Source: an uncultured Candidatus Saccharibacteria bacterium (GTDB lineage Bacteria > Patescibacteriota > Minisyncoccia > Phycocordibacterales > UBA5272). From it: a stretch of DNA of 64,000 bases. The stretch covers positions 47,591 through 111,590 of the forward strand of contig CAZWMQ010000002.1 of NCBI GenBank assembly GCA_964635125.1, in the 5' to 3' direction. The notes under the pieces are model-generated. The model saw nothing but the letters and a program-made list of their open reading frames with translations, was not told the origin of the DNA and did not search any database. This document shows, piece by piece, positions 1-64,000 of this stretch (positions within the stretch are counted from its first letter, which is position 1; each line of letters starts with the position of its first letter). A program made the position numbers and the translations under genes.

Positions 1-39
1 CCTTACTATTTTGAATATAAAATTATTTTAACTAAAAAA

Positions 40-960
40 TTTAAAAGCCCCATGTAAAAACATGGGGCGTGAAGCTAACAGGCATCGGACTGATTAAAAA
101 TTATCAAGTTACCCCCACCTTGAGAACAAGGAGGGTTAGTTACTCTAAACTGCCTATGCGAAAATACTTGCTTTATTAAGCATAACATATTTATAGAAAA
201 ATCCAATCTTATAAATCTAAAATAAAAAAACCTAATGTAGAAACATTAGGTTTTTCCTTTAAAATTGCCTTGTCTTCTAACAACTAAAATAGAATATACA
301 ATAAATTAAATTAAATAGCAAATAAAAAATAAACCGCTTGTAGAAACAAGCGGTAGACGAATCGAGATAACAACTGCTGCTGATTAAGACATAGTTAGTA
401 TAACATATTATAAACAACTAATATAAAACCCCTCCTTTAGACAAAGGTGTGGTTGTTTTCCAAACTTTAACTTTAACTGAACTTGTGAAATCAAATCTAA
501 ATATAACATAGTATAAACAAAAAATAAACCTCCCCTAGACAAGGGAGGTTTCACAAACCAAAAACTCTTTGATATGAAAAGTAAAACTATATTAATAATA
601 ACAAATCTTTAAAAATTAATCAATAGAAAAACCCTCCTGGAAAGGAGGGTAATCTTTACACATTAAAATTCGTACCTATGAAAAACTAATTTCAGTATAT
701 CACATATCAAAATAAAAAGAAACATAATCCTCTCATAGAAACCAAGGGATTTTAATAAATCTAATATAAATAACTAAATATATTGCAACATAATAAAAAA
801 CCACCTGTGGAAACAGGCGGTATTCGAAATCAATTCACTTAATAAACCCATAATTAATTATAACATGATATATAAAATAAAAAAGCCCTGTGGAAACAGG
901 GCTCGCTTATTAATCCAATATCCTTTGAAAAACCAGTAATAAATCTAGCAAATATTTATA
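40..960 (-). repeat. tandem array of ~9 mini transcription units, period ~75-110 bp; each has an extended -10 box, a 35-50 nt variable segment and a GC hairpin with covarying stem and conserved YUUUCYA-type loop followed by a U-tract
   Basis: Hairpins at ~47-68, 111-137, 229-252, 334-353, 427-454, 527-550, 631-650, 725-752 (weak), 801-820 and 885-902. Stem sequences all differ but stay complementary. 801-820 pairs perfectly only as minus-strand RNA (G.U). Every hairpin is preceded on the + strand by an A-run, which is a U-tract after the hairpin on the - strand. Minus-strand TGTTATA(A/C/T)T-like boxes lie at ~180-191, 291-300, 399-409, 500-511, 596-605, 696-706, 782-791 and 860-869. The same extended -10 is found upstream of rplJ and rpsA. 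Confidence 0.6.
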
Positions 961-977
961 AAATAGTCAAGTAAGGA

Positions 978-2246
978 TTATTTATAAATTTCTTTAATAT
1001 TTTCAAGCATATTTTTTATATTGAAATTATTTTCAATATTTTCTTTTGCCTTTTCTCCCAACTTTCTTCGTAAACTTTTATCTTTAATTAATTTTAATAA
1101 AGCCTCCTTCATCTCATAAATATTTTTATTTTCCACCAATAACCCAGTCTGATTATTTTTAATAATTTCTTTAACTCCACCAGTGTCTGTAACTACAGCT
1201 GGCAAACTTAGAAGCCCAGCTTCAAGTAAGACATACGGCAAACCTTCTTTAATTGATGGTAAAAAATAAATCTGAGCTTCCTTAAGATAATTCTGATGAT
1301 TTTCATCACAAATCAATAAATCTACATAATAATCTAGATCGAGATCTAAGATTAATTTTAATAAATTATTTCTCTCTTCTCCGCCAAATGAGACTATTGT
1401 ATATTTAAAATCCTGAAATTCATCTTTTAATAAGCTGATCGCTCTTAATCCATAATCAAAGCCTTTATTCTTAGTCAATTCTCCAATCGAAACAATTTTG
1501 ACAATTTCATTCTGCCCAGTATCTTGATTTGTATTTCGTATTCCTTCTTGAGCCATCTGACTTGTAGCTTGTAATCTGAAACTTGTTTCTTGAAGCTTAT
1601 AGCTTGAATCTTGTGTCTTAAGTCTTAAAGCTTTTGTCTTGTCTCCGTCTTGCATCTTAAGACTAGTTTCCTGTGACTTGCTACTTGAAGCTTGCAACTT
1701 GTCACTTGCAACTTGAACCCCATTATGTATCATTATTAATTTAGCTTTATTGACTAACCACCAATTCTTAACATCATTATAATCTTTCTCTGAAACACAG
1801 ATAACTTTATCTGATAATAATATCGTAAGCCAAGAAAAAAACTTTATTAAAATAATACTTAGATAATTTCTATCTTCTCGAAATGGCCAACCGTGAGCAG
1901 TAAAGATTATCTTTTTAACTCTAGCTAATCTTCCAACCATCGCTCCAATTATCCCCATTTTTGAACTATTTAAATGAATAATATCTGGCTTAATTTCTTT
2001 TAATAATTTATAAAGTCTAATCAATACTCTTAATTCTTTAAAAATATTTATGTCTCGCGTCAAATTAGATATATGATAAGTCTTAATATTTTCTCCTTTC
2101 AACTTTTGATATAATTCACCATAACCACCACAAGCTACTTCTATCTCAAAGTCACTTTTAACTTTAGCTAGATTTGTCGCTAAATCGTATACATATTTCT
2201 GAGCTCCGCCCCAATTACTTTTAGTGATGAGATATAAGATTTTCAT
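978..2246 (-). CDS. glycosyltransferase family 4 (GT-B) with a ~55-aa low-complexity inter-domain insert encoded by a heptanucleotide (CTTGNNN)n tract
   Basis: N-terminal 'MKILYLITKSNWGGAQKYVYDL' and C-terminal 'KEGLPYVLLEAGLLSLPAVVTDTGGVKEI' GT4 motifs. Insert 'KLQETSFRLQATS...' at nt ~1560-1730. Confidence 0.75.
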   Translation of the reverse strand: MKILYLITKSNWGGAQKYVYDLATNLAKVKSDFEIEVACGGYGELYQKLKGENIKTYHISNLTRDINIFKELRVLIRLYKLLKEIKPDIIHLNSSKMGIIGAMVGRLARVKKIIFTAHGWPFREDRNYLSIILIKFFSWLTILLSDKVICVSEKDYNDVKNWWLVNKAKLIMIHNGVQVASDKLQASSSKSQETSLKMQDGDKTKALRLKTQDSSYKLQETSFRLQATSQMAQEGIRNTNQDTGQNEIVKIVSIGELTKNKGFDYGLRAISLLKDEFQDFKYTIVSFGGEERNNLLKLILDLDLDYYVDLLICDENHQNYLKEAQIYFLPSIKEGLPYVLLEAGLLSLPAVVTDTGGVKEIIKNNQTGLLVENKNIYEMKEALLKLIKDKSLRRKLGEKAKENIENNFNIKNMLENIKEIYK

Positions 2247-2297
2247 ACTTTTATTTTTTAAAATAATCTGTATAATATATTTATTAAATTATAATAC

Positions 2298-3662
2298 ATG
2301 ATTTCAACCAAAATCACAAAAAGAGTATTCGTGGCTATTATTGACTTTCTGATCTTAGCTTTTTCTCTATATATATCCATCTCTTTAAGAGATTTAGAAT
2401 TCAAATCTAAAGCAGAATATCTTAGCATATTTTTACCATTTTTAATCATTATACTCTCAAATATCTTAGTATTTTATATTTATGGTCTTTATGACAAGAT
2501 GACCACTAAGATCTATCGAGAATTAAATCAGAGAATCCTTATTAGCCAAATTATTTCTTCGGTGATTGGAGCGATTATTTTCTATACTTCCTCCTACTTT
2601 ACAATTGCTCCAAAGACAATTTTAATAATATATATAATAATCTCTAGTGTTCTGATCTTTATTTGGAGAAGATACGCTCGACTATTTATTAAATCCCCTA
2701 AAACTATCAACTTACTATTAGTCGCCGAGGGAGCTGAGCTTCTAGAATTAAAAGAAGAGATAATGAATAATAAAATCCTAGCCATCAATAAAGTTGATTT
2801 TATAGATCTACTCGAAAATAAAGAGCTAGACTTATACACGAAGATAAAAGAGAAAGTCAATAAAGAGAAATTTAATATGCTAGCCATTAATATGCATCAC
2901 TCTCATATTAAAAACTCTGTCTCTTTATTTTACGAATTACTTTTAGATAAAGTTAATGTGCTTAATTTTGCCGATCTCTATGAAGAAGTTTTAGGAAAGA
3001 TACCACTTAATAATATAGACGCTAGCTGGTTCTTCAATAATCTAAACCAAAGTAAAAACAATTTCTACTCAAATATAAAAAGATTTATGGATTTATTAAT
3101 TTCTGCCCCCGCTTTATTTATTTCTTTAATCTTTTATCCTTTCGTCTATCTTGGACTTAAGATTCAAGATGGTGGCAATTTATTTTATATCTCGGAAAGA
3201 ATCGGTAAGAATAATAAGCTAATCAAAATATATAAATTTAGAAGTATGAATCAATTAAGAAGTATAGAGGTTGATTATATTAATCCCAAAGAGAAAGATA
3301 GAGTTACAAAATTTGGCAGATTTTTAAGAAAGACTAGGATAGACGAATTACCACAATTAATAAATATAATTAATGGAGATATCTCTTTAATTGGTCCAAG
3401 ACCAGAGGCTCCAACTCTCGTCAAAGAATATTCAAATCAAATACCCTTTTATAGTATTCGCCACACTATAGTTCCAGGATTATCTGGCTATGCCCAGATC
3501 TATCAAGAACAAAAGTTAGTCCCAAAGTTTGGCTTATCCACAAATGCCACCAAAGACAAATTATCTTTTGATATTTATTATTTAAAACACAAATCTCCGA
3601 TAATGGATTTATCTTTAATCTTAAAGACGATTAAGAATTTATTAGGTAAAAGTGGGGTATAA
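2298..3662 (+). CDS. polyprenyl-phosphate hexose-1-phosphate transferase (WbaP/CpsE-like bacterial sugar transferase), priming enzyme
   Basis: N-terminal TM helices plus C-terminal Bac_transf-like region 'IKIYKFRSM...RIDELPQLINIINGDISLIGPRPE'. Confidence 0.8.
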   Translation: MISTKITKRVFVAIIDFLILAFSLYISISLRDLEFKSKAEYLSIFLPFLIIILSNILVFYIYGLYDKMTTKIYRELNQRILISQIISSVIGAIIFYTSSYFTIAPKTILIIYIIISSVLIFIWRRYARLFIKSPKTINLLLVAEGAELLELKEEIMNNKILAINKVDFIDLLENKELDLYTKIKEKVNKEKFNMLAINMHHSHIKNSVSLFYELLLDKVNVLNFADLYEEVLGKIPLNNIDASWFFNNLNQSKNNFYSNIKRFMDLLISAPALFISLIFYPFVYLGLKIQDGGNLFYISERIGKNNKLIKIYKFRSMNQLRSIEVDYINPKEKDRVTKFGRFLRKTRIDELPQLINIINGDISLIGPRPEAPTLVKEYSNQIPFYSIRHTIVPGLSGYAQIYQEQKLVPKFGLSTNATKDKLSFDIYYLKHKSPIMDLSLILKTIKNLLGKSGV

Positions 3663-3681
3663 ATTTAAATTATAAAAATAT

Positions 3682-4812
3682 ATGCACGAAAAAAATTTAT
3701 TTCTAATATATCTAGGTAGAACAGGCTCTGGTCCTAGAACAACTCTAGATTTATCAAAAGAAATATTATCAAGAAAAGAAATAAAAAATTTTGATCTATT
3801 AATATCAAAAAATAATTCTTTGATAAATGAAACTCTCTCTATTAAAAAAGATTCTTTTATATTAGATACTCCTATCTCTAATAGAGATTCTATTCTAAAA
3901 TTACCAAAATTTATCTTTAAATTTATAAAAATTTTAAGAGTTGCTAAAAGAAAAAAAGAAAATAATTTTTTCTTTGTTATGACCCATATTTGGAACCCTA
4001 TTTGTATGATATTAATAAAAATTATTATACCAAAATCTAATATTTTTTTTATTGTACATGATGTAGAAATTCATCCTGGAGATAAAAATTCTAAATTGCA
4101 ATATTTCATAATGCAGGTTGAAATATTTTTATCAAATATAATAACAGCCCCTTCTCAGAACACTAGGCAGAAATTATTAACGAAATGGAAAAAGAATATA
4201 TTTATAACTCCTTTGCCGGTATTCGATTTTGGAGAAATCAAAGAAATAAGAAAAATATCAAAAATAACAACATTCCTATTTTTTGGTAGAATTGTAAAAT
4301 ATAAAGGACTAAATTTATTCTTACAAGCTTTAGAAATATTTGATAAAGAGGTGCAAAATAAAAATTATAGAGTAATAATTGCTGGTGAAGGAAAAATCGA
4401 ATATAATGAATTTAAAATTATTGAAAAATTAAATCATGAGGAACAAAAAATAATAATAATTAATAGATATTTAGAAGAAAAAGAAATAGGAGATATCTGG
4501 GATGAATCTGATATTGCGATAATATCCTATATTGAAGCTAGCCAATCTGGTATTGTGGCATTATCTATAAACAAAGCTATGCCGTCAATCATAACACCTA
4601 TAAAAGAATTAATAGATCAATGTGAAGCTAATGATATAAATAATACTTTTGCATTAATAGCAAAAGATCTTAGCCCAAAATCTTTTTCTGAAAAAATGAT
4701 AGAAATATTAGATGAAAAAATCTATGAAAAATTATCTAAAAATGCAATAAATATGCAAAAAGGTACTGGATTTAATGAGTGGGTTAATATAATTATAGAA
4801 AATTCTATATAG
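3682..4812 (+). CDS. glycosyltransferase (GT4-like C-terminal domain)
   Basis: 'FFGRIVKYKGLNLFLQALEIF...YRVIIAGEG' Glycos_transf_1-like. Confidence 0.6.
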   Translation: MHEKNLFLIYLGRTGSGPRTTLDLSKEILSRKEIKNFDLLISKNNSLINETLSIKKDSFILDTPISNRDSILKLPKFIFKFIKILRVAKRKKENNFFFVMTHIWNPICMILIKIIIPKSNIFFIVHDVEIHPGDKNSKLQYFIMQVEIFLSNIITAPSQNTRQKLLTKWKKNIFITPLPVFDFGEIKEIRKISKITTFLFFGRIVKYKGLNLFLQALEIFDKEVQNKNYRVIIAGEGKIEYNEFKIIEKLNHEEQKIIIINRYLEEKEIGDIWDESDIAIISYIEASQSGIVALSINKAMPSIITPIKELIDQCEANDINNTFALIAKDLSPKSFSEKMIEILDEKIYEKLSKNAINMQKGTGFNEWVNIIIENSI

Positions 4813-4814
4813 AT

Positions 4815-5720
4815 TTATATTTTTAAACCTATTTTTTCTCCAGTCTTAATTACGTCTTCTAACAATATAGAATCTACGGCTTCTTTAACAAAACTTGTCT
4901 TATAAAAAGCTTTTTTAAGTTTTTTAGAAATAACTTTTTCTAAAATATTATACCCATATATTTCTTGAGGGCTAGTACAAGTAAATATACTAACTGTGGG
5001 AATATTTAAACCTAACCCTATATGCATAGCTAAAGTGTCTCCACAAAAGAGAAAAGAGACTTTGCTTATATCTTCAATATATTTTTTCATTGTATTTCTA
5101 TCTTTAAAGTAAATGACTTTATATCCTTTATACTTTAAGAAAAACTCCAACTCTTTATACCTTGTCCAGACTTTTGTCGGCCATCGAATACCAGCCCTAT
5201 TTTCAATGCCTATTATTTTTTTATTTATATTCTTCTTTTTTCTTATCTTGGGTAATAGATATTTTTCTCCCTTAAACTTATATCCTAAGATGTTAAAAAG
5301 AATTTCTTGATATGATTTTTTATTTTTCCATTTTAATTTATCGGCTTTTTCTTTTCCAAATCTAGAAGATAAACCCATATCAAACCATTCATTACTATCT
5401 ATTGTATATACAATCTTATCTTTATCTAAAAAAATACCAACCAATTTTTCAGATTTTAATTTAGTAGCTAATTCCGCACATTTATAATCATCATCAAGTG
5501 ATATAACAAGATTAAATTTTACTTTCAAAAAATAATTTAAATCTATATCTTCTATAGAGAATATTTTCAGATTTCTTAACTGCCCTGGCAATATTTCTTT
5601 ATTCTTTTTTGCAGTGATCCAATATATCTCTATTTTCTTATTCTTATATAAATGTAAAATAGGAGTCGTTCTCACAACATCCCCAGTAGCTCCTATTTTT
5701 ATAATGCAAATCCTTTTCAT
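4815..5720 (-). CDS. glycosyltransferase family 9 (heptosyltransferase-like)
   Basis: 'MKRICIIKIGATGDVVRTTPIL' N-terminus and 'FCGDTLAMHIGLGLNIPTVSIF' C-terminal motif typical of GT9. Confidence 0.6.
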   Translation of the reverse strand: MKRICIIKIGATGDVVRTTPILHLYKNKKIEIYWITAKKNKEILPGQLRNLKIFSIEDIDLNYFLKVKFNLVISLDDDYKCAELATKLKSEKLVGIFLDKDKIVYTIDSNEWFDMGLSSRFGKEKADKLKWKNKKSYQEILFNILGYKFKGEKYLLPKIRKKKNINKKIIGIENRAGIRWPTKVWTRYKELEFFLKYKGYKVIYFKDRNTMKKYIEDISKVSFLFCGDTLAMHIGLGLNIPTVSIFTCTSPQEIYGYNILEKVISKKLKKAFYKTSFVKEAVDSILLEDVIKTGEKIGLKI

Positions 5721-5835
5721 ATTAATATTTTAACAGAAAATAAAGATTAAAAAATACTTGACAAAATATTCTTATAGTTAAAATCGAACTCTTAATAATC
5801 TCAATAAATATGCAAATATATGTTAAGATAGGTAA

Positions 5836-6927
5836 ATGAAAAAAGAGAAAATACAAATAATATCTCTCTCGGCTTCCCCAAAGTTTTTAGATTACAATTC
5901 TACTCAAATTAAAAACCTTCAAGATCAAGCTAAAAAAATAGAAAATCATATTTTAATAAATTTTCAAAAAGTTAAATACGAAGTCGAAAAAAAAGAAAAT
6001 ATTATTTTTATAAAAGTACCTAGAATAAAAACTTTATTTTATATATATAAAATAAAAAAAGAGATCAAAAATCATATAAACTCAAAAATAAAAACTATAA
6101 TCACTGCTGGTAATCCTTTTGATCTTGGTATCTTAGGGATCATATTTAAATTTATATTAAAATATCCACTTAATATCCAAATACATACGGATCTATATGC
6201 AAAAAATTTTATTAAAGCTAAAAAAAGACATTATTTATATTTTTTAATATCAAAAATGACATTACCGTTTGCCAACTCTATAAGAACTGTCTCAGAAAAT
6301 ACAAAAAATATATTAAAGAAAAAATATCCAAATAAATTGATTAAAAACATAATAGAAATAGCTGATTTCTCTAATATAAAAATAAATACAGAAAAAAATA
6401 AAGATGGACTTCTTTATTTATGCCCTTCTAGATATGATAATGGGAAAAATCTTGAAAATTTAATTTTAGCATTTATAGATTTCCATAAAAAATTTCCAGA
6501 CACTAAACTAAAAATTATAGGTGGAGGTATTTTAGAGAAAAAATTAAAAAAACTAATCTCAGAAAACTCTGCTAATAAATACATAGATTTACCCGGCTGG
6601 TCTATTGATATGCCAAATGAATACACAAGAGCAAACTATACTATTTTAACATCTCTTTTTGAAGGATATAATATGTCTGTCGTACAATCAATGTATTATG
6701 GTACTCCATTTTTAGCTACTCCATTCGGAGGTAGTACAAATCTAATTGACCATGATACGGGATTATTAGCTTATGGGTTTTCAAAAGAAAATATATATAA
6801 ACTATTAGTTAATTCTCATAAAAAAATCAATACTTTTAACACTAAAAAAATAAGAGAGAAAGTTGAAAATTTAACGAAAGAAAATATGGATATAGAATTA
6901 ATAAATATATGGAAAAATACAAATTAG
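5836..6927 (+). CDS. glycosyltransferase family 4
   Basis: 'KLKIIGGGILEKKLKKL...TSLFEGYNMSVVQSMYYGTPFLATPFGGSTNLIDHDTGLL'. Confidence 0.65.
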   Translation: MKKEKIQIISLSASPKFLDYNSTQIKNLQDQAKKIENHILINFQKVKYEVEKKENIIFIKVPRIKTLFYIYKIKKEIKNHINSKIKTIITAGNPFDLGILGIIFKFILKYPLNIQIHTDLYAKNFIKAKKRHYLYFLISKMTLPFANSIRTVSENTKNILKKKYPNKLIKNIIEIADFSNIKINTEKNKDGLLYLCPSRYDNGKNLENLILAFIDFHKKFPDTKLKIIGGGILEKKLKKLISENSANKYIDLPGWSIDMPNEYTRANYTILTSLFEGYNMSVVQSMYYGTPFLATPFGGSTNLIDHDTGLLAYGFSKENIYKLLVNSHKKINTFNTKKIREKVENLTKENMDIELINIWKNTN

Positions 6928-7955
6928 ATTTCTTTTTCTTTAACTCTTAACTCTTTATTATTTTTCTTATTTAAAATAAAATTAGCTATAATTCGAATAA
7001 TTCCGTAAAATCTATAACTCTTACTATTTATAAAATGTCTCAGATTGTAAACAATATAATATATAAAAGATTCTAATATATTTGGAAAAATAAATAATTT
7101 ATTTGGAGTATATTTATTTAACATTCTTTTATAATTTGTCCATGTATATATACCGTTGTCACTAAGACAAGGAATCTGAGAATAGACAGCATTAGGATAT
7201 TTAATACTATTTATACCAGCCATCTTAGCTGTAATTAAAATAGTATTATTAGCAAAATATCTTTCTGATTCTTCAATATTGTCATTAGAAATATCTCGCA
7301 AATGTTTAAAATTTATTTTTTTATATTTAGATAAAAAAGTAACCCAGATATATTGTTCTCCTGAATATGGAGAAATACATTTTTTTTCTTTATTATCATC
7401 ATGTTCATGTTTCTGTATATATTCTCCATAAACTAAAGGTATATCAAATATATTTAATACGTCTTCTCTTAATCCAAAATAAAACCAGTCTACGGCATTA
7501 TATGGAAATTTAAGTCTTCTTCTTGGATTACATGGTAAAAGCATTAAAACTCTTTCTTTTAAAATTTTATATTTATCATCAAAAGCTAAATTATTATACT
7601 TTTCAAAATATTTTATAAAATTTTGACTTTTAAATATTAAATCACTTCTAACTTTTACGGAGTATTTTGTTTTTACTTTTTTAAGCCCTTCGACACTTGA
7701 GACTATTTGCCGAAAACAATTCTGAGTAAAATCTCCTAACACACTCACGCCGGGATCATCATTTTCTATAAGTAAATCAAAATCTAAATTTCTTATATCT
7801 TCTCCTTTCCAGGTAGATAAAATTATAGTAGAATCAGGAAAATATTTACGAATGCTTTTTAAACATAAATATGTATATCGTTCTTTTTCTTTGTCTGAAG
7901 ACTTTCCGGAGACAATACCCTGTACAACAAAAGTAATATCTTTTGAATCTACCAT
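6924..7955 (-). CDS. WavE-like polysaccharide biosynthesis protein (putative glycosyltransferase), paralogue of 11307-12368
   Basis: 'ITFVVQGIV...TYLCLKSIRKYFPDSTIILSTWKGEDI' resembles the WavE family. Clear paralogy to the 11307-12368 product. Confidence 0.45.
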   Translation of the reverse strand: MVDSKDITFVVQGIVSGKSSDKEKERYTYLCLKSIRKYFPDSTIILSTWKGEDIRNLDFDLLIENDDPGVSVLGDFTQNCFRQIVSSVEGLKKVKTKYSVKVRSDLIFKSQNFIKYFEKYNNLAFDDKYKILKERVLMLLPCNPRRRLKFPYNAVDWFYFGLREDVLNIFDIPLVYGEYIQKHEHDDNKEKKCISPYSGEQYIWVTFLSKYKKINFKHLRDISNDNIEESERYFANNTILITAKMAGINSIKYPNAVYSQIPCLSDNGIYTWTNYKRMLNKYTPNKLFIFPNILESFIYYIVYNLRHFINSKSYRFYGIIRIIANFILNKKNNKELRVKEKEI

Positions 7956-7957
7956 AC

Positions 7958-8713
7958 CTATATCTTGACTTTATTGCTATTTAATTTATCAAGAAAATTA
8001 TTTAAGTCTTCTGGAGTTCCTAGCCCATGCATTTTGTCTATGGTAATATCATTTATAAAAATATTAGCTCCGTCAATAATCAATTCATTATAGACTGGGC
8101 AAACATAAAATTCACCATTATATCTACAATCTTTCTTTATCATAGCTTCTGCTCCTTTAACAAAATCAGATCCGTGCTTAAAATAGTATAATCCTGTGGT
8201 AGCTTTATTAGATATTAATTTCTTTTCGGCAACTTCTAATACTTTATCATCTTTATCAACTCTAGCATAACTCCATTTCGGATGTGAAGATTCAAAGGTC
8301 TGAATTAATCCATCTTTATCTAAAGATCTTCCTTTCTCTATAAAATCATCAATATCAAATTCTATATATTGATCTGAATTAGCTATAAGCATATCATCTT
8401 CATTACTTATAAAAACTTTAGCTGTTAATACGGTGCAAGCGGCTCCGGCGGTTATGCCATTTAATTTTACAACTTCGAAATTATCGCTACCTACCGCATT
8501 ACGAAATACATTATGCATATCATACTTTTCATAATGTTCTTTTTGACAAATAAAAATAAATCTAAAATCTGAGATCCTTTTTGGTAAAAGATTTTTGATA
8601 ACTACCTCTATCATTGTCCTACCGTTCACATCTATAAGAGGCTTTGGGAAAGCATAACCCTTCTCGGCAAATCTTGATCCGCGACCAGCCATTGGTATAA
8701 CTATATTTAGCAT
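7958..8713 (-). CDS. sugar-phosphate nucleotidyltransferase (NTP_transferase fold)
   Basis: 'LNIVIPMAGRGSRFAEKGYAFPKPLIDVNGRTMIE' signature. Confidence 0.6.
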   Translation of the reverse strand: MLNIVIPMAGRGSRFAEKGYAFPKPLIDVNGRTMIEVVIKNLLPKRISDFRFIFICQKEHYEKYDMHNVFRNAVGSDNFEVVKLNGITAGAACTVLTAKVFISNEDDMLIANSDQYIEFDIDDFIEKGRSLDKDGLIQTFESSHPKWSYARVDKDDKVLEVAEKKLISNKATTGLYYFKHGSDFVKGAEAMIKKDCRYNGEFYVCPVYNELIIDGANIFINDITIDKMHGLGTPEDLNNFLDKLNSNKVKI

Positions 8714-8721
8714 ATGCTATA

Positions 8722-9603
8722 TTGTATCACATGAATAGTGATATAACAATAATAACCCACCGAGGACTTGACCCTGAGAAGAATCCATATTTTAAAGAAA
8801 GTTCTTTAGAAGCTTTTAGAGATCAGTTAAATCGTGGTTATGGTATAGAGTTTGATATTCAATTAACTAAAGATAATAAATTTATCATTAGCCACGATAA
8901 AGACTTATCTAGATTAACTGAAAATAAAGACATTAGAAATATTAGAGATTTAAAATTAAAAGAGTTATTAGAAATGAATATAGAAAATTCACATCTTACA
9001 AGTCTTTCTAATTTATTAGACTTAATTGAGACTATTTCTCAGCCAAATACATTATCGACTTTACATTTAAAATCCTCTCTACAAGATAAAAATATTTTAG
9101 ATTTATTAATAAAAGAGCTAAAAAATAAAGACCTCTCTAAAATTATAATTTTTGACATATTAAAAGATACCGCTATATATTTAAAAGAAAATCTAAAAGA
9201 TCTCAAACTTGCTCCTTCTGTTGCTCATATATATGACCTTGAAAGATATAATAAAGCGGTCGGCTATACTTTATGGAATATAAAAGATGTGATTAGTAAT
9301 AAAGATTTATTTTATGGGGTTTGGCTTGATGAATGGGACACTCTAAACAAAAATAATTCAAATAAAATATTTTATAGTAAAGAGTTGTTTAAGATTTGTA
9401 GAGAAAAGAATTTAAAAATATTTATAGTTAGCCCAGAGCTTCACTCTCATTCTCCGGGATTATATGCTAACGAATCTCATAAAGATGCCGAAAATAATGA
9501 GGTCTTAATGGCTAGAATAAAAGAGATAATATCTTTAAATCCTGACGCAATATGTACTGATTATCCAGATAAAGTAAAAAACTTGACTTTTACAGATAAA
9601 TAG
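8722..9603 (+). CDS. glycerophosphodiester phosphodiesterase family protein
   Basis: 'HRGLDPE...NSLEAFRDQLNRGYGIEFDIQLTKDNKFIISHD' GDPD motifs. Confidence 0.65.
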   Translation: MYHMNSDITIITHRGLDPEKNPYFKESSLEAFRDQLNRGYGIEFDIQLTKDNKFIISHDKDLSRLTENKDIRNIRDLKLKELLEMNIENSHLTSLSNLLDLIETISQPNTLSTLHLKSSLQDKNILDLLIKELKNKDLSKIIIFDILKDTAIYLKENLKDLKLAPSVAHIYDLERYNKAVGYTLWNIKDVISNKDLFYGVWLDEWDTLNKNNSNKIFYSKELFKICREKNLKIFIVSPELHSHSPGLYANESHKDAENNEVLMARIKEIISLNPDAICTDYPDKVKNLTFTDK

Positions 9604-9658
9604 TTTATACTAATATAAGTTTATTTTTTAATTTTATTGTTCATAAAAATTATAAATC

Positions 9659-10294
9659 ATGGATTATCAAGAATTCCTCATAAATCAAAGAAAAATTTAT
9701 GAAAAATTTGAAAAAGGAAGTATTGAAGCTATAAGTAAAGGATTCGCTCCTGACCCAGTTCTTGTAGAAGAAAGAGCTGGATTTTTTATAGCTTTAAAAC
9801 CTAACCCAAGTTTTGCTGAAACTATAAGCAAAATTGGTAAGAATGTTGCCAATATCATGCCTGTTATAACATATACTAAAAATATGCTTCATACGGCTAT
9901 TTCAGATATGTTAACAGAAAATGGGAAATTGCCTGAGATAAAAGAAGGTCTAATCTTAAAAGAAATAGTTGAAGAAGTTAAGCTTCAACACGGCCCAATA
10001 TTTTGTAGATATACAAATTTGGCCTATAATCGTAACACCTTTATTATAAAAGGTATCCCAAATGAAGAGTTTATAAGGACAGCATTATTAATTAAAGAAG
10101 CCGGAGAGAAGAGAGGCGTAAATTTACGCTTACCTTGGGGGGGGCACATGACCTTTGCGAGAGTAAATGCGTCTTTTTTCCCAACACACTCTCTAATTTT
10201 CAAAAATTTTACCCCATGTATTTCTCAATTAAGCGATTTGCAACTAGTAAGATTTCATGCTACCATGTCTAATTTTACTACAGAAATTATATAG
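9659..10294 (+). CDS. hypothetical protein, possibly 2H-phosphoesterase-like
   Basis: ORF only. A 'GGHMTFARV' H-x-T motif is present, but no second clear motif. Confidence 0.3.
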   Translation: MDYQEFLINQRKIYEKFEKGSIEAISKGFAPDPVLVEERAGFFIALKPNPSFAETISKIGKNVANIMPVITYTKNMLHTAISDMLTENGKLPEIKEGLILKEIVEEVKLQHGPIFCRYTNLAYNRNTFIIKGIPNEEFIRTALLIKEAGEKRGVNLRLPWGGHMTFARVNASFFPTHSLIFKNFTPCISQLSDLQLVRFHATMSNFTTEII

Positions 10295-10334
10295 AGTATT
10301 TAAAGTACTAACACATAATGTTGGTACTTTTTAT

Positions 10335-10655
10335 TTAAACTATATACTTATCACCTTTTACGGATGGGGTTTTAACTACAGCTGTAGCTCCATCTTCTAA
10401 ACATTCAAAATCAACAGCAGTATTTGGTATTAAATGTATAACATCTCCTTTTAATAATATTTCTCCATTCATTTTAAATTCACCTGATACTATCACTGTT
10501 ATCTCATCAGCTAATTTGTGTAAGTGTTTTGCTTCTTTTTCTCCTTTTTTATAATAATGAACCATAAACTCAAAATCTTTAGTCTTTAAAATACTTGGCT
10601 CAAAATCACCAACTATCCAACCTCTCACATAATCTTTTAAATTATATTTTTTCAT
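10335..10655 (-). CDS. cupin-domain protein
   Basis: Small beta-barrel-like sequence with an 'HLHKLADEITVIVSGEF' cupin motif. Overlaps the next gene by 4 nt (operon). Confidence 0.5.
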   Translation of the reverse strand: MKKYNLKDYVRGWIVGDFEPSILKTKDFEFMVHYYKKGEKEAKHLHKLADEITVIVSGEFKMNGEILLKGDVIHLIPNTAVDFECLEDGATAVVKTPSVKGDKYIV

Positions 10656-11263
10656 ATTTCAAGAATATCAGCAAATAAACCAAGATGTACATCTTCTATA
10701 CCTTTTACAATACGGACTTCAGCTCCACTTTTTTTAGCAGCTTCTACACCGTGTGGTGAATCTTCTACTATTATAGTCTCTTCTGGTTTCACTCCTAATC
10801 TCTCCATAGCTACTATATATATTTCAGGATCTGGTTTTGGATTTTTTATTTCATCATTACCTAAAATTAAATCCATATAATCAAATAATCCAGCTGAGCG
10901 AAGCATGGGGTGTAAAGTTTCTTTTACAGAGTTAGAGCAACAAGCGAGTTTAATATTCTTATTTTTCAAATGCTTCATTAGAATTATCTTAGAATGATCT
11001 GGTGGGCAATATTTTGATATTAATTCATGAGTGTATTTTTGCTTGATTTCATTTATAAATTCTAATAAACCGTTTGGTATTCTTTCCTGCTTCTCTAATT
11101 CTGCTACTTTTTTACGAGTCGGTAACCCATTAAAATATTGATAATGCTCTTCTTCTTCTATTTTTGCTCCAAAAAGCTCTAAAGCTTTATTTAAGGCTAA
11201 ATAATGCGCCTCCGGCATATTTACTAGTACTCCATCAAGATCAAATAATATCGCTTTAATCAT
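10652..11263 (-). CDS. HAD-superfamily hydrolase (phosphatase/phosphomutase-like)
   Basis: 'MIKAILFDLDGVLV' motif I and 'IVEDSPHGVEAAKKSGA' motif IV-like. Confidence 0.75.
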   Translation of the reverse strand: MIKAILFDLDGVLVNMPEAHYLALNKALELFGAKIEEEEHYQYFNGLPTRKKVAELEKQERIPNGLLEFINEIKQKYTHELISKYCPPDHSKIILMKHLKNKNIKLACCSNSVKETLHPMLRSAGLFDYMDLILGNDEIKNPKPDPEIYIVAMERLGVKPEETIIVEDSPHGVEAAKKSGAEVRIVKGIEDVHLGLFADILEI

Positions 11264-11306
11264 ATTTAATAATATTTAATATAACATATTATATTTTTAA
11301 AATAAA

Positions 11307-12368
11307 TTATTTTAAAAGATCTCTATTCCCATTAAATCTTCTTATTATATTTATAATAAACTTATAAACTCTACCTCCGTACTTTCTCATAAAAAAACGT
11401 AAGTATAATTGAAGGAAATAAAATATATCTTCAAAATAATTGCTAATATAAAAAATTTTATATTGATTATATTTATTGTGTATTTCATTATAATCTGACA
11501 TTGTATAAAATCCCCTACTTAACCAAGGCCTTGCCCCATAAGCTGAAGCTGGATATTTAAAAGATTTTACATTAAACTTATTAGCTGATATCATTATTGT
11601 ATCTTTAGCATAAGATTCTTCTGATTTATTATCTCTTTCTTCTGAAAAATAAGTAATGTGCGAAGTATCTATCTCTTCATATTTCTTTAAGAAATTAACC
11701 CAGACATATTGCTCAGGACTTAGGTTTTCCTCAACTAAAGAATAACCGTCTAAAATTTGTCCTAATAAATTATCTTTATTTACAAGTGGTATCGAAAATA
11801 TATTTTCGAGATCTTTTGTTAAACCGAAATAAACCCAATCACAAATATCAAAATAATACTTATCAAAAACTATCCAATCAAATCTATTAAAAAAATTCTT
11901 ATATTTTAAAATCCTTTTTATATTATATGTTGGTAAAACTACAATCTTATTTTCTAAATAACCTTCGGATTTATTTTTATTATATTTCTCAAAATACTTT
12001 ATAAATCTATTGCCAGTTAAAAGCATATCGCCTCTGATTATCAAAGTATACTTTGTATTCACTTTTTCTAGTCCTTTCTGTGAAGTTATAATTTGATTAT
12101 TGATTGAAATATGGGAGACTTTTTTCTTATCATATGACCACATTTCTAATTTCCCAGGATCTTTATTTAAAATAGTTTCATCAACATTCAAACCTGAGAT
12201 ATCCGATCCCTCCCAAGTAGATAAGATTATCTTAGACTTTGGTAAACATTTCCTAATACTCTCTATACTACGATATGTCCATCTATATTTATATTTATCT
12301 GATGGCTTTCCTAAGATTAGACCTTTAATAATAACTGTTATTTCTTGCGAATCTATCATATTTTTCAC
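11307..12368 (-). CDS. WavE-like polysaccharide biosynthesis protein (paralogue of 6924-7955)
   Basis: 'ITVIIKGLI...TYRSIESIRKCLPKSKIILSTWEGSDI'. Confidence 0.45.
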   Translation of the reverse strand: MKNMIDSQEITVIIKGLILGKPSDKYKYRWTYRSIESIRKCLPKSKIILSTWEGSDISGLNVDETILNKDPGKLEMWSYDKKKVSHISINNQIITSQKGLEKVNTKYTLIIRGDMLLTGNRFIKYFEKYNKNKSEGYLENKIVVLPTYNIKRILKYKNFFNRFDWIVFDKYYFDICDWVYFGLTKDLENIFSIPLVNKDNLLGQILDGYSLVEENLSPEQYVWVNFLKKYEEIDTSHITYFSEERDNKSEESYAKDTIMISANKFNVKSFKYPASAYGARPWLSRGFYTMSDYNEIHNKYNQYKIFYISNYFEDIFYFLQLYLRFFMRKYGGRVYKFIINIIRRFNGNRDLLK

Positions 12369-12460
12369 CTTTATTTTCTAAAAATTATACCACATTAATT
12401 GAAATTTAATAACCTTTAAAAAATATTTTTGGACTTTATTTTATCTTTAATTATTTTCAG

Positions 12461-13765
12461 TTATTTAGCACTTCTATACATTTCTTTAGTATAAACTAAA
12501 TTATTTATAAATCTCATAATTATGGCTACAATTATTGCTCCGTAAACTCCATAATACATCGCGGCAAAGAATAATAAACTTAAATTAACTATTAAAGTTA
12601 TCATTTGAATAATATTAATCGACTTAAATAATCTCTTCTCAGCTAAATATTGATAAGCTGGAGTTAAAGCTACCGCCAGTATTGAAATACAATAAATCAC
12701 GGCATAATGATAAGAGAAATAATATTTAGGGAATAAGAATTTATAAACTAATGGTAAGAGTAAAGCACAAAGTATGGCTGACAATAATGAGAATCAGAAA
12801 TATTTCTTAAACATTCCTCGAATAATCTTGATCTTCTCCTGATTACTCTCTCTCGTATAACCAAGCTGCTTACTAATCCTAGATAAGACTAATTGAATCT
12901 TAGACATTGTTGCTCCAATCATTCCGGAAACAAAGTCAGCAAAAGTTAAAGCAATACTATATATGGCAACTTCCGATGGTCCAAGTCGGTTAAAGACAAT
13001 CGCTGAGCTCGCATTCACTTGAGCTGATGCTAGAGCCCCAGTAAAAGAGATAGCTAAAGACTCTTTACGAAACTCTTTAATATCACTCTTGGCTAAATTA
13101 TGAGCATCCAGATTCTTCATGTTAATATTTAATTTCTTCTTGACTGTGTGATATGCGATAAATCTAAATATGGCTTGGGAAATAAATAAAATTGCAAAGA
13201 TAATATAAAGATTATCAGTAAAAATTGTCAAAATTGCTGCTGGAAATGTTGAGCAGAGATAATAAGTCGTCGCATAAATCATATTTCTCCTGTAATCCCC
13301 TCGCCCTTGTAAAGCTACCATATATCAATCATATGTATCGACAATCAAATATGAGAAAATATTAATCAAGAAAAATGTGGCTAAGAAATTATTCCCCATA
13401 TAAAAATAATAACCGGCTACACTAAGTGAAATAATTGCTGGAATCCATCTTAATATTTTCTTATACTTAAATCCTAATTTAAAAAAAGAATCTTGCCCTC
13501 GTTGCATATTTAATGTGGCTATACTATATATTCCTGAAAATGAAAATATAGCCACGATACCATAAATAGATAAAATATATTTATAATATCCGTAATTTTC
13601 AATAGAAAGAAAATGGGTCATTATGACTGTTGTCAAAATACTCATTGGAGCAATTAATATTTGCTGTAATAATAACCAACCTGATCCTTCACGATCAAAT
13701 TTACTCTTTATAAACATCCTCCCTTCTGCCCTGTACTTATTAATAATCTCCATCATATTAAACAA
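12461..13765 (-). CDS. Wzx-like polysaccharide flippase (MOP superfamily). Merges three track ORFs through 2 in-frame TGA
   Basis: Three contiguous same-frame ORFs (13765-13325, 13321-12794, 12790-12461) joined by TGA. Multi-TM protein with 'AISFTGALASAQVNASSAIVFNRLGPSEVAIYS'. Confidence 0.6.
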
Positions 13766-13983
13766 TATTAACTAAGTTTAACATAAAAAATCGCCTTATG
13801 GTTAGATTTAACTTTAAATTAATTCTCCTTGTAAATTCTATAATATTTAAATAATGTTAATAAAATACTTGACCGACAAATTAAAATTATGGTAGTATAT
13901 ATATACCGACAGGAGGGATGGAAAAGTAATCTTTGATTACCTGCTCGCAAGAAATACTGAACTCGTACTGGCAAAATACTTCT

Positions 13984-14553
13984 TTATAGGAGTATTTTGT
14001 TTTTATTCAAAACTCTTTTATTTTTTCTATTTTCATTTAATAAAGACCTTCTATTCTCACCAGCAAAAAGATCAGCATATTGTATTAAAATTGAAGAGCG
14101 AGAGTTCTCATACTTTGAAATATGTTTAAAACTTTTAAAACCTATATTTAAAAGTTTTATAAACTCTTTATTGGTTTTCTCTCCTCCAAATCTATCTAAT
14201 TTAATACTTAAAGATAAATTAATATTTTTATATTTTATATTCAAATATTTAATAAAATTATTTATACCTCTTTTATAATATATTGGAATATCTTTATGTG
14301 ATAATATCTTTTCTATATACAAATAATACTCATAATTTATATTATTTAATTTACGAAAATATTTTTCTTTTAATATTTCTGAAGACTGGGAATTTTTAAT
14401 TTCATTAATATTCCTATTGTTTAAAATCTTTTCTATTGTGTTAGCTAACATTGTATAATCCTTTTCATTTTTTATTATGAAAAAAGATAATATAAAATTA
14501 CCATCTTTCTCCATATCGTAACTTTCATCGACTCCAATAAAATATTTCTCCAT
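13984..14553 (-). CDS. hypothetical protein (DUF3800-like?)
   Basis: 'IGVDESYD...' N-terminus and 'IQYADLFAGE' near the C-terminus. Confidence 0.3.
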   Translation of the reverse strand: MEKYFIGVDESYDMEKDGNFILSFFIIKNEKDYTMLANTIEKILNNRNINEIKNSQSSEILKEKYFRKLNNINYEYYLYIEKILSHKDIPIYYKRGINNFIKYLNIKYKNINLSLSIKLDRFGGEKTNKEFIKLLNIGFKSFKHISKYENSRSSILIQYADLFAGENRRSLLNENRKNKRVLNKNKILL

Positions 14554-14576
14554 TTTAAGATTATAACATTACCTTA

Positions 14577-15731
14577 CTATTCAAGCCCAATAAACTCTTG
14601 CTTATATCGTGATTGATGAGCCACTCGTCCATACCGAGACATACCGACACACATTCCAAGAGCAATACATTCAGTCAAAAGATGTGATCCGCCATGACTC
14701 ATTAATGGTAATGGTATCCCAGTCACTGGAAATACTCCTATATTCATACCAATATTAAAAGTAGTCTGAGTCACAAGCCAAATAATAACTCCTAATATTG
14801 TTAGAGTTTCAAAATTAGTCTCGCCTCTGACAGCTTTCTTAGTTAATGAAAAAATGATTATTCCATATAAAATAAACACCACAATTCCACCAATAATTCC
14901 CCATTCTTCAAGGAATGAAGCAAAGATAAAATCTGTCTCATGCTCTGGTAAATAACCAAATCTGGATTGAGTCCCATATCCTACACCTTTCCCAGTTAAA
15001 CCTCCGCTTCCGACCGCGATTATAGACTGGTAAGCATTCCAGCCGGTACCTTTTAAATCATGAGTTGGATTAATAAAATTAACAATACGACTCTTTTGAT
15101 ATGGTTTAAAATAAAAACTCCATAAAATTAATCCAAGAGATAAGGCGACACCGATAAACCATAAAAAATGCTTGCGAGTTAATCCTGAAACTATCAACAT
15201 TCCAAACCAGATCATCACAAGTACTATAGCCGTTGATAAATCTGGTTGAAGCATTATTAAAATCGCTGGAATAGAAACATAAATTAATGAATAAACAATA
15301 TTTTTCAAATTAGCAATAGCGATATGTCTTTTGGCAAAAAATTTAGCTAAAATTAAGATCAAGATTAATTTCATTGGCTCAGATGGACCGATGAAAAAAC
15401 TTCCTAAATTAAACCAACGATTACCACCTTTCGAAATATGTCCAAAAATAAAAATTAAAATTAGAGCAAATAATAATATTCCATACATTGTTAATAAGAT
15501 CTTAGAATTTTTCAAGGCCCGATAGTCTAAAGTTGAGAAAATTAAAAAGCAACTTAAAGCAATAATAATCAAAATGACTTGCCTACTAAAAATAACATCA
15601 TTAGATCCCAAAGTAGACATGGTCAATAACCCAAAAATCATCAGAATAACGATTGGAATAAATATATAATAATCAATACTTTTTAAAAAAGCTATTAATT
15701 TACTAACTATTTTAGTAATAGGAATAATCAT
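14577..15731 (-). CDS. ftsW: SEDS-family peptidoglycan polymerase (FtsW/RodA)
   Basis: Ten TM helices with 'AVGSGGLTGKGVGYGTQSRFGYLPEHETDFIFA...PLPLMSHGGS' FtsW/RodA motifs. Confidence 0.8.
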   Translation of the reverse strand: MIIPITKIVSKLIAFLKSIDYYIFIPIVILMIFGLLTMSTLGSNDVIFSRQVILIIIALSCFLIFSTLDYRALKNSKILLTMYGILLFALILIFIFGHISKGGNRWFNLGSFFIGPSEPMKLILILILAKFFAKRHIAIANLKNIVYSLIYVSIPAILIMLQPDLSTAIVLVMIWFGMLIVSGLTRKHFLWFIGVALSLGLILWSFYFKPYQKSRIVNFINPTHDLKGTGWNAYQSIIAVGSGGLTGKGVGYGTQSRFGYLPEHETDFIFASFLEEWGIIGGIVVFILYGIIIFSLTKKAVRGETNFETLTILGVIIWLVTQTTFNIGMNIGVFPVTGIPLPLMSHGGSHLLTECIALGMCVGMSRYGRVAHQSRYKQEFIGLE

Positions 15732-15737
15732 AGCGGT

Positions 15738-16544
15738 CTATCTAAAATCACTAAACGGAGTAATCATCGTATAAACTGAAATATTAGGATTGGCCTCTTT
15801 AAGTGGGACTCTCCAAGTATAGACCGCATCGGCATCTCCTTCGCCATCAATATTCTTTAAAATTGTCTCGTTAACTGCAATAATATTACCTAATTTATCT
15901 TTCAAAGTTACTCTGACTGGTATATTTCTAAAGTTAGCTTGGGTTATATTTTCTAAAGTTATAGTTAATTGAGTAATATTATTAACATCTTGCTCATAAT
16001 TGATATTTTTAACTTGTAAAAAATTCTTAGTATAAACTTGATCAACTTTTAACCAATTATTGTTGTTAGGTAGAATATCAACTGTGACTTTAGAAATGGA
16101 ATTACCAGCATCAGCTAAAGTTAAAGGTATATTTTGAATTATAACTGGGAAAGACTGTCCGACCAATAAAGGAGAGTTAGTGTCGATACTTTTAATAAGA
16201 GTCCCACTCTTATCATAAATTGAGAAATGATAACTCATAAATCCGTCGCTAGGCTCTTTATCTATATTCCGATTCTTAATAATTGCCACAATATCGTATA
16301 AGTCTTTCTCGGTTTCTACAGCTCGGGTTGATTCAACTTCTAGAGGTAAAATTGCGGTGGTACAGATTAATTGACAACCTCCGCCACAATCAACTCCATC
16401 TTCTAAATTATTCTGCTTACCGTCAAAACAAGTTGGTTTTGGAAATAGGCGAGGATATGATTTATAAAAAACGAAAGCTAAAACTAATAAGATTAGTATA
16501 GCTACAATAGTTTTTTTTCTTCTAACTCTCCAAGAATTATCCAT
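15738..16544 (-). CDS. secreted/membrane-anchored hypothetical protein
   Basis: N-terminal TM helix and a Cys-rich segment 'CFDGKQNNLEDGVDCGGGCQLIC'. Confidence 0.35.
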   Translation of the reverse strand: MDNSWRVRRKKTIVAILILLVLAFVFYKSYPRLFPKPTCFDGKQNNLEDGVDCGGGCQLICTTAILPLEVESTRAVETEKDLYDIVAIIKNRNIDKEPSDGFMSYHFSIYDKSGTLIKSIDTNSPLLVGQSFPVIIQNIPLTLADAGNSISKVTVDILPNNNNWLKVDQVYTKNFLQVKNINYEQDVNNITQLTITLENITQANFRNIPVRVTLKDKLGNIIAVNETILKNIDGEGDADAVYTWRVPLKEANPNISVYTMITPFSDFR

Positions 16545-16647
16545 AATAGATTAATTTTATCATAAATCTTAACTAAACAAAAACAATAATCTAGGGATAA
16601 TCCTAGATTATTGTTAGCACTAATTAATTTAATAGAAATGATTAAAA

Positions 16648-17331
16648 TTATTTTTCTTTACGAGTAAAATCCTTTTCTAATTTATTAATAGCTCGTGAAG
16701 CAGCTTCCTTTCCACCTAATCCAAAAGCTAACCCGAAAGCAAGAGCTAAAGCTGCGATTACTCCGATAAATAATGCATTAGTAAATATTGTCAAAATATT
16801 TAATTGATTTAAAGCTGCTAAAATTGCTGTGAACATAATAGCGTATTTAGCTAAAGCTCCAGCGAAAGTAACTCTAAGACCTGATGCTCTAACAGATCCA
16901 TCAATAACTTTCTCAGCTAAATTAGCCAAAACATTACCAATTACAATAATAAACCCAGCAATAAATACTGATGGTAAATAATTCAAGATATTAACCAAAA
17001 AGTCAGATATGTAATTCAATCCAAAAATATCAGCGGCGGCTAAAGAAAAAGCAATCAAAATAGTCCAACGAACTAACCCGCCAAAAAATGTCCCAACATT
17101 GAAATGGTGTCCTGTCTTTTTTGATAATCTACCAACTCCAAATCTATCAAAGAGATTATTTATTCTTAAAATCTCAAAAACATGTATTGTTGCCCTACCT
17201 AAAATAACTCCAAATAACCAACCAACTAATAACACTATAATACCAATGATTAAATGCGGTAAAAAAGCAATTACATTAACTGAAACATTAATGATCTCTT
17301 GCCCTAATACATTTACATATTGTCCTAACAT
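16648..17331 (-). CDS. membrane protein with conserved-TM-helix repeats (MscS-associated-like)
   Basis: Repeated hydrophobic segments and a C-terminal 'GKEAASRAINKLEKDF'. Confidence 0.35.
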   Translation of the reverse strand: MLGQYVNVLGQEIINVSVNVIAFLPHLIIGIIVLLVGWLFGVILGRATIHVFEILRINNLFDRFGVGRLSKKTGHHFNVGTFFGGLVRWTILIAFSLAAADIFGLNYISDFLVNILNYLPSVFIAGFIIVIGNVLANLAEKVIDGSVRASGLRVTFAGALAKYAIMFTAILAALNQLNILTIFTNALFIGVIAALALAFGLAFGLGGKEAASRAINKLEKDFTRKEK

Positions 17332-17462
17332 ATTTTTATTTATAATTTAAATTAATTAGTAATCACTTACTATTAAAGTATAACATCTTAAAAATTTAGC
17401 AAGTATATTTATCCACAATATATAAAAATACCGACTTTTAAAGCTATATAAATCTATAATAT

Positions 17463-18053
17463 TTAAATTACCCTATCTGATACTTTATCAATTAAAGTAA
17501 TTCTGTGACTATCTAAAACATTGTGTAAAAATCTATCAAACATTTTCTTTCGATAATCAAATTCTTCAATATCTATGATATTAATACGAAGTTTCGAGGC
17601 GAATAAAGCATCCATCTCTTGTAATACTTTAGTTACTTCTTTAGTCTTTAAATTATCTCCAACCACTAAAATATCTAAATCAACATCTTGATCATTAATG
17701 AAAACTCCCGTGAATGAAAATAGTTTAATTCTTCCTATCTTTTTAAATCTATTTACAATAGCGTTCTTATCTAGACTCTGAAAATCAAATACTAAATTAT
17801 ATAAAGATTGATTATAAGAAAAACTAGAATTAAGTTTATAAGATGGGATAGTTTTATTTTCAATATATTTATCTAAAAATCCAACCGTATTTAATAAATT
17901 TAAATCTTTTTTAAGATTAGTCTTTTTAATTTTAGTGTTAAATTCTATATCGTTTAATTTAAAATCGTGCTGTTGATTAGCTAAGAAAAATCTTAATAAT
18001 CTTAATCTTACATCTCCGTTCCCTGCCTGAAAAATCTTTATTAATGGGTCCAT
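17463..18053 (-). CDS. hypothetical protein
   Basis: ORF only. Confidence 0.3.
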   Translation of the reverse strand: MDPLIKIFQAGNGDVRLRLLRFFLANQQHDFKLNDIEFNTKIKKTNLKKDLNLLNTVGFLDKYIENKTIPSYKLNSSFSYNQSLYNLVFDFQSLDKNAIVNRFKKIGRIKLFSFTGVFINDQDVDLDILVVGDNLKTKEVTKVLQEMDALFASKLRINIIDIEEFDYRKKMFDRFLHNVLDSHRITLIDKVSDRVI

Positions 18054-18206
18054 AAAATTTTCTTATTTAATAAGTTAAGAGTAGCATAAATAATTATAAA
18101 AATAAACTTGATAAATACAAAAAATGTTATCTTTTTAACTTTCTAAAACAAAAACACCCTATATTTTAAGGGTATTTTTGAGTTCTAAATTAATTAGATA
18201 ATAAGA

Positions 18207-18575
18207 TTAATTTAAACTTACTGTCGCTCCTGCTTCTTCTAATGACTTCTTTAGGGCTTCAGCTTCGTCTTTCTTAACATCTTTCTTAAGATCAACTGGG
18301 GCACCATCGACTAAATCTTTAGCTTCTTTCAAACCTAATCCTAGGGCTTCTTTAACTACTTTCATTACTGCAATCTTACCCTCACCAGCGCTTTCTAATT
18401 TTACATTGTAAGTTGATTTCTCTTCAGCTCCGGCATCACTAGCACCTCCAGCTGGAGCAGCCGCTACAGCTTGAGCAGAGACTCCAAATTTCTCCTCAAT
18501 TGCCTTTACTAATTCATTTAATTCCAAAACTGACATTCCGTCAATCTTATCTAATAGATCTTTGTGTTTTTCCAT
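18207..18575 (-). CDS. rplL: 50S ribosomal protein L7/L12
   Basis: '[21 protein letters not shown]...[44 protein letters not shown]' matches the L7/L12 family. Confidence 0.95.
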
Positions 18576-18635
18576 AATTTTTATTTTTATTTTCTAATTT
18601 TAATAATTTTGTATAAATATTTATAATAAAATATT

Positions 18636-19124
18636 TTAATTTTTAATTTTCGCTACTTCATTAAGACCAATTGCTAATCTTTGAATTGGTGATTTTAATA
18701 AAAAGGCGATCTGAGAAATAAGCACCTCTCTCGATGGGATAGTAGCAATACTCTTCATCTCAACTTCTGATTGAAAAACTCCATCAAATACTCCTCCAAC
18801 AATAGAGAAAATATTCTTATGTAATTTAGAAAAGTCATTGGCTAATCTGGCTGGAGTTAACATATCTTCTCCTGAAATAACCGCCATCTCTTCATTAATT
18901 ACAGGTTTCTCCCCAGAGTATTTCCTTGTATCAACTGCTCGATTCCAAAGAGTTTTCTTAACTACATTATACTTAATCCCTTCTTTATATAATTGCTTAC
19001 GAATTGATTCAGTATCTTTGACATTCAGTCCTTTAAACTTAACATAAACGAAAGTCTTAGCATTGTCTAAGATTTTGCCATATTCATCAATTAATTCTTT
19101 CTTTTTATTTTTGGTTAAAGCCAT
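18636..19124 (-). CDS. rplJ: 50S ribosomal protein L10
   Basis: Position upstream of rplL plus L10-like sequence. Confidence 0.85.
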   Translation of the reverse strand: MALTKNKKKELIDEYGKILDNAKTFVYVKFKGLNVKDTESIRKQLYKEGIKYNVVKKTLWNRAVDTRKYSGEKPVINEEMAVISGEDMLTPARLANDFSKLHKNIFSIVGGVFDGVFQSEVEMKSIATIPSREVLISQIAFLLKSPIQRLAIGLNEVAKIKN

Positions 19125-19380
19125 AAATAATTATTTTTATTTCGCTAAGATTAAAATCTTAGCGACTAATTTCTAATAAACAAAAATCTCTCGTTAAACG
19201 AAAGATTTGAGGTAAACTTTACAAGACTTAAGACCTAAGCTTCAAGACTAAAGATAAATTCTTATGTCTTAAGTCTTACTTCTTTTGACTTGTTACGACC
19301 TCCGTGAGCTTATGTTTTGAGGGCTTTCGCCCACTCACTTCTTTGGTTTACTTATATAGTATAACATATCTCAGCTATTT
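19125..19380 (-). promoter_or_regulatory. rplJ leader with promoter (extended -10 'TATGTTATACT' at ~19368-19377 on the - strand) and structured leader
   Basis: The -10 matches the consensus seen in the 1-960 array. Leader hairpin 'GTGAGTGGGCGAAAGCCCTCAAAACATAAGCTCAC'. Long imperfect palindrome of AAGAC/GTCTT heptamers at 19200-19290. Confidence 0.5.
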
Positions 19381-19655
19381 AAGCAAAAATAAAAGACCAT
19401 TAATTGTAATATAATAATAGTCTTATTTATAAGCTCTTTTATGAGTAAGATGCCAGGTGTTACAAAGATCACAATAATAATCTCTAAGCATCACACCTTT
19501 TTCTTTTTTTAAAAAATTTTTCTTGGTTTTCGCTTCTTTTTTTGTATAATGTATTTTATCAATACATCTCTTTTCTAAATTTTCTATAAAATTTTCCTCT
19601 TTTTCAATTTCTTTTTTTTGAAACTTTTTAAAAAGAGGGAGAAAAGAAGTATAAG

Positions 19656-19713
19656 TTCCTGGTTTAACCAGGAATCTTTTTTTATCTCTACATTATGCTG
19701 TAGAGATTTTTTA
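19656..19713 (+). terminator. twin rho-independent terminators on the + strand
   Basis: 'TTCCTGGTTTAACCAGGAA' followed by T9. 'ATCTCTACATTATGCTGTAGAGAT' followed by T6. Confidence 0.5.
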
Positions 19714-19878
19714 TACTCTACATTCATAAAAAAATATTTTTTATTAATGAATTATTCTATTATAGATTTTATCACTTAAATTAAAAATTGTCAAATAAAT
19801 ATAAAAAATCAAAAAACACTGAATAAACCCAGTGTTTTTTGAATAGAGAACTTAAAATTATAAATAATCTTTGAGTCC

Positions 19879-19995
19879 TCTGTTCTCCCGAATAGCTACT
19901 CTTGCTAATTAAAGCTACCATCGCTCTATGAAGTCTTCACGATCCAGTTCGGAATGAGATGGTGTGTTACCCTTCATCCAAATCAGGAGAACAGA
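19879..19995 (-). rRNA. rrf: 5S rRNA
   Basis: Reverse complement aligns with bacterial 5S ('CCGAACTGGATCGTGAAGAC', 'GATGGTAGC...GAGTAGC'). Helix I 'GTTCTCCTGA'/'TCGGGAGAAC'. Confidence 0.8.
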
Positions 19996-21695
19996 AAACT
20001 CAAAAGAGATTGGAGAGAGAAGCGGAGTCGAACCACTACCTTCTCATAAATTATTATTTCGTAGTTACTTTTCAGATGGTAACTCGGATAGAATTAATAA
20101 ACTTATGTGATGTCCTAACCGTTAGACGAGCTCTCTTCAATCTTTTGAGTATAAAATCCTATAATGATGTGAGAAGTTTTACTTCTCAATTCGAAAAACT
20201 AAATAAAAATCAAAATAAATTTCAATCAATAACTAGTCTTCCGAATTGAAAAGTAAAATATATAAAAATAATTAATGATAAACATATTTCCTAATAGGAT
20301 ATGGGTATTAGTAATCCTCAGCTGAATGCATTACTGCACTTACACTTAGACCCTATCAACGTAATCATCTCTTACGACCCTTATAGAATACTTATCTTGA
20401 AGTTGGCTTCGTTCTTAGATGCTTTCAGAACTTATCCATTCCCGACTTGGCTACTGGGCGATCCAGCTAGCGCTAGAGCCCACACACCAGAGGTCAGTTC
20501 ATCTCGGTCCTCTCGTACTAGAGATAAATCTTCTCAATATTCCAAACGCCTGCAGTAGATAGGAGACCAACCTGTCTCACGACGGTTTGAACCCAGCTCG
20601 CGTATCTTTTTAAATGGCGAACAGCCATACCCTTGGGAGCTTCTTCACCCCCAGGATAAGATGAGCCGACATCGAGGTGCCGAACTCCACCGTCGCTATG
20701 GACGCTTAGGTGGAACTAGCCTGTTATCCCCGTGGTAGCTTCTATCCGTTAATCTTCAACTGCATCTAATGCAAATTGTCGGTTCACTATGTTCTACTTT
20801 CGTATCTGCTCGACATGCCCGTCTTACAGTTAAGCCAGTTTATGCCATTACACTATCGGCACGGTTTCCATTCGCGCCTAACTGACCTTAATAAACCCCT
20901 CCGTTACTCTTTAGGAGGGTACCGCCCCAGTAAAACTCCCCACCAGATACTGTCTCTCAACGTTTTTTCCGTTGAGGTTAGTGTTTGCCAAGTTACAGAT
21001 GGCTATTTCACTGTCGACTCCATGACAACCGAAATCGTCACTTCAAAGTCTCACCACTATACTACGCAATAAATTAACAAACACAATACCAAGCTAGAGT
21101 AAAGCTCACGGGGTCTTTTCGTCTAACTGCAGGTAGGCGGCATCTTCACCGCCACTGTATTTTCACCGAGCTACTCCCTGAGACAGTTCCCCAGTCATTA
21201 CACCATTCGTGCACGTCTGAACTTACCAGACAAGGAACTTCGCTCAACTGTTCCTTTAAAAGTTGGACTCTATCTTCATCTTTCTTTTACAAGTTAAGAT
21301 GCGTACCGCTGGTCTCTAGTTAGGTACATTGACGCATAATATATTTCTATAAGTGCGGGTAGCTTTATAAATGGTTAATGAATTTAAAACTATTTCCTAA
21401 AACAATCACGACACTAATCTTATCGTCCCAATCATTTCAGATACAAATAATATTTATATCTGAAACCTTAGGACGATTATAGTTATCGCCGACATTGACG
21501 GGGGCTTATATCAGTCAGCCACATGGCAAATTCAAAGTTAGTCCAAAATAAATTTTAAACGCTTTAAATCCACCATGTGACCACCGATATTTGACCTTCC
21601 CGCATTGGTCAGGTGTCACCCCATATACATACTCTTACGAGTTCGCATGGAGCTGTGTTTTAGATAAACAGTTGCCAGAGAAACTTTCGCTGCGG

Positions 21696-22087
21696 CCCAC
21701 ACTATAAAGCTCTCTTTAAATCTTCAAAATCTAAAGAGAGAAAATAGGGTGCCGGTAAATTGGTACTACTCAATAATGGATCATACTGAACGTTACTCGT
21801 ATGATTAGGCTTTTTTTCTTCCGAACCCCAACTTCAAAGATTTCTTTTACAAGAAATAAATCCATTGTTTGTCGAACAAAAATGCTATTACTTTCAACAT
21901 GACTGTGATTGCATATTGAAAAACATTTCTGACGGAGGTGTTTCGCTTTCCTATCAACACCTCGTAGCGTTTACTAAAACTCTGCAGTTCTAGCTGATCA
22001 TTTAAGACCATTTCTCATTATTAACTAATCTCATACCAATTCCCGAGCAATACTTTCAAGCTCATAAAAAGAGCTTTATAGTGTGGG
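21696..22087 (-). repeat. 392-bp insertion in 23S flanked by perfect 18/19-bp inverted repeats
   Basis: 'CCCACACTATAAAGCTCTC' at 21696-21714 and 'AGAGCTTTATAGTGTGGG' at 22070-22087. Confidence 0.55.
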
Positions 22088-22691
22088 CAAGCCTTATTGC
22101 TAACTTACGGCTGCTTTTTTGCCTAGTTCCTTGGGGAGAAATCACTCGTTCGCCTTGGTCTACTCGACCTGAATACCTGTGTCGGTTTGCGGTACGGACT
22201 TATATAAATTTAAAGTATTGCGGATTTTGTGAATAATGTATCCTAGATGACTAGCTACATTATTCACAAAGCAATATCTACTATTCAGTAGATGTAGAAA
22301 CTTTTCTCGGCACAGTGCTCCTTTATCTTCACCGGTATTGCTACAAGCTTCACTTCATAACTCTCGGTATTCAAGAACTGATTTACATGCTCTTGCCAAT
22401 CATTACAAAGACCACAATCTGATAAGTGGCATAAAATACAACCATGCGTCATTCCATCACATTTATACAAGGTAAAGGAATATTAACCTTTTGTCCATCG
22501 CCTACGGCTCATCGCCATCGGCTTAGGCCCGACTAACTCTTCGCTGACAACCATTGCGAAGAAAACCTTATTCTTTCGGCGTGGGGGGATCTCACCCCCA
22601 TTGCGGTTACTTGTGCCAACATTCGTACTTCTACACGCTCCACGGCGGGTCACCCCTTCCGCTTCATCGCAGAGTAGAACACTCGTCTACC

Positions 22692-22836
22692 GATTGTAAT
22701 TTTCACAAGAAAGAGAAATAACTATTTACTAATTAGGGCGAAGGTCTGACTAATAAATTTATTAAAAAATAAATTTATTAATTCTGCTTCCAAACTATTA
22801 GTCATAATACTTATCTCCCTTGTGAAAATTACAATC
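22692..22836 (-). repeat. 145-bp intervening sequence in 23S flanked by perfect 18-bp inverted repeats (helix-45-type IVS)
   Basis: 'GATTGTAATTTTCACAAG' at 22692-22709 and 'CTTGTGAAAATTACAATC' at 22819-22836. AT-rich interior with a duplicated 12-bp palindrome 'AATAAATTTATT'. Lies ~1.2 kb from the 23S 5' end. Confidence 0.6.
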
Positions 22837-22911
22837 CCTAAACTTCGGTGATATGTTTGAGTCCCGATCATCTGTGGCGCAGAATCTCTCGATGGGTGAG
22901 CTGTTACGCTA

Positions 22912-22946
<35 letters not shown>

Positions 22947-23520
22947 CATTGTCAATGAAATTCCACCTCCTCACTTACACTTAACATATACTTAGGGACC
23001 TTAATTTTAGATCTGGGCTGTTTCCCTTTTGACCACCGGAGCTTCGCCCCCGGAGTCTTACTGCTAGACTATTAAACTTTGGTATTCGGAGTTTGATAGG
23101 TATTGCCGTATTTCTACTAGTCAAGACCTTCCAGTGCTCTACCCCCAAAGCGAACATCTAACGCTATTCCTATAAATATTTCGACGAGAACCAGCTATTA
23201 CCAAGTTCGATTAGCTTTTCACTCCAACCCACAAGTCATCCAAAAGAGTCGCACGACTTACTAGTTCGGGCCTCCACTTATCTTTCGACAAGCTTCGCCC
23301 TGCTCATGGGTAGCTCACCTGGCTTCGGGTCTTTATTATTCAACTATTATTTCGCGCTATTCACACTCGCTTTCGCTTATGACTCCATCACTTTATACGA
23401 CTTAGTCAGCTGAATAATAAAACTCGTTGGCTCATTCTTCAATAGGCACGCAGTCGAGGTGCAAGCACCTCTCCTACTCTTTGTAAACATATGGTTTCAG
23501 TTCTATTTCACTCCCCTCCC

Positions 23521-23564
<44 letters not shown>

Positions 23565-24454
23565 ACTCAAGGAATATTTAGCCTTACCGGTTAGTTCCGG
23601 CAGATTCACCCGAGCTATTCGTGTCTCGAGTTACTCAGGATAAGAGATAAAAAAGAGTTAAATATTTCGAATACGGGACTATCACCCTCTTTGGTGCTAC
23701 TTTCCAATAGCTTATACTATAAATAACTTTTGTAACTTTCCTAGATAATTCTACATCTCTTCCCTACAACCAACTTAGTATTACTACTAAGAATTTGGGC
23801 TTCTCTGTTTTCGCTCGCCGCTACTTGCAGAATAACATTGTTTTCTTTTCCTGTGGGTACTGAAATGTTTTACTTCCCCACGTACGCTTCTAAAGATATG
23901 CTCCCTAGATTCCAAGACTTTACTCTTGGAGAGTTTCCTCATTCAGATATCTTCGGATCGAAGGTTAAAAGGCACCTCCCCGAAGCTTATCGCAGCCTAA
24001 TCACGTCTTTCATCGCTTCCTTGAACCAAGGCATCCACCTTATGCTCTTATTTCCTATTAGGAAATATATTTACCATCTTTATTTTTAACACCGCTGTCA
24101 AAAATAAATATTATTTTTATACAGTGTCTATATTATTCTCATAATATAGACTTACCTTTATTTTCACATCTATATACATTGCCTGAAAAGACCCCAAGAT
24201 ATTTGGGATATCAAATTGTGCAATGCTATAGGATTCTATTGACAAATAACTTGTCTAAATTTTTGAAAATAAAAACCGCTTTTTAAGCGGCGACTAAAAA
24301 CACTTTTTAGAAGCTGCTTAATTTTTCTGTTTTAAATTCAACATATTTAGGTCTTTCAATATTAACATAATGGAAATAAAAATGCAAACCAATCTGATAT
24401 CTAATTGCTAGTATCTAGTTTCTAGTTAAAATAACCTTTCTAGATAACTATAGG

Positions 24455-25771
24455 TTATTTCGGAAGGTAATTTAGAGGATTAAGGTAAGCATTTAATGGA
24501 GCATATGGCATGACCATATAAGTTCCGCAAGTTCGGCTCTTATATTCCTTTGGACCAAATATTTTTACTGCATCGGAAGCAATTACCGTAAAGTGTAAAT
24601 GTGGCCCGGTCACATAGCCAGTTTCTCCGGATAAGCCAATCTGCTCTCCAGTTGATACTGTTTGTCCTTCTTTAACATCTATTACTGATAAATGCCCATA
24701 TAAAGTAGATAGTCCATTATTGTGTTTAATTAATACCCATTTACCATAGCTCGCTTTTTTACAAGCAAGATCAGTATTACCTGTTCCCATTACTATCCCA
24801 TCGCTAGCAGCCGTAACTTTAGTTCCAACTGAAGCTCCCAAGTCAATCCCATTATGACCATGACCATTATAAGCACCGGTCGCGGCAAAATCTGTGTCTC
24901 CAAAATATTGAGTGATAATATGTTTCTCCATTGGTCAAACTAATCCATTCCCTGTTGATGGTAATTTACTTTTATCTAAAATGTATTTTATTTTAGATTC
25001 ATAATCATTAATCTCATCTTGTAGATCTTCTACTTTGTTTTTATTTGCTTTAATTATAGCTTGATATTCTGCTTCTTCATTTTTAGTTTCTCTTAATAGA
25101 GAATTCTGCTCATCTTGATTATCTTTTATTAAACTTTGACGACTATTTAGATCTCGTGAGAGATTATTTAATTTATTTTTCTGATCGAGATAAATATTCT
25201 TATTATCCTCTAAATCCGAGATAGCTCCGTTAATTAAAGCAATCTTTTCAGTTAAAATTCCATTAAATGAGGTTAATTTATAAGTAGTGTTTAAAAAATC
25301 ACTCAAATTTCCGTCCCCTGCTTTAATTATATTTAAAAGAAAGTTATCTTTATCACCATATTCTCTTATTTCTTGTAAAGTATTAACTATTGCTTCTCGA
25401 TTTTCAGAAATTATATCGTTATTATCACTAATCTTATTAACCGTAGTTAAAATATTATTTTCAGCATTTTTAATTTTGAGATTGTTGAGTGAGATTTGAT
25501 TTTGTAAATCTTTCTTTTGAGATTCTAATTTTTGTATGGCCTTTTTTAAAGTATCTGCTTCGGCTTGAGTAGTGGCGACCTTATTACTATATTTATCAAT
25601 CTCAGCTTGGAGATCTGCAATCTGTTGATTACGATTATCTATTTCTTTTTGAAATTGAGTTATGTCTTGGGCAGAAGCTAACTTAATAGATATTTTAAAT
25701 AAAAATATTGAAAAAAAGAAAATTAATAACACCAAAAATACATTAATTGTTAATATCTTCTTACCCACCAT
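24455..25771 (-). CDS. EnvC-like M23 metallopeptidase: N-terminal TM, long coiled coil, C-terminal M23 domain. Merges 2 track ORFs through TGA
   Basis: The coiled-coil ORF (25771-24935) and the M23 ORF (24931-24455) share one frame across TGA at 24932-24934. That gives '...GNGLV-W-PMEKHIITQYFGDTDF', the conserved M23 'WP..G.I.S.FG' motif. Catalytic 'HNGIDLG' and 'GPHLHF' are present. Confidence 0.75.
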
Positions 25772-25834
25772 ATTAATATTATTATAACAAAATATTTATA
25801 CTTTTATAATAAATTATTAATATTTATACAAAAC

Positions 25835-25866
25835 AAAAACACCCGATAATTTATCGGGTGTTTTGC
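25835..25866 (-). terminator. rho-independent terminator (bidirectional hairpin)
   Basis: 'AAAAACACCCGATAATTTATCGGGTGTTTT'. Confidence 0.7.
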
Positions 25867-26037
25867 TATTCACTTTCGCCTTCGGTTCGCTGTAATTATG
25901 TAAGCGACTTTAAGCTTTCATGAATATATTTTATCCACCGTCGCCGAAGCTATGGCGGGACAAAGCAGAACTAATTGTTCTTAAACTTGATCTAAGAATA
26001 TATTGCTATATTTTTAGATTTTAGAATTAGATACAGA

Positions 26038-29000
26038 TTAGTATACATTGTAAGTAGTTAACAAAGTACCAAGTTTAGCTGTTGAAGAAGCATAATTGGT
26101 TACTCCGTCAATCACATCAGACCATTTGAAATTGGCTGCTGCACCGACTGTTACATCGTATGTCTGTGAATTTGATGATCCGTTGACAATGTCTCCATAG
26201 ATATCAAAGTTTACAGATTGTCCAGCTCCAATTCTGTATCCAGAAGCGAAGGTTGTGCTAGTTGCAGAAGCTACTCCAGAAATTGTAGTAACATCTGTAC
26301 CATTAGCTTTAACTACTACATTGCTTGCTGATACTGAGAAAGGAAGAACGAACATTGTTACATCTCCATGAGAATCTGCGGCAACATTAATTGTTCCGAT
26401 CTTAACTCCAGTAGTTGTTCCAGAATTTACTGAAACTCCACTTGTAGTCTTCTTTACAGTAGGTAGAGAAGCTACTAAAGTCATAGTATTAGCGGCAACT
26501 GAAGGGGTAATTGTAGTCTGAGTTCCACCAGCAGTATATTTAACTGAAGTTAAAGTAATTGTGCTAGTTGATCCTGAATCTACACCTCCTTGATTAGTTT
26601 GAGTAACAGCTGAGTAAGTAATAGCTACTGGAATATTTAATCCTGAAGCACCTGAAGTAACTCCTAGATTAATTCCGTAGAAATTAGCTACACCGCTAAT
26701 TACATTAGCTGTAACACCATTGATAGTTAGAGATTGAACTCCGGTACCACCAACTGTAAATCCTAAGTCATTTAGAGTTGCATTACCATTAGTTGATACT
26801 ACGTTGTAAGTAGCTACAGCATTAACTGTAGATCCTCCAATTAAATATCGATTTCCAAGAGTAGAAGCAGTTACTAAAGTAGGAGTTCCAACTGAGACAG
26901 AAGCTGCTGTCATAGTAGGAGCAGTTGCTGATTGAGTATTAGTTACAGAAGAAACAGTTCCTCTGTAGCTTACAGTTGAAGAAGCAATAATAGTATATCC
27001 ATTAGTAATCTCAAGAGTATCTACCCAGACTTCAATAGTCTTAGTAGTTCCAGCAGGAACAGTGTAATTTACTGAGAAATTATTAGTTCCAGTTACTGGG
27101 ACAATAGTTTGTGAACCATCAGTAATTCTTAAGTTAGTATAATCTACTCCAGCTGAAGCAGTTCCACCTAAGATTACATTAATGTTAGTAACATTAATAG
27201 CCTCAGATGAACCAGCTTGTAGAGCAAATGATCCAATCTTAACTCCTGTTTGATTCTTAGAAATATTAGCTGCAGTAAATCCAGCAGTTGCTCCGTAAGC
27301 AACATTACCAGAATTAATAGACAAAGATTGTCCAGTAGCTGTAGGAACGGATATTGTGTTGTATGAATATTGTCCTTGAGCTAAGTTAGAGCTTGATGAA
27401 GCTACATCAACTCTAAGAGTACCTGAAGTAATATTTGCATTACCACTATTTACTAAGTCACCTTTAACTTCAACGACTGCTGAAGATCCAGCAGGAATAA
27501 TTAAGTTAGAACCTAAGTTGAAAGTAGTGTTAGATCCAAGAGTTAATTGAACTCCGGAAGAAACAGCTGCTCCATTGACATAGACAGTAACATTATTAAT
27601 CGCTGTAGTTGTAGGACTTAGAGCTACAGTAGCTGTAGCATTAAGGGTAAGATTTTGAACTTTCACATCTTCTCCATAAGCATAGAACTTATAAGAAGCT
27701 AAAGTTTGATTAACTGAGCCACCAACTACTGTTGAAGCAGCGAAGGCTGAGTTTTGTGAAATAGTTAAAGATCCACCACTAATAGTAATTGTTCCAGCTT
27801 GTCCAGATGAACCTGTGAAGGCAGCTGAAGACTTAGTAACAGTTACATTAGCTCCATATAATTGTGAATCTTGTAATGCTACATCTCCAGCATTCTCAAG
27901 AGTTACATAGAAATTTCTACTTGATCCCTTAACAATATCAGCTCTAACATCAAAAGTGTGAGAACCAGTATTAAGTGATAAAGGACTCATTGAGTAGAAA
28001 GTTACATAACCATTAGCTGAGAAAGCTGAGGCATTAGCAAATTGAACTCCATCTACATATAATTTAACATTAGCTAATGAATCTACCGGAGCAGATCCAA
28101 TCATTCGGAAAGTCATAGAACCTAGATTAACAGCTCTAGTTCCAACATTAAGTGCTGAAGACCAGACTGTCGCTCCAGTTACACCTGCATTCATAGAAGT
28201 AGAAGCAGGAGTGATTGTTCCGAAATCAGCTGTAGCTAAAGTAGCTGAAGCAATTGGAAGAGCAGGACCGTTTAATCCTGAAACCATTGCCATAGAGCTA
28301 CCCATAACTGTATAACCAGTTAAAGATACTCCAACTGATTGTCCTGATGAAGATCCAGCAATATCAGCTAGAACAGAGACTGTTCTTGAGCCAGATACTG
28401 CAAATATTCCAGAAGCATTGTTAAATGTGATTGTGCCGTCAGTTAAAACTGAAGCAGCATCAGTTAATCTAGCACCAGTCATAGCATCATATAAATATAC
28501 ATTAGATAATGTACTATTATTAGATACACCTAATCTAGATAACTTAACACTAACTACAGAACCATTACCTGTGAAGACAAAGTCAGCTAATTTAGCTCTA
28601 GCTGAACCTTGTACTAATACATTACTTGGTTGTACTGAAGAAAGTGAAACACTAACCGCTCCTGAAGTAGGATTAGTTGGGTTAGTAGGATTAGTTGGAT
28701 TGGTTGGACCAGAACAACTATTCATAGCTCCTCTTGATGAAGAACCAAAGAATCCTGTTCCTTGAGCTAATCCCCAAGGTGCTAATACTGTTGCAGCATT
28801 AGCATTTTGCCAAGCAATAACGGCAGCCTTAGTTAAGCCACCGAAATATGAAGTCTCCATTCCTGGAGATCCAGCACCACTTGCAGCAATTTGAAATCCT
28901 TTAGAGTTAAGAGCTTGTTGTAAAGCTTTAACATCTGCTCCAGAAGCTCCTAGAGAAAGATTTCTTGTGAATTGATAGCAAGCTGGAGCTGATTGAGCTG

Positions 29001-29073
29001 AAGCAAGCATTGCTCCAGCTAAAGCACCCGCTGAGATAGCAGCTAAAGCTGCTGTCTTTAATTTGAAATTCAT
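26038..29073 (-). CDS. S-layer-like large surface protein: signal peptide, peptidoglycan-binding domain, (PTN)4 linker and a long A/S/T/G/V/N-rich beta-repeat region
   Basis: Signal peptide 'MNFKLKTAALAAISAGALAGAMLASA'. PG_binding_1-like 'LSLGASGADVKALQQALNSKGFQIAASGAGSPGMETSYFGGLTKAAVIAWQ'. Codon usage differs from its neighbours (GC-richer third positions), consistent with very high expression. A leader hairpin and promoter lie upstream. Confidence 0.7.
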   Translation of the reverse strand: MNFKLKTAALAAISAGALAGAMLASAQSAPACYQFTRNLSLGASGADVKALQQALNSKGFQIAASGAGSPGMETSYFGGLTKAAVIAWQNANAATVLAPWGLAQGTGFFGSSSRGAMNSCSGPTNPTNPTNPTNPTSGAVSVSLSSVQPSNVLVQGSARAKLADFVFTGNGSVVSVKLSRLGVSNNSTLSNVYLYDAMTGARLTDAASVLTDGTITFNNASGIFAVSGSRTVSVLADIAGSSSGQSVGVSLTGYTVMGSSMAMVSGLNGPALPIASATLATADFGTITPASTSMNAGVTGATVWSSALNVGTRAVNLGSMTFRMIGSAPVDSLANVKLYVDGVQFANASAFSANGYVTFYSMSPLSLNTGSHTFDVRADIVKGSSRNFYVTLENAGDVALQDSQLYGANVTVTKSSAAFTGSSGQAGTITISGGSLTISQNSAFAASTVVGGSVNQTLASYKFYAYGEDVKVQNLTLNATATVALSPTTTAINNVTVYVNGAAVSSGVQLTLGSNTTFNLGSNLIIPAGSSAVVEVKGDLVNSGNANITSGTLRVDVASSSSNLAQGQYSYNTISVPTATGQSLSINSGNVAYGATAGFTAANISKNQTGVKIGSFALQAGSSEAINVTNINVILGGTASAGVDYTNLRITDGSQTIVPVTGTNNFSVNYTVPAGTTKTIEVWVDTLEITNGYTIIASSTVSYRGTVSSVTNTQSATAPTMTAASVSVGTPTLVTASTLGNRYLIGGSTVNAVATYNVVSTNGNATLNDLGFTVGGTGVQSLTINGVTANVISGVANFYGINLGVTSGASGLNIPVAITYSAVTQTNQGGVDSGSTSTITLTSVKYTAGGTQTTITPSVAANTMTLVASLPTVKKTTSGVSVNSGTTTGVKIGTINVAADSHGDVTMFVLPFSVSASNVVVKANGTDVTTISGVASATSTTFASGYRIGAGQSVNFDIYGDIVNGSSNSQTYDVTVGAAANFKWSDVIDGVTNYASSTAKLGTLLTTYNVY

Positions 29074-29490
29074 AAAATTTTTATAAAATTTATAATTTGT
29101 TTTGATCTTTTTATAGTGATCGAAGGATAAATATTTTCTTAAATGCTTTCGACAAGCAAAAATATTTAGTCCTCATGACTAAATCAATCGTCGTCGATTA
29201 ACTTATAAAAATTTCCGTAAAAAACTTTTACTTATTAATCTGCGATTGAATATATTACATTAATTAGGGTTAATTTAATTAATAATAAACTAATAATATT
29301 TTCTAATCTGTATCTATATTCTATTGCCAACGATCAATCTAGTTTTTTGGATACCTATAATAACTTATAAATGTATCTCAAATACCAGAGGACGCCCTAA
29401 CCAGAGACAGGTCGTCTAATAGATAATATAGCATAAAAATAAAGGAAATAAAATAATAGAAGTCTATATTGTGTATAAGTTAAGAAAGTT

Positions 29491-29530
29491 AAGACCGGGC
29501 GACCGCGAATGCGGTCGCCCGGTCTTATTC
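29491..29530 (-). terminator. rho-independent terminator (perfect 16-bp stem)
   Basis: 'AAGACCGGGCGACCGC-GAAT-GCGGTCGCCCGGTCTT'. Confidence 0.8.
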
Positions 29531-29547
29531 TTAAAACTTACAACTTA

Positions 29548-30372
29548 TTAGCTTATTAACTTGTAACGACTCCATCTTTTCTCCCCTATTTTCTCAATTT
29601 TTCCATCTTCTAAAAGATTATTTATCTCTCTTTGTAGAGTTTTTAAAGAACATCCGATAATTTTTTTAGAAATATCTTTAATAGAAACCTCTACTCCTCT
29701 ACTAAATACTCCTAAGATTTGCTCTTTACGATTTTGTCTATATCCTATATTTCTTTTATTTTTAGATTCACTTTTAGAATTGATTACTTTCTTAGTTGCC
29801 ACCTTAAAATTTGTCTTAATGTCTTTTACAAAACTAATGTCGTTTAGATTTTCTAAATGTCGTTTATCTGTTGAATCATTACTATGATATTGTTTATTAT
29901 TTTTACTATTCAAATTACGATTAGTTAAAACATCAAAAGATGTATTTGGGTTAGGAAAATTATTTTTAAAAGATTCTCTTTCTAAATTAAAAAAGAAATC
30001 TTCTTCAACTATACTTATATCTTGTTTATCAAATCTAAATTGCTCTTCTATTAAAACATGCTCTACAGATCTTAATGCTTGTATAACAATCTCGCAATTC
30101 ATAGTAGAAATTAAATTAGAGTTCTTAGCTAAATTTATATATAAAATTAATAATGAAACATAATCTAAAGAATCTTTATAAAGTGAAAATAAATCTTTTG
30201 AGTTATTATAGGCGATTAAATTAATCTCCTTCAAAAGCAAGTTGCCTGTACTTCTTAATTCTAGTTTAAGGTCCTCTGTGTCGTTAAGAAATTGAGATAT
30301 TAAATAAACGGCGGTAACTACCTTTTCTGTTTTCTTAGCTAATAATAAATTGAGCTCCGAATTATTTTTCAT
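29548..30372 (-). CDS. hypothetical protein with a C-terminal winged-helix DNA-binding-like domain
   Basis: C-terminal 'GYRQNRKEQILGVFSRGVEVSIKDISKKIIGCSLKTLQREINNLLEDGKIEKIGEKRWSRY'. Confidence 0.35.
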   Translation of the reverse strand: MKNNSELNLLLAKKTEKVVTAVYLISQFLNDTEDLKLELRSTGNLLLKEINLIAYNNSKDLFSLYKDSLDYVSLLILYINLAKNSNLISTMNCEIVIQALRSVEHVLIEEQFRFDKQDISIVEEDFFFNLERESFKNNFPNPNTSFDVLTNRNLNSKNNKQYHSNDSTDKRHLENLNDISFVKDIKTNFKVATKKVINSKSESKNKRNIGYRQNRKEQILGVFSRGVEVSIKDISKKIIGCSLKTLQREINNLLEDGKIEKIGEKRWSRYKLIS

Positions 30373-30454
30373 ATTTACTCAATAAAATACTATACTTTTA
30401 TTTAAAATAATGCAAGTTATCTAAGGATTCCAAAAATTACCTTTATACTATAAA

Positions 30455-30640
30455 AAGTAAGATGTCTTTTATAATTAATTTATTTACGTCTTTTATAAGT
30501 TACCAAGTTTATTGTGTCCTTTATTTTTTAAGATGCCTTATTCTTGTCGTTTATAATAATAAAATATGTCCTTTATTTTCTAAAAGACAACAGCGACTTG
30601 TCTTTTATAATTATATTTTGTTTATCTTCAACTTTGAATA
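30455..30640. promoter_or_regulatory. six iteron-like direct repeats TGTC(T/C)TTTATAA at ~25-33 bp spacing, in a divergent intergenic region
   Basis: Copies begin at ~30459, 30486, 30515, 30545, 30567 and 30600. Confidence 0.5.
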
Positions 30641-30732
30641 AAGTATTGCTATTCAAAAATAAGTATTTTATTCAAAGAATACTTAAGTGTAATTTAATTA
30701 TGTTATAATTTTTATAACTTAATTATTTAAGT

Positions 30733-33192
30733 GTGATTTTTATGGCTAAAACTAAAAGTATAGATACAAATGACTACGAAGCTCCATCTCTACCTTTTTC
30801 TAAAAAACCTAGAAATAGAGCGGTTAATGATGGGATTATATCTATAGTACTATTTCTAATTGGTATATTCATCTTACTAGCTGCTTTTGATGCTGCTGGC
30901 AATGCTGGAAAAATATTCTTTGGGCTTTTAGCGAAAATATTTGGGTTCATTGCTTACTTTGTATGGATAGTATTTTTTATATTAGGGTATAGATACTGAG
31001 TAAAAGATAAATATAAATATAATTTTGGTACATTATCTATCTTAAATGTAATCCTAATGATTTTTTCTCTAACTACTTTTACGGCCTCTCTAAATATTAA
31101 TTTTTCAGGAATAATTGGTAAAATAATAAATCATTTTCTTAAAAATGCTTTTGGAAATATTTTACCTAGTATTATTTCTTTAGCAGTGTTTTTGATTTCT
31201 TTTATCATTCTTTATGAAGACAAACCAAAGCTAAAAATTAAAACTGAAAAAGTAGATAAATTTAATAACTATGTATCAAACACTGCGACAATAGCTAGTA
31301 AAACTTCTAAAAATACTTTCATTAGAATTTGGAAATTTATACTTTCTTTATTTACTTTTAAGAAAATAAATAATCGAGTTGATTTGGAAGAGGATATAGT
31401 TGATGGAGACTTTAAAAACAATCACAGTCTACATTCTGAATTAATGTCAAATATTTATCAGGAAAAAGATTCTTCAACCACTTCAATATCTAATGCGGAT
31501 TATCAAATCCAAAATGTAAATTCTACTTCAGCAGATATTAATAAAGTCAATCTTAAAAAAGAATCTCCACAAGAGTTAGCTAAATTTGAAGAAAAAGTTG
31601 CGAAAAGTATTGAAGCTGAAACCAAGCCTGTAACAATAGAGGAAAAATTTACTCCGCCTGATCTTATTCTTTTAAATGAAGATACCGGAAAGTCTTCAGC
31701 TGGAGATTCTAAATTCAAAATGAATGTCATCCAAAAAGTCTTAAATCAATTTAATATTCCGGTAGAAATGGGAGAAGTAACTGTTGGACCATCTGTAACT
31801 CAATTTACTCTTAAACCAGCTCAGGGAGTTAATGTTAGAAAAATTCTGACCTTAAAAGATAACTTACAAATGGCTTTATCAGCAACCAATATGCACATTG
31901 AAGCTCCAATTCCTGGGAAACCTTTTATTGGAGTAGAAATACCAAATGAAAAGAAAACTCGCCTTGGATTAAGAAGTTTGCTTGGGATAGAAGAATTCCA
32001 AAATGGTCCAGCCCTATCCTTAGCAATTGGAAAAGATATAATTGGAAAACCAATCATCTCCAATCTAGCTAAGATGCCGCATCTCCTAGTCGCTGGAGCG
32101 ACTGGTACTGGAAAGTCAGTGACTTTACACAATCTAATCCTGTCTCTTTTATATAAAAATTCTCCATATGATCTCAAATTGATTATTCTAGATCCAAAAA
32201 GAGTCGAGTTTAATGCTTACAACTCTCTACCGCATCTTTATACTCCTATAATTAAAGATGCTAAAACTGCTATTAAAACTCTAAATTGGGCTATACAAGA
32301 AATGGATAGAAGATACGATGTACTTGGTGAATATGGTATGCCTAATTTAATAGATTACAATCAAAAAGTATTTAACCCTGCCTATGAAAAAGCCAAAAAG
32401 AAATCAGATGATGGTGACATAGTCACTAATCTTCCTCCTAAAATGCCTTATGTAGTGATTGTCTTTGATGAGTTTAATGACTTTATGCTTTCTTATCCTA
32501 AAGAAATAACTCCGATTATTACTTCTTTAACTCAAAAAGCTAGAGCAGCTGGAATTCACTTGATATTAACTACTCAAAGACCAGATGTTAAAGTTATTAC
32601 CGGAACAATTAAGGCTAATATTCCTTCTCGTATTGCTTTAAAAACTACTTCTCAAATAGATTCTCGAACTATTTTAGATCAAGCTGGAGCGGAAGATTTA
32701 CTAGGTAATGGAGATATGCTTTATATGAATGGTTCAAAAATTACCAGAGTCCAAGCTCCATTTGTTTCTTCTGAAGAAATAACTTCAGTAATTAAAGACA
32801 TTAAGAAAAAATATGATGATTTCTTACCTGATAATATAGATTTAAAAAGTATTAAAACTAATTCTTTAACTAATGGCTATAAAGAATTAGATAATCAAAG
32901 AGATAGTGAGGAGGAGCCGACTGAAGATGAAGATTATATGTCAGCTAGAGATTATGTTATCTCAACTGGTAAAGCTTCCACTAGTGCCTTACAAACCGCT
33001 TTCCGTTGAGGATATAATAAAGCCGCTCGGATTATGAATGATTTAGAGAAATATGGAGTTATAAGTTCTAACACTAATGGTAGATATAGAGAAGTATTGT
33101 TTGGTAAAAATTCTGAAAGTGAAGTCGAAAAATTAGAAGAAGAATTAGCTAATATGGAAAATACTAATAATAATGAGAGCGGTGACAGTAAT
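30733..33192 (+). CDS. ftsK: DNA translocase FtsK (N-terminal 4-TM domain + motor + gamma domain). Merges ORFs through 2 in-frame TGA
   Basis: TGA at 30997-30999 links the 88-aa membrane ORF to the 650-aa ATPase ORF. TGA at 33007-33009 links on to the 'GYNKAARIMNDLEKYGVIS' gamma-domain tail. Walker A 'VAGATGTGKSV'. Confidence 0.8.
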
Positions 33193-33203
33193 TAAAAATA
33201 AAA

Positions 33204-33608
33204 ATGAGAAATAATATTAATAAATTTGATAAAAAAGATTATATTAAAATCAAAAATAATTTTAGATTAAAACTTAAAAAGTTATTTTTTTTTGGATTTT
33301 TATCATTAATAATTATTTATTTAATTTTTAGTCTCTATAATTATATAATTGGTCCATTAATAATCATAAATTCTCCAAAACCCTATCAAATAATAAATAC
33401 TAAGACTTTTGAATTGATAGGACAAGTAAAGAATTCTAAAAGTATTTACATTAACGGTCGAGAAATACAAATAACTGAAAATGGAAATTTTGAAGAAACT
33501 CAAATTACTAAATCTCCTTACACTATTATTACAATCAAAGCTGTAGATAGATATGGAAAAGCTACTCAAAAAATCTTAACTTATGGAGTTAGTCAAGATA
33601 TTAATTAA
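33204..33608 (+). CDS. hypothetical membrane-anchored protein
   Basis: ORF with an N-terminal TM helix. Confidence 0.3.
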   Translation: MRNNINKFDKKDYIKIKNNFRLKLKKLFFFGFLSLIIIYLIFSLYNYIIGPLIIINSPKPYQIINTKTFELIGQVKNSKSIYINGREIQITENGNFEETQITKSPYTIITIKAVDRYGKATQKILTYGVSQDIN

Positions 33609-33659
33609 AAAATACAATGTTCAGAATATGCTATAATTTAATTATAAAAAAATAAAATT

Positions 33660-34754
33660 ATGGCAGTAAAAAAGAAAGTAGCAAAAGCTAAGAAAACAAT
33701 CGGAGAGAAAATTGAAGGTAAAAAAGTTAATGCAGATGAGTTATTAAAAGAAATACAACAAAAATTCGGTGAAGGAGCTATTATGAAGCTTGGAGAAACC
33801 CCAAAAGTTGATATTGGAGTAATCGGAACTGGATCAATTGGATTAGATTATGCCTTAGGTGTTGGTGGACTTCCTCGAGGAAGAATTGTTGAAATCTACG
33901 GACCAGAGTCCTCTGGAAAAACTACTTTGACACTTCATGTAATTGCTGAGGCACAGAAAATGGGAGGAACTTGTGCTTTTATTGATGCTGAACATGCTAT
34001 GGATCCAGAATATGCTAAGAAGCTTGGCATCAATATTAATGAATTATTAATTTCTCAACCAGATAATGGTGAGCAAGCTCTCGATATTGCAGAAACTTTA
34101 GTTAGATCTGGAAAAATTGATGTCTTAATTATTGATTCAGTTGCTGCCTTAACTCCACAAGCAGAAATCGAAGGAGATATGTCCCAAGCTCATGTTGGTA
34201 GACAAGCAAGACTCATGTCCCAAGCTTTAAGAAAATTAACTTCTATTGCCCACAAGTCAAAGACAGTAATTATATTTATCAATCAGATAAGAATGCAAAT
34301 TGGAATAATGTTCGGTAATCCTGAAACAACTCCAGGAGGAAAGGCATTAAAGTTTTATGCTTCGGTCCGCTTAGACATTCGTAAGATCGCTCAGATTAAG
34401 AAAGGAGACGAGGTGCTTGGGGCTAGAACTCGAGTAAAAGTAGTTAAAAATAAAGTGGCTGCTCCATTTAAACAAACTGAGTTCGATATTATGTATGGAG
34501 AAGGTATTTCTCATGAAGGAGAGTTACTAGCTCTTGGAGAGAAATTTAAGATAATAAATAAAAGCGGATCTAGTTATACTTTTGGAGAGGAAAAGTTAGG
34601 ACGAGGTTATGATGCTGCTAGAAGCTATCTAAAAGAAAATCCTAAAGTAACTAAAGAAATTGAAAAACAAATCAGAAAAGCACTGGTTAGTGGTGGCTTA
34701 GAATTCACTCCCGAAAAACACGAAACTGAAGAAGACGAAGCTCCGGAAGAATAA
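33660..34754 (+). CDS. recA: recombinase RecA
   Basis: '[13 protein letters not shown]', 'IIDSVAAL' and '[36 protein letters not shown]'. Confidence 0.95.
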
Positions 34755-34877
34755 TTTTTATCTTTAATTTACTCTATTTTAATAATTTCTATTTTTTATT
34801 CTCTTTTAAAATACTCTTGTAAAATAAGAGTATTTTTTGTTTTCTAAGAAGAATTTGCTATTTTTAATTAAAATTAC

Positions 34878-35045
34878 TTGACAAATAAGTTTGGTTATGT
34901 TAAGATATTAATAGTTCAGAGTTAGGGCCCGCATCATGATGCTTGGCCTTTCGAACAATGATTAACCGGTTAACCGGTAAGTCGGTACCTCAGAAAGATT
35001 CAATCTTTTTGTGAGCCAGTGCCGACAAATATTAGATTTTTTTTA
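34878..35045 (+). ncRNA. candidate orphan structured small RNA (~130 nt) with its own promoter and U-tract, unassigned family
   Basis: TTGACA (34878-83), 17-bp spacer, TG-n-TAAGAT (34898-906). Perfect 12-bp palindromes 'GCATCATGATGC' and 'TTAACCGGTTAA'/'CCGGTTAACCGG'. 8-bp closing stem 'GTCGGTAC'...'GTGCCGAC'. T9 at ~35036-35044. Confidence 0.35.
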
Positions 35046-35052
35046 ACTTAAC

Positions 35053-35084
35053 CCCCCAAGTAATACTTGGGGGTTCGTATTTGT
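35053..35084 (+). terminator. hairpin terminator followed by the rpsA promoter (extended -10 'TGTTATATT' at ~35101-35109)
   Basis: 'CCCCCAAG-TAATA-CTTGGGGG' followed by 'TTCGTATTTG'. Confidence 0.5.
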
Positions 35085-35192
35085 ATAATTCCCCTATCTG
35101 TGTTATATTTTCTTAATCTAATTAACCCAAAGATCAATAATGTTTATTTACTTAACGAATATTTAGATTTTTGCAATTAGAAAAATAAAAAA

Positions 35193-36326
35193 ATGACTAA
35201 TAATAAAGATATAGTATTAAATAAAAATACTGAATTAATATTGAATAATATTAAAAATATTAAAGATGGAGACACTATAGAAGGTCCAGTCTTAGCAATT
35301 ACTAAGAATGCTGTTTATGTTGATCTTGGTAATAATGGTACTGGAAGAATATATGGAATTGAGTATATTCATGCTAAAGACTTAATTAAAAGAATTAATA
35401 TTGGAGACTTGATCTCAGCTAAAGTACTTATGGCTTTAGATAAAGACGGATATATTGATTTATCACTACAAGAAGCAAGATTCGCTTTGATCTGGACTGA
35501 AGCTGAACAAGCTTTGAAAGAAAAAAGAAATATGAGTCTAGTTGTCAAAGATGCTAATAAAGGAGGATTAATCTTAGAGTGAAATAATTTAAATGGATTT
35601 TTACCTTCGTCTCAATTGAAAGGAGAAAATTATCCTAAAGTTACCGATGGAAACAAAGATCAAATCTTATCTGAACTTAAAAAATTAATTGGAGAAAGAG
35701 TTTCTGTGAATATTATTGCGGTAATTCCAAAAGAAGGTAAATTAATCTTCTCTGAAGCTAGTGATGACTTAGCTAAAGCTGCAAAAGGAGAAAAAAATGA
35801 AAAAGTAAAAGAAGCTACTAAGAATAATAAGACTCTGGCAAAAATTATCTCTAACTACAATCTAGGAGATAAGTTAGATGGAGTTGTAACTGGTATAGTT
35901 GACTTTGGAATCTTTGTAAAAATTGATAATGAGGTAGAAGGATTAATCCATAAAAGTGAAATTGATTGGGGCTTAGTTGAGAATACTAAAGACTATGCTA
36001 AGATTGGTGATAATGTTAAAGTTGAAGTAATTGAGATTAAAGATGGTAAGATTTCTCTATCAATGAAGAAATTAAAACCTAATCCATGATTAAATGCTTC
36101 TAAGAAGTACAAGAAAGGTGATGCTGTCGATGGAGTGGTAATCAGATTTAATAAGCATGGGGCTCTAGTCTCGGTTGAAGAAGGGGTTGCTGGGTTAATT
36201 CATATCTCTGATTTTGAAAATGAAGCTAAGATGAAAGAAGCTCTATCCCTCGGTAAAGTTTATAAATTTGAGATTAATTTATTCGATGGTAAAGATGAGA
36301 AAATGACTTTAACTTTAAAGAAGTAA
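35193..36326 (+). CDS. rpsA: 30S ribosomal protein S1 (4 S1 domains). Merges 3 track ORFs through 2 in-frame TGA
   Basis: TGA at 35580-82 gives 'GLILE-W-NNLNGFLPSSQL'. TGA at 36087-89 gives 'KLKPNP-W-LNASKKYKKGDAVDGVV'. Both TGA sit on the conserved S1 Trp positions. Confidence 0.8.
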
Positions 36327-36374
36327 TTTTAATTAATATATTTTAAAATAAAAACTACTAATTGCTAGTAGTTT

Positions 36375-36905
36375 TTATTTTAAAATTATATCTTTCAAAT
36401 AGAAAAGTATCTTTTCTTTCATCTCTTTACTCTCTAAAATTTTTAACTCCCCTTTAGTAAAATTCTTTAAAACATAATCTCGCACCACTTTACCATGTGG
36501 TGGAATTACTCCACCCACTCCAGTCCCCTCCTTAGCAATTCCAATTCGAAGTCGGTAGAAATCTTTGCTACCGAAACTATCAATAATATCTTTCAAACCA
36601 TTGTGTCCTCCAGCACTTTTATTATTTGAAAGTCTAACTTTCCCAATTGGAAAATCTTTATCATCGTACATAACGATTAAATTCTCTAAATCAAAATTCT
36701 TATTTTTAATAAACTTTTTTAAAGTTTTCCCCGAATCATTCATAAATTCATTCTTAGATATAAAAACTTCTATTTGATTATCTTTTAAAAATTTTGAAAA
36801 AGCATTGTCTTCTAGAAGATAATTAATTAAGATCCTACCAGCATTATGGCGAGTTAGACTGTACTTTTCTCCCGGATTGCCAAGAGCATAAATCAAATAT
36901 TTCAT
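36375..36905 (-). CDS. pth: peptidyl-tRNA hydrolase
   Basis: 'MKYLIYALGNPGEKYSLTRHNAGRILINYL' and 'GGHNGLKDII'. Confidence 0.9.
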   Translation of the reverse strand: MKYLIYALGNPGEKYSLTRHNAGRILINYLLEDNAFSKFLKDNQIEVFISKNEFMNDSGKTLKKFIKNKNFDLENLIVMYDDKDFPIGKVRLSNNKSAGGHNGLKDIIDSFGSKDFYRLRIGIAKEGTGVGGVIPPHGKVVRDYVLKNFTKGELKILESKEMKEKILFYLKDIILK

Positions 36906-36987
36906 AAATATATTATAACAAAATATTTTTCAAAATATAAAATTTGGTAAAGTCTAAATCTCTATGCTATAATCAAATTACTTTATT

Positions 36988-37716
36988 ATGGATAGTTTAT
37001 TAAATTCTATAAATAATCTATTTCAAGATACTACTAGTAGTATCTATAGTCTCCTATTAACTGCAGTTGTCTTTTTCTTCTTATTAATTTTATTTATATC
37101 TATATTCTCTAAAAAAACTAAAAAAACTTTAATCAGATATAAAATCTTAGAAGATAAAGAATCTCCGGCTAAATTATTTCTTCTAATAATCTCAATTATA
37201 GTTATAGTTAAATTAATTCAATCTTATATCATTCAACCATTCTTAGTAGATGGTGGGTCTATGTTACCAACCTTACAGACTGGAGAATTATTAATTATAG
37301 ATAAATTAGGATTTGATATAAATAATTTACATCGTGGAGATGTAATTGTCTTCCGTCATGTTAAGCCAGATAAATATAATGGAAAATTTTTTATTAAGAG
37401 ACTGATTGGATTGCCAGGAGATACTGTCGTAGTTCAAAATGGCATAACCACTATTTATAATAAAGATAACCCTAATGGTATGATCTTGGATGAAAGCTTT
37501 GTAAAATACAAAGATAATGTTAATGATTTTCGAATAACTTTAGGAGAAGATGAATATGTGGCTTTTGGAGATAACCGAGCTGAGAGTTATGACTCTCGTA
37601 GTTGAGGGGTAATTTATAAAAAAGACATTGCTGGAAAAGCAGTCTTCCGATTATATCCATTTAATTTAATTGGCAGTAATCCAGGTGAAGTGCCAATTAA
37701 ATTTATAAGTAAATAG
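36988..37716 (+). CDS. lepB: signal peptidase I (1 in-frame TGA)
   Basis: 'GGSMLPTL' with catalytic Ser, 'IKRLIGLPGDTV' and 'GDNRAESYDSRS-W-GVIYKKDIAGKAVF'. Confidence 0.8.
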
Positions 37717-37726
37717 TTTTAAATTT

Positions 37727-39064
37727 ATGATTAAAAAAGAAAAAGTCAAAATTAAATTAAAAGAACCAATAACTTCTTTAAAAGGTATGCATGATATTCT
37801 AGAGGAAGAATACTATCAATTCCAAGGCATGTATGAAAAAGCTCAAGAAGTAGCTGTCTATTATGGATTTAAACCAATTGAAACTCCGGCTTTAGAAAAA
37901 GAAGAAGTTTTTATTCGTGGAGTTGGAGCTAATTCTGACATAATAGAAAAAGAAATGTATAATTTTAGAACTAAAGGAGGAGAGAGAGTTATTTTAAGAC
38001 CAGAATACACTTCATCTATTATGCGAAGTTATATAGAGCACGGCATGAATAATCTTCCTCAACCGATATCTTTTTATAGTTATGGGAAGCTTTGGCGACA
38101 TGATAATCCACAAAAAGGAAGATTAAGAGAGTTTAGACAATTTAATTTAGAAATATTAGGAACTGATAAATCAATTGCTGATGCTTTAATTATCAGGACA
38201 GCTTACACCATATTAAAAGAATACGGATTTAAAGAATTAATTATTGATATTAATAGTATGGGTGATAAGAATGATAGAGCTACTTTTATTAGAGAATTAA
38301 CTAATTATTATAAAAAACATCTCAGTAAGCTCTGTTCAACTTGTCAAAATAGATTTTCTAATAACCCGCTCAAACTTTTGGATTGTAAAGAAGAAAATTG
38401 TCAAAAATATAAAGAATTAGCTCCAGCCCCAGTAAATTTTCTAGGGACTGATTCTAAGAAACATTTTAGAGAAGTTCTCCAATATTTAGAAGAGATGGGT
38501 ATTGAATATAGAATTAATAATACTTTAGTCCGAGGGCTTGATTATTACACTCATACAGTTTTTGAGATTATAAAAGTAGAAAAAGAACTTGATGAAAATG
38601 GTAAAGAGATAACTGATGGTAAAGAAAGAAATATAACCATTACTGGTGGTGGTAGATACAATTATCTTTCTCAAGAACTAGGATCTAAAAAAGATATTCC
38701 TGGAGTTGGAGTAGCGATTGGTTTAGATAGATTATTATTATTCAAAGATTGTAAAGATTTACATCCTAAAATAATTAAAAAACCTAAAATATATTTCTTA
38801 CAACTAGGGTTTGAGGCAAAGCTTAAATCTTTAACTATTCTAGAAATATTAAGAGAAAATAAAATATCAGTTTATCAAACTTTATCCAAAGAATCCTTAT
38901 CTACACAACTATCTAACGCTGCTAAAACCGAAGTCCCCTATTGTATTATTTTTGGACAAAAAGAAGCTTTAGAAAATATCGTTATAGTTCGAGATATGCA
39001 AACTCATTCTCAAAAAATAATAAAGATCGAAGATCTCTCTGATTATCTTAAAAAGTTGAAGTAA
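37727..39064 (+). CDS. hisS: histidine--tRNA ligase
   Basis: Class II aaRS motifs 'FRTKGGERVILRPEYT', 'RLREFRQFNLEILG' and 'GGGRYNYL...GVGVAIGLDRL'. Confidence 0.9.
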   Translation: MIKKEKVKIKLKEPITSLKGMHDILEEEYYQFQGMYEKAQEVAVYYGFKPIETPALEKEEVFIRGVGANSDIIEKEMYNFRTKGGERVILRPEYTSSIMRSYIEHGMNNLPQPISFYSYGKLWRHDNPQKGRLREFRQFNLEILGTDKSIADALIIRTAYTILKEYGFKELIIDINSMGDKNDRATFIRELTNYYKKHLSKLCSTCQNRFSNNPLKLLDCKEENCQKYKELAPAPVNFLGTDSKKHFREVLQYLEEMGIEYRINNTLVRGLDYYTHTVFEIIKVEKELDENGKEITDGKERNITITGGGRYNYLSQELGSKKDIPGVGVAIGLDRLLLFKDCKDLHPKIIKKPKIYFLQLGFEAKLKSLTILEILRENKISVYQTLSKESLSTQLSNAAKTEVPYCIIFGQKEALENIVIVRDMQTHSQKIIKIEDLSDYLKKLK

Positions 39065-39151
39065 ATATTAACTTGACACACTTATAATAATTTATTATAG
39101 TAATATCAATAGGATGTTCTTTTATATTTATTAATCATAAAAAAAATACAA

Positions 39152-39898
39152 ATGCAAAATCTCAAAAGAGACTTCTTGAAAAGACTCAATTCTCTTAAAG
39201 AAGAGAAGGCTAATACTTATCTTTCTGTAAAAGGTCTTTCTAAAAATGATCTAAAGTTAATCTCTAAAGATGAGGAGAAGTTAATGAATTTGTGGAGGGA
39301 GACTCCTGAGGAATTATGTTCTCCCATAATTAAAAGAATGAGGATCAACAACAAAGAAAAATTAATTAAATATGCCAAAAATGAGAAGAAGTTGATGAAT
39401 TTGTTGAGGAATACTACTGAAGAACTCCGCCCTCCTATAATTAAAACCATTCTTAAATTGATCTCTAAAGATGAGGAAAAGTTGATGAATTTGTGGAGGA
39501 AGACTCCTAACGAACTCCGTCCTCCTATAATTAAGACCGTTCTTAAATTGATCTCTAAAGATGAGGAGAAGTTAATGAATTTGTGGAGGGAGACTCCTAA
39601 CGAACTCTGCCCTCCTATAATTAAAACCATTCTTAAATTGATCTCTAAAGATGAGGAGAAGTTGATGAATTTGTGGAGGAATACCTCTGACGAACTCTGC
39701 CCTCCTATAATTAAGGCCATTCTTAAATTGATCTCTAAAGATGAGGAGAAGTTAATGAATTTGTGGGGGGAGACTCCTAACGAACTCTGCCCTCCTATCA
39801 CTGAGAAGATTGTGGAATTATTAATGAGCTATGATGATAATAAATTCAAAATGGCCGTTGAAAAAATTGATGCGAATATTTTAAAAGCTATTGTCTAA
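39152..39898 (+). CDS. tandem-repeat protein with six ~30-aa repeats 'LKLISKDEEKLMNLWRETPNELCPPIIKTI' (90-bp DNA repeats); unknown function
   Basis: Near-identical 90-bp repeats at 39230-39790. Own promoter-like TTGACA at ~39083 and a terminator at 39913-39944. Confidence 0.6.
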   Translation: MQNLKRDFLKRLNSLKEEKANTYLSVKGLSKNDLKLISKDEEKLMNLWRETPEELCSPIIKRMRINNKEKLIKYAKNEKKLMNLLRNTTEELRPPIIKTILKLISKDEEKLMNLWRKTPNELRPPIIKTVLKLISKDEEKLMNLWRETPNELCPPIIKTILKLISKDEEKLMNLWRNTSDELCPPIIKAILKLISKDEEKLMNLWGETPNELCPPITEKIVELLMSYDDNKFKMAVEKIDANILKAIV

Positions 39899-39912
39899 AT
39901 TATAAAATCTGT

Positions 39913-39944
39913 AAGTGGTCTTGAAAGACCACTTTTATTTTTAC
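39913..39944 (+). terminator. rho-independent terminator
   Basis: 'AAGTGGTCTT-GAAAG-ACCACTT' followed by 'TTATTTTT'. Confidence 0.7.
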
Positions 39945-40023
39945 TTAAATCGAAGATCTCTCTGATTATCTTAAAAAGTTGAAGTAAATTTAATTTTGTG
40001 TTAATATATTTAAATTAATTTAT

Positions 40024-40263
40024 ATGGTCAATACAAATATTAAAGTTCATAAAAAGGAAAAAGACAATGCGATGTCACTATTACATAAATTTTCTAAAAA
40101 AGTTCAAGAAAGTGGTGTTTTACCTAAGGTAAGAAGCAAAAGATATAATGAAAGAGATATGTCTAAAGCTAAAATTAAAAAAGGTAAATTAAAAAAATTA
40201 GTCTCAGCTAATCGATATTCTGAATTAAGGAGACTTGGAAAATTAGTAAAAAAGTCTAAATAA
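40024..40263 (+). CDS. rpsU: 30S ribosomal protein S21
   Basis: 'LHKFSKKVQESGVLPKVRSKRYNER...KAKIKKGKLKK' is S21-like. Confidence 0.7.
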   Translation: MVNTNIKVHKKEKDNAMSLLHKFSKKVQESGVLPKVRSKRYNERDMSKAKIKKGKLKKLVSANRYSELRRLGKLVKKSK

Positions 40264-40665
40264 ATGCGAGCAGAAAAAAAGAATCTTGTTATTTCTAAAA
40301 CTGGTAAGCCAATTGATAAAAAAATACAGATATCTATTTCAAAAATTAAAAATGAAATTTTAAAAGATGAATATATTTTAGAAATTAATTTTATCACTCC
40401 AAAAGTTTCTCAAAAGTTAAACATTAAATACAGAAACAAACATTATATTCCAAATATTTTGTCTTTCCCTCTTTCTAAAACAGAGGGGCAAATATTTCTT
40501 TGTCCATCAGTTATTAAAAAAGAAGCTAAGGGCTTTAATTTATCCTGTGATAATTTTCTTATATTATTAATTACTCACGGTTGCTTACATTTAAAAGGAA
40601 TGGAACACGGCAAAAAAATGGAAACTCTTGAAAATGAAATCTCTAAAAAATATATGTTAAAATAA
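40264..40665 (+). CDS. ybeY: rRNA maturation RNase YbeY
   Basis: 'LLITHGCLHLKGMEHG' H-x-x-x-H...H zinc motif. Confidence 0.75.
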   Translation: MRAEKKNLVISKTGKPIDKKIQISISKIKNEILKDEYILEINFITPKVSQKLNIKYRNKHYIPNILSFPLSKTEGQIFLCPSVIKKEAKGFNLSCDNFLILLITHGCLHLKGMEHGKKMETLENEISKKYMLK

Positions 40666-40669
40666 TCAA

Positions 40670-41845
40670 ATGAGTAAAGATAAATCTCATTTAATAATTG
40701 GAGTAGATCTTGGAAGCAATACTATAAAAATGTGTGCTGTTCTACATTCAGAATATGAAGAAGAGACACCTAGAGTCTTAGGTATTGTCGAAGCTGAAAC
40801 TGAATCTATCTATAAAGGAGACATTATTGATGAAAATAATTTAATAAAAGATATAGAAAAAGTCTTCAATAAATTTCCAGATAAAATATTTAATAAAAAA
40901 TCACCTCTTTTTATAATAGGATTAAATGCTGATGGTATTTCAAGTATTTCTAATAGTAGTCATATCTTAAATAGTAATATAAATAAAGAAGTTACTATCA
41001 ATGACTTAAATCGGCTGGAAAAAGAAGCCTCGATACCCGTGGCTATGATTAAAAATAAAAAAATAATCTCAACTATACCCTTGAGATACAAATTAGATCA
41101 GAACGAAATCCAAGGTAATCCTTTAGGTTTAATCAGTAAAAAAATCGAAGGTAAATTTTTATTTATCTATTCCCCTTCAAATTACATTGATAAGATTGAA
41201 AATATCTTTAATACTCTTAAATTAAAAATCGAAAACTTAGAGATCGGTATTATTGCTGAGAGCATTCCACTTTTAAATAGACGGCAAAAAAATGCTGGGA
41301 CAGCCTTAATTAATTTAGGTTATTCTACTACTAGTATTTTAGTCTTTGAAAATGGAAAGCTAATTTTTGCCTCAGTATTGGGCTTTGGTAGTGATGACAT
41401 AACCAAAGATATTGCTTTAGGGCTACAAATATCTTTAGAGGAAGCTGAAAATATTAAATTAGATCAAACTTTATATTCTTATTCTAAAAGAAAGCTTGAA
41501 GATATAATTGAAGCTAGAATTGAGTATATCTGTGAAAAAATAAATCAAGAGTTAGAAAAAATAAATCGTAAAGAATTATTACCCGGTGGAATAGTTTTGT
41601 CTGGAGGTGGGAGTAAATTAAACGATATAGATTCTCTTTTTAAAAAGTATCTTAAATTACCGATTAAACTATCAGAAAAAGAAATTGCAGAATTTTCTAA
41701 TCAGCAAATTCAAGATCCAACTTATGCTAGAGTATATGGTCTTACTTTTCTAACTCATACTATGAACCATAATTATCATCTAGATAAATATGTTAAAAAC
41801 TTTTTTAGAAAAATTTTAAATTTCTTTAAAAAATTATCTCCTTAA
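40670..41845 (+). CDS. ftsA: cell division protein FtsA (actin-like ATPase)
   Basis: 'LIIGVDLGSNTIKMCAV', 'LINLGYSTTSILVFENGKLI' and 'GIVLSGGGSKL'. Lies immediately upstream of ftsZ. Confidence 0.8.
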   Translation: MSKDKSHLIIGVDLGSNTIKMCAVLHSEYEEETPRVLGIVEAETESIYKGDIIDENNLIKDIEKVFNKFPDKIFNKKSPLFIIGLNADGISSISNSSHILNSNINKEVTINDLNRLEKEASIPVAMIKNKKIISTIPLRYKLDQNEIQGNPLGLISKKIEGKFLFIYSPSNYIDKIENIFNTLKLKIENLEIGIIAESIPLLNRRQKNAGTALINLGYSTTSILVFENGKLIFASVLGFGSDDITKDIALGLQISLEEAENIKLDQTLYSYSKRKLEDIIEARIEYICEKINQELEKINRKELLPGGIVLSGGGSKLNDIDSLFKKYLKLPIKLSEKEIAEFSNQQIQDPTYARVYGLTFLTHTMNHNYHLDKYVKNFFRKILNFFKKLSP

Positions 41846-41939
41846 AATAATATTAGAACATAAAAGATAATTTTCGCAATACTTTGCATTTTTAAATCTC
41901 CTTTGTTATACTTTTTTTACTAATAAAGAATATAAAGAT

Positions 41940-43280
41940 ATGGCTAAAGTATTACCAGAAATTCAAAGTTTTGCACGAATAAAAGTGATTGGGGTTGGTG
42001 GCTCTGGAAAAGGAGCAATTAATCATATGATTACTTCCAATCTAAAAGGGATTGATTTTATAGCTATGAATACTGATACTCAAGATCTTCATAATTGTTT
42101 AGCTACTAAAAAAATTCATCTTGGAAAGAATTTAACTAAAGGCCTCGGAGCTGGTATGGATCCTGAGATCGGTAGAAGAAGTGCTGAAGAAACTAAAGAA
42201 GAAATCCAAGATGCCGTGAAAGGTGCTGACATTGTTTTTATCGCTTGTGGAATGGGTGGTGGAACAGCAACGGGTGCTGCTCCAATTATTGCTAAAGCGG
42301 CAAAAGAAGAAGGAATCTTAACTGTAGCGATTGTTACTAAACCATTTTTCTTTGAGGGGCAAAAAAGATCTTCTATAGCTGAAGCTGGTCTTGCTGAACT
42401 TGAGAAAGAGGTTGATGCTTTAATTGTAATTCCTAACGATAGATTGCTCTCAATTATTGATAGAAATATGTCTGTAAAAGATTCTTTTAAAATGGTAGAT
42501 GAGGTTCTGAAACAAGCCGTAGATGGTATTGCTGATATTATTAAGACTCCAGGAACAGTTAATTTGGATTTCGCAGATATAAAAAGAGTATTGAAAGATT
42601 CTGGAACTGCCTTGATTGGTATTGGAACTGCCAGTGGTGAAAATAGAGCCGTTGAAGCAGCTAAAAATGCTATTTCTTCTCCTCTTTTAGATGTTTCAAT
42701 TATTGGTGCGAAAGGACTTTTGTATGCGATATATGGTGGAGAAAATCTCCCAATGCTTGAAGTAACTGAAGCCGCTAAGATTATTACTGAGTCTGTCGAT
42801 AAAGATGCGACTATTATATTCGGAATTATTAATGATAATGATACTTTAAGAAAAGACGAGATTAAAGTAGTAGTGATTGCTACTAAATTTCCAGCCAATT
42901 ATCGACCTTCTAAAAATATACAACCGATTCTTGCTGGTATTGAAAAAGATATAAGTGAAAAACAACAAAAATTAAAAGTTAAAGAAGAGTTAATTGAAGA
43001 CGATGAGGAACGTGACTTAAATTCAAAAGAAAATAAAAAAAATATAAATTCTAATTCTCATCTATATAAAAACAAAAAAAATGAATTGGCTATTTCTGAT
43101 GAAGAAGAAAAAATTTCCTTCAATAATTCAAAAGATCTAGATGAGGACGATCTATTAGATATAAAAAGAAACTTAAAATCTAATAGAGAGGGCTTAAATA
43201 ATGTTTTGTTAGAAAGACAAGAAGAGGACGAAGAAGATTGGAATATGTTTCCGCCATTTCTAAGAAGGAAAAAGAAGTAA
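41940..43280 (+). CDS. ftsZ: cell division GTPase FtsZ with a long acidic/K-rich C-terminal tail
   Basis: 'IKVIGVGGSGKGAINHM', 'GGGTATGAAPIIAKAAKEEGILTVAIVTKPFFFEG' and 'NLDFADIKRVL'. Confidence 0.95.
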   Translation: MAKVLPEIQSFARIKVIGVGGSGKGAINHMITSNLKGIDFIAMNTDTQDLHNCLATKKIHLGKNLTKGLGAGMDPEIGRRSAEETKEEIQDAVKGADIVFIACGMGGGTATGAAPIIAKAAKEEGILTVAIVTKPFFFEGQKRSSIAEAGLAELEKEVDALIVIPNDRLLSIIDRNMSVKDSFKMVDEVLKQAVDGIADIIKTPGTVNLDFADIKRVLKDSGTALIGIGTASGENRAVEAAKNAISSPLLDVSIIGAKGLLYAIYGGENLPMLEVTEAAKIITESVDKDATIIFGIINDNDTLRKDEIKVVVIATKFPANYRPSKNIQPILAGIEKDISEKQQKLKVKEELIEDDEERDLNSKENKKNINSNSHLYKNKKNELAISDEEEKISFNNSKDLDEDDLLDIKRNLKSNREGLNNVLLERQEEDEEDWNMFPPFLRRKKK

Positions 43281-43296
43281 ATTAGATACGATAAAA

Positions 43297-43325
43297 ACCT
43301 CTTAAAATAAGAGGTTTTTATTTTA
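43297..43325 (+). terminator. rho-independent terminator
   Basis: 'AAAACCTCTT-AAAAT-AAGAGGTTTTTATTTT'. Confidence 0.8.
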
Positions 43326-43351
43326 TTTATTATAAGGTATAATAAGTTGAT

Positions 43352-44317
43352 ATGGAAAATAATACTAAAAATATTTATGATTTAATTATTGTCGGCGGTG
43401 GACCAGCTGGGGCGGCGGCGGCGGTTTATGCAGCTCGTAAAAGACTTAAGAGTCTTTTAATCTTAAAAGAGTGAGGTGGGCAATCTGTGACTAGTAGCGA
43501 AATACAGAATTGGCTTGGGACTATACAGATTACTGGGGAAGAATTAGCGAAAACTTTTAAATCTCATGTTGAAGCTTATGCTAATCCATCTTTAGAGATT
43601 AAGGTTGGAAATCTAGTTAATTCTATAGAAATTATTAATGAAAATTATGAAAATCTAAAAGAATTAATTAAAGTTAATTTAGAAAATGGTGAAAATTATT
43701 TAGCAAAATCAATCTTAATTGCTACTGGTAGTAATCGTAAAGAGTTAAATATCCCATCAGCGAAACAATTTGAAAATAAAGGCCTAACTTATTGTGCCTC
43801 TTGTGATGGGCCAATGTTTTCTGATATGGATGTGGTAGTAATTGGTGGAGGTAATGCTGGCTATGAATCAGCTTCACAATTACTAGCTTATTGTAAAAGT
43901 GTAACTTTACTGGCTCGTAGCGAGCCGAAAGCTGAGGAGATTATGCAAGAAACTTTATCTAAAAATCCTAAATTTAAACTTATTCCTAATACGATCATTA
44001 AAGAGATAAGGGGTGATAATTTTGTCTCTGGTATCGTTTATGAAGATAAAAATACTGAAGAGAGTAAAGAATTAGCAATTAATGGAATATTTGTAGAAAT
44101 CGGTCAAACTCCTAATACTGATTTTGTAAAAAATATTGTTGAATTAGACGAACATAAGAAAATTAAAATTGATCCTTGGACTAATCGAGCGAGTTCTAAA
44201 CATCTGATCTGGGCAGCTGGAGATGCGACTAATATCCTTTATCAACAAAATAACATTGCAGCTGGTGAGGCAGTTAAGGCTCTCGAAGATATTTATAAAA
44301 CCCTCCATACTCTATAA
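43352..44317 (+). CDS. trxB: thioredoxin-disulfide reductase (1 in-frame TGA)
   Basis: '[21 protein letters not shown]...[20 protein letters not shown]', 'CASCDGPMF' redox CxxC and '[14 protein letters not shown]'. Confidence 0.8.
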
Positions 44318-44325
44318 AAATAAAC

Positions 44326-44628
44326 ATGGCCTCAACTTTAGATTTCTTGGATTATATCTTAGATCAGATTACAGATATAGATATAATAAGAACTCGGAAA
44401 ATGTTTGGAGAATATTCTCTATATTATGATAATAGAGTTGTAGCTTTGATATGTGACAATCAATTTTATTTGAAAAACACTAAAAAAGGACAAGAGTTAA
44501 TTGGTAAAGATAATCTCAGACTCGCCTCACCTTTTCCAAAAGCTAAAGATTGGATATTATTAGATGAAGAAATTGAAAATAGAGAATTATTCAATGAATT
44601 GCTATTAATAACTAGAGGTGAATTATAG
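44326..44628 (+). CDS. TfoX N-terminal-domain-like protein (competence regulator family)
   Basis: 'MFGEYSLYYDNRVVALICDNQFYLK'. Confidence 0.5.
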   Translation: MASTLDFLDYILDQITDIDIIRTRKMFGEYSLYYDNRVVALICDNQFYLKNTKKGQELIGKDNLRLASPFPKAKDWILLDEEIENRELFNELLLITRGEL

Positions 44629-44690
44629 CTTTTTTAGAAGTGGTATAATTATAATGTTATATTAATAACAATATAATAGTAATAAAAAAT

Positions 44691-44942
44691 ATGAATATAT
44701 TATTAAATTTAGTTTTTGGGGCGGTTGGTGGAAATATTTTAGGTAAAGTTATCAAATCACAAAACCTTGGCTTTGTCTGGAATACAATCCTAGGTTTAAT
44801 TGGAGGATTTATTTTAAAAGGAGTTAGTGAAAATCTAATGGGTGGAACTCTAGGTAGTATTTTAGGAGCAGCTATCGCTGGTGCTTTAATGCTTTTTGTG
44901 ATAAATCTTCTCAAAAAATTATTCTCTTCCAAAAAAGAATAA
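44691..44942 (+). CDS. GlsB/YeaQ/YmgE-family small membrane protein
   Basis: 'NLVFGAVGGNILGKVI...ILGLIGGFILKG...GSILGAAIAGALMLFV'. Confidence 0.7.
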   Translation: MNILLNLVFGAVGGNILGKVIKSQNLGFVWNTILGLIGGFILKGVSENLMGGTLGSILGAAIAGALMLFVINLLKKLFSSKKE

Positions 44943-44965
44943 TCTTTTACAAATGGGTAAAAAAT

Positions 44966-44999
44966 AAAAAACCTTTAAATATTATTTGAAGGTTTTTAT
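44966..44999 (+). terminator. rho-independent terminator
   Basis: 'AACCTTTAAATATTATTTGAAGGTT' followed by 'TTTATTTT'. Confidence 0.6.
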
Positions 45000-45171
45000 T
45001 TTGCGAAAATGCTTAAAATGTGTTAAAATCATAAAAGCTTAAAATCTATCGAGATTGAGCTATTGATTTGTTTTTTATATAAAAGATCTTTGGTCTATAA
45101 TCTAAAATATTAGAATTATAAAATAAATTTAAACCTCTTGTAGCTTGAAACTTGCTACTTGAGTCTTGAAC

Positions 45172-45243
45172 GGCCTTATCGTCTAATGGTTAGGACAGCA
45201 GGTTTTCATCCTGCAAATCGGAGTTCGATTCTCCGTAAGGTCA
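45172..45243 (+). tRNA. tRNA-Glu (anticodon UUC)
   Basis: Cloverleaf: acceptor GGCCTTA/TAAGGTC, D-arm GTC-TAATGGTTAG-GAC, anticodon stem GCAGG/CCTGC with loop TTTTCAT, T-arm CGGAG-TTCGATT-CTCCG. CCA not encoded. Preceded by five CTTGNNN heptamers. Confidence 0.85.
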
Positions 45244-45252
45244 CCTTATATT

Positions 45253-47190
45253 TTATTCCTCCCCCACCAAATCCCTCAACACTTCCTCTGGGACTTCTTT
45301 TAATTTGTTTCGTAAATTGTTTCTTTTTTCTTCCTCTATCTTAATCTTATCTTGCTTAATATCTTCAACACTCTCTTTAATATTTTCAGTCTCTTGTCTC
45401 ATCTCTACTTGATTATCTTTAATCTTTTTCTCCAATTCCTGATTATCTTCTTTTAAACTTTTAACCTTTCCATCTTCAATCTTAATAGCTTTAGCTAAAG
45501 CATCTTTTAAAGATTGATGATTAGCTTCGGACTCAACTCTTTGTTTCTCAACCCCTTTTCTTAATTTAGATAATTCAACTTCGACAATGTCGTTTTTCTT
45601 ATCATTATAATCCCTCTTAGAACGAGCCCGTTTATTCCTAAAATCATTATAACTTACTTCTTTACTCTCATTTAACTCTTGATTATTATTTTCATTTCGA
45701 CTATATTCGTAATTTTTATTTAGAGAATTATGGATATTATTATTTTGAATTATAGTCTTAGAATTATTTTGATAATTCTGATTAGTTTTATTGAAATTAT
45801 TCTTCTCAAATTGATAGTTAATCTTAGCGGGAGCATTTTGTTTTTCTAATTCTTCAATCTCTTCAATATGTTTAGTCTTTGGAACTGGTAAGAACCATTC
45901 TCTGATCTCTTCTTCCACGGCTTCCTTAGTCTTACTATAGTGATCTCTAGTATACTGAATAATATCATTAGCATATGTAATATCGCCTTTCTCAATTGGT
46001 GGGAGAGCTTTAGCTGAGAATGGTTTAGAGCCAACATTATCAATCATTAATCTCAGATAAATCTGATAAGCAGATAAATTCACAATATCATCAGCAGTAA
46101 AAACTGGAGCGAACTCTTTCTCAAATACCTCAGCATCATGAGCTCCAATTCTAAAAGTGATCATTGTTCCAACATTACCAAATACTGCCGACTTAACTTC
46201 CTCAGTCATCTGATCAATATATTGATGAGCAACGGTTAGAGCTAAATTATATTTTCTAGCTTCAGACAAAATATCGGCAAAGCTTTCGTTAGCGAAATTC
46301 TGAAACTCATCTACATAGAAAAAGAATGGTGGTAAAGTAGATAAATTATCATTCCCGGCATCGGCTCTAGACATAGCTGCTAAATATATTTTCGTAATTA
46401 ATAATGATCCTAAAAGATTAGCATTACCTTCCCCGACTTTCCCCTTTGATAAATTCACTATTAGTATTTTCCGATTATCCATTATCTCTCGTATATCAAA
46501 ACTAGTTTTCTTCTGCCCGATAATATTACGAATTAATGGATTAGATGTATATTGGCCGATCTTATTCTGTATCGCAGGGGCGGCTTCTTGTTGATATTTC
46601 TCACCGGCTTTAGCAAATTCTTCTAGCCAAAATGACTTTACTGATGGATCTTTTAAATTAGAAATCATCTTACGACGATAATCTTTATCACTTAACATAC
46701 GATTAATTCCCATTAAAGTTTCGTCATCGTTTTCAAGTAAAGTTAAAATAATATTATTTAAAATATATTGCATTCTATCGGAAAACTTATCCTCACCGAA
46801 TACTTTCTTAAAGGCCGCCATTAATCCATTAGCTACCAAATGTCGCTTATTAATATCGACTTTCTCTAAGACATTCAAAGCTAAGGGATGCTCCGTATCA
46901 AATGGAGCAAAGTAAATCACATCTTTAATCCTATGTTCTGGGACAAAGTCTAATAATTTCTCAGCAGTTCCACCATGCGGATCTAAAAAAGCTAAACCTT
47001 CGCCATTCTGTATGTCTTGAATAGCCATATTCTCAAGTAAAGTTGATTTACCCATACCGCTTTTACCAATAATATAAGTGTGTCGTGTTCTATCTTTAGA
47101 CTTAATACCAAATTTCACCATCTTATTGCGATAGTCAATATTTCCAAGATAAGTTATGCGATTAGGATCGTTCAAATCTATATCATCCAT
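45253..47190 (-). CDS. VirD4/TraD-like type-IV coupling-protein ATPase with a K/E/N-rich coiled-coil C-terminal extension
   Basis: Walker A 'IIGKSGMGKST'. Walker B 'FFFYVDEFQNF'. 'TVAHQYIDQ' motif. Confidence 0.55.
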   Translation of the reverse strand: MDDIDLNDPNRITYLGNIDYRNKMVKFGIKSKDRTRHTYIIGKSGMGKSTLLENMAIQDIQNGEGLAFLDPHGGTAEKLLDFVPEHRIKDVIYFAPFDTEHPLALNVLEKVDINKRHLVANGLMAAFKKVFGEDKFSDRMQYILNNIILTLLENDDETLMGINRMLSDKDYRRKMISNLKDPSVKSFWLEEFAKAGEKYQQEAAPAIQNKIGQYTSNPLIRNIIGQKKTSFDIREIMDNRKILIVNLSKGKVGEGNANLLGSLLITKIYLAAMSRADAGNDNLSTLPPFFFYVDEFQNFANESFADILSEARKYNLALTVAHQYIDQMTEEVKSAVFGNVGTMITFRIGAHDAEVFEKEFAPVFTADDIVNLSAYQIYLRLMIDNVGSKPFSAKALPPIEKGDITYANDIIQYTRDHYSKTKEAVEEEIREWFLPVPKTKHIEEIEELEKQNAPAKINYQFEKNNFNKTNQNYQNNSKTIIQNNNIHNSLNKNYEYSRNENNNQELNESKEVSYNDFRNKRARSKRDYNDKKNDIVEVELSKLRKGVEKQRVESEANHQSLKDALAKAIKIEDGKVKSLKEDNQELEKKIKDNQVEMRQETENIKESVEDIKQDKIKIEEEKRNNLRNKLKEVPEEVLRDLVGEE

Positions 47191-47223
47191 GACTACATTA
47201 TATCATTAATTATTTCTATAAAT

Positions 47224-47682
47224 TTAGACCAGAATTGATACTCCTTTTAATTTATTAAAATTATCTTTATTAAAATTAGACCCTCTTATATATTCAACTA
47301 CTTCTTTCACTCCAAATCTATAAGCTAAAATTACATAATCTGCTCCCTCTCTATATAACAATCTTGCTTGTTTCTCTTGATAAGCAATGCTTATAAATAT
47401 TTTATTTTTAACTTCTTCATTAATCTGTCTTTTATAAAAATGTAAAAGATTTAAATTGACTTCAAAATATGGAATGGTGGAAATAATAATCTTACTTCTT
47501 AAAATATGGTTATCTTCTAAGAAAGCAATGTTCTCAGCATCACCAACTATAGCTACCCCTCCATCTTGATTAGCTTTTTCAACTGCCTTATTATCAATAT
47601 CGATTATTAAAGTGTGGTAATTATTTTCTAATGATAATTTTAGAAAATCCGAGCTGACTTTATCGTAACCAAATATCACCAT
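47224..47682 (-). CDS. TrkA-N (RCK) NAD-binding regulatory domain protein
   Basis: 'MVIFGYDKVSSDFLKLS...VAIVGDAENIAFLE' Rossmann-like. Adjacent to the antiporter gene. Confidence 0.5.
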   Translation of the reverse strand: MVIFGYDKVSSDFLKLSLENNYHTLIIDIDNKAVEKANQDGGVAIVGDAENIAFLEDNHILRSKIIISTIPYFEVNLNLLHFYKRQINEEVKNKIFISIAYQEKQARLLYREGADYVILAYRFGVKEVVEYIRGSNFNKDNFNKLKGVSILV

Positions 47683-47685
47683 ATC

Positions 47686-48909
47686 TCACTCCACGCCCTC
47701 TTCATTGAAGAATTCTTTTTTAATTTTTCTAATTTCTAATAATTTAAGAAATGGCTTAATAAATTTATAAATCCTCTCACTATATAACAATAAATAAGAT
47801 GAAAAGCAAATTGAAACCAACATTATAATTAAGACTACTGCAAAAACTTGATTGTTAATAAAATTATAATTTTTAGCAATCACTAAAACCACTAATGAAA
47901 ATTCTGAGACTTGTCCCATCGATAACCCTGTATAGAAACTAGTCCTAGTTCGATAACCTAATAAATTCATAATCATAAAAAGAATAATTGGATGAAAAAT
48001 AATCACAAATATACTTAGAACTATAATTAAATTCCCTGAACCACTTAAACTGAAAAACTGGGCTTGGAACCCTAACAATATAAAAAATATTATAATGAAG
48101 AAATCTCGAATTGGTTTAAATCTTGAAGCAATATCTTTAGCGAAATTTAAATTCGACAAAATTATTCCAGCCAGTAAGGCCCCAATCTCAAGTGAAAATC
48201 CAAACACTTCAAATAGATAGGCATATAGAAATGAAAATGACAAAGAAAATAACAAAAGCAATTCTTGAGATCGTGAAAATAATTTCGACATCCTTGGTAA
48301 TATCCATTTACTTAATACTATATAAATTACGATTAAAACAATTATCTTAATTCCAAAACTTTTTAGTAGAGACAAGGTTCCGTCTCCACCAATAGCGGAA
48401 ATATGCTTAATTGATAAAATAATCAATAAGATTGCCGCAAAAAAGTCCTGAACTAATAAGACACCAAGCGACATCTTAGCATATAACCTCTCAATATCTC
48501 CTTTATCAGTGATGATTTTTAAAACAATAATAGTCGAAGATAAAGTTATGGCTGAGGACACTAACAAAGAAGTAGTCAAATTAAAATTAAATCCAAAATA
48601 TATAATAATAAATCCAATCACTGTAGTAATAATAATCTGAGACAATCCTAATAATAAACTCTTACCACCTTCTTCTTTAATCGTCTTTGGATTTAAATTT
48701 AAACCAATAATAAATAATAAAGCCACAATTCCAATCTTAGAAAATAATTCTAAGTTCGTAGTGTCAGTCATTAAATTAAGAAAATACGGCCCAATTAATA
48801 TTCCAACTAAGATATAACCCAATACTAATGGTAATCTAAAATAATTCACAATTAAAGCGATAATACAAGTAAAAGTTAGTAAAAAAGCTAAATTAGCAAA
48901 AATATCCAT
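47686..48909 (-). CDS. CPA2-family monovalent cation:proton antiporter (KefB-like)
   Basis: About 12 TM helices with 'LGYILVGILIGPYFLNL' and 'EIGALLAGIILS'. Confidence 0.6.
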   Translation of the reverse strand: MDIFANLAFLLTFTCIIALIVNYFRLPLVLGYILVGILIGPYFLNLMTDTTNLELFSKIGIVALLFIIGLNLNPKTIKEEGGKSLLLGLSQIIITTVIGFIIIYFGFNFNLTTSLLVSSAITLSSTIIVLKIITDKGDIERLYAKMSLGVLLVQDFFAAILLIILSIKHISAIGGDGTLSLLKSFGIKIIVLIVIYIVLSKWILPRMSKLFSRSQELLLLFSLSFSFLYAYLFEVFGFSLEIGALLAGIILSNLNFAKDIASRFKPIRDFFIIIFFILLGFQAQFFSLSGSGNLIIVLSIFVIIFHPIILFMIMNLLGYRTRTSFYTGLSMGQVSEFSLVVLVIAKNYNFINNQVFAVVLIIMLVSICFSSYLLLYSERIYKFIKPFLKLLEIRKIKKEFFNEEGVE

Positions 48910-49089
48910 AAATACAGTATTTTATATATATTATATTTTAACATGCTTTTAGGGCTATTTTGAAAGAATTAGAATATCTATATGCCCTTTTAAATTAAAC
49001 CTCTTAAAATAAGAAAGAATTTGACTTAACTTATTATATTTGTTATAATATAATAAGTAAATAAAATTCTTAATATAAAAATTTCAAAA

Positions 49090-49485
49090 ATGAAAAAATT
49101 TAAAATTGAAAGGTTTGTTAAAGACCTTTCAAATCATTTTCAGAATATTTCTGAAAATGAAGTTCATTTCGTAGATTTATTTTTCGAAAAAATCTATAAA
49201 ATGAATACTAAAGAAAAAGACCTGAGAATTGGGGTGATGGTTCCTTATAATCTTTTTAAGAATCTTGATAACTTTAGAGAAAGTTATGAAGAATTATTCG
49301 CACATGGAGAAAGAGTTGGGTTTGAATATAAAAATATATTCTTCCTACCTGTCCCTAAACCCGAAAGTTTGGAAAATAAGAAGTGGAAACCACTTCTTAA
49401 ATTTCAAAAAGGAAAATTATTTGATATCCCAAATGATGTCAAATTAAACATAATTCCACTTGACGAAGTTTATCAAGTGGAATAA
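49090..49485 (+). CDS. hypothetical protein
   Basis: ORF only. Confidence 0.3.
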   Translation: MKKFKIERFVKDLSNHFQNISENEVHFVDLFFEKIYKMNTKEKDLRIGVMVPYNLFKNLDNFRESYEELFAHGERVGFEYKNIFFLPVPKPESLENKKWKPLLKFQKGKLFDIPNDVKLNIIPLDEVYQVE

Positions 49486-49494
49486 AATTCTAAT

Positions 49495-49526
49495 AACCGC
49501 GACATATAAGTCGCGGTTATTTTTAT
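49495..49526. terminator. bidirectional rho-independent terminator
   Basis: 'ACCGCGAC-ATATAA-GTCGCGGT' followed by 'TATTTTTAT'. Confidence 0.7.
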
Positions 49527-49532
49527 AAAAAT

Positions 49533-50945
49533 TTATTTCTCTAACTTAATTCCTAACTCTTTTAAATGTTTCTGACTGGTCTTCGCTGGAGTTTGAATTA
49601 ATAAATCCTTTCCTTCCCCAGTCTTAGGAAAAGCAATTACTTCGCGAATATTAGGTTCGTTCAATAATATCATCATTAATCTATCAAATCCTCAAGCAAT
49701 ACCCCCGTGAGGTGGAGTCCCCGATTCAAAAGCTCTTAACATATGACCGAAATTATTCTCAATACTTTCCTCATTATAACCAAGTATTTCTAAAACATTT
49801 CGCAAGTCATTAGCTTTATGATTACGAATTGATCCTCCTCCGATCTCATATCCATTTAAGATCAAATCATATTGTTGAGTGTAAATATCAGCAATATTTT
49901 TCTTATTATTAACATCTTTTAATTGATTCTCTTTAGGACGAGAAAATGGGTTGTGAGTAAAAGTCCATTCTCCTTCAGCCTCTGGATCATCACTCTCAGC
50001 AGTTTTCTTAAAAAATGGGAAATCTACCACTCAAGCTAAAGCTAATAAATCTTTATCATTTTTATCTTTTCTTAGATCTGGTCTATCATTACCATATTTC
50101 TCCATGGCTTCAACATAAGTTAAGATTGGGAATGGTTTATCTTGAATCTTTTTCTCGGGAAATACATTTTCAATTAACTTTATAATTAATTCTTCGTTTA
50201 ACTTGCGAATTTCTGCTTCACTCATAAAACTAACCTCCATATCTAGCTGAGTGAATTCTGGTTGTCTATCTCCACGAGTATCTTCGTCTCGCATACATTT
50301 AGCAAATTGAAAATATCTCTCTAACCCTCCAGCCATTAATAATTGTTTATATTGTTGCGGTGATTGTGGTAGGGCATAAAATGTCCCTGGTGAGAGACGT
50401 GCTGGTACAATATAAGATCTTGCTCCTTCTGGAGTTGGATTAGTAAGAACTGGAGTTTCTACTTCTACAAAGTCCATTTTTAACAATTCACTTCTTAAGA
50501 AATTTTGAGCTTTAGATCTCATTCTTAGATTATGTTGAATTCTAGCTCGTCGCATATCTAAATACTTCTTCTCCAACCTAACTTCTTCATTAATCTCTTT
50601 ACCATCAGTAGATATATCAAAGGCGGGGGTCTCGGCTTCATTTAAAACCTTAATCTCTAAAATTTCTAATTCTAATTCACCATTAATGATGCCAACTTTA
50701 ATATTCTTCTCCGGGCGAGAATTAACTTTAGCTTTTATTTCTACTACTCATTCTGGTCTTAATTTCTCAGCTATAACTTTAGCTTCAGTCTGATTAGGTA
50801 AGACTACTCCTTGAACTTTACCACTATAGTCTCGTATATCTAAAAATATCAATTTGCCCTGATCTCTTCTTACATCTATTCAGCCTTTGACTAATACTTC
50901 TTCATTCAAATGTTTATTTAAATCTTTAATTAAAGTCCTTTCCAT
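49533..50945 (-). CDS. aspS: aspartate--tRNA ligase (4 in-frame TGA, all at conserved Trp/aromatic positions)
   Basis: TGA at 50880-82 gives 'VLVKG-W-IDVRRDQGKLIFLDIRD' (E. coli 'CGWVNRRRD'). TGA at 50748-50 gives 'LRPE-W-VVEI'. TGA at 50031-33 gives 'LLALA-W-VVDFPFF' (E. coli 'FLWVIDFPMF'). TGA at 49692-94 gives 'PPHGGIA-W-GFDRLMMILL'. Motif 2 'FQFAKCMRDEDTRGDRQPEFTQLD' is present. Confidence 0.85.
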
Positions 50946-51007
50946 ATATTTATGGATTTATTATAGCAAAAATTTTACAAGTTTAGAAATCTGCTATAAT
51001 ATAGTAT

Positions 51008-51376
51008 ATGTTTAATATATTTAATAAACCTAATAAAATTAACCCTGAACCCTATTTAAAAAATATAAATGCTTCTTCTCAATTCTTAAATTTATTAAAA
51101 AATGGAGATTTTAATCAAGCTAAAATTACCCTAGGAGAAGATAAAGATATTGAAAAAGATAAGATAATTGGAGTTTTCTTAGAAAATTTATTAAAAAATC
51201 CTGAAAAAGATGATTTTGAAAAATTATATAAATTTATTGAATCAGGTATAATTAATATAGATGAAATTAAAAATAACCGATTTATTTCTATCGTCTTAAC
51301 TAATGCTATTCAAAATCTAAAAAAAGAGAAAAATATAAATGCTGTAAGTAGGTTAAAAAACATGGGGTTAATTTAG
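51008..51376 (+). CDS. hypothetical protein
   Basis: ORF only. Confidence 0.3.
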   Translation: MFNIFNKPNKINPEPYLKNINASSQFLNLLKNGDFNQAKITLGEDKDIEKDKIIGVFLENLLKNPEKDDFEKLYKFIESGIINIDEIKNNRFISIVLTNAIQNLKKEKNINAVSRLKNMGLI

Positions 51377-51426
51377 AATTACTTAATAAAAAAGAAAATT
51401 AAAATCAAAATAAATGAAGTTAAATG

Positions 51427-51801
51427 TCATAAACTATGGCTAAAATTATAAAAAATAATATTCTTTTCTTTGTGGGCCACGATAGAAGTTATAAAACTAA
51501 CTACAGCTAGTAATAGTAGTAAAAATAAAAATATAGATAAAAATGAAAAATAATCTAAATTAGGCAACACTAATCTACTCAAATAAAAAATTAAAGTTAA
51601 CGAAGCGATCCAGTCAGCAATTCGAAAATAAATATTTTGAGAATAAGCATGATAAAAAATACTAGTCAGAAATACTAATAATAGAAATGCCGTTAGTAAT
51701 TCATCATGACGACTAATAATCATAGCTAAAACTAAATATAAAAAAGATGAATATAGGGTTACATCATAATATTTTTCCCGATTTTTAAATAAATTTTTCA
51801 T
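51427..51801 (-). CDS. hypothetical small membrane protein
   Basis: ORF with 3-4 TM helices. Confidence 0.3.
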   Translation of the reverse strand: MKNLFKNREKYYDVTLYSSFLYLVLAMIISRHDELLTAFLLLVFLTSIFYHAYSQNIYFRIADWIASLTLIFYLSRLVLPNLDYFSFLSIFLFLLLLLAVVSFITSIVAHKEKNIIFYNFSHSL

Positions 51802-51805
51802 AATT

Positions 51806-52051
51806 CTACCTGTGTGGGCAACCAGCGAAACAACATGGTCTACGCATACCAGCTAATAATTTTGACTTGGCTTTTTTAAGACGAATAATCTTAGTCTCTT
51901 CCTTTTTGGGAGAAGAGAGGTAACAAAGCCATTCATTACGAGCAAGTGGAGTTAAAGATTCTCAAATAAATAATAATTTATCATTATGACTAAGTATATC
52001 TTTAAAAGCTTGAGTTAATTTATGAACGGTTCCGCTTGAGATTTTAGACAT
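51806..52051 (-). CDS. YdeI/OmdA-like small protein (1 in-frame TGA); not in the ORF track
   Basis: Manual translation: 'MSKISSGTVHKLTQAFKDILSHNDKLLFI-W-ESLTPLARNEWLCYLSSPKKEETKIIRLKKAKSKLLAGMRRPCCFAGCPHR'. Confidence 0.4.
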
Positions 52052-52054
52052 ATT

Positions 52055-53230
52055 TTACCAAAGAGCTTGGTTAAAGTACAGTAAAGTAAGCACGAGAAGT
52101 ATGATCACTATCCCATAAATAAAGTGGAATCAATGATGTTTCTTAAACTCGGTAACTAATAGAGAAGCTATAGACAAAGTAATTATAAGAACGATAATTC
52201 TATAAAAAATATTTAACTCACCTCAAAAATTATAGATTAATTTCTGCCAGAAATTAGAATATTGTATAATCTTGATATTTTGATTACTAGCTGAATTCTG
52301 CCAATCAAAAATTGAATCTGTATTAGTAGAATCAGATAAAACTTGCTTATCGGCGACAACTATCATATTATCTTTATCTAATAAAGTTACGTATTGTCCT
52401 TTATTGATAATAGTATTCGCGGTTTGTCCAGCCGTTCCACTACTAACCTGATTCTTAGTGTAAGAATTAGAATTATCAAAAGCTTCCGTTTCCGCACCAG
52501 CGACTTCTCCATCTGTAGAATTCTTTACTGAATTATTAGCTTGTGATCCGGAGCCACTTATTACAGAAGTATTTTTAGTTAATTCTGACTCGCTTTTTGG
52601 AGTTCCAAACATTTGGACCACATAGATAGTATTATGACCATTAATCATTCCTTCTTTAGTAGTTATACCAATCTCTTTAAATTTATTATTTAAAATATTA
52701 GCTCTATGAGTCGGAGATTTAAGCCAGGCATCTTCAACATCTTGAGACTGAGTAAAGTCTATGGCTAAATTTTCTCCAGCATATTTAAAATCATATCCGG
52801 CTTGCTTAATCCAATACCAAGGAGTAACTCCGGCTGGAGAATTATGAGCAAAATACTGATGTAAAGACATGTCGTTTGCTTTTAAAGAAGAAGCTTCTTC
52901 TAATTTTGGATTTTTAATTAATGGAGATTCTCCATATTTAACTCTAGTTTCATTAGTTAGATCAATTAATACTGAAGAGACTATTTCTTGTCCTAAAACT
53001 GTTCCGTGTAAAAAATAATATCTTGTTAAAGATATGCCAATAAAAAATATAGAAACTACAGCAATCACTGATAAAGTTAATCCCCTAAGCAGAAATGGTC
53101 TGTGATTATTACTTTCAGTTGATAATAAAAAATAGCTCAATAGATTTGACTTAGATTTTTTAATTTTAGTATCTGGAATGGCTATAGAATAAATCCTATT
53201 GATTCTTTTAGTTCTTATCTTCTTTGACAT
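52055..53230 (-). CDS. CAP/SCP-domain secreted protein with an N-terminal TM and a C-terminal double-TM anchor (2 in-frame TGA)
   Basis: CAP domain 'TNETRVKYGESPLIKNPKLEEASSLKANDMSLHQYFAHNSPAGVTPWYWIKQAGYDFKYAGENLAIDF...WLKSPTHRANIL'. The track ORF continues through TGA at 52223-25 and 52105-07 to TAA at 52055-57. Confidence 0.55.
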
Positions 53231-53313
53231 AGACCTATTTTAACACAAAAAACCATCTTTTTTATTTAAAGATGGTTTCTATTATATTTATTTAATTTTA
53301 TATTAAATAAATC

Positions 53314-56300
53314 TTAATTCTGAGATAATGCTTCGGATGTAGTGTTATCGTTTAATAGAATATTATTAACAAATCCCCTAGTTGACCAGAAAAAGTTTCC
53401 AGTTCCAACTCCATTTGTAATTCCTACATTAGTTAAGATTGATGGATTAGCTTCTTGATAAGTTTTCAAAGCATTCCAAGTCATATATCCGAAATAATTA
53501 GTCTCTTGCCCTAATGAACCAGGACCAGTTTCAGCTAATTTAAATCCTTTTAGATTTAAGAACTTTTGAAGAGCTTTGACTTCGTCTCCTATTGAACCTA
53601 ATTTTAGATTTTGGGTAAATTGATAAGCTGTCGCTCCTAATACTGACCCATTTCCTCCATTTGTAGTTGTTTGAGGTGGAATAAATATTGAGCCTCCACT
53701 AAAAGTCTGAGGAGTTGAAGTTGGATTACCGCCGCCGCCGCCGCCATTTTCCTCTACTCCTGTAATTGATATGTTTGTGCTAGTAGAGCTAGTTGCTCCA
53801 TCATTATCAGCTACAGTAAGTACTACATTATAATTCCCATTACTAGTATAAGTATGGCTTGGATTTAATCCTAAAGCACTATTACCATCTCCGAAATCCC
53901 AATTTAAATCAGAAATTGTTCCGTCTGTATCAGTTGAAGTATTTGTGAATAGTATAGTTGGATCATTAGAATTATCTACAATGAAACTCGCAATAGGGCT
54001 ATTGTTCTCATCGCCTTCGCCTTCTCCATCTCCACCATGATTACTGGTAACATTTACATCATAAGTTGATTCGTTACTCTTGTTGTTAGCTTTATCGACA
54101 GCAATTAGATGTATAGTATAATCGCCACTTTCTAAATCAGAAACATCAAATCCTCCTAACTCAACCGAACTAGTTGAGCTTCCAAAATTTGTCGCTCCAT
54201 TTGCCCAAGTAGTTACACAATTACTATTTCTAGTTCCTCCGATTTCTGTACTATCATTTTTCTTAGTCAACCAACAATAATAATAATTTAAATTAATGTC
54301 AGTTATATACCCAGAAAAAGCTTCTACATCGTCTGTTTGAGTAGCTGAGGTAATTTGAGCAACTGGTTTAATATTATCAACAGTTATCTTCCATAGATCG
54401 CTCCAAACACTTTGATTATTAGAACTATCAACGGCTTTGACTCTCCACCAATAATTAGTATCACTAACATTGGTAGCAGTCTTACTGGTGGTGCTATATT
54501 CTCCATGGAATCTTAAACTAGAAGCTGTGGAATTGTTATAACTTTCATAAATATAATGATCAACATCATCTGAACTATCACTCCAAACTTGAGTTATGCT
54601 TGCTCCATTAACTACGGAATTATTAGCTGGGCTCACTAAAAGTGGTTTAGCTGGGGGATTAGTATCAGGCATAGTCAACACAAAACTACTAGTCCAACCA
54701 GGGTTATAAGTATTTCCAGCCATATCAACTACATTAGCATTAGCACTATAAGTTCCTGATCCACATAGAGAACTAGTTGCATTTACATTATATATAGAAG
54801 AAATATCGTATTGTTTAGATCAAGATGAGCTTGTGCTAAATGGAGAAGTTATAAGATTAAACAAAAACCCTCCGCAACGAGCATTTATATTACTATTAAG
54901 TAATTGAAGATATACTCTATTCAAAGCTAAATTATCAGTTGAAGTTCCACTAACTGTAAATTTACCATTAACTACCGGACTAACACTAATAGTTGTAAAA
55001 GGAATAGTGTGATCGTAATAATAATGAACTGATGGACTCCAACCTCCGATGTTACCGGCCTTATCAATTCCTCTTACCCAGATAGTAACCCCTCCTTCTT
55101 CATTTGGGCCTGGTTGATGTCCTCTTGAAGTTCCGTTAACATCTCGACATCCTACCCATTTACCATTGATAGTAGTGGTTGCTGAACAAGTTGAGTCTCC
55201 AAAAGTATGTCCGTCATCATATTGGTAAGCGACTTGATAATGATCAATCTGTTCAGGATTTCCATTTATATCTTTGGTGATTGGATTCCAAGAATCATTA
55301 ATTGGGGTAATCCTAAACCATTGTCTTTCTCCTGGAGTTAAGATAGTGGTTATAGCTGGAGCAGCTGTATCAGAATTAAGTACTAAATTGTCTCGTACAG
55401 TTGACCCATTTCCTGCTTGATCAAATGGTACAGCAGTTACAGTAAATTGTCCCCCATTAACTACACCAAGTTCTTGTAATTTCTGAGCTGGGAATGTATA
55501 GTTAAATGTTCCGCTAGCATTACCTTTAACTATACCGAGAGCATAATGATAACCATAATCTGGATGAGTATTATGATAATAATAATTATAATTATAACTA
55601 TACCCATTACCAGGAGAAAGATACAACATAATATGATCGATACCGCTCAAATTATCAGAATATGTCCCCGTAACGGTTAAGTCATTATTGGTACTAACAT
55701 GACTCCCGGCATTTGGTCAAGTAAAAGTAACAATTGGGTCAGTGATATCATAATTAATTATAGAAGAAGTAGACCAGTCTGAAGTTTTATCATTATCTCC
55801 AACCGATCTAACTCTAAATACTCAAGGAGCTTCAATTCCTTTTGGAGTTGTTCCAAAAGCTTGATTTGGAATGCTGGTTATATTACCTAAATTTTCTGGG
55901 CTAGATCAAGTCAATCCACCATCTTTCGAATAAGAGTAATCGTAACTAGCGATTGGTTCTGGAGTAGTAGTTGGATTAGATCAGCTTGGGGTGATTAGAT
56001 CAACATTAGTTGAAGTAATAGAATGATTGGTACTATTTAGTCAAACTAAGTTGATTGGGGCAGATGGTGCTGGTGTTTCAAATGTATATTCTTTACACCC
56101 GGCTACTATTTTAGTAATTGTGTAATCGCCTAAGACCCCGCTACCAAGACTATATCCAATCGCTAAAACTTTAGCATTTGGAAATCTATTTAACCATTCT
56201 TCTGCTGTTCCAAACCAATTACTTCCATTTCCTCCTCCGGTATTTGGAGCATTATCTTTTACAAATTGCTGAGCACTATTTGATAGCCACCAATTATTTC

Positions 56301-58323
56301 CATAAATAGTTTCTCCGACTAAGATTCCGTCGGGGGTTCCGTCATTATTAAAATCTACAACTAATTGAGAGCTCGGAGCAATACTTCCAGAATTAGTTAT
56401 ATAATTAATAGTATCTGAAATATTATTAGTTCCTAGATCTTTTAGATCAAAATTAGTAACGAAATACCCTGCAGCCTTATCTGTAGAGGTGTTTCCTTCA
56501 GTCCAAATATGTAACCCGTTAGAAACAATCTGATTATGCCCTGTGGCTCTAGTCTCTGATAAATCCCATGTTGATAAATCAGTTGTTACAACTTGAGTAG
56601 GATTAGTACAGACATTTATTAATATTGGTTCGAAGTCATACTCATCATTAACGGTTGTAGTAATAACATGAAAATCATCAACATTCCCTGTAAAATTTGT
56701 CCAACCACTCCCTGCCTTAAATCCAACGGCTTGAAGTGTTCCGAGATTAATTCCTATATTTGGATAAAGAGCTATTAATTGAGAAAATGTACATGGATTA
56801 GATTGAGAACAATTATTATTGAATAAAGTTGATGCTTTGGATAGCCATCACTTACCATTTACAGCATTCCAAGTCTGCCATTGATTATCAGTAACTGTAC
56901 CATTTAAATATGGTTCATATACTAATCGACCTTGCCATCCTAAATTACTATCAGTAACATCTTTTGTTATATTTAACTGAATAGATGGAGCAATCGTATT
57001 ATTACCACTTTGGACATAAGTTGAATAATCTATTGTAGAAATGTCTGATAACTTTGTTCCACCATATTGTGGAAGTGCAACTAAATATCCCTCTCCTGAA
57101 GTAGCGACGGATATTTCTAAACTCCCAGATCCTAATGGTGCAGTAGCTGGTCCATTAACATAGTCTGCACTTCCGCCATTTCCATTATCATCGATTGGAG
57201 TTCATCCATGTAAATCTCCAGGTTTAACTATAATCATATTTAGACTTGGGGTAGTCGTCCCGCTTCCAGATCCTCCACCACCACCGCTAGAAATTGGGTC
57301 TGTAGTCTCAGTAAGTGTCGAACTAGTGGCAAAGTTAGTCCCGTCAGTCGCTACTACAAACATGGCATAGCTAGTAGAAGCTGTTAAACCAGTAATAGCT
57401 GAGCTTGTAGAAGTAGTAGAACCATAAGAAGCTCCATCCTTAAATACTTCGTAAGAAGTAGCTCCAGATACATCATTCCAATGAAGTACAAAAGAAGTCG
57501 AAGTTAAATTAGACACATATAAGTTCGGAGCAAATAAAGTCGAACTTGAAGTAGTAGCTGCCGCTAAAGTAGTCTCTTCTAAAGAAGCAATTCCTGATAC
57601 ATTTCCAGCATTATCAAATGCCGCCACAGTTAAAATATAAGTAGAAAAAGCAGTTAATCCAGAAATTGTAAAGTTAGTGTTGGTTGTAGTTGCAATAGTT
57701 GTGCTAGCCGAGCTTTGTAATTTATAACCTACAGAATAATAAGCTATACCGCTTCCAGTATCTATTGAAGGATCTCAAGTTAATCCGATAGAATTACTAG
57801 TAACAGAAGTCGTAGCGAAATTAGCTGGTGTAGATGGGGCAGTATTGTCTACAGTAGAAGTAGAAATTAAATCTCCAGTTAAAACAACATTAGAAATTAT
57901 TGCATTATCAAGATTAGAAGGATTCCCTAACAATCTAAAAACTAAACTGAAATTACTATTAGAAGAAGTAGCATTATATGGTATAGATATACTTATATGC
58001 CCGACTTCACTAGAAGAAGTAGTTCCGGTCTCACCTTCGATACTACCAAGAGATTGAACCTTAGCCGCACCAGTATCAATATTATATCCATAATCTAAAA
58101 AATCTCCTGGTTCTAAACTACGAATATCATAATCGAAAGATAAATTTAAATTATTATAAAGACTAGTATCGGTAGCAATCTTTTTAAAACCGGCTGGGCC
58201 AGTTATAGTTGATGATGCTGTTTGATTAATTAAAGTTGTTCCACCTGTTGCTAAAGCATAATATAAAGATATACCGGCAACAGCAGTAAGAACAATTCCA
58301 AAAATTGATAATATTTTTTTCAT
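53314..58323 (-). CDS. giant (~1669 aa) secreted surface protein with signal peptide, FN3, PKD and a C-terminal peptidoglycan-binding domain; at least 10 in-frame TGA
   Basis: Track ORFs 57775-58323, 57202-57627, 54820-55650 and 53314-54723 share one frame across TGA. The 57775-77 and 54820-22 junctions were checked codon by codon. Between 55651 and 57201 the - strand carries many TGA codons. FN3 'FAPNLYVSNLTSTSFVLHWNDVSGATSYEVF'. PKD 'DLNWDFGDGNS'. PG-binding 'LKLGSIGDEVKALQKFLNLKGFKLAETGPGSLGQETNYFGYMTWNALKTYQ'. TAA stop at 53314-16. Confidence 0.55.
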
Positions 58324-58593
58324 ATTTTTATTTTTAAATTTTTATGAAGTTTTTAAAACGAAATAATTCGCTAATAAATTAATAATAAAGAAAGAACAAC
58401 ACAACACTTAATTTATTAAAGATAAATAAGCATTTACCAACTTATACATAGACAATCTACATATTATTTTAAGTATATAACCATCAAAATCTAATGTCAA
58501 TATAGAAATAGTTTTACTTTTACTAAAAATATGTTAAAATAAATCTAAATTCTTAAGTCTTGGTTCTTGCAACTTGAAACTTGACTCTTGAAT

Positions 58594-58660
58594 GCAGTGG
58601 TAGCTCAGCTCAAGTAAGAGATTCTGCGAGCACCGCCCGTAATGGACGGAAAGTGGAAAT
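58594..58660 (+). pseudogene. partial duplicate of the tRNA-Asp 5' half with a divergent continuation
   Basis: 'GCAGTGGTAGCTCAGCT' is identical to the tRNA-Asp 5' end and is followed by non-tRNA sequence. Preceded by five CTTGNNN heptamers. Confidence 0.5.
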
Positions 58661-58697
58661 CAAAAACTGAATTGATATATTTCTGTAATAAAAATAT

Positions 58698-58771
58698 GCA
58701 GTGGTAGCTCAGCTGGTTAGAGCACCGCCCTGTCACGGCGGGGGTCGTGGGTTCGAGTCCCATTCACTGCG
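58698..58771 (+). tRNA. tRNA-Asp (anticodon GUC)
   Basis: Acceptor GCAGTGG/TCACTGC, D-arm GCTC-AGCTGGTTAG-AGCA, anticodon stem CCGCC/GGCGG with loop CTGTCAC, T-arm GTGGG-TTCGAGT-CCCAT. Confidence 0.85.
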
Positions 58772-58940
58772 CAAAAAATAATGAGAAACTCTAAAAGAGT
58801 TTAGAATATATTTTTGGCTAAGGAGCGAGGCTCGAACTAAATTGTCTGCAAAGCCAGTTTTTAATTTTGAAGAAATGAAAAACTGAGACAATTTATGCAG
58901 GGTCGAGAAATGATGAGTGAAGCGAATATATTTGGTGACC

Positions 58941-58963
58941 GAGTCCCATTCACTGCGCAAAAA
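58941..58963 (+). repeat. 23-bp direct repeat of the tRNA-Asp 3' end (58755-58777), att-like
   Basis: 'GAGTCCCATTCACTGCGCAAAAA' occurs twice, 186 bp apart. Confidence 0.6.
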
Positions 58964-59034
58964 TAAAAAGTTAATAATTAATTTGTATATATAAACTAAT
59001 TATGATATTATAAATCTACTATTTTTATAGTATA

Positions 59035-59105
59035 TAGCGGAATGGAGTAAAGGTAACTCGCAAGGCTCATAACCTTGAAACCCAGGTTCGAATCCTAGTT
59101 CCGCA
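59035..59105 (+). tRNA. tRNA-Met (CAU), initiator-like (A11:U24, unpaired 1.72)
   Basis: D-arm GAGT-AAAGGTA-ACTC, anticodon stem CAAGG/CCTTG with loop CTCATAA, T-loop TTCGAAT. One C.A mismatch in the T-stem. Confidence 0.6.
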
Positions 59106-59143
59106 ACAATTTTGATTTTCTTTACTCCATTCTATTTTAGCGG

Positions 59144-59214
59144 AATGAATTAAAGTTAAACTCAGCAAGCTCTAACCTTGAAACCCAGGTTCGAATCCTA
59201 GTTCCGCAACAAAT
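59144..59214 (+). pseudogene. degenerate copy of the initiator-like tRNA; D-stem disrupted, anticodon loop CTCTAAC (would read as CUA)
   Basis: The acceptor, T-arm and 3' half are identical to 59035-59105. The D-arm and anticodon stem are mutated. Confidence 0.45.
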
Positions 59215-59251
59215 AATACAAGAACTCTGAAAATAAATATTTGTAGAGTTT

Positions 59252-59782
59252 TTAACTATCCTTTTTAAATCTTCTCTCATTCTCTACATTATAAGCCAAC
59301 CAAAAAGAAGACATGTAAATAGCCCACCACAATATCTGAATAAGAGAAGAATTCATTCCATGATATATCATATAAAATTTTTCTATGGTCCATAAAATCA
59401 TACCTAGTATCATAGCCCATCTTTTTCCTTTATAAATAAACAAGCCAATAAATAACATCAAAAATACATCCACTAAAGAACCGATCTCTAGATAATTTAC
59501 TATGATAAATATTAATGTTACCAATGAAGAAAATAACATCAATAAAAAACTAATTCCTCTAGCAGATTGAGTTATTTTTAGAGAATTATAGTTCTCTATT
59601 TGATAGTTTATCTCTTCTTTGTTTAATTTCCACCAAAAAATCCAATGCTGTTTTCTTTTTTTCTTACTATTAATACCTCCGGTAGATTCTTTCTTTATTA
59701 TAATTTCTTTTCCACAATTACTACAAAATCTATTACCATCTTCTAATTCTTTTTTACAATTTGTACAAAAATTTTTATTCAT
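59252..59782 (-). CDS. zinc-ribbon plus membrane protein (hypothetical)
   Basis: N-terminal 'CTNCKKELEDGNRFCSNCGKE' followed by 4 TM helices. Confidence 0.45.
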   Translation of the reverse strand: MNKNFCTNCKKELEDGNRFCSNCGKEIIIKKESTGGINSKKKRKQHWIFWWKLNKEEINYQIENYNSLKITQSARGISFLLMLFSSLVTLIFIIVNYLEIGSLVDVFLMLFIGLFIYKGKRWAMILGMILWTIEKFYMIYHGMNSSLIQILWWAIYMSSFWLAYNVENERRFKKDS

Positions 59783-60079
59783 ATATTAAATTTAATACTT
59801 TAAATCAAAAATACCCGCAAATATAATTATAACCCAAAAAGAAATAAAAGATAAAGATGCGAAACACAAAAAGATAATAATAATCTTTAAAAGAAAATCT
59901 GCATTTTTTAAAAAATTACTTTTTTCATAAATATAATAAGTGAAAAAACTAGACATTAAAATAGGAAGGATTAATAATATATATATTATTCATAAATTTT
60001 AATTATTGTTATATACAATATAACATAAATTAAGATTATTTATACATAGTAACCAACTACTAAAAACTAGCTAATATAT

Positions 60080-60156
60080 TGGTGTCAGTAGGTGGAATTG
60101 AACCACCGACCTTGGCTTTATGAGTGCCACGCTCTAACCAACTGAGCTATACTGAC
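60080..60156 (-). tRNA. tRNA with CAU anticodon (elongator Met or Ile2-lysidine type); CCA encoded
   Basis: Reverse complement: acceptor GTCAGTA/TACTGAC, D-arm GCTC-AGTTGGTTAG-AGCG, anticodon loop CTCATAA, T-arm GGTGG-TTCAATT-CCACC, 3' ACCA. Confidence 0.75.
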
Positions 60157-60201
60157 TTATCTTGAAAATATAACATATTTAAAGAGATTTTTCTAACTAT
60201 T

Positions 60202-63200
60202 TTATTGAGTAGGAGTTGAGGTAGCTTCTGATGTGGGTGTTGATTCTGGGGTTATTTGTGGTTCAGTTGTTGGAGTTGAGTCAGGTGTTGAAGTTGATTC
60301 TGATGTAGTTTCAGTAGAGTTCGAAAAATTGTCATCTATAGTATTTGAGGTAGTTGAGCTATTGTCTGAATTAGTCTCAGTAGTTGAAGATCCATTACTA
60401 ATATCAGGAGTAGTCGTTCCGTTATCTGTATTTGTTTCTAAAGTGGTTGAGCCATTATTATCTGAGCTTGAAGAAAACTCGCTTCCTCCACTAGTATTGG
60501 TATTGCTATTCGAAGAAGAATTTTGAGTATTTAATAATTCTTGTAATTGATTAGCATTAGTACAAACTTGCTGCCCATTTTCATTAATCAAACAAAGTTT
60601 CTTCGTCTCAATAAGATCAGAATATAATTTTACAAAATATCCTCTGATAGCAGAAATTCTTAATACTACCAGGTTAGTTAGTAATTCATACCCGGATGAT
60701 AATCTATTATGAATTGTTTGTAAAACATCTATATTATTTTCATTGGTTATAAGATCTATGGTGTTAGTAGCATCACTATTAATTGTTAAAAGAGAATCGC
60801 TACCATTTAAAGTATTGAAAGTTGATTTTAAAGAAGCTACAATATATGGAGTGAATCCTCCATAATTGACTCCTTTCAATCCTCCTGGGTCAGTAGAAAC
60901 CAAATCCGAAAATAATTGTTCTACTTCTTGGGCTATAAATCCAGTATGCTTTGAGCTTGAGCTAGACTCTATTTTCCAATTATAACTAACAGGGTTTAAA
61001 ATTAAAAGTTTATCTAAGACCGATAAGGAGCTAGTAGCTATATTATTATTTAAAACAAACTGAACTTCACTGTTATTTAAAATTGCCGAAGTATTAACTA
61101 AATCTATATTCTTCTTTAAATTAATATCGGAAGAACAAGTCAAAGAAGTTGTATTTGGACTAATCGTACAATTCCCACTACTATTAGTAAATCTAGCGAC
61201 TACACCTGAAATACTACTATTACCAACATCTAAAGTGTATTGTGGAGTAGATGTAGCAATACCTATATAATCACTACTCAAATCCCCATAAATAGTATTC
61301 CCAATATTCAATTGATTATTAGAGGTAGAAGCAGTAACATCTACATTATAACCAATTAAGATATTGTCATGACCGGTAGTGATAGAGTCTCCAGCTTGAT
61401 AACCAATAGCTGTGTTATTGTATCCAGTGCTATTATTATATAAAGCACTCAATCCAATACCAGAGTTACTTCCTCCAGTAGTATTATTTCTAAGAGTTCC
61501 TCGACCAACTGCCACATTAGATTGTCCAGAAGTAGTATTTTGAAGAGCATAAGATCCAAGTCCAACATTGTCACTAGAACTTGTGGCGCTATTAATAGCT
61601 TGATAACCGATAGCCACATTATCTAATCCAGTTAAGTTATTCTGTAAAGCATAAGTACCTAAAGCCAGGTTTCCACTTCCACTAGTGTTAGCAGCTAAAG
61701 AGTTAACTCCAAGTCCAACATTATCATTTCCATCAATATTAAATCCTAAAGCATCATTACCTATAGCTATATTATTAGTACCTATAGTATTAAAATCTAG
61801 AGCATATGGTCCGATGGCGACATTATTTTGAGAACTAGTAGAGTGATTAAGAGCTAGGTGACCAATGGCTATGTTGTAGCTTCCAGTAGTCATACTCTGC
61901 ATAGCATCAAATCCTATGGCTGTATTTCTATTACCACTAGTTATATTTTGTAAAGATTCAGATCCTACTCCTGTATTATATTGTCCGGAGGCTGATGAAT
62001 TACCTGAGTTACCAAAGAAATAGCTGTTTAAGGTTGTGGAGGCAAAGACGAGAGAAGTTCCATTTAAAGTAACTTGACTTGTAGTACTAACTATCACTCC
62101 TGTTTCATTTAACCAAGAAGCTGTGGTGCCATTAGTATATAAGAATTTACCAGCATTGCCAGATTGAGATGGAAGACCTCCACCTGAAACTGTCGCCCAA
62201 GCTACCACTCCACTTCCATTAGTTTGTAAGACTTGTCCGTTAGTTCCATCAGTATTAGGTAAAGTGTAGGCTCCGATCTTTAAGGTTCCAGTGAAGCTAC
62301 CGGTTCCGGCAACAGTTAGGGTTTCATTTAGAGTAGAAGTTCCAATCCCAATCTTTCCACCAGAAATAGCTGTGGTGGTTGGATTACCAGAAGTAGTTGA
62401 ATATAATCCTGTTCCAAATAATATTCCACCAATGTTAAGAGAGTTAGTGGTTGCATTAGGTAAAGAAACATTGGTTCCAATAATAATATTGTTATTACCT
62501 ATGTTATTAGAAGTAAAAGACATACCAGCTTGATAACCAATCAGATTAGAGTATTGAGCATTATCTGCTCCATATCCAGCAGATGTCCCAATGAAGTTTG
62601 AATTATCTGCATCAGTTGCACTATATCCAGCATTATAACCAAGGAAGTTAGCATAAGAAGTTCCATTTGCACTATATCCAGCAGAATCACCAATGAAGTT
62701 AGATTCATCTGAACTGCTAGCATTATGTCCAGCATCTGTCCCGATAAAGTTAGAATATGGCGAACTAGTAGCATTCTGCCCAGCACTTGTCCCAATGAAG
62801 TTAGAATCATTCGAATTGCCAGCATTCATACCAGTATTTAAACCAAAGAAGTTAGAGTCTCCGGAATTAGCTGAATAATTACCGGCTTGATGACCGAAGA
62901 AGTTAGAATAACTTGAATCATGAGCATTTTGTCCAGACCAACCAATATAGTTAGAGATAGAGTTATAAGCTTGATAACCAGCATAATAACCAATACCTAC
63001 TGCTCCAGCTGAATTATAAGCACCATATCCAGCACTTAGACCAAAGAAGTTAGTGGCTCAAGAACCATTAGCTCCATAACCAGCATTTTCTCCTAAGAAA
63101 TTAGATTCGTGAGTACCAGTAGCATTTTGTCCAGCTCCATCTCCTAAGAATACTGATTGATAAGCATCTGATCCGTTTCCAGCATTATTACCTAAGAATA

Positions 63201-64000
63201 TATTTCTACCAGTATAAGTAGTTGATCCTACTCCAGCATTAAGTCCTGGAGTATATATAGTATTTAAAGTACTAGAAGCAATTGGAGAAGAAATAGTAAT
63301 TACTCCAGAACCATTGTCAGAGATTGTTGTTCCATATTGTCCGGTTAGATTAAGTAAGGTAGATGAGCCATTGGTTACTCCATTTGTTTTTAGAGTGATT
63401 GAGCCCCCTCCCACTGTCTGCCAAGATCCATCATCTCTTAAGAACTTAGTACCGTCTGGAGTTCCAGTAATAGATAATTTAGAGATAGCAATAGAGCCGG
63501 CTAACATTGAATTAGTTACTTTACTTGCTCCAATAGTAGTGACAATAGATGTAGTTCCTGAACCACTAACATCACCTGAGAGAGTAATAGTTTGATTACC
63601 AGTTAAATAATCAGTTCCGGGAGTGGCTATTGCTAAAGTGTTTGCTCCAGTTCTCTTAATTAGTCCGTTAGAAGATAATCCTGTAATAGTATCTTGAGTA
63701 ATAGAGCCACCTAATGGAATAGCTACTCCAGCAATGGTAATTGTGGCATTAGCTAAGTTAGCATTAGTAATACCAGCAGTTCCTGATAGATTAGCATTAG
63801 TTAGTCCTGAGATAGAACCACCTAAGGTTAGGTTTCCTGAAGTAGCAACTGTTCCGGTTAAAGTAAGACCGGAGACAGTTCCAGTTCCTCCTACTGAAGT
63901 AACTGTTCCTACTGAGACATTACCTGATCCTAAGAGAGAGTTACTATTAACTGTCTTAATATTAGTTCCTGAGACTAAGGTGTCTTGTTTTCCATTAATC
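60202..64000 (-). CDS. giant fibre-like surface protein, 5'-truncated by the window edge, with YadA-head-like 14-residue repeats, a beta-rich shaft, a peptidase-S74 intramolecular-chaperone (auto-cleaving) domain and an S/T/P/E-rich tail; multiple in-frame TGA
   Basis: The frame continues upstream of the track M at 62829 through TGA codons, e.g. 63058-60, into track ORF 63058-63507 and beyond 64000. 14-mer repeats 'xSNFIGxxAGxxAx'. S74 motifs 'SSDINLKKNIDLV', 'PVSYNWK', 'GFIAQEVEQLFSDLV' and 'LKGVNYGGFTPYIVASLK'. Confidence 0.6.

What the first reader, a model, noticed from the sequence alone, without database searches (positions are those of the whole stretch)
40..960. Tandem array of ~9 promoter / variable-insert / terminator mini-genes with covarying hairpin stems
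The 3' flank of the glycosyltransferase gene holds a ~97-bp-period array, all on the - strand. Each unit has three parts:
- an extended -10 box TGTTATA(A/C/T)T, the same motif found upstream of rplJ and rpsA;
- 35-50 nt of unit-specific sequence;
- an 8-12 bp GC hairpin followed by a U-tract.

The stem sequences all differ but stay complementary (hairpin 801-820 only with a G.U pair on the - strand). The loops stay similar: UUUCCA, UUUCUA, UUUUUA, UUCC, GUCU. That pattern is covariation of an RNA structure, not recent duplication.

No unit encodes a plausible peptide. One unit (137-191) carries two hairpins.

The layout recalls a CRISPR array turned inside out: constant promoter and terminator frame, variable payload, and each unit separately transcribed. 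I know of no described system with this architecture. Candidate roles:
- a family of small regulatory or guide RNAs;
- a decoy or insulator stack;
- a novel defence or addiction module whose protein partner lies outside the window.
Basis: seen in the sequence. Interest (0 to 1): 0.9.

Follow-up and report, generated by a model that had tools for sequence, protein, structure and literature searches.

The report
Tandem cluster of small-RNA genes
The 900 bases after the glycosyltransferase gene hold about ten tiny, separately transcribed small-RNA genes; at least one belongs to an RNA family shared with uncultured phages and resembling the Bacteroides FopS/GibS translational repressors, so this is a known kind of regulator in a new lineage (candidate-phyla-radiation bacteria) and a new tandem layout.

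Summary
On the - strand of window 35-950 there are 10 units, 74-111 bp apart. Each has an extended -10 box, 25-45 nt of body and a GC hairpin with a T-tract.

The units are not a CRISPR-like novelty.
- Unit U1 (934-874) is a full member of an RNA family I call type A: 5' UUUUCAUAGGAUA..., then a hairpin with apex GUUUCYAC, then a U-tract. A covariance model built only from IMG/VR viral contigs finds U1 at 55 bits (E=2e-9).
- The type A seed resembles Bacteroides FopS/GibS, experimentally characterised sRNAs that pair across start codons of Shine-Dalgarno-less mRNAs. It stays far below the Rfam threshold for that family.
- A second family, type B, links viral contigs to related Paceibacteria.
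- Those relatives carry 1-4 such units at the same place, between the GT4 gene and tRNA-Trp. The window holds a lineage-specific expansion.

Only U1 and weakly U4 have bodies with demonstrable relatives. I found no targets, protospacer-like matches, partner protein or conserved peptides. This genome almost lacks Shine-Dalgarno sequences, which fits start-codon-targeting sRNAs.

Verdict: a tandem cluster of FopS-like sRNA genes, a new variant of a known kind. No expression data exist.

The parts
874..950 (-). U1. The -10 box TGCTAGATT lies at 950-942 and the predicted RNA starts about 934. Seed GGUUUUUCAAAGGAUAUUGGAUUAAUAAGC. Hairpin 904-883 (GAGCCCUGU-UUCC-ACAGGGCUU), followed by U6. This is the type A, FopS-like member.
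   Evidence: The viral-only covariance model R2 scores 55 bits, E=1.8e-9. 22 of 23 bases match L008 unit 1. Terminator. Fold.
794..865 (-). U2. The -10 box TGTTATAAT lies at 865-857. The body is 29 nt. Hairpin 821-800 (ACCGCCUGU-UUCC-ACAGGUGGU, one G.U pair), followed by U6.
   Evidence: z -3.3. Covariance models match only the hairpin half, 24-27 bits. The body has no significant relative.
712..792 (-). U3. Weak -10 box TGTTGCAAT at 792-784. Imperfect hairpin at about 750-725, then a T-rich tail. Probably a decaying unit.
   Evidence: Sequence read. The fold is no better than shuffles (z +0.78).
626..702 (-). U4. The -10 box TGATATACT lies at 702-694. The body starts with AGUUUUUCAUAGG, the type A seed start. 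Hairpin 650-631 (ACCCUCCU-UUCC-AGGAGGGU), followed by U5.
   Evidence: R2 gives 26.8 bits and R1 28 bits, both aligned over the full model length. Twelve bases are identical to L008 unit 1 (p about 0.045). Terminator.
520..603 (-). U5. The -10 box TGTTATTAT lies at 603-595. The body contains ACUUUUCAUAUC. Hairpin 551-526 (loop GUCU), followed by a U-tract.
   Evidence: z -2.9. R2 scores only 17 bits, E 0.74.
424..508 (-). U6. The -10 box TGTTATATT lies at 508-500. Hairpin at about 455-428 with two mismatches (loop GUCU), followed by U4.
   Evidence: The fold is not better than shuffles (z +1.3). The visual resemblance to type B is not significant.
326..405 (-). U7. The -10 box TGTTATACT lies at 405-397. 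The body contains AGCAGUUGUUAUCUCGAUUCG. Hairpin 354-333 (ACCGCUUGU-UUCU-ACAAGCGGU), followed by a U-tract.
   Evidence: z -3.3. The type B model R3 aligns over its full length at 23.9 bits, E 0.002. It may be a diverged type B unit.
220..302 (-). U8. The -10 box TATATT, preceded by TG without a spacer, lies at about 302-294. Hairpin 257-224 (core CCUAAUGU-UUCU-ACAUUAGG) is flanked by A5 and U7, so it could terminate in both directions.
   Evidence: z -4.3. Covariance models match the hairpin half at 26-28 bits.
108..187 (-). U9. The -10 box TGTTATGCT lies at 187-179. The body contains UAUUUUCGCAUAGGCAG. Hairpin 137-111 has one mismatch (loop UUCU) and no adjacent U-tract.
   Evidence: Fold z -1.3. 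The claimed second hairpin is not supported.
35..106 (-). U10. The -10 box TGATAATTT lies at 106-98. The body is 23 nt. Hairpin 68-47 (GCCCCAUGU-UUUU-ACAUGGGGC), followed by a U-tract. The promoter TGCTAGAAT and tRNA-Trp(CCA) follow just beyond the window's left edge.
   Evidence: z -4.7. Logan contigs L001-L003 extend past position 1 and show the tRNA-Trp.
978..2246 (-). Upstream neighbour, not part of the array: a GT4 glycosyltransferase gene. It is the last gene of a surface-polysaccharide cluster, and U1 starts 28 nt after its stop codon.
   Evidence: Pfam families listed. The synteny Bac_transf - GT4 - units - tRNA-Trp - C39-like peptidase recurs in L084, L085, L005, L008, L011 and L095.

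Best explanation
The region is a tandem cluster of about ten independent small-RNA genes on the - strand.

**How each unit is built**
- Each unit is transcribed from its own extended -10 promoter, which needs no -35 box.
- Each gives an RNA of roughly 50-75 nt: an unstructured 5' body followed by an intrinsic terminator.
- The terminator hairpin has a conserved apex, G-U-UUCY-A-C.

**Likely mechanism**
- The RNAs most likely act in trans, as the Bacteroides FopS/GibS sRNAs do.
- The 5'-terminal seed (U1: GGUUUUUCAAAGGAUAUUGG; UUUUUCAU is the antisense of AUGAAAAA) would pair across the start codon of mRNAs that lack a Shine-Dalgarno sequence and block initiation.
- The terminator hairpin, U-tail and conserved apex would serve as the stability or protein-binding module.

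**Origin**
- The cluster arose by duplication and divergence, and possibly phage-mediated import, of one to a few ancestral units between the GT4 gene and tRNA-Trp.
- Some copies (U3, U6, U9) look as if they are decaying.

**Shown versus inferred**
- Shown: the anatomy, the strand, family membership of U1, covariation of the hairpin, conservation of the locus in relatives, presence of the families in viral contigs, and the near absence of Shine-Dalgarno sequences.
- Inferred: transcription, trans-action by base pairing, and the identity of targets and of any protein partner.
For: **Anatomy and strand**
- 8 terminators against 0.7 expected, all on the - strand.
- 9 extended -10 boxes on the - strand and 0 on the + strand, against about 2 expected.
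- Predicted RNAs fold as a free 5' region plus a hairpin.

**Family membership**
- The pattern TTTCAWAGGATA...GTTTCYAC recovers about 15 viral contigs with the same layout.
- The type A hairpin covaries: 96% of cells paired, 7 of 9 pairs with changes on both sides, 42 such cells against 13.5 in shuffles.
- Model R2, built from viral sequences only, finds window U1 (55 bits, E=1.8e-9) and L008 units 1 and 3 (62-66 bits). In 1.16 Mb of Patescibacteria DNA every hit with E<0.1 lies in a GT4 to tRNA-Trp spacer.
- Type B occurs in 27 viral contigs, with 98.9% of cells paired. Its viral-only model R3 finds L005 unit 4 (56.8 bits) and L084 unit B (43 bits).

**Purifying selection**
- The GT4 proteins of the window and L008 are only 46% identical. 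The U1 seeds nevertheless match at 22 of 23 bases while the stems differ.

**Link to FopS/GibS**
- RF04319 aligns over its full length to L008 unit 1 (19.5 bits) and to the L133 element (15.9 bits).
- The FopS consensus matches L008 unit 1 at 22 of 25 bases, p<0.0005.
- FopS-10 and GibS RNAs start GUGUUUUUCAUAGUAUUAG.
- Those sRNAs pair across start codons of Shine-Dalgarno-less mRNAs, and the family is also seen in a phage.

**Fit with this genome**
- Only 3 of 56 genes have a Shine-Dalgarno-like motif. About 9 genes start (A/G)UGAAAA.

**Arrays elsewhere**
- Viral contig L138 carries its own array of 5 units of mixed type.
Against: **No expression data.** Promoters and terminators are consensus matches only.

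**Weak link to FopS.** The Rfam FopS model scores far below its gathering threshold (16-20 bits against 56). It did not report window U1 at E<=10. Seeds aimed at AUGAAAAA could resemble each other by convergence.

**Most bodies are orphans.** Only U1 (p<0.003) and U4 (p about 0.045) have relatives. Family status of the other eight units rests on the promoter frame and the hairpin apex.

**No target found.** None of the 56 translation initiation regions in the window pairs better than with shuffled seeds.

**No partner protein found.** No RRM-type (RbpB-like) protein is encoded in the window or the fetched loci.

**Different context in phages.** In some viral contigs the element has no promoter of its own. 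It sits directly after a tmRNA or between two tRNAs, so there it could be merely a 3' trailer and terminator.
Confidence: 0.6

Rival explanations
1. The RNAs work mainly through protein binding rather than base pairing. The invariant hairpin apex (GUUUCYAC), perhaps with the conserved 5' motif, would be the recognition site of an RNA-binding protein. The array would then be a multi-copy sponge or decoy that titrates that protein, or competes with phage-encoded copies of the same RNAs.
For: The apex is conserved across type A, type B and the window units while the stems vary freely. In this window it distinguishes these hairpins from ordinary gene terminators. FopS sRNAs are bound by RbpB, which counteracts their repression. 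Many copies in a row suit a titration role. No base-pairing target was found.
Against: No candidate protein was found: there is no RRM motif in the window or the fetched loci. Invariance of the apex in my alignments is partly forced by the search patterns used. UUCG-like tetraloops closed by strong pairs are also simply good terminator caps. The 5'-terminal anti-start-codon seed matches an experimentally proven pairing seed.
Confidence: 0.15
2. The array has little or no present function. It would be a pile of promoter-plus-terminator cassettes (RNA 'morons') dropped by phages or produced by slippage next to a tRNA gene. It would be kept at most as a transcriptional insulator between the polysaccharide operon and tRNA-Trp, with most copies decaying.
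For: Copy number at this locus varies from 0 to 10 among relatives. U3, U6 and U9 have degraded hairpins or tails. Eight of ten bodies have no detectable relative. The same cassettes occur in viral contigs. The sequence after tRNA-Trp differs between otherwise identical contigs, which suggests a recombination hot spot.
Against: The U1 seed is conserved at 22 of 23 bases between genomes whose flanking protein is 46% identical. Stems keep pairing through compensatory changes. Seven units retain both a good -10 box and a strong terminator. One terminator would be enough for insulation.
Confidence: 0.13
3. The units are leaderless mini-genes for very small peptides, because this genome often places the -10 box 5-15 nt before the start codon.
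For: Genes here are largely leaderless or lack Shine-Dalgarno sequences. Read from the sequence: U2 has ATG 5 nt after its -10 box (25 codons); U10 has ATG 12 nt after its -10 box (14 codons, stopping in the T-tract); U6 and U8 have TTG starts.
Against: U1, U4, U5 and U9 have no start codon in the right place, and U7 would encode 2 residues. The candidate ORFs run through the terminator hairpin in different frames. In the conserved families the variation is compensatory at the RNA level and shows no reading frame. ORFs on the opposite strand starting at the conserved CAT are 1-49 codons long and unrelated.
Confidence: 0.05
4. The units are separately transcribed guide RNAs of an RNA-guided defence or addiction system whose protein lies outside the window.
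For: The layout is a constant frame with different bodies. Relatives of the units occur in phages.
Against: Bodies with detectable relatives are conserved across genomes instead of being variable. No body matches GenBank phages, or (sense or antisense) the rest of the window and the 170 fetched loci, beyond chance. There are no identical repeats. The closest characterised RNAs are ordinary regulatory sRNAs.
Confidence: 0.03

Closest known systems
FopS (family of paralogous sRNAs, Rfam RF04319) and GibS of Bacteroides thetaiotaomicron
   Same: [quoted passage not shown]
- Many paralogues per genome, and the family is also seen in a phage.
- The RNA starts G(U)GUUUUUCAUAG... (FopS-10 and GibS: GUGUUUUUCAUAGUAUUAG; L008 unit 1: GGUUUUUCAUAGGAUAUUGG; window U1: GGUUUUUCAAAGGAUAUUGG).
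- The host lacks Shine-Dalgarno sequences.
- The genes sit in or near glycan and cell-surface loci.

   Different: - The Rfam score is far below the family threshold (16-20 bits against 56).
- The phylum differs: Patescibacteria rather than Bacteroidaceae.
- The genes are packed head to tail in one array instead of being dispersed.
- Promoters are sigma-70 extended -10 boxes, not Bacteroides-type.
- Most units have unrelated bodies.
- No RbpB-like protein or susC-like target is known here.
NsiR1 of heterocystous cyanobacteria (tandem array of about 60-nt sRNA genes, each with its own promoter and terminator) and other multicopy sRNAs such as LhrC1-5, Qrr and csRNAs. This comparison rests on my own knowledge.
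   Same: Tandem repetition of complete promoter-sRNA-terminator units at roughly 100-bp spacing. This shows that the architecture is not unprecedented.
   Different: The copies in those arrays are clearly homologous along their whole length, whereas here the bodies have diverged beyond recognition. There is no sequence relation: Rfam NsiR1 does not match the window.
Phage 'morons' and tRNA-cluster small RNAs (independent promoter-gene-terminator cassettes between phage genes). This comparison rests on my own knowledge.
   Same: In viral contigs the same RNA units occur as free-standing cassettes, as an array (L138), or embedded after a tmRNA or between tRNA genes.
   Different: The cargo here is a non-coding RNA, and the chromosomal array is not inside a recognisable prophage.
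CRISPR arrays, including type II-C arrays with a promoter in each repeat
   Same: A periodic layout with a promoter-like element in every unit.
   Different: There are no identical repeats. The hairpin stems differ between units. The bodies are not phage-derived. The best-conserved bodies are shared between genomes. I did not search for cas genes.

Membership tests
Rfam RF04319 BTncRNA_FopS | Score at or above the curated gathering threshold (56 bits) of the family covariance model | tested here: not met
   L008 unit 1 scores 19.5 bits (E 1.7) and the L133 element 15.9 bits (E 1.8), both aligned over the full model length. Window 1-1200 gave no FopS row at E<=10.
Rfam RF04319 BTncRNA_FopS | 5'-terminal single-stranded seed (R1/R1') GUGUUUUUCAU(A/G)GUAUUAGAU | tested here: inconclusive
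   L008 unit 1 matches the consensus at 22 of 25 bases with 2 gaps (p<0.0005). L127 and L132 give p 0.002-0.006. Window U1 gives p 0.02 and U4 p 0.012. The FopS-10 and GibS primers confirm the 5' end GTGTTTTTCATAG. The match is similar but not identical, and convergence is possible.
Rfam RF04319 BTncRNA_FopS | [quoted passage not shown] | tested here: met
   The architecture is described.
Rfam RF04319 BTncRNA_FopS | Bound by the RRM protein RbpB; represses susC-like mRNAs at the start codon | not testable with these tools
   No RNP-1 motif ORF occurs in the window or the fetched loci. No significant target was found among 56 initiation regions. Only about 64 kb of the genome is available.
Type A phage/Patescibacteria sRNA family (defined here, models R1 and R2) | Significant match to a covariance model built without the sequence under test | tested here: met
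   For U1, the viral-only model R2 gives 55 bits, E=1.8e-9, full length. U4 gives 26.8 bits, E 0.0045, full length. U2, U7, U8 and U10 match only the hairpin half (E 0.003-0.07). U5 gives E 0.74. U3, U6 and U9 are not detected.
Type B phage/Patescibacteria sRNA family (defined here, model R3) | Seed UUCUCAUAAGCAGUUAGUUUUGG plus a hairpin with apex GUUUCUAC | tested here: inconclusive
   Clear members lie in relatives: L005 unit 4 (56.8 bits) and L084 unit B (43 bits). In the window only U7 aligns over the full length, at 23.9 bits, E 0.002.
Intrinsic (Rho-independent) terminators | GC-rich stem-loop followed by a T-tract on the transcribed strand | tested here: met
   8 sites against 0.7 expected, all on the - strand.
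CRISPR array | Near-identical direct repeats separating unique spacers | tested here: not met
   TRF finds no array. The repeat finder reports only copies that are 73-89% alike.
CRISPR array | Spacers derived from mobile elements | tested here: not met
   No body has a match beyond chance in GenBank phages or in the window and the fetched loci.
CRISPR array | Adjacent cas genes | not tested
   The neighbours are glycosyltransferase and polysaccharide genes and tRNA-Trp. The rest of the window was not scanned for cas domains.
REP-like / genome-wide dispersed repeat | Many copies scattered through the genome | tested here: not met
   The hairpin class and the covariance-model hits are confined to 35-950 within the 64 kb. 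The rest of the genome was not available.

The most novel reading that the evidence does not exclude
These units could be modular RNA cassettes: a free 5' seed plus a universal terminator handle with apex GUUUCYAC. They would circulate between phages of Bacteroidota-type hosts and episymbiotic Patescibacteria. The chromosomal array would be a weapon or shield in that traffic. For example, it could reprogramme translation of Shine-Dalgarno-less mRNAs in a partner or host cell. Or it could mimic or titrate phage-encoded sRNAs and their binding protein. That would make it an RNA-level conflict system rather than housekeeping regulation.
Probability: 0.1. Interest if true: 0.9.

Novelty: new variant of a known kind. 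Interest (0 to 1): 0.58.

Why it matters
To my knowledge almost nothing is known about post-transcriptional regulation in candidate-phyla-radiation bacteria. If these units are expressed, several things follow.
- They would be a first family of trans-acting sRNAs in Patescibacteria.
- They would extend a FopS/GibS-like design (a start-codon-targeting 5' seed in organisms that lack Shine-Dalgarno sequences) well beyond Bacteroidaceae.
- They would show that two sRNA families are shared between uncultured phages and a distant bacterial lineage, which points to phage-borne spread of regulatory RNAs.
- The array gives ten natural variants of one frame for testing what the conserved terminator apex does.

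If they are not expressed, the region is only an unusual stack of promoter and terminator relics.

Tried and rejected
- **Rfam on the array.** At E<=10 on 1-1200 only chance-level rows appear. At gathering level on the window only rRNA and tRNAs are found.
- **Hairpin clusters next to GT4 genes.** A scan of 80 Patescibacteria loci found no comparable dense array except in close syntenic relatives.
- **tRNA-Trp as an anchor in metagenomes.** There were 22 loci; most have rpmG upstream and no units, and only L093, L095 and L099 were informative.
- **GenBank phages and PLSDB plasmids.** Neither the type A nor the type B consensus has a match in GenBank phages, and the type B consensus has none in PLSDB plasmids (type A was not run there), so the families are confined to uncultured sequences.
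- **Literature search by sequence strings.** Nothing relevant.
- **Target search.** RNAduplex of ten seeds against 56 initiation regions gave nothing better than shuffled seeds.
- **Protospacer or antisense search.** Only chance matches of 12-16 nt, apart from homologous units.
- **Coding on the opposite strand.** ORFs starting at the conserved CAT are 1-49 codons long and unrelated. This rules out a 5' UTR plus gene start and a type I toxin-antitoxin reading.
- **Anticodon-arm or T-loop mimicry.** Rejected by inspecting the sequences: the loop is 4-6 nt, not 7.
- **Pseudoknot between UAGGA and the loop UUCUA.** Considered but not supported. U1 has CAAAGG with loop UUCC, which would not covary, so I did not pursue it.
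- **attP/attB reading** (tRNA adjacency, contig variation after tRNA-Trp). Rejected because similarity between genomes is interrupted by covarying stems instead of being one identical core.
- **RRM partner search.** An RNP-1 motif search found nothing.
- **Types B and C for U6, U2 and U7.** The visual resemblances are not significant in shuffle tests.
Full report
**What is there**

The window comes from an AT-rich (about 29% GC) Patescibacteria/Paceibacteria genome.
- Homologues of the adjacent GT4 glycosyltransferase all come from such MAGs.
- The 23S rRNA carries about 850 extra bases.

Read on the - strand, the 950 bases after the GT4 stop codon (978) contain ten units.
- Terminator-like hairpins are strongly enriched: 8 found against 0.7 +/- 0.9 in shuffles, all on the - strand.
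- Extended -10 boxes (TGnTAnnnT) occur 9 times on the - strand and never on the + strand, against about 2 per kb per strand in the window.
- The exact motif TGTTATAnT is also enriched window-wide, 17 matches against 6.7 expected.
- Tandem Repeats Finder sees no repeat, so the units are old and diverged.
- Predicted transcripts of 49-78 nt fold as a mostly open 5' part plus a terminal hairpin. Seven of the ten (U1, U2, U4, U5, U7, U8, U10) fold clearly better than shuffles. U3 and U6 do not, and the U9 hairpin lacks an adjacent T-tract.
- The hairpin class has tetraloop UUCC, UUCU, GUCU or UUUU, usually closed by G-U...A-C. It is not used by other terminators in the 64 kb.
- Identical Logan contigs extend beyond the window edge. 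They show that the array is followed, on the same strand, by the promoter TGCTAGAAT and tRNA-Trp(CCA).

**Relatives at the same locus**

No close relative of this species exists in the protein collection; the next GT4 is 55% identical. More distant Paceibacteria still keep the synteny Bac_transf - GT4 - spacer - tRNA-Trp - C39-like peptidase. Their spacers hold one to four units of the same build:

| Locus | Units in the spacer |
|---|---|
| L085, L011/L093, L095/L099 | 1 |
| L084 | 2-3 |
| L005, L008 | 4 |

The window's ten units are therefore a lineage-specific expansion.

The first unit after GT4 in L008 reads GGTTTTTCATAGGATATTGGATT. Window U1 reads GGTTTTTCAAAGGATATTGGATT, a match of 22 out of 23 bases. 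The flanking proteins are only 46% identical and the two hairpin stems differ. Neutral intergenic DNA would not survive like this.

**A wider family, shared with viral contigs**

A degenerate pattern for this seed plus the hairpin apex found the same element in about 15 IMG/VR contigs with GC 0.33-0.51. I call it type A: UUUCAUAGGAUA(A/U)(G/U)G..., a short spacer, a stem, GUUUCYAC, the matching stem, and a U-rich tail.
- In a 15-sequence alignment the 9-bp hairpin is 96% paired. Seven pairs change on both sides, giving 42 such cells against 13.5 in shuffles. Shifted registers collapse to 36-57% paired.
- The two invariant blocks are partly imposed by the search pattern. The stems are not.

As an independent test I built a model from the 12 viral sequences alone (R2).
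- In 1.16 Mb of Patescibacteria DNA it finds L008 units 3 and 1 (66 and 62 bits) and window U1 (55 bits, E=1.8e-9).
- It then finds weaker hits to U8, U4, U7, U2 and U10 and to units in L005 and L084.
- Every hit with E<0.1 lies in a GT4 to tRNA-Trp spacer.

A second family, type B (UUCUCAUAAGCAGUUAGUUUUGG plus the same apex), occurs in 27 viral contigs.
- It covaries equally well: 98.9% paired, 7 of 9 pairs.
- Its viral-only model R3 finds the unit immediately upstream of tRNA-Trp in L005 (56.8 bits) and L084 (43 bits). In the window only U7 aligns weakly.

The contexts in viral contigs vary.
- L138 has its own 720-bp array of five units (A-like, A, another type, B, another type). Each sits behind a repeated promoter-like box.
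- In L133 the element directly follows a phage tmRNA. In L137 it sits between tRNA-Met and tRNA-Trp.
- Neither family occurs in 50,697 GenBank phage records, and type B is absent from PLSDB plasmids (type A was not run there).
- The L114 terminase has a 60%-identical relative labelled Chitinophagaceae. L133 shows a Bacteroidota-type promoter. At least part of these phages therefore probably infect Bacteroidota. This is an inference.

**Link to a characterised family**

In E-value mode Rfam aligns RF04319 (Bacteroidetes FopS) over its full length to L008 unit 1 (19.5 bits) and to the L133 element (15.9 bits). Both are far below the gathering score of 56.
- The printed consensus GUGUUUUUCAUgGUAUUAGAUUUAAGG matches L008 unit 1 at 22 of 25 positions, and no shuffle out of 2000 does as well. 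Window U1 gives p=0.02.
- The in-vitro transcription primers of the FopS paper show that FopS-10 and GibS RNAs start GUGUUUUUCAUAGUAUUAG. This matches the start predicted here, 7 nt after the -10 box.

What the papers report (PMC11697453, PMC7366714):
- FopS has 14 paralogues in B. thetaiotaomicron. [quoted passage not shown]
- FopS sRNAs pair near the start codon of susC-like mRNAs and repress translation.
- They are bound by the RRM protein RbpB.
- The family was also seen in a phage.
- GibS uses the same 5' seed, and Bacteroides mRNAs lack Shine-Dalgarno sequences.

The window genome also nearly lacks Shine-Dalgarno motifs (3 of 56 genes). Many -10 boxes lie 5-15 nt before the ATG, and about nine genes begin (A/G)UGAAAA, the complement of the UUUUCAU seed.

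I therefore read type A as a FopS/GibS-like family, with possible distant homology. It is not a member by the Rfam criterion.

**What could not be shown**
- Only U1 and, marginally, U4 have bodies with significant relatives. The other eight share just the frame.
- No initiation region in the window pairs with any seed better than with shuffled seeds.
- No body matches phage, plasmid or local DNA in either orientation beyond chance.
- No RRM-type protein is encoded in the available DNA.
- ORFs on the opposite strand that start at the conserved CAT are 1-49 codons long and unrelated.
- A few units contain possible leaderless mini-ORFs, read from the sequence. These lie in different frames through the hairpin and are absent from the conserved units.
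- The high pairing among the window's own nine hairpins (95%) is expected for any set of sequences chosen as hairpins. It is not independent evidence.

**Conclusion**

The finding is real and well described, but the interpretation as an unprecedented 'inside-out CRISPR' is not supported.
- The best-supported account is a tandem cluster of small regulatory RNA genes of the FopS/GibS type.
- The cluster expanded at a conserved locus next to a surface-glycan gene cluster and tRNA-Trp.
- At least two member families are shared with uncultured phages.
- The rival readings are a protein sponge, cassette relics or an insulator, mini-peptides, and guide RNAs. They are less likely but not excluded in the absence of expression data.

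Noticed in passing
window, all 56 larger ORF starts (e.g. 14553, 25771, 36905, 36988, 47190, 51008): The genome almost lacks Shine-Dalgarno sequences: only 3 of 56 genes have such a motif. Many genes have a TGnTATAAT-type -10 box only 5-15 nt before the ATG, which suggests widespread leaderless or very short-leader mRNAs.
   Followed up: partly
window 20289-24061 (-) and 19883-19990 (-): The 23S rRNA spans 3773 nt against a 2925-nt model, so it carries about 850 nt of insertions or an intron. 5S follows it, and no 16S is adjacent.
   Followed up: no
window 1561-1717 (inside the GT4 gene 978-2246): Tandem 7/14/28-nt repeats encode a low-complexity insert of about 55 residues rich in K, L, Q, S and T. 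This makes the GT4 protein 422 aa, against about 365 aa in its homologues.
   Followed up: no
L001 12351-12530 versus L002 4997-5005 and L003 3122-3130: Contigs identical through the array and tRNA-Trp diverge exactly at the tRNA 3' end: GCATCAAAG... against GCCAAAAAATAAT, where the contig ends. This suggests strain variation or an integration hot spot at tRNA-Trp.
   Followed up: no
window 19180-19366 (-): A TGTTATACT promoter is followed by a roughly 180-nt structured leader and a terminator-like hairpin (19208-19184). Rfam does not match it at gathering level.
   Followed up: no
window 55650-57202: A 1.5-kb stretch has no ORF of 90 aa or more. It lies between two ORFs that look like fragments of one large repetitive surface protein (54820-55650 and 57202-57627). 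This may be a disrupted gene or an assembly or frameshift problem.
   Followed up: no
L138 1225-1945 (+) (the same array appears in L147 on the other strand): A viral contig carries five consecutive small units, each behind a repeated box GGTACTATTAnnATAT(G). This may be a phage-specific promoter.
   Followed up: partly
L130 3334-3470 and L139 11547-11671: Two type A elements face each other on opposite strands, so their hairpins form a convergent pair.
   Followed up: no
L133 12757-13167 (+): A phage-like contig encodes its own tmRNA (tag GNTNVDLSDYTVESLFAELEGELALA) behind a Bacteroidota-type promoter (TTTG...TATATTTG). The type A element starts 3 nt after the tmRNA's 3' end.
   Followed up: partly
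L084 about 3670-3790 (+), downstream of tRNA-Trp: A short ORF resembling a GIY-YIG nuclease domain (MFYYMYIYILNCKDGFYIGCTNNLKDRIKRHKNGEVIATK, interrupted by a stop) lies between tRNA-Trp and the C39-like peptidase gene. The resemblance is judged by eye from the sequence.
   Followed up: no

What the first reader, a model, noticed from the sequence alone, without database searches (positions are those of the whole stretch)
1560..1730. Imperfect heptanucleotide (CTTGNNN)n tract embedded in-frame in a GT4 glycosyltransferase: possible phase-variation or linker-insertion element
About 24 consecutive heptamers of the form (A/T)CTTGNN lie inside the coding sequence, between the two GT-B domains. Because 3 x 7 = 21 nt, they encode a 7-aa periodic low-complexity insert (K/R-LQ-E/A-TS-x). 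A 7-nt repeat unit is not a multiple of three. Slipped-strand changes of one unit would therefore shift the frame and switch surface-glycan synthesis on or off. That is classic contingency-locus logic. The same heptamer family recurs in non-coding contexts elsewhere in the window.
Basis: seen in the sequence. Interest (0 to 1): 0.65.

Follow-up and report, generated by a model that had tools for sequence, protein, structure and literature searches.

The report
Heptamer-repeat linker insert in glycosyltransferase
A decayed 7-base DNA repeat sits in frame inside a sugar-transferase gene of a small-genome (Patescibacteria-type) bacterium, where it encodes a floppy linker of about 57 residues that predates the split from a distant relative; nothing found here shows it acting as an on/off switch.

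Summary
Window 1544-1715 holds 24 heptamers (CAAGNNN on the coding strand, CTTG on +) in two registers separated by a 4-nt break. They lie in frame in a 422-aa GT4 gene (978-2246, minus), between its two Pfam domains. That is 15 CTTG in 175 nt against 0.65 expected.

The contingency-locus reading is not supported. Units are heterogeneous: the longest perfect period-7 repeat spans 14 nt. Three other sample assemblies are base-identical. No truncated alleles were listed among the top protein-database hits. A relative whose flanking domains are 56-63% identical has the same insert, same break and same flanks, in frame, with 3 and 9 fewer units.

The linker-insert reading holds. Most orthologues (about 364 aa) lack the insert, others carry unrelated GC-rich hairpin inserts at the same site, and AlphaFold gives pLDDT 28-53 there.

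Codon usage (Lys AAG:AAA 6:1 against 251:836 in the window's long ORFs) shows the CAAG core is kept at nucleic-acid level, not by amino-acid selection.

The same family recurs at three non-coding sites. Two of them end 'TCTTGAA' plus 1 nt before a tRNA 5' end.

Best reading: an old heptameric microsatellite, expressed as a disordered linker, still turning over slowly under frame constraint. It is a member of a known kind, with one unexplained feature (conserved core, free spacer).

The parts
978..2246 (-). GT4 (GT-B fold) glycosyltransferase gene, 422 aa, host of the tract. It sits in a polysaccharide-synthesis cluster with Bac_transf 2298-3662 (+), a GT1-family gene 3682-4812 (+) and a GT9-like gene 4815-5720 (-).
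   Evidence: ORF. Pfam Glyco_transf_4 at residues 12-179 and Glycos_transf_1 at 250-402. Neighbour Pfam labels. AlphaFold pTM 0.80 with both domains at pLDDT about 90.
1646..1715 (-). Heptamer block 1: 10 units of CAAGNNN on the coding strand, starting right after the codons for HNG-V. The relative L004 has 7 units here.
1642..1645 (-). 4-nt register break (GAGA on the coding strand; AAGA in L004). It shifts the heptamer phase but not the reading frame, and both lineages share it.
1544..1641 (-). Heptamer block 2: 14 units, more degenerate than block 1. L004 has 5 units here, and the first four and the last unit are recognisably orthologous.
   Evidence: TRF periods 7, 14 and 28.
45136..45170 (+). 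Non-coding family member: 5 units (NCTTGNN) ending TCTTGAA, then 1 nt, then tRNA-Glu (45172-45245). A promoter-like site lies upstream at 45074-45101.
   Evidence: Identical in a second assembly. Absent upstream of the same tRNA-Glu core sequence in six metagenome contigs; the contig with the identical tRNA is L129.
58551..58592 (+). Non-coding family member: 6 units ending TCTTGAA, then 1 nt, then a 17-nt copy of the 5' end of tRNA-Asp (58594-58610). The intact tRNA-Asp is at 58698-58772. A promoter-like site lies upstream at 58513-58540.
19222..19295 (.). Degenerate inverted pair of heptamer tracts (CAAG/TAAG units, then CTTA/CTTG units) that can fold as an imperfect hairpin. It is intergenic, on the 3' side of the 5S rRNA gene.
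   Evidence: Fold of -20 to -22 kcal/mol, z about -3.2 to -3.6.

Best explanation
The tract is an old heptanucleotide microsatellite (unit CAAGNNN / CTTGNNN) belonging to a repeat family that is scattered through this genome. It became established in the permissive loop that joins the two Rossmann-like halves of a GT4 glycosyltransferase.

Shown:
- It is translated in frame as a Q/S/K/T-rich insert of about 57 residues that is predicted to be unstructured.
- It was already present, with its 4-nt register break, in the common ancestor of this organism and a relative about 55-63% identical in the flanking domains.
- Since that split the two blocks have changed by 3 and 9 units (21 and 63 nt).
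- The CAAG core is held against the local codon preference.

Inferred:
- Length changes arise by replication slippage or unequal recombination between units, which share a 4-5-nt core.
- Selection on the enzyme removes every change that is not a multiple of three units. The array therefore persists as a length-variable flexible linker, not as a switch.
- Continued unit turnover, rather than amino-acid selection, keeps the 7-nt periodicity visible.
- The insert is probably neutral or mildly tolerated for catalysis.
For: Reality and position:
- establish the tract and where it sits.

Lineage-specific insert in a permissive site:
- Orthologues are mostly 363-367 aa without it.
- Other orthologues carry unrelated GC-rich, hairpin-forming inserts at the same position: L132 and L133, GC 0.44-0.48 against a gene GC of 0.27-0.30.

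Disorder:
- pLDDT is 28-53 over residues about 181-247, while both domains are about 90.

Age and common descent:
- L004 has the same start (CATAATGGGGT|CAAG), the same 4-nt break, shared units around the break, and the same tail (QEGIRNTNQ... against QEEIQSTNL...).
- Domain identities are 63% and 56%, and the neighbouring Bac_transf is 68% identical.

Frame-preserving length change:
- Block 1 has 10 against 7 units and block 2 has 14 against 5.

Turnover still active on evolutionary time:
- L004 has adjacent identical units (CAAGTAG x2, CAAGATT x2).

Nucleic-acid-level maintenance of the core:
- Lys AAG:AAA is 6:1 in the insert against 251:836 in the window's long ORFs (p=9e-4).
- Ser AGY:TCN is 7:3 against 295:825 (p=0.005).
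- The core mismatches in 11 of 96 positions; the spacers differ from their commonest base in 42 of 72.

Family context:
- Three more sites lie in this window.
- (CTTGNNN)5 arrays are common in many phyla and mostly intergenic.
- The literature reports that heptameric SSRs are over-represented in bacteria, possibly because of polymerase slippage (PMC4692102; PMC4679880).
Against: - Pure slippage followed by neutral decay should erode all seven positions equally. Instead the 4-nt core is about five times better kept than the spacer, both in the gene and in the two non-coding tRNA-adjacent tracts. That hints at a constraint or mechanism this explanation does not name.
- With only 4-5 nt of shared core, and no perfect repeat longer than 14 nt (period 7) or 25 nt (period 14), slippage should be slow. 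Persistence of the periodicity across a deep split is therefore not fully explained.
- Only two lineages carry the tract. Given that the frame must be kept overall, both blocks being multiples of three units has roughly a 1 in 3 chance.
- L004's copy carries an in-frame TGA at Trp12. If that is a nonsense mutation rather than a recoded codon, that copy may no longer be under selection.
- No experiment or read-level data were available.
Confidence: 0.6

Rival explanations
1. Contingency locus: gain or loss of one heptamer by slipped-strand mispairing shifts the frame and reversibly switches the glycosyltransferase, and so a surface glycan, off and on.
For: - The unit length is not a multiple of 3 and the tract lies inside an ORF of a polysaccharide cluster.
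- Both alternative frames contain stops in or just after the tract, 7 in one and 1 in the other, so a shift gives a protein without its C-terminal domain.
- Unit number has changed in evolution.
- Intragenic heptanucleotide SSRs with frameshifted alleles are known in Haemophilus influenzae: hmw1A (AATTTTG)14 and the HI1369 homologue (AACAACC)8-13 (PMC2651432).
Against: - Units are heterogeneous. About 20 different unit sequences occur among the 24 units, and no run of identical units exists. The longest perfect period-7 repeat is 14 nt; period-7 identity is 57% by my count and 61-72% by TRF.
- The sequence is identical in three other sample assemblies, with contigs running straight through the tract.
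- The 90% cluster of the protein has one member, and no near-100%-identical half-length ORF appears among the top 120 hits.
- A distant orthologue keeps the insert in frame.
Confidence: 0.1
2. The CTTG-N3 array is a functional nucleic-acid element, such as a binding array for an oligomeric DNA- or RNA-binding protein, or an internal or antisense promoter. The gene merely tolerates it. The same element in pre-tRNA leaders would then act on tRNA transcription or processing.
For: - The conserved 4-nt core with a free 3-nt spacer is seen in coding and non-coding copies alike.
- The core is kept against codon bias.
- Two copies share a precise geometry: they end TCTTGAA plus 1 nt before a tRNA 5' end, downstream of promoter-like sites.
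- The units resemble -35 hexamers (TTGACT, TTGCAA, TTGTCA), and promoter-like matches lie on the + strand at 1699-1733.
- From my own knowledge, TRAP and HutP read short cores with fixed spacers, and HutP's UAG-N4 motif has a 7-nt period.
Against: - The tRNA-Glu tract is absent upstream of the same tRNA-Glu in six other contigs, including one (L129) with the identical tRNA, so it is not needed for that tRNA.
- None of 131 tracts in 120 loci from other genomes lies within 300 nt of a tRNA.
- In the gene the tract is antisense relative to its orientation at the tRNAs, so one RNA-level function cannot cover both.
- Promoter matches in a 30% GC genome are weak evidence: 23 were found against 14.5 expected over window 1-2400.
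- Leader-to-GT4 similarity is no better than a family-level null: the longest shared stretch is 13 nt, P about 0.2.
Confidence: 0.15
3. The insert is a selected protein module: a 7-residue-repeat spacer or hinge that tunes domain closure, oligomerisation or membrane association of the enzyme. The DNA periodicity would be a by-product.
For: - The insert has been kept in frame across a deep split and has even grown, 57 against about 29 residues of heptamer-encoded sequence.
- AlphaFold draws a helix at 217-238, although at low confidence.
- The composition is uniformly hydrophilic.
- Tandem repeats that create disordered regions under selection are described for Borg elements (PMC9879509, abstract).
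Against: - Period-7 DNA identity (0.57) is at least as high as period-21 identity (0.52). The repeat is therefore a 7-nt repeat, not a 21-nt (7-aa) one.
- Codon choice follows the DNA core against the local preference.
- The same DNA unit occurs outside genes.
- Almost all orthologues function without any insert.
- The region has low pLDDT.
Confidence: 0.12
4. Assembly or sequencing artefact: a collapsed or chimeric low-complexity stretch.
For: Low-complexity repeats are known to cause assembly errors.
Against: - Three independent sample assemblies are identical to the window over 3.0-5.2 kb with 0 mismatches.
- The reading frame is intact and both flanking domains are well predicted.
- A homologous tract exists in an unrelated sample, SRR27197500.
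Confidence: 0.01

Closest known systems
Heptameric long simple sequence repeats of bacteria (Mrazek et al. 2007, as cited in PMC4692102 and PMC4679880). Examples: GGGAATC in Xanthomonas, GGGGA(T/C)T in Nostoc, the three tandem heptanucleotides of Calothrix PCC7601, and TAACTGA in Beggiatoaceae.
   Same: - Tandem 7-nt units occur at several sites of one genome sharing one motif, and are mostly intergenic.
- Length and sequence vary between related organisms.
- My genome scan found (CTTGNNN)5 or longer arrays in many phyla.
   Different: - Here the largest copy is inside a gene and read in frame.
- Units share only a 4-nt core with a free spacer.
- Two copies abut tRNA 5' ends.
- No function is established for the published families either.
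Heptanucleotide SSR contingency loci of Haemophilus influenzae: hmw1A/hmw2A promoter (TGAAAGA)13-38, intragenic hmw1A (AATTTTG)14, and HI1369 homologue (AACAACC)8-13 (PMC2651432).
   Same: - 7-nt units occur in or next to genes for surface structures.
- A one-unit change inside an ORF shifts the frame.
   Different: - The H. influenzae tracts consist of many identical units, differ in copy number between strains, and show frameshifted alleles.
- The tract here has no two-digit run of identical units, no copy-number difference among the assemblies available, and no frameshifted allele.
Tandem repeats that create intrinsically disordered regions in proteins, for example in Borg elements (PMC9879509).
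   Same: - Repeat-derived, compositionally biased and predicted-disordered sequence is added to an otherwise conserved protein and is absent from homologues.
   Different: - Only the abstract was read; it describes the Borg repeats as recently formed and rapidly evolving.
- The tract here has a non-triplet unit, is old, and is decayed.
RNA elements made of a short conserved core plus fixed-length free spacers, read by ring-shaped proteins: TRAP with (G/U)AG-N2-3 x11, and HutP with UAG-N4 x3. This is from my own knowledge and was not tested here.
   Same: - A conserved 4-nt core, a free 3-nt spacer and 5-6 copies lie in what are probably pre-tRNA leaders.
- HutP's motif also has a 7-nt period.
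   Different: - No such protein was identified here.
- The gene copy is in the opposite orientation.
- The tRNA tracts are not conserved in relatives.
- This is a resemblance only.
tRNA-linked short tandem repeats of Entamoeba. This is from my own knowledge and is a lead only.
   Same: Short tandem repeats lie directly next to tRNA genes.
   Different: - It is a eukaryotic system in which the repeats fill spacers of tRNA gene arrays.
- There is no shared sequence, and nothing was tested here.

Membership tests
Phase-variable contingency locus (intragenic SSR) | Tract of many identical, uninterrupted repeat units that supports high slippage rates | tested here: not met
   About 20 distinct unit sequences occur among the 24 units. 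The longest perfect period-7 repeat spans 14 nt and the longest period-14 repeat spans 25 nt. Period-7 identity is 57% by my count and 61-72% by TRF.
Phase-variable contingency locus (intragenic SSR) | Unit length is not a multiple of three, the tract lies inside the ORF, and a unit change truncates the product | tested here: met
   The unit is 7 nt. The tract lies between codons 177 and 241. The two alternative frames carry 7 stops and 1 stop.
Phase-variable contingency locus (intragenic SSR) | Copy-number polymorphism among strains, samples or reads, including out-of-frame (OFF) alleles | tested here: inconclusive
   Three other sample assemblies are identical. The 90% cluster is a singleton and no near-100%-identical half-length ORF is among the top 120 hits. 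However, these samples are clonal (0 SNPs in about 13 kb, plus about 5 kb at the tRNA-Glu locus).
Phase-variable contingency locus (intragenic SSR) | Orthologues differ by arbitrary unit numbers (ON and OFF states fixed in different lineages) | tested here: not met
   The only other carrier (L004) differs by 3 and 9 units, both frame-preserving.
Heptameric simple sequence repeat family (bacterial LSSR) | Head-to-tail units of 7 nt, far above chance | tested here: met
Heptameric simple sequence repeat family (bacterial LSSR) | The same motif occurs at several loci of the genome, mainly intergenic | tested here: met
   Four loci lie in 64 kb, three of them non-coding. In other genomes about 85% of 131 tracts are not inside long open frames.
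Heptameric simple sequence repeat family (bacterial LSSR) | Length differs between related genomes at the same locus | tested here: met
   24 against 12 units in window and L004. The tRNA-Glu tract is absent in other contigs carrying the same tRNA core sequence, including one with the identical tRNA.
GT4 / GT-B glycosyltransferase (host gene) | N-terminal Glyco_transf_4 plus C-terminal Glycos_transf_1 domains, each a Rossmann-like fold | tested here: met
   Pfam E-values of 5e-24 and 1e-31. The AlphaFold model has pTM 0.80 and alternating strand-helix domains. The catalytic residues were not examined individually.
Repeat-derived intrinsically disordered insert | Absent from homologues, compositionally biased, no confident structure | tested here: met
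   Alignment A1. Q, S, K, T and L make up 39 of the 65 residues counted. pLDDT is 28-53.
Protein-binding core-plus-spacer array (TRAP/HutP-like) | A cognate oligomeric binding protein, and a regulatory outcome on the flanking transcript | not testable with these tools
   Only the sequence pattern is seen: conserved core, free spacer, 5-6 copies before two tRNAs.

The most novel reading that the evidence does not exclude
CTTG-N3 heptamer arrays may be a sequence-specific cis-element rather than passive microsatellites. A 4-nt core would be read at a fixed 7-nt pitch by an oligomeric nucleic-acid-binding protein. The element would be used in the 5' leaders of some tRNA precursors of this Patescibacteria lineage. 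It would be kept for the same reason inside the glycosyltransferase gene, which would explain why the core resists both codon bias and long divergence while the spacer drifts freely.
Probability: 0.12. Interest if true: 0.65.

Novelty: new member of a known kind. Interest (0 to 1): 0.3.

Why it matters
Taken at face value, the finding would have been a first contingency locus in an uncultivated, host-dependent Patescibacteria lineage. The evidence does not carry that claim.

What remains is still a clean natural example of a non-triplet microsatellite surviving inside a gene:
- It sits in a loop that tolerates anything.
- It is read as a disordered linker.
- It changes length only in frame-preserving steps.

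The unexplained residue is the point worth following. A 4-nt core is kept about five times better than its 3-nt spacer, in coding and non-coding copies alike, and two copies abut tRNA 5' ends in register. That bears on the old open question of why heptamers are the favoured long SSR in bacteria.

Tried and rejected
1. Conservation of tRNA-adjacent tracts. I scanned metagenome contigs for the tRNA-Glu core sequence. Six loci were found, including one with an identical tRNA, and none has a heptamer tract upstream. The tract is therefore not a conserved part of tRNA-Glu expression.
2. General tRNA association. ARAGORN on 120 loci from other genomes found no tract within 300 nt of a tRNA. Rfam found nothing near the tracts of two other Patescibacteria loci.
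3. Antisense pairing between tRNA leaders and the GT4 mRNA. The longest shared stretch is 13 nt, no better than a family-level null (P about 0.2).
4. Group I intron as the explanation for the broken tRNA-Asp copy next to the second tract. There is no Rfam intron hit, and the published Patescibacteria introns sit at anticodon-loop position 35/36 (PMC13011429), which does not fit.
5. Length variation in the non-coding tRNA-Glu tract between samples. It is identical in SRR11845619. The protein next to the tRNA-Asp tract is not on record.
6. A CAAG run at 34207-34231. It lies in recA and is coincidental.
7. Strand and replication bias. All three CTTG tracts are on the + strand, but GC skew across the window is not monotonic and n is too small.
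8. Literature on heptamers next to tRNA genes. Nothing relevant was found.
Full report
**What is there**

The window is AT-rich (30.6% GC). It comes from a Patescibacteria-type organism. Two observations support this. Its 23S rRNA gene matches the whole bacterial model but is about 850 nt longer. The named homologues of the host protein are from Paceibacterota/Pacebacteria/Patescibacteria MAGs.

The finding lies inside a 422-aa ORF on the minus strand, 978-2246. Pfam places Glyco_transf_4 at residues 12-179 and Glycos_transf_1 at 250-402. The neighbours are a Bac_transf phosphoglycosyl transferase and two further glycosyltransferases. This is a polysaccharide-synthesis cluster.

**The tract**

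On the + strand, CTTG recurs every 7 nt. Read on the coding strand, directly after the codons for the conserved HNG-V, the structure is as follows.
- Ten CAAGNNN units (+ strand 1715 to 1646).
- A 4-nt break, GAGA (1645-1642).
- Fourteen more units (1641-1544).

That is 15 CTTG in 175 nt against 0.65 expected. First-order Markov random windows gave no comparable run.

The core is C18/A23/A21/G23 out of 24. The three spacer positions have no majority base.

**Is it an insert?**

Yes.
- Of the 120 best homologues, almost all are 363-367 aa. In alignment A1 they have about 20 residues where this protein has about 85.
- AlphaFold2 on that alignment gives two confident Rossmann-like halves (pLDDT about 90, pTM 0.80). 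The region 181-247 scores pLDDT 28-53.
- The same linker is a permissive site in other lineages. Two orthologues (L132, L133) carry an unrelated GC-rich, strongly self-complementary insert there. It encodes ...NPLL(R/W)RGQGEV, with GC 0.44-0.48 in genes of 0.27-0.30.
- A third orthologue (L125) has another GC-richer insert at the same site.

**Is it a switch?**

The logic is sound. Only the real frame is open through the tract, and the other two carry 7 stops and 1 stop. The properties that make a repeat a contingency locus are, however, missing.
- The units are nearly all different. The longest perfect period-7 repeat spans 14 nt and the longest period-14 repeat spans 25 nt. Overall period-7 identity is 57%.
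- Three further assemblies from separate runs (SRR11845633, SRR11845634, SRR11845619) are identical to the window over 5.2, 4.9 and 3.0 kb. Their contigs run through the tract.
- The protein is a singleton at 90% clustering. No near-100%-identical half-length ORF, which an OFF allele would produce, appears in the hit list.
- The caveat is that the samples are clonal and consensus contigs hide minority alleles.

**The relative**

A contig from an unrelated sample (L004, SRR27197500) encodes an orthologue. Its N and C domains are 63% and 56% identical, and its neighbouring Bac_transf is 68% identical. It carries the same insert.
- It has the same start (CATAATGGGGT|CAAG).
- It has seven units, then a 4-nt break (AAGA).
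- It then has CAAGATA AAATCTT CAAGACT TAAGATC CAAGAAG. These match the window's first four units and last unit of block 2.
- It has the same tail.

The tract and its break therefore predate the split.

The two blocks differ by 3 and 9 units, that is 21 and 63 nt. The frame is kept block by block. Given that the total must keep the frame, this has roughly a 1 in 3 chance, so it is suggestive only.

L004 also shows adjacent identical units (CAAGTAG x2, CAAGATT x2). Unit duplication has therefore continued.

**Protein or nucleic acid?**

The periodicity is a DNA (or RNA) property.
- Period-7 identity (0.57) is not lower than period-21 identity (0.52).
- The CAAG core falls in all three codon phases.
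- Codon use inside the insert goes against the local preference. Lys AAG:AAA is 6:1 against 251:836 (p=9e-4). Ser AGY:TCN is 7:3 against 295:825 (p=0.005).

At this divergence synonymous sites should be saturated. The core is therefore kept either by continued unit turnover or by some constraint on CTTG/CAAG itself.

**The family elsewhere in the window**

Two more tracts exist on the + strand.
- 45136-45170: TCTTGTA GCTTGAA ACTTGCT ACTTGAG TCTTGAA, then C, then tRNA-Glu at 45172.
- 58551-58592: TCTTAAG TCTTGGT TCTTGCA ACTTGAA ACTTGAC TCTTGAA, then T, then a 17-nt copy of the tRNA-Asp 5' end at 58594.
- The intact tRNA-Asp is at 58698, and a copy of its 3' end is at 58941.

Both tracts lie downstream of promoter-like sites: TTTATA-16-TATAAT ending at 45101, and TTTACT-16-TAAAAT ending at 58540. 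They would therefore be transcribed as pre-tRNA leaders. That step is inference.

A fourth, degenerate copy is an inverted pair at 19222-19295 that folds as an imperfect hairpin.

The tRNA association does not generalise.
- Six metagenome contigs with the same tRNA-Glu core lack any tract, including L129, whose tRNA is identical.
- No tract in 120 loci from other genomes is near a tRNA.

**Wider context**

Arrays were found in Acidobacteriota, Bacteroidota, Verrucomicrobiota, Planctomycetota, Proteobacteria, Cyanobacteria and others.
- Most arrays are uniform SSRs, and some have variable spacers like the one here.
- About 15% lie in long open frames, usually read as CAAG.

The literature records that heptamers are the over-represented class of long SSRs in bacteria. 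It offers a polymerase-slippage explanation and little functional insight (PMC4692102; PMC4679880). True heptanucleotide contingency loci, as in H. influenzae, are long runs of identical units that vary between strains (PMC2651432).

**Verdict**

It is best explained as an old heptameric microsatellite that lodged in a permissive inter-domain loop. It is expressed as a disordered linker and evolves by unit gain and loss filtered for frame (confidence about 0.6). Phase variation is possible only as a rare by-product (about 0.1).

The better-kept core with a free spacer, shared by coding and non-coding copies, is not explained by simple slippage. So a cis-element reading stays open (about 0.15).

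In kind, the tract is a new member of known heptameric SSRs and repeat-derived disordered inserts. Interest is modest.

Noticed in passing
window 1-960 (minus strand): There are 7-8 terminator-like hairpins (9-15 bp stems of differing sequence, 4-nt loops, then a T-run) spaced about 100 nt apart downstream of the GT4 stop. Only 0.7 would be expected by chance. Each lies next to a TATAACAT-like motif, and no convincing small ORFs lie between them. Two of the three Logan contigs end a little beyond this region, about 115 nt past the window start.
   Followed up: partly
L004 9926-11104 and 8452-9825 (relative from SRR27197500): In-frame TGA falls exactly at conserved Trp positions in two adjacent genes: GT4 W12 (SNW to SN*) and Bac_transf (ASWFF to AG*FF). 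None of 11 genes in the locus uses TGA as an unambiguous stop; the one TGA stop is followed directly by TAA. TGG still dominates at 39:2. This could be UGA=Trp recoding in this Patescibacteria relative, or two nonsense mutations. The window organism itself uses TGA as a stop in 15 of 47 ORFs.
   Followed up: partly
window 58594-58960: The tRNA-Asp locus is nested or duplicated. A 17-nt copy of the tRNA 5' end lies at 58594, the intact tRNA lies at 58698-58772, and a 19-nt copy of its 3' end lies at 58941. No group I intron was detected. It looks like a remnant of integration or partial duplication.
   Followed up: partly
window 24400-24434 (minus strand): A different heptamer array (AACTAGA AACTAGA TACTAGC AATTAGA TATCAGA, that is UAG-N4 repeated) lies just after the stop of a probable peptidase gene. 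It lies directly before a promoter-like TTGCAT...TTAATAT, about 340 nt upstream of the 23S rRNA.
   Followed up: no
L132 and L133 (orthologues P0038, P0022), inter-domain linker: A GC-rich nested inverted repeat (GACCTCC...AACCCTCTCCTT(A/T)GGAGAGG..GGTGAGGTC) is inserted in frame at the same linker position. It resembles the hairpins of window 1-960, for example 631-650 ACCCTCCTGGAAAGGAGGGT. Hairpin elements seem to invade coding loops in this group.
   Followed up: partly
window 20289-24061 (minus strand): The 23S rRNA gene spans 3773 nt against a 2925-nt model, which implies about 850 nt of insertions or introns. The 5S gene is at 19883-19990.
   Followed up: no
window 39377-39798: A 90-nt tandem repeat with 4.7 copies at 90% identity; its context was not examined.
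   Followed up: no
window 62572-62845: 51/102-nt imperfect tandem repeats lie inside a very long minus-strand ORF rich in Ser, Thr and Gly, probably a surface protein.
   Followed up: no
window 59026-59036: A -10-like TATAGT ends only 5 nt before the first base of tRNA-Met at 59036, so this tRNA may be transcribed with almost no leader.
   Followed up: no

What the first reader, a model, noticed from the sequence alone, without database searches (positions are those of the whole stretch)
21696..22836. 23S rRNA carries two insertions bounded by perfect 18-bp inverted repeats (145 bp and 392 bp)
The 23S gene is ~3.77 kb. Two extra blocks are each bracketed by a perfect 18-19-bp inverted repeat, so each forms a long helix in the rRNA. 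That is the architecture of RNase-III-excised intervening sequences, and it implies a fragmented mature 23S. The first sits ~1.2 kb from the 5' end, a helix-45-like position. The 392-bp one is large enough to be a degenerate intron or a captured element. The rRNA genes are also unlinked: 23S and 5S are here with no 16S.
Basis: partly seen in the sequence, partly recalled or inferred. Interest (0 to 1): 0.5.

Follow-up and report, generated by a model that had tools for sequence, protein, structure and literature searches.

The report
Hairpin-bounded insertions in a CPR 23S gene

Summary
The 23S gene (20289-24061, minus strand) is 3773 nt. It carries a 145-bp block (22692-22836) closed by a perfect 18-bp inverted repeat and a 394-bp block (21695-22088) closed by a 19-bp perfect (24-bp with G.U) repeat. 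These sit at the tips of helix 45 and helix 63.

The organism is a Paceibacteria-like CPR bacterium. Syntenic relatives with about 90% identical 23S lack one or both blocks, or carry unrelated sequence at the same sites, so they are sporadic insertions rather than clade-wide expansion helices.

In 80-95 related metagenomic 23S genes, H45 is occupied in 12/82 and H63 in 22/94, always closed by a long helix. One relative's H45 insertion encodes the classical 23S IVS protein.

The H63 element matches no Rfam family, has no ORF, and has no second copy. A covariance model built from four distant 428-462-nt H63 elements finds it at E=3e-8, so it belongs to a structured family.

A third sporadic insertion (21245-21464, 220 nt) is a group-I-like intron at E. 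coli position 1931.

Excision and 23S fragmentation are plausible but cannot be tested here. CPR rRNA insertions are well documented, so this is a new member of a known kind.

The parts
20289..24061 (-). 23S rRNA gene, 3773 nt. The core without the three sporadic insertions is 3034 nt at 44% GC.
   Evidence: Rfam RF02541, 2196 bits, model 1-2925; GC values.
22692..22836 (-). Helix-45 block from arm to arm. The perfect 18-bp arms are 22819-22836 and 22692-22709, and the helix runs 23 bp with G.U pairs. The outer 7 bp are native H45. The inserted sequence proper is 22699-22829 (131 nt, 24% GC) and replaces the 6-10-nt tip seen in relatives.
21695..22088 (-). Helix-63 block. The native base pairs are GCC (22086-22088) and GGC (21695-21697). 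The inserted element is 21698-22085 (388 nt, 35% GC) and replaces the 12-nt tip (TGTAGCAATACA) of relatives. The outer helix is 24 bp, with arms 22065-22088 and 21695-21718.
21695..21836 (-). 3' domain of the H63 element, matched end to end by a covariance model built from four other H63 elements. It contains a local hairpin (21710-21740) that competes with the long-range outer helix.
   Evidence: 38.7 bits, E=3e-8, next best 12.4 bits; covariation; I13.
21245..21464 (-). Group-I-like intron, 220 nt, inserted after E. coli U1931. The junctions read ...AAGGT|TTCAG...CAGTTG|AGCGAA.
19883..19990 (-). 5S rRNA, a short 108-nt form, lying 298 nt downstream of the 23S.
   Evidence: Rfam RF00001, 40 bits.
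23734..23787 (-). 54-nt expansion after E. coli 278, present in all eight close relatives. It is a true lineage-wide expansion and serves as a contrast to the sporadic blocks.
21515..21590 (-). Extended helix-68 tip, 40-59 nt longer than in E. coli in all relatives (clade-wide).

Best explanation
Both blocks are IVS-type insertion elements in the single 23S gene of a Paceibacteria-like CPR bacterium. Each replaces the tip of a surface helix (H45, H63) with an AT-rich sequence whose ends pair into a helix of 23-24 bp.

Inferred mechanism: the pre-23S is transcribed with both elements. The long double-stranded stems are cut, most likely by RNase III. The elements are discarded without religation. 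The small intron at 1931 is spliced out. The mature 23S then consists of pieces of about 1.24, 0.61 and 1.19 kb, held together by the remaining helix stubs and ribosomal proteins.

Shown here: position, architecture, sporadic distribution, family relationships, and the absence of ORF, intron and transposon features.

Inferred only: excision, the enzyme, and fragmentation.
For: Site and architecture:
- The blocks sit at the H45 and H63 tips.
- Their outer helices are 23 and 24 bp, with fold z-scores of about -9.

Sporadic distribution:
- Of seven syntenic relatives with 86-92% identical 23S, six lack the H45 block and L010 carries an unrelated 158-nt one. Six lack the H63 block and L011 carries a different 141-nt one.
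- In the wider sample, H45 is occupied in 12/82 genes and H63 in 22/94.
- All 18 distinct H63 insertions at least 88 nt long extend the H63 stem; the uninterrupted outer helix is 11-24 bp in 16 of them and 4 bp in two (L031, L063).
- The H45 insertions have outer helices of 13-23 bp.

Link to classical IVSs:
- The H45 insertion of L098 encodes a 23S_rRNA_IVP protein (PF05635, 100 bits).
- H45 insertions of five to six other loci carry tRNA-shaped elements, which would make most sense if released by processing.

Evolutionary rate:
- The H63 elements evolve faster than their flanks: 69-82% identity against 94-98%.
- They still keep their helices through compensatory changes.

Host and literature:
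- The host is CPR, judging from names on L10 homologues and from gene content.
- 82% of CPR 23S genes carry insertions of 100 bp or more. [quoted passage not shown]
- Most CPR rRNA insertions were predicted to be removed, by comparing genes with transcripts (Brown et al. 2015, as cited in PMC9297842).
Against: - There are no RNA data for this organism, so nothing shows that either block is removed.
- No RNase III gene lies in the 64 kb (signature scan negative). Its presence in the genome is assumed.
- H63 is not one of the classical IVS sites I know of (helices 9, 25, 45; own knowledge). In eukaryotes the same helix carries a retained expansion segment, ES27L.
- The H63 element has conserved interior motifs and covarying hairpins across hosts with only about 68% identical flanks. 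That is more than a disposable spacer needs.
- GC content does not discriminate. The clade-wide expansions, which are presumably retained, are as AT-rich (30-36%) as the insertions.
Confidence: 0.6

Rival explanations
1. One or both blocks, especially the H63 element, are retained expansion segments. They stay in the mature 23S as long solvent-exposed arms, and the 23S is not fragmented there. This would be a bacterial analogue of eukaryotic ES27L on H63.
For: - Both sites are surface helix tips that tolerate extra RNA.
- The H63 family keeps a multi-helix fold with compensatory changes and conserved A-rich motifs.
- The clade already has small retained expansions of similar GC content.
- CPR normally lack H63 (PMC9297842), so regrowth there would be tolerated.
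Against: - The blocks are present or absent among 23S genes that are 88-95% identical, and unrelated sequences occupy the same site.
- The elements diverge 3-6 times faster than their flanks.
- The literature reports that CPR rRNA insertions are mostly missing from transcripts (PMC9297842, citing Brown 2015).
- H45 insertions in relatives carry an IVS-protein gene or tRNA-like cargo.
Confidence: 0.2
2. The 388-nt H63 element is a functional structured RNA of a new class. It could be a self-processing (self-cleaving or self-splicing) element, or a two-state RNA that switches between terminal hairpins and a long-range helix. In this reading it is not a passive RNase III substrate.
For: - It is homologous to four 428-462-nt elements in distant hosts.
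- In the 3' domain, 15 of 40 pairs show changes on both sides, 97% of cells are paired, and 0/500 shuffles reach the observed values.
- Motifs are conserved: GAAG..GG.UCG.AAGAAAAA, CCAU.AU.GA.UA and CCGGC.
- Each arm of the outer helix also has a conserved local partner.
- No known RNA family matches.
Against: - Only five members are known, and four of them are close relatives with identical 3' ends.
- The alignment used for the pair counts was fitted to the model.
- No catalytic motif was recognised.
- Structure conservation is also expected for a processing stem or for a recently shared ancestor.
Confidence: 0.12
3. The blocks are DNA transposon remnants (MITE-like), and the inverted repeats are terminal repeats of a mobile DNA element rather than RNA helices.
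For: - The inverted termini are perfect for 18-19 bp.
- The distribution is sporadic.
- Transposase-bearing insertions with inverted ends are known in the 23S genes of Nostoc and Deinococcus (PMC2672173).
Against: - There is no target-site duplication at either junction.
- No second copy exists in the 64-kb window, in about 100 related loci, or in viral contigs.
- There is no transposase or other ORF.
- Part of each repeat is the native rRNA helix itself.
- G.U pairs extend the helices only at the RNA level.
- The arms show compensatory changes between family members.
Confidence: 0.05
4. The blocks are an assembly artefact or chimera of the metagenomic contig.
For: - The exact window sequence of the two blocks was seen in only one assembly.
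- Independent Logan contigs of the same organism (L002, L003) break inside the 23S, at about nt 3481.
Against: - The junctions are base-precise replacements of helix tips and keep the rRNA helix in register.
- The same architecture recurs in dozens of independent assemblies.
- A homologous H63 element occurs in four other samples.
Confidence: 0.03

Closest known systems
Classical bacterial 23S rRNA intervening sequences (helix 25 and helix 45 IVSs of Salmonella, Campylobacter, Leptospira and Coxiella), excised by RNase III without religation
   Same: - The H45 block is at the same site.
- The helix tip is replaced by an AT-rich sequence with complementary ends that form a long stem.
- Presence is sporadic among close relatives.
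- A relative (L098) carries the hallmark IVS-protein ORF at this site.
   Different: - Neither window block has an ORF.
- The second block is at helix 63, which is not a classical IVS site as far as I know.
- The host has an unlinked, probably single-copy 23S gene.
- Excision has not been shown.
rRNA insertion sequences of CPR/Patescibacteria (Brown et al. 2015; Tsurumaki et al. 2022 and 2024, PMC9297842 and PMC11270868)
   Same: - The host group is the same.
- Several insertions sit in one 23S gene at recurrent hot spots.
- There is a mix of group I introns (1931 is hot spot 23IS7) and ORF-less non-intron insertions.
- The non-intron insertions at known IVS sites are interpreted there as IVSs.
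   Different: - Those surveys leave the 469 ORF-less non-intron 23S insertions uncharacterised.
- A homologous, structured H63 family with covarying helices, and the alternative terminal pairings, are not described in the text I could read.
- I could not verify whether helix 63 is one of their 14 numbered sites, because the figures are not held.
Eukaryotic expansion segment ES27L on helix 63
   Same: It sits on the same helix tip and is a long flexible RNA arm of hundreds of nucleotides.
   Different: - ES27L is retained, conserved within lineages, and functional in recruiting factors at the exit tunnel.
- The element here is sporadic among close relatives and evolves fast.
- There is no evidence that it is retained.
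Group I introns at 23S position 1931 (Thermotoga, Simkania, organelles, CPR)
   Same: This comparison concerns the third block only.
- The insertion point after U1931 is identical.
- The intron ends in G.
- The conserved S-like element AAGAUAGAGUCC is present.
- P8- and P9-like hairpins are supported by covariation in 10 homologues.
   Different: - It is only 220 nt and has no homing-endonuclease ORF.
- It scores 22 bits against Rfam RF00028, whose gathering threshold is 50, with a very short P4-P6 region in the alignment.
- Self-splicing is untested.

Membership tests
Bacterial 23S rRNA IVS (RNase III type) | Replaces the terminal loop or tip of a variable, surface-exposed 23S helix | tested here: met
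   H45 tip (model 1213-1218) and H63 tip. Relatives have an 8-9-bp H45 hairpin and the GCC-TGTAGCAATACA-GGC mini-H63 at these places. H45 is a classical IVS site; H63 is not.
Bacterial 23S rRNA IVS (RNase III type) | The 5' and 3' ends are complementary and form a long double-stranded stem | tested here: met
   Continuous helices of 23 bp (H45) and 24 bp (H63) in the minimum-free-energy folds, with z = -9.1 and -9.4. No shuffle gave an inverted repeat longer than 13 nt.
Bacterial 23S rRNA IVS (RNase III type) | Sporadic presence among closely related strains, species or operons, with variable sequence at one site | tested here: met
   H45 is occupied in 12/82 genes and H63 in 22/94. Unrelated sequences occupy the same sites in L010 and L011.
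Bacterial 23S rRNA IVS (RNase III type) | Excised from the precursor by RNase III without religation, so the mature 23S is fragmented | not testable with these tools
   No RNA data are available. No RNase III signature was found in the 64-kb window, and the rest of the genome was not available.
CPR/Patescibacteria rRNA insertion sequences, non-intron ORF-less class (PMC11270868) | The host is a CPR bacterium | tested here: met
   The closest L10 homologues (68-84% identity) are named Candidatus Paceibacterota, Nomurabacteria or Pacebacteria. GC is 30%, the 5S is a short 108 nt, and the gene content fits.
CPR/Patescibacteria rRNA insertion sequences, non-intron ORF-less class (PMC11270868) | Insertion of 100 bp or more relative to E. 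coli 23S, with no group I or II model hit and no annotated ORF | tested here: met
   The insertions are 123 and about 376 nt relative to E. coli. There is no Rfam hit at E<=10 for H63. For H45 only the gathering-threshold scan was run, and it gave no hit other than the 23S itself. The longest ORF is 54 aa.
Group I intron (considered for the 392-bp H63 block) | Conserved catalytic core (P3-P8, R/S elements), U before the 5' splice site, terminal G, and exon ligation that restores a functional rRNA | tested here: not met
   RF00028 did not hit at E<=10, nor did it hit the homologous elements in L071, L083 and L085. Removing the block exactly would leave GCC|GGC with no loop.
Group I intron (third block, 21245-21464) | Core elements, U at the 5' splice site, terminal G, and a known homing site | tested here: inconclusive
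   RF00028 scores 22.2 bits (E=8e-4 locally), below the gathering threshold of 50. U1931 precedes the block and G ends it. Thirteen homologous introns occupy the same site, with covarying hairpins and a conserved exon-pairing UGGGAC. Presence or absence is base-precise. Splicing was not tested.
MITE or IS-type DNA transposon | Terminal inverted repeats plus a target-site duplication and multiple genomic copies | tested here: not met
   There are no flanking direct repeats. No other copy was found in the window, in related loci or in viral contigs.
Lineage-specific rRNA expansion segment | Present and alignable in all members of the clade | tested here: not met
   The blocks are absent from 6 of 7 syntenic relatives. 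By contrast, the expansions at E. coli 278, 1544, 1579 and 1870-1881 are in all eight.

The most novel reading that the evidence does not exclude
The H63 element is a member of a previously undescribed class of large (about 390-460 nt), complex-folded RNAs that live at the tip of 23S helix 63 in Paceibacteria. Its ends can switch between two terminal H63-like hairpins and one 24-bp long-range helix. It either processes itself or is kept as a bacterial ES27-like arm, and so is not a passive IVS.
Probability: 0.13. Interest if true: 0.65.

Novelty: new member of a known kind. Interest (0 to 1): 0.3.

Why it matters
Taken alone, the window adds one more example of the rRNA insertions already catalogued in 82% of CPR 23S genes.

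Its value is as an entry point to the half of those insertions that are neither introns nor ORF carriers and remain uncharacterised. Three things come out of it:
- Helix 63, which CPR otherwise reduce to a mini-hairpin, is a recurrent insertion site.
- At least one H63 element family is homologous across distant hosts and keeps a multi-helix fold.
- In relatives, helix-45 insertions carry an IVS-protein gene or tRNA-shaped cargo.

If transcript data confirm excision, this organism builds its only large-subunit rRNA from three pieces plus a spliced junction. That also matters practically for rRNA-based detection, read mapping and RNA integrity measures in CPR studies.

Tried and rejected
- **Known RNA family for the H63 block.** Rfam at E<=10 gave only noise, and the homologous elements in other loci also had no hit.
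- **ORFs in the H63 block.** None is longer than 54 aa, and none looks real.
- **Repeated or mobile DNA.** blastn of both blocks against the window and all loci found no other copy.
- **Phage origin.** A degenerate motif scan of viral contigs gave 33 matches. All were chance matches, with a best covariance-model score of 13.5 bits.
- **Sequence-only homology of the H63 block to the L062 group.** nhmmer found the co-linear place but at E=1.2. Only the covariance model resolved the relationship.
- **Close genomes through L10 in the species-representative genome collection.** The only match was a 30% identical Ignavibacteria hit, so that scan was wasted.
- **GC content as a discriminator of excised versus retained RNA.** It is uninformative, because the clade-wide expansions are equally AT-rich.
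- **RNase III gene in the window.** No signature was found.
- **tRNA-like cargo in the window's own H45 block.** No T-loop motif is present.
- **Site numbers of the 2024 CPR survey.** I tried to learn whether helix 63 is one of its numbered hot spots, but the positions appear only in figures that are not held.
- **Brown et al. 2015.** The paper is not held.

Full report
**What is in the sequence.** Rfam finds one full-length bacterial 23S rRNA on the minus strand at 20289-24061 (3773 nt for a 2925-position model). A short 5S lies at 19883-19990, and there is no 16S anywhere in the 64 kb. For the first, the arms are 22819-22836 and 22692-22709, a perfect 18 bp. For the second, the arms are 22065-22088 and 21695-21718: 19 perfect pairs, one G.U, then 4 more. 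In 200 shuffles of the gene no perfect inverted repeat longer than 13 nt appeared. As RNA the two blocks fold with z-scores of -9.1 and -9.4, with continuous outer helices of 23 and 24 bp.

**Placement on the 23S structure.** The covariance-model alignment puts block 1 in the terminal loop of helix 45 (model 1213-1218). It puts block 2 in the tip of helix 63 (the 12-bp helix at model about 1751-1775). A pairwise alignment to E. coli rrlH gives insertions after E. coli 1179 (123 nt) and across 1704-1769 (about 350 nt).

**Host.** The window is 30% GC. It encodes FtsZ, FtsA, FtsK, HisRS, RodA, L10, L7/L12, an M23 peptidase and many proteins with no family match. The closest L10 homologues (68-84% identity) carry names such as Candidatus Paceibacterota, Nomurabacteria and Pacebacteria. 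This is a Parcubacteria-type member of the Candidate Phyla Radiation (Patescibacteria).

**Are the blocks shared by relatives?** I fetched contigs through L10 homologues, and seven of them carry a syntenic 23S-5S-L10 locus. Their 23S genes are 86-92% identical to the window's and range from 3033 to 3793 nt.
- Expansions after E. coli 278 (54 nt), 1544, 1579 and 1870-1881 are present in all eight sequences.
- The H45 block is present only in the window (123 nt net) and in L010 (158 nt, unrelated sequence).
- The H63 block is present only in the window (376 nt net) and in L011 (129 nt net, unrelated sequence).
- The 1931 block is in five of the eight.
- Relatives also have further sporadic blocks at 2359, 2500, 2512 and about 2590.

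Relatives have a plain H45 hairpin (GGGATTGTATG-TTCG-CATACAATC) and a miniature H63 (GCC-TGTAGCAATACA-GGC). The window keeps the helix bases and replaces the tips.

**Wider sample.** One metagenome scan with a clade-specific 23-mer just upstream of H63 returned 89 stretches. Relative to the insertion-free 23S of L014, insertions of 40 nt or more occupy H45 in 12 of 82 genes that cover it. They occupy H63 in 22 of 94 and positions 1917-1933 in 19 of 81. Other hot spots lie at 128, 273, 542, about 1860, 2500, 2593 and 2657. The 18 distinct H63 insertions at least 88 nt long (up to 462 nt) all extend the H63 stem; the uninterrupted outer helix is 11-24 bp in 16 of them and 4 bp in two (L031, L063). 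H45 insertions of 71-483 nt have outer helices of 13-23 bp. Hairpin-bounded tip replacement is thus a general habit of this group, and helix 63 is a regular site for it.

**The H63 element.** It matches no Rfam family at E<=10. It has no ORF above 54 aa. It has no second copy in the window or in any fetched locus by blastn.

Four metagenomic 23S genes (L062, L071, L083, L085) carry 428-462-nt H63 elements. Their outer helix is also 24 bp and differs from the window's by four compensatory pair changes. Sequence alone does not prove homology: nhmmer finds the co-linear place but at E=1.2. However, the last 139-146 nt of all five have the same order and spacing of motifs. The order is GAAG..GG.UCG.AAGAAAAA.AGCC, then a hairpin of unrelated sequence, then CCAU.AU.GA.UA, CCGGC and the 3' arm.

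A covariance model built from the four elements only (R1) hits the window once, end to end, at 21695-21836. The score is 38.7 bits (E about 3e-8) against 12.4 bits for the next best. On the resulting five-sequence alignment, 97% of cells pair and 15 of 40 pairs show changes on both sides. No shuffle out of 500 reaches these values, and slid controls pair at only 42-56%. Two caveats apply: there are only five sequences, and the alignment was fitted to the model. No further member was found among about 100 loci or 33 viral contigs.

The four elements are 69-82% identical to each other while their rRNA flanks are 94-98% identical. The window's flanks are only about 68% identical to theirs. The family is therefore fast-evolving but structurally maintained. 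It occurs in two distant host lineages, and closer relatives of the window lack it. That pattern fits either lateral spread or ancient origin with many losses.

**An unexplained detail.** Each arm of the outer helix also has a nearby local partner. The 3' arm pairs with the segment just upstream (window 21710-21724 with 21726-21740, I13). In the four relatives the 5' arm pairs with a segment about 20 nt downstream. The model structure used is this local 3' fold, and it covaries. The long-range helix covaries too. The ends look like two copies of an extended H63 hairpin flanking the interior. I cannot tell whether this reflects the element's origin or a conformational switch.

**The H45 block.** The interior is 24% GC and is a simple rod with an apical 15-bp A/U hairpin. 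The part of its outer helix beyond native H45 (ATTTTCACAAGGGAGA) loosely resembles the consensus seen in several other H45 insertions (A[C/T]TTCA..[A/G]AGGA). Ungapped, 7-9 of 15 positions match, against 1-5 of 15 for a second group. This is suggestive only.

Two findings in relatives tie this site to processed IVSs:
- The 483-nt H45 insertion of L098 encodes a 124-aa protein that matches Pfam 23S_rRNA_IVP at 100 bits. This is the ORF typical of classical helix-45 IVSs.
- The H45 insertions of L010, L017, L044, L100 (two copies), L045 and L055 contain tRNA-shaped elements on the rRNA strand. They have canonical T-loops (GGTTCGAATCC or GGTTCAAATCC) and 7-bp acceptor stems but aberrant anticodon regions.

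The window's own H45 block has neither feature.

**The third block.** 21245-21464 is inserted exactly between U1931 and A1932 of the E. coli numbering (...AAGGT|...|AGCGAA) and ends in G. Rfam's group I model matches it at 22.2 bits (E=8e-4 in a local search), which is below the gathering score of 50. The match includes the conserved AAGAUAGAGUCC element. Thirteen distinct introns of 193-248 nt occupy the same site in related genes. In the 10 of them that were aligned, RNAalifold finds a conserved pairing of exon GUCCUA with intron UGGGAC and several hairpins with compensatory changes; 21 of 42 pairs have changes on both sides. Relatives lacking the block have a base-precise empty site. Position 1931 is a known group I intron and homing-endonuclease site in CPR 23S genes (PMC11270868). 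I call it a group-I-like intron without an ORF. Self-splicing is untested.

**How it most likely works.** Position, architecture, sporadic distribution, lack of coding or transposon features, and family relationships are all shown here. The rest is inferred. The pre-23S contains all three blocks. The 23-24-bp stems are cleaved by a double-strand-specific RNase, with RNase III the established enzyme for classical IVSs. The elements are lost without religation, and the intron is spliced. The 23S then functions as fragments of roughly 1241, 612 and 1189 nt. These sum to 3042 nt, close to the 3033-nt insertion-free gene of L014.

The literature supports this reading. Most CPR rRNA insertions were judged to be removed on the basis of gene-transcript comparison (Brown et al. 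2015, as cited in PMC9297842). [quoted passage not shown]

The main rival is that one or both arms are retained. This applies especially to the H63 element, whose conserved fold is more than a spacer needs and whose site hosts ES27L in eukaryotes. DNA alone cannot decide between the two.

**Novelty.** Insertions occur in 82% of CPR 23S genes. Of 968 insertions, 433 are group I introns and 469 are ORF-less with no intron hit, and the latter are left uncharacterised (PMC11270868). CPR usually lack helix 63 (PMC9297842). The window is therefore a new member of a known kind. The modest new content is the definition of a homologous, structured H63 element family, its two-way terminal pairing, and the cargo seen in relatives' H45 insertions. 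I found no description of these in the papers I could read, but the search was limited to open-access text.

Noticed in passing
It is a 220-nt ORF-less group-I-like intron placed exactly after E. coli U1931. It ends in G and carries the conserved AAGAUAGAGUCC element. It scores below threshold against Rfam RF00028 (22 bits). Homologues occupy the same site in 13 related genes, and other relatives have base-precise empty sites.
   Followed up: yes
L010:6429-6608, L044:1671-1852(-), L017:608-876(-), L100:230-537, L045:931-1311(-), L055:2025-2405(-): Helix-45 insertions of related CPR 23S genes contain tRNA-shaped elements on the rRNA strand. They have 7-bp acceptor stems and canonical T-loops (GGTTCGAATCC or GGTTCAAATCC) but odd or expanded anticodon arms. 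L100 has two. ARAGORN calls them only partly, or only with introns allowed. They could be RNase P/Z processing signals or embedded tRNA genes. I found no report of this in the held literature.
   Followed up: partly
L098:2053-2427 (minus strand), inside its 483-nt helix-45 insertion (2035-2517): A 124-aa ORF matches Pfam PF05635 (23S rRNA-intervening sequence protein) at 100 bits. This is the hallmark ORF of classical helix-45 IVSs, here in a related CPR 23S gene.
   Followed up: yes
window 21710-21740 and 22050-22085; L062, L071, L083 and L085 H63 elements: Each arm of the 24-bp outer helix of the H63 element also has a conserved local pairing partner next to it. The ends can therefore form either two terminal hairpins or one long-range helix. 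Both alternatives show compensatory changes. Neither the origin nor the function of this is explained.
   Followed up: partly
window 23734-23787, 22206-22255 and 21515-21590; same places in L008-L016: Small expansions after E. coli 278, 1544/1579 and 1870-1881 are present in all eight close relatives, so they are true clade-wide expansions. Helix 63 in relatives is reduced to an 18-nt mini-hairpin, in line with the reported loss of H63 in CPR.
   Followed up: partly
L010:8275-8546, L011, L013, L016, L071:134-693 and many metagenome loci: Related 23S genes carry a mosaic of further sporadic insertions at E. coli 128, 273, 542, about 1860, 1917-1933, 2359, 2500, 2512, 2593 and 2657. Some are clear group I introns, such as L010 at position 2500 (89.9 bits). 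Gene length ranges from 3033 to 3793 nt within genes that are about 90% identical.
   Followed up: partly
window 19883-19990 (minus strand): The 5S rRNA is a short 108-nt form that only just passes the Rfam threshold (40 bits against 38). This agrees with the 105-110-nt 5S reported for Parcubacteria.
   Followed up: no
window 18207-29073; L008, L010, L011, L012, L013: Gene order is conserved around the unlinked rRNA locus in relatives: a large PG_binding_1 protein of about 1000 aa, then in some an M23 peptidase, then 23S, 5S, L10 and L7/L12. No 16S lies within 10 kb. An L10 leader (RF00557) is called upstream of L10 in L051, and more weakly in L010, but not in the window at the gathering threshold.
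   Followed up: no
window 45253-47190 (minus strand) and 60202-62829 (minus strand): There is a TrwB/TraG-like type IV coupling ATPase homologue, and an 875-aa protein with a Peptidase_S74 (endosialidase chaperone) domain. These may be mobile-element or phage-derived genes. They are unrelated to the rRNA finding.
   Followed up: no

Follow-up and report, generated by a model that had tools for sequence, protein, structure and literature searches.

The locus described here lies within a 64-kb stretch of DNA, referred to as the window. GC content in the window is 24–42%, and its 23S rRNA gene exceeds the model in length by about 850 nt. A gene for a 274-aa protein with a winged helix-turn-helix (wHTH) domain occupies 29548–30372 on the minus strand, and the spacer between it and the divergent ftsK, whose ATG lies at 30742 on the plus strand, measures 369 bp and has a GC content of 19%. 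A strong intrinsic terminator with a 17-bp stem (29490–29527, minus strand) is found directly 3′ of the wHTH gene, which therefore forms a monocistronic unit. On the plus strand, ftsK (30742–33195), a 134-aa gene (33204–33608, 8 bp after ftsK) and recA (33660–34754, after a gap of 51 bp) make up a divergent operon (30742–34754), a possible second target of the array of repeats in the spacer.

The calls of the flanking genes hold with one change: in this DNA ftsK is a single gene, with TGA at 30997 and 33007 read as Trp. The wHTH gene contains no in-frame TGA. The FtsK gamma domain continues past the second in-frame TGA, and in an alignment TGA stands opposite Trp of the orthologues at the four positions tested. 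Reading TGA as Gly (table 25) was ruled out by this alignment. A preprint of May 2026 describes the first UGA-to-Trp lineages in the class Minisyncoccia, which fits the reading of TGA in the window.

Both genes have promoter-like elements in the spacer that are conserved in two orthologous loci, L003 and L005. The putative wHTH promoter (30387–30415, minus strand) consists of TTGCAT (30415–30410), a 17-nt spacer and TAGTAT (30392–30387), and the putative ftsK element is an extended −10 at 30701–30709 on the plus strand (TGTTATAAT). A general promoter scan, which gave 17 sites against 12.4 expected, was uninformative in DNA so AT-rich.

The box array in the spacer

We found that the spacer carries seven copies of a short box with the pattern (T)GTC[T/C/G]TTTA(T)(A), six of them direct and one inverted. 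The direct copies, all on the plus strand, are Box 1 (30463–30474, TGTCTTTTATAA), Box 2 (30487–30498, CGTCTTTTATAA), Box 3 (30515–30526, TGTCCTTTATTT), Box 4 (30545–30556, TGTCGTTTATAA), Box 5 (30567–30578, TGTCCTTTATTT) and Box 7 (30599–30610, TGTCTTTTATAA), with start-to-start distances of 24, 28, 30, 22 and 32 bp. Box 6 (30578–30589, minus strand, TGTCTTTTAGAA) is the inverted copy and stands tail-to-tail with Box 5. Box 3 is also the first half of a two-box unit of 52–54 bp that is duplicated (repeat families D4 and D5). An earlier, sequence-only reading of this DNA had reported six direct repeats of the form TGTC(T/C)TTTATAA. The six direct copies stand, but the consensus was drawn too tightly, as one copy begins with C, the variable base may be G and two copies end in TTT; the count had also overlooked the inverted seventh copy and three copies inside the wHTH gene.

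The counts show that the repeats are real. On both strands together, GTCNTTTA occurs seven times in the 369-bp spacer, whereas 5,000 shuffles that preserved its dinucleotide composition gave 0.09 on average and never more than 2; in the remaining 10.7 kb of intergenic DNA of the window it occurs only once. The array is not AT-rich background, because the box count is far above that of the shuffles and the box is rare in other intergenic DNA. Furthermore, GTCNTTTATWW has nine exact matches in the 64-kb window against 1.95 expected, six of which fall within 150 bp of the spacer. In the window the motif is thus clustered and not a common feature of AT-rich DNA. TRF did not detect the box array, its only match being a 20-bp repeat in 2.2 copies at 30636–30681, and Rfam gave no match on the spacer at the gathering score, with chance-level matches only at E up to 1.

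Conservation of the boxes in orthologous loci

We compared the locus with those of eight orthologues that had been fetched by exact-protein look-up, independently of the motif (L003, L005, L007, L008, L009, L130, L131 and L132; L008 is from Campbellbacteria and L009 from Taylorbacteria). Their proteins share 28–54% identity with the 274-aa protein. In all eight loci recA, a small gene and ftsK diverge from the wHTH gene, which is followed by a gene for a large PG-binding protein, and synteny across these different lineages takes in ftsK, recA, efp, S6-SSB-S18 and L10-L12. The arrangement had been called unusual for a division or recombination operon; it is instead the rule for the clade.

The box is present upstream of the wHTH gene in all eight orthologous loci, in 6–8 copies in close relatives and 2–6 in distant ones. 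Box spacing in the relatives is 12–32 bp, clusters comprise about 4–10 boxes and orientation is mixed. The base at position −1 of the core is T in 33 of 36 upstream boxes and in 32 of 35 intragenic ones, and the core is followed by T and then A. In every one of the nine loci retrieved without the motif, the biggest and best conserved box clusters lie at and inside the wHTH gene. A three-way alignment of the spacers of the window, L003 and L005 revealed conserved islands that correspond to the boxes and the two promoter-like elements only; two small ORFs in the spacer (30462–30641 and 30544–30708) were rejected as artefacts of AT-rich DNA. Taken together, these counts and alignments demonstrate that the boxes are real, clustered and conserved across the class.

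Boxes inside the wHTH gene

The three intragenic boxes of the window lie in the linker-coding part of the wHTH gene (29820–29869, plus strand) and start at 29820 (TGTCTTTTACAA), 29838 (TGTCGTTTAGAT) and 29858 (TGTCGTTTATCT). They have the same orientation as the spacer array, and on the coding strand they give VKDI, LNDI and DKRH, which represent two reading frames. Boxes within the gene's own coding sequence are found in all eight protein-fetched orthologues (2–6 per gene), and the linker codons hold at least one box in seven of these, the exception being L131, whose two boxes lie in the codons of the N-domain and the wHTH. Across the orthologues the intragenic boxes, which appear on the coding strand as TAAA[G/C/A]GACA, are translated as x-K/N-D-x or as H-K-G followed by H or Q. 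The box is used in two frames, and selection at the level of the peptide is therefore a poor explanation.

When the codons of six of the wHTH genes were shuffled synonymously (2,000 shuffles), 8.5±2.3 boxes were obtained, with a maximum of 16, compared to the 26 observed. The three boxes of the window taken alone are not significant in this comparison (P = 0.17) and carry meaning because of the conservation in the orthologues, not because of their own count. These results demonstrate that the intragenic boxes are under selection at the DNA level. As operator sites, these boxes in the disordered-linker codons of the regulator itself would make a clear case of dual coding.

The 274-aa protein as the candidate binder

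An AlphaFold2 model built from a 90-sequence alignment (mean pLDDT 77.6) divides the protein into an Avd/23S-IVP-like four-helix bundle (residues 4–111, nt 30040–30363; pLDDT mostly >90), a disordered linker of about 90 residues (residues 112–204, nt 29761–30039) and a C-terminal DeoR-type winged helix (residues 205–272, nt ~29557–29760). The recognition helix comprises residues 243–255 (KTLQREINNLLED); in the 90-sequence alignment its pattern S-x-K-T-I/L-Q-R-E/D-L is nearly invariant, and K244, Q247 and R248 are invariant. HTH_DeoR was detected in 74 of the 90 homologues, always at the C terminus, and Foldseek agrees with a four-helix bundle plus wHTH. The N-domain has the four-helix-bundle fold of the Avd/23S-IVP family (PF05635), and the PF05635 profile matches 3 of the 90 members marginally, at E ~0.04 and below the curated cut-off. 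Pfam and NCBIfam contain no family for the whole protein, scans of both found no DeoRC effector domain, Pfam found no Peptidase_S24 domain, and a PDB sequence search with the protein returned only noise (armadillo repeats). A look-up of the window's own protein gave no record. LexA-type (SOS) control of recA was considered and rejected, as the protein has no S24 autopeptidase and the boxes are mainly direct repeats rather than palindromes. A profile search of 1.84 billion representatives gave 2,421 clusters (50% identity) at E ≤ 1e-30, all of similar length, and the named homologues are from Parcubacteria/Paceibacteria-type Patescibacteria. The regulator family is very large and unnamed, and belongs to the Parcubacteria/Paceibacteria (Minisyncoccia) class.

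Avd is a homopentamer. By analogy, the N-domain may also assemble as a pentamer, and the Foldseek match list includes chains A–E of 2gsc and 2rld, as fits pentamers. Avd itself binds nucleic acid and a reverse transcriptase as a pentamer. The Avd and 23S rRNA-IVP proteins are single-domain, whereas the bundle of the 274-aa protein continues into a linker and a wHTH. DeoR regulators carry HTH_DeoR at the N terminus together with a DeoRC effector domain, whereas here HTH_DeoR is C-terminal, and only the type of DNA-binding domain is common to both.

Several observations point to this protein as the one that reads the boxes. No other DNA-binding protein is encoded in the conserved neighbourhood of the orthologous loci, and its near-invariant recognition helix matches the invariant core of the box, which we counted in its favour. 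In addition, one residue of the helix varies together with position 4 of the box. Where the helix has Glu, in S-E-K-T, position 4 is C in 90, T in 44 and G in 3 among 138 boxes; where the same residue is Ile or Leu, 14 of 37 boxes have G. Ile or Leu is found in the window, in L003 and L005 and also, independently, in L046, whose genome has 41% GC. AT pressure cannot account for this shift towards G. The covariation is suggestive of the wHTH protein as binder rather than proof of it, because it occurs in two independent lineages only.

That the array is bound by the adjacent wHTH protein, with autoregulation, was the proposal of the sequence-only reading, and it gains support from the co-conservation of gene and boxes, from the boxes at the gene's promoter and from the covariation. 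We consider it probable that the boxes form an operator array which the adjacent protein binds to regulate its own gene. From these observations we infer the identity of the binder, and likewise its oligomeric state, the sign of the regulation and the effect on ftsK-recA.

Box arrays elsewhere in related genomes

A scan for triple boxes (three boxes within short distances) was run over one genome per species in 185,579 species and returned at least 120 matches. Of the 120 matches listed, about 30 are wHTH-ftsK loci, and in many of these the three boxes are the intragenic ones; the 60%-GC genome of L010 is among those with an intragenic triple. The Patescibacteria among the matches listed are titled with Parcubacteria-type or unresolved names (Campbell-, Nomura-, Taylor-, Yonath-, Wolfe- and Vogelbacteria and Paceibacterota), several as Saccharibacteria and one as Elulimicrobiales. 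Other Patescibacteria matches are intergenic box arrays, which lie upstream of a small membrane protein gene and tuf (L049, L112 and L030), of rpsO-NYN-pnp in L090 and of genes for secreted proteins (L112 and L030), or in the vicinity of tRNA genes and yraN (L033, L090 and L117). In 16 such places a perfect TTATCCACA element stands beside the boxes. About 25 of the matches listed are triples inside cca, in the conserved peptide KGH..YKGQEDIKDKVIR; of three cca genes found independently of the scan, one has 7 boxes and two have none. In view of the conserved peptide, the selection of these matches by the scan and the counts in the three other genes, cca is at most a possible second regulatory locus.

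Alternative explanations

The repeats could be read as a functionless product of chance in AT-rich DNA or of recent tandem duplication, as might be suggested by the GC content of the spacer and by the duplicated two-box unit inside the array. However, shuffling such DNA gives 0.09 boxes and not seven, and the box is kept in orthologous spacers at 28–54% protein identity, even in genomes of up to 60% GC (L010). Conservation of the boxes rules this explanation out, and we give it practically no weight. A more serious alternative is that the box belongs to another, unlinked global DNA-binding protein, such as a nucleoid-associated protein or a regulator of growth rate, perhaps in concert with DnaA, and that the wHTH gene is a heavily targeted member of its regulon. 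A different global factor could own the box because arrays occur at other promoters in related genomes, namely upstream of tuf, rpsO-NYN-pnp, tRNA/yraN and secreted-protein genes, and boxes are paired with a perfect TTATCCACA element in the 16 places mentioned above. Against this, the wHTH gene always has the biggest and best conserved clusters, both at it and inside it, it is the wHTH helix residue that covaries with box position 4, and the conserved neighbourhood holds no second DNA-binding protein. The additional targets are themselves no argument against the wHTH protein, as global regulators commonly autoregulate, and we regard ownership by another protein as unlikely.

A plasmid-like iteron origin was the other possibility raised by the sequence-only reading. 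In such a case the array would be an oriC or iteron origin, and the wHTH protein would act as an initiator of the Rep type and repress its own gene. The cumulative GC skew has its minimum at 30–32 kb, the genes diverge from the spacer, and direct repeats with an inverted copy beside a gene for a DNA-binding protein do resemble iteron replicons. The skew, however, turns negative again at 44–46 kb, at the very point where the genes change orientation once more; orientation has a strong effect (0.113) in a regression over genes, and those to the right of 45 kb look like those to the left of the array. In L008, L009, L130 and L131, moreover, the ftsK-recA block is an island of 4–5 kb among oppositely oriented genes. 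No dnaA or dnaN product was seen among the ORF translations of the window, which were read by eye, gene calls in the eight orthologous loci included none over ±3.5 to ±10 kb, depending on the extent of each contig, and no ORF of loci L001–L129 has a DnaA signature. The skew flip thus looks local, with the effect of gene orientation dominant, and the check for dnaA speaks against an origin. A DnaA box (TTATCCACA-like) with at most one mismatch is absent from the spacer of the window, and about 27 orthologous spacers (12.5 kb) contain five one-mismatch DnaA boxes against ~4.4 expected. Neither Pfam nor NCBIfam finds a Rep_3 or other initiator domain in the protein, whose model is a four-helix bundle with a single wHTH; the box core is 11 bp, spacing is irregular at 22–32 bp, and individual genomes carry the same boxes at several loci, other promoters among them, and inside coding sequences. 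With neither a Rep-type protein nor DnaA boxes nor dnaA in evidence, we judge an origin to be extremely improbable. The array might alternatively be a centromere-like or chromosome-organising site tied to FtsK, comparable to parC/ParR, sopC or parS in spo0J, where the protein would coat ~1 kb of co-oriented repeats. The boxes are co-oriented across ~800 bp of spacer and gene body, the link to ftsK is conserved, and the predicted architecture of the protein is multivalent. There is, however, no ParA/ParM-type partner in the conserved neighbourhood, though a repeat array is present; arrays at the promoters of tuf, rpsO and tRNA genes suggest transcription control, and distant orthologues are down to 2–3 boxes, located on the promoter. 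A role of this kind is very unlikely in our estimate.

A model for autoregulation

In the model that we favour, autoregulation by the wHTH protein, each C-terminal DeoR-type winged helix would read one box of ~11 bp, (W)TGTC[C/T/G]TTTAT(A), and the Avd-like four-helix bundle would oligomerise, possibly into a pentamer by analogy with the Avd and 23S-IVP proteins. Several wHTHs on disordered tethers of ~90 residues could then bind box clusters by avidity, and the tethers would tolerate irregular spacing (12–32 bp) and mixed orientation. A multivalent tethered oligomer would fit the loose spacing, the mixed orientation and the cluster size, although we hold this part less firmly than autoregulation itself. 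Occupancy of the upstream array and of the boxes in the linker codons would feed back on transcription of the wHTH gene. The feedback is most likely negative, to judge from deep-branching orthologues in which boxes lie in the −35/−10 spacer and on the start codon. In L130 the −35/−10 spacer of the wHTH gene and its ATG both carry boxes, and in L003, L007, L008 and L009 one box abuts the start codon of this gene; by position, the placement in L130 and at the start codons is that of an autorepressor.

The window has a different layout, as no box overlaps either putative core promoter. The array starts ~50 bp upstream of the putative wHTH promoter, and the box nearest to the putative ftsK extended −10 is ~95 bp upstream of it. 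Because the array ends at these distances from the promoter elements, the boxes of the window sit where activators or architectural proteins sit, unlike the autorepressor layout of the deep-branching orthologues. In the lineage of the window the array may have grown to fill the shared control region, where it may also modulate the divergent ftsK-recA promoter. Control of ftsK-recA by the array is plausible, no more, because the control region is shared in the window; the boxes of distant orthologues, however, keep near the wHTH gene, 100–250 bp away from ftsK.

A broader interpretation, which we put forward only tentatively and with some doubt, is that of a class-wide master regulator. An Avd-like pentameric hub would carry five tethered winged helices and read loose clusters of 11-bp boxes rather than fixed dimeric operators. 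This regulator would bring its own level and ftsK-recA into step with tuf, rpsO-pnp and tRNA genes, often beside a DnaA box (TTATCCACA), which would tie the system to the cell cycle, and part of its operator would lie in the codons of the linker.

Significance

Gene regulation in the CPR is almost uncharted; the organisms are uncultured or epibionts, and their regulators are unnamed. In the literature on the box sequence, on regulators of Patescibacteria and on CPR ftsK, recA and winged-helix proteins, we found no description of this system. What is new here is a probable operator array with an unusual regulator architecture and with sites in the regulator's own linker codons. The locus offers a pair that can be tested in vitro. 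The protein belongs to a very widespread family (50%-identity clusters number at least 2,400), the 11-bp box does not vary across the class, and the candidate regulon would comprise the regulator gene itself, ftsK-recA and genes of the translation machinery. The pair also yields a prediction on specificity, namely that a change from Glu to Leu or Ile in the recognition helix should relax box position 4. Operators embedded in a linker may be of general interest for how disordered regions host cis-elements.

Comparison with known systems

Iteron plasmids (RepA, RepE, pi) resemble the locus in having direct and inverted repeats beside a winged-helix gene that is likely to be autoregulated. They differ in that iterons are ~17–22 bp long and helically phased, compared to a box core of ~11 bp here, where Rep_3/WH1-WH2, DnaA boxes and regular 22-bp phasing are absent. 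Our locus, in addition, is chromosomal, housekeeping and syntenic across the class, and its arrays are found at many loci.

MraZ is a small autoregulated protein that forms a higher oligomer on short direct repeats at the promoter of the dcw (division and cell-wall) operon. An autoregulated regulator that binds a run of direct repeats at the control region of a cell-division operon as a higher oligomer is what is predicted here as well. The protein, in contrast, has no MraZ/SpoVT-AbrB domain but a four-helix bundle, a disordered linker and a wHTH, and the box is another one; the regulator and division genes are transcribed divergently, and boxes are also found in the coding sequence of the regulator. 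In E. coli the global regulator Fis controls its own gene and has arrays of sites upstream at stable-RNA and tuf promoters. The likeness lies in a cluster of sites at the regulator's own gene and, in related genomes, in arrays at tuf, rpsO and tRNA promoters. The fold is unrelated, however, the degenerate site of Fis has far less specificity than the box, and this part of the regulon is seen in other genomes only and not in the window.

BldC of Streptomyces, a MerR-like protein, is described as binding variable numbers of direct repeats as cooperative multimers (PMC5859096). It shares with our system the arrays of a short direct repeat, a copy number that varies by promoter and the predicted joint action of several DNA-binding domains. 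BldC is a single domain of 68 residues that polymerises head to tail on DNA, whereas a separate oligomerisation domain and long tethers are predicted here, together with loose spacing and mixed orientation of the boxes. The system would function like an autoregulated multi-site operator; its nearest analogues are MraZ, BldC and Fis, and it is a member of none of these groups.

Boxes recur with a candidate DnaA site in related Patescibacteria

We found that the box, the roughly 11-bp repeat (T)GTC[T/C/G]TTTA(T)(A) of the wHTH-ftsK spacer, also forms part of a composite module that is repeated in related Patescibacteria upstream of tuf, rpsO-pnp and genes for secreted proteins. Its elements are one inverted box, a perfect DnaA-box sequence (TTATCCACA) and a set of three direct boxes; TATAAT falls within the final direct box. 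Among the matches listed the module was present at 16 places in about 12 genomes, as seen in comparison loci L049 (3995-4095), L112 (4033-4100, 5786-5870 and 6558-6660), L030 (602-690), L090 (4348-4545) and L073 (4070-4135). Judged by its sequence, the DnaA-box element may be a site for DnaA.

A second recurrent setting was the gene for the CCA-adding enzyme (cca), which carried three internal boxes at a constant spacing of 17 + 24 bp among the matches listed (L013, L015, L016, L027, L032-L034, L040, L045, L056, L062, L065, L067, L068, L074, L079, L081, L088, L092, L109, L117, L122 and L127). These boxes fall in codons of the peptide KGH..YKGQEDIKDKVIR; the codons that form them are invariant and adjacent synonymous sites are variable. 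All of these loci were pre-selected by a scan for that very pattern, and three cca genes reached independently of it contained 7, 0 and 0 boxes. The cca boxes may reflect either regulation or coincidence.

In the window itself, a solitary perfect box (TGTCTTTTATAA) was observed at 47426-47437, within the gene for a 561-aa membrane protein (47224-48909, minus strand). Since no cluster of boxes surrounds it, this copy probably arose by chance. Directly upstream of the ftsK promoter, at 30632-30681, lie an imperfect palindrome and a 20-bp tandem repeat (CTTTGAATAAAGTA ... TATTTTATTCAAAG), for which TRF returned the unit GAATAAGTATTGCTATTCAAA in 2.2 copies; neither L003 nor L005, two orthologous wHTH-ftsK loci, conserves this element.

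Neighbouring genes and other features of the window

In nearly all orthologous loci the wHTH gene is followed by a homologue of the 1011-aa protein encoded at 26038-29073, which has a PG_binding_1 domain. The G+C content of this gene exceeds that of most of the window (0.37 and 0.33 in two 2-kb bins, compared to 0.24-0.33 in most others), and its third-position GC skew is opposite in sign to that of its neighbours. At one orthologous locus (L007:473-1911) a diversity-generating retroelement with bAvd and reverse transcriptase adjoins recA, which is of note because the N-terminal domain of the wHTH regulator has a predicted Avd fold.

The rRNA region (19883-24061) comprises a 23S rRNA gene (20289-24061) followed by a 5S gene (19883-19990), and no 16S rRNA gene was found within the window. 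The 23S gene exceeds the Rfam model in length by about 850 nt, suggesting that it carries an insertion or an intron. In addition, a 248-aa ORF at 39152-39898 is built from a unit of roughly 30 residues (LISKDEEKLMNLWRETPNELCPPIIKT...) present in about five copies.

UGA is read as tryptophan

TGA is a sense codon throughout the window, with in-frame examples in ftsK (30997-30999 and 33007-33009) and at two sites in the S1 gene (within 35193-36326). Once it is read as sense, all open frames of at least 100 codons in the window terminate in TAA or TAG; no tRNA-Trp gene lies within the window. At four tested positions orthologues align Trp (TGG) with TGA, so the code is table-4-like (UGA = Trp) and differs from that of Gracilibacteria, where UGA = Gly. 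The gTranslate preprint (May 2026) reports the first reassignments of UGA to Trp known from Patescibacteria, all in the class Minisyncoccia.
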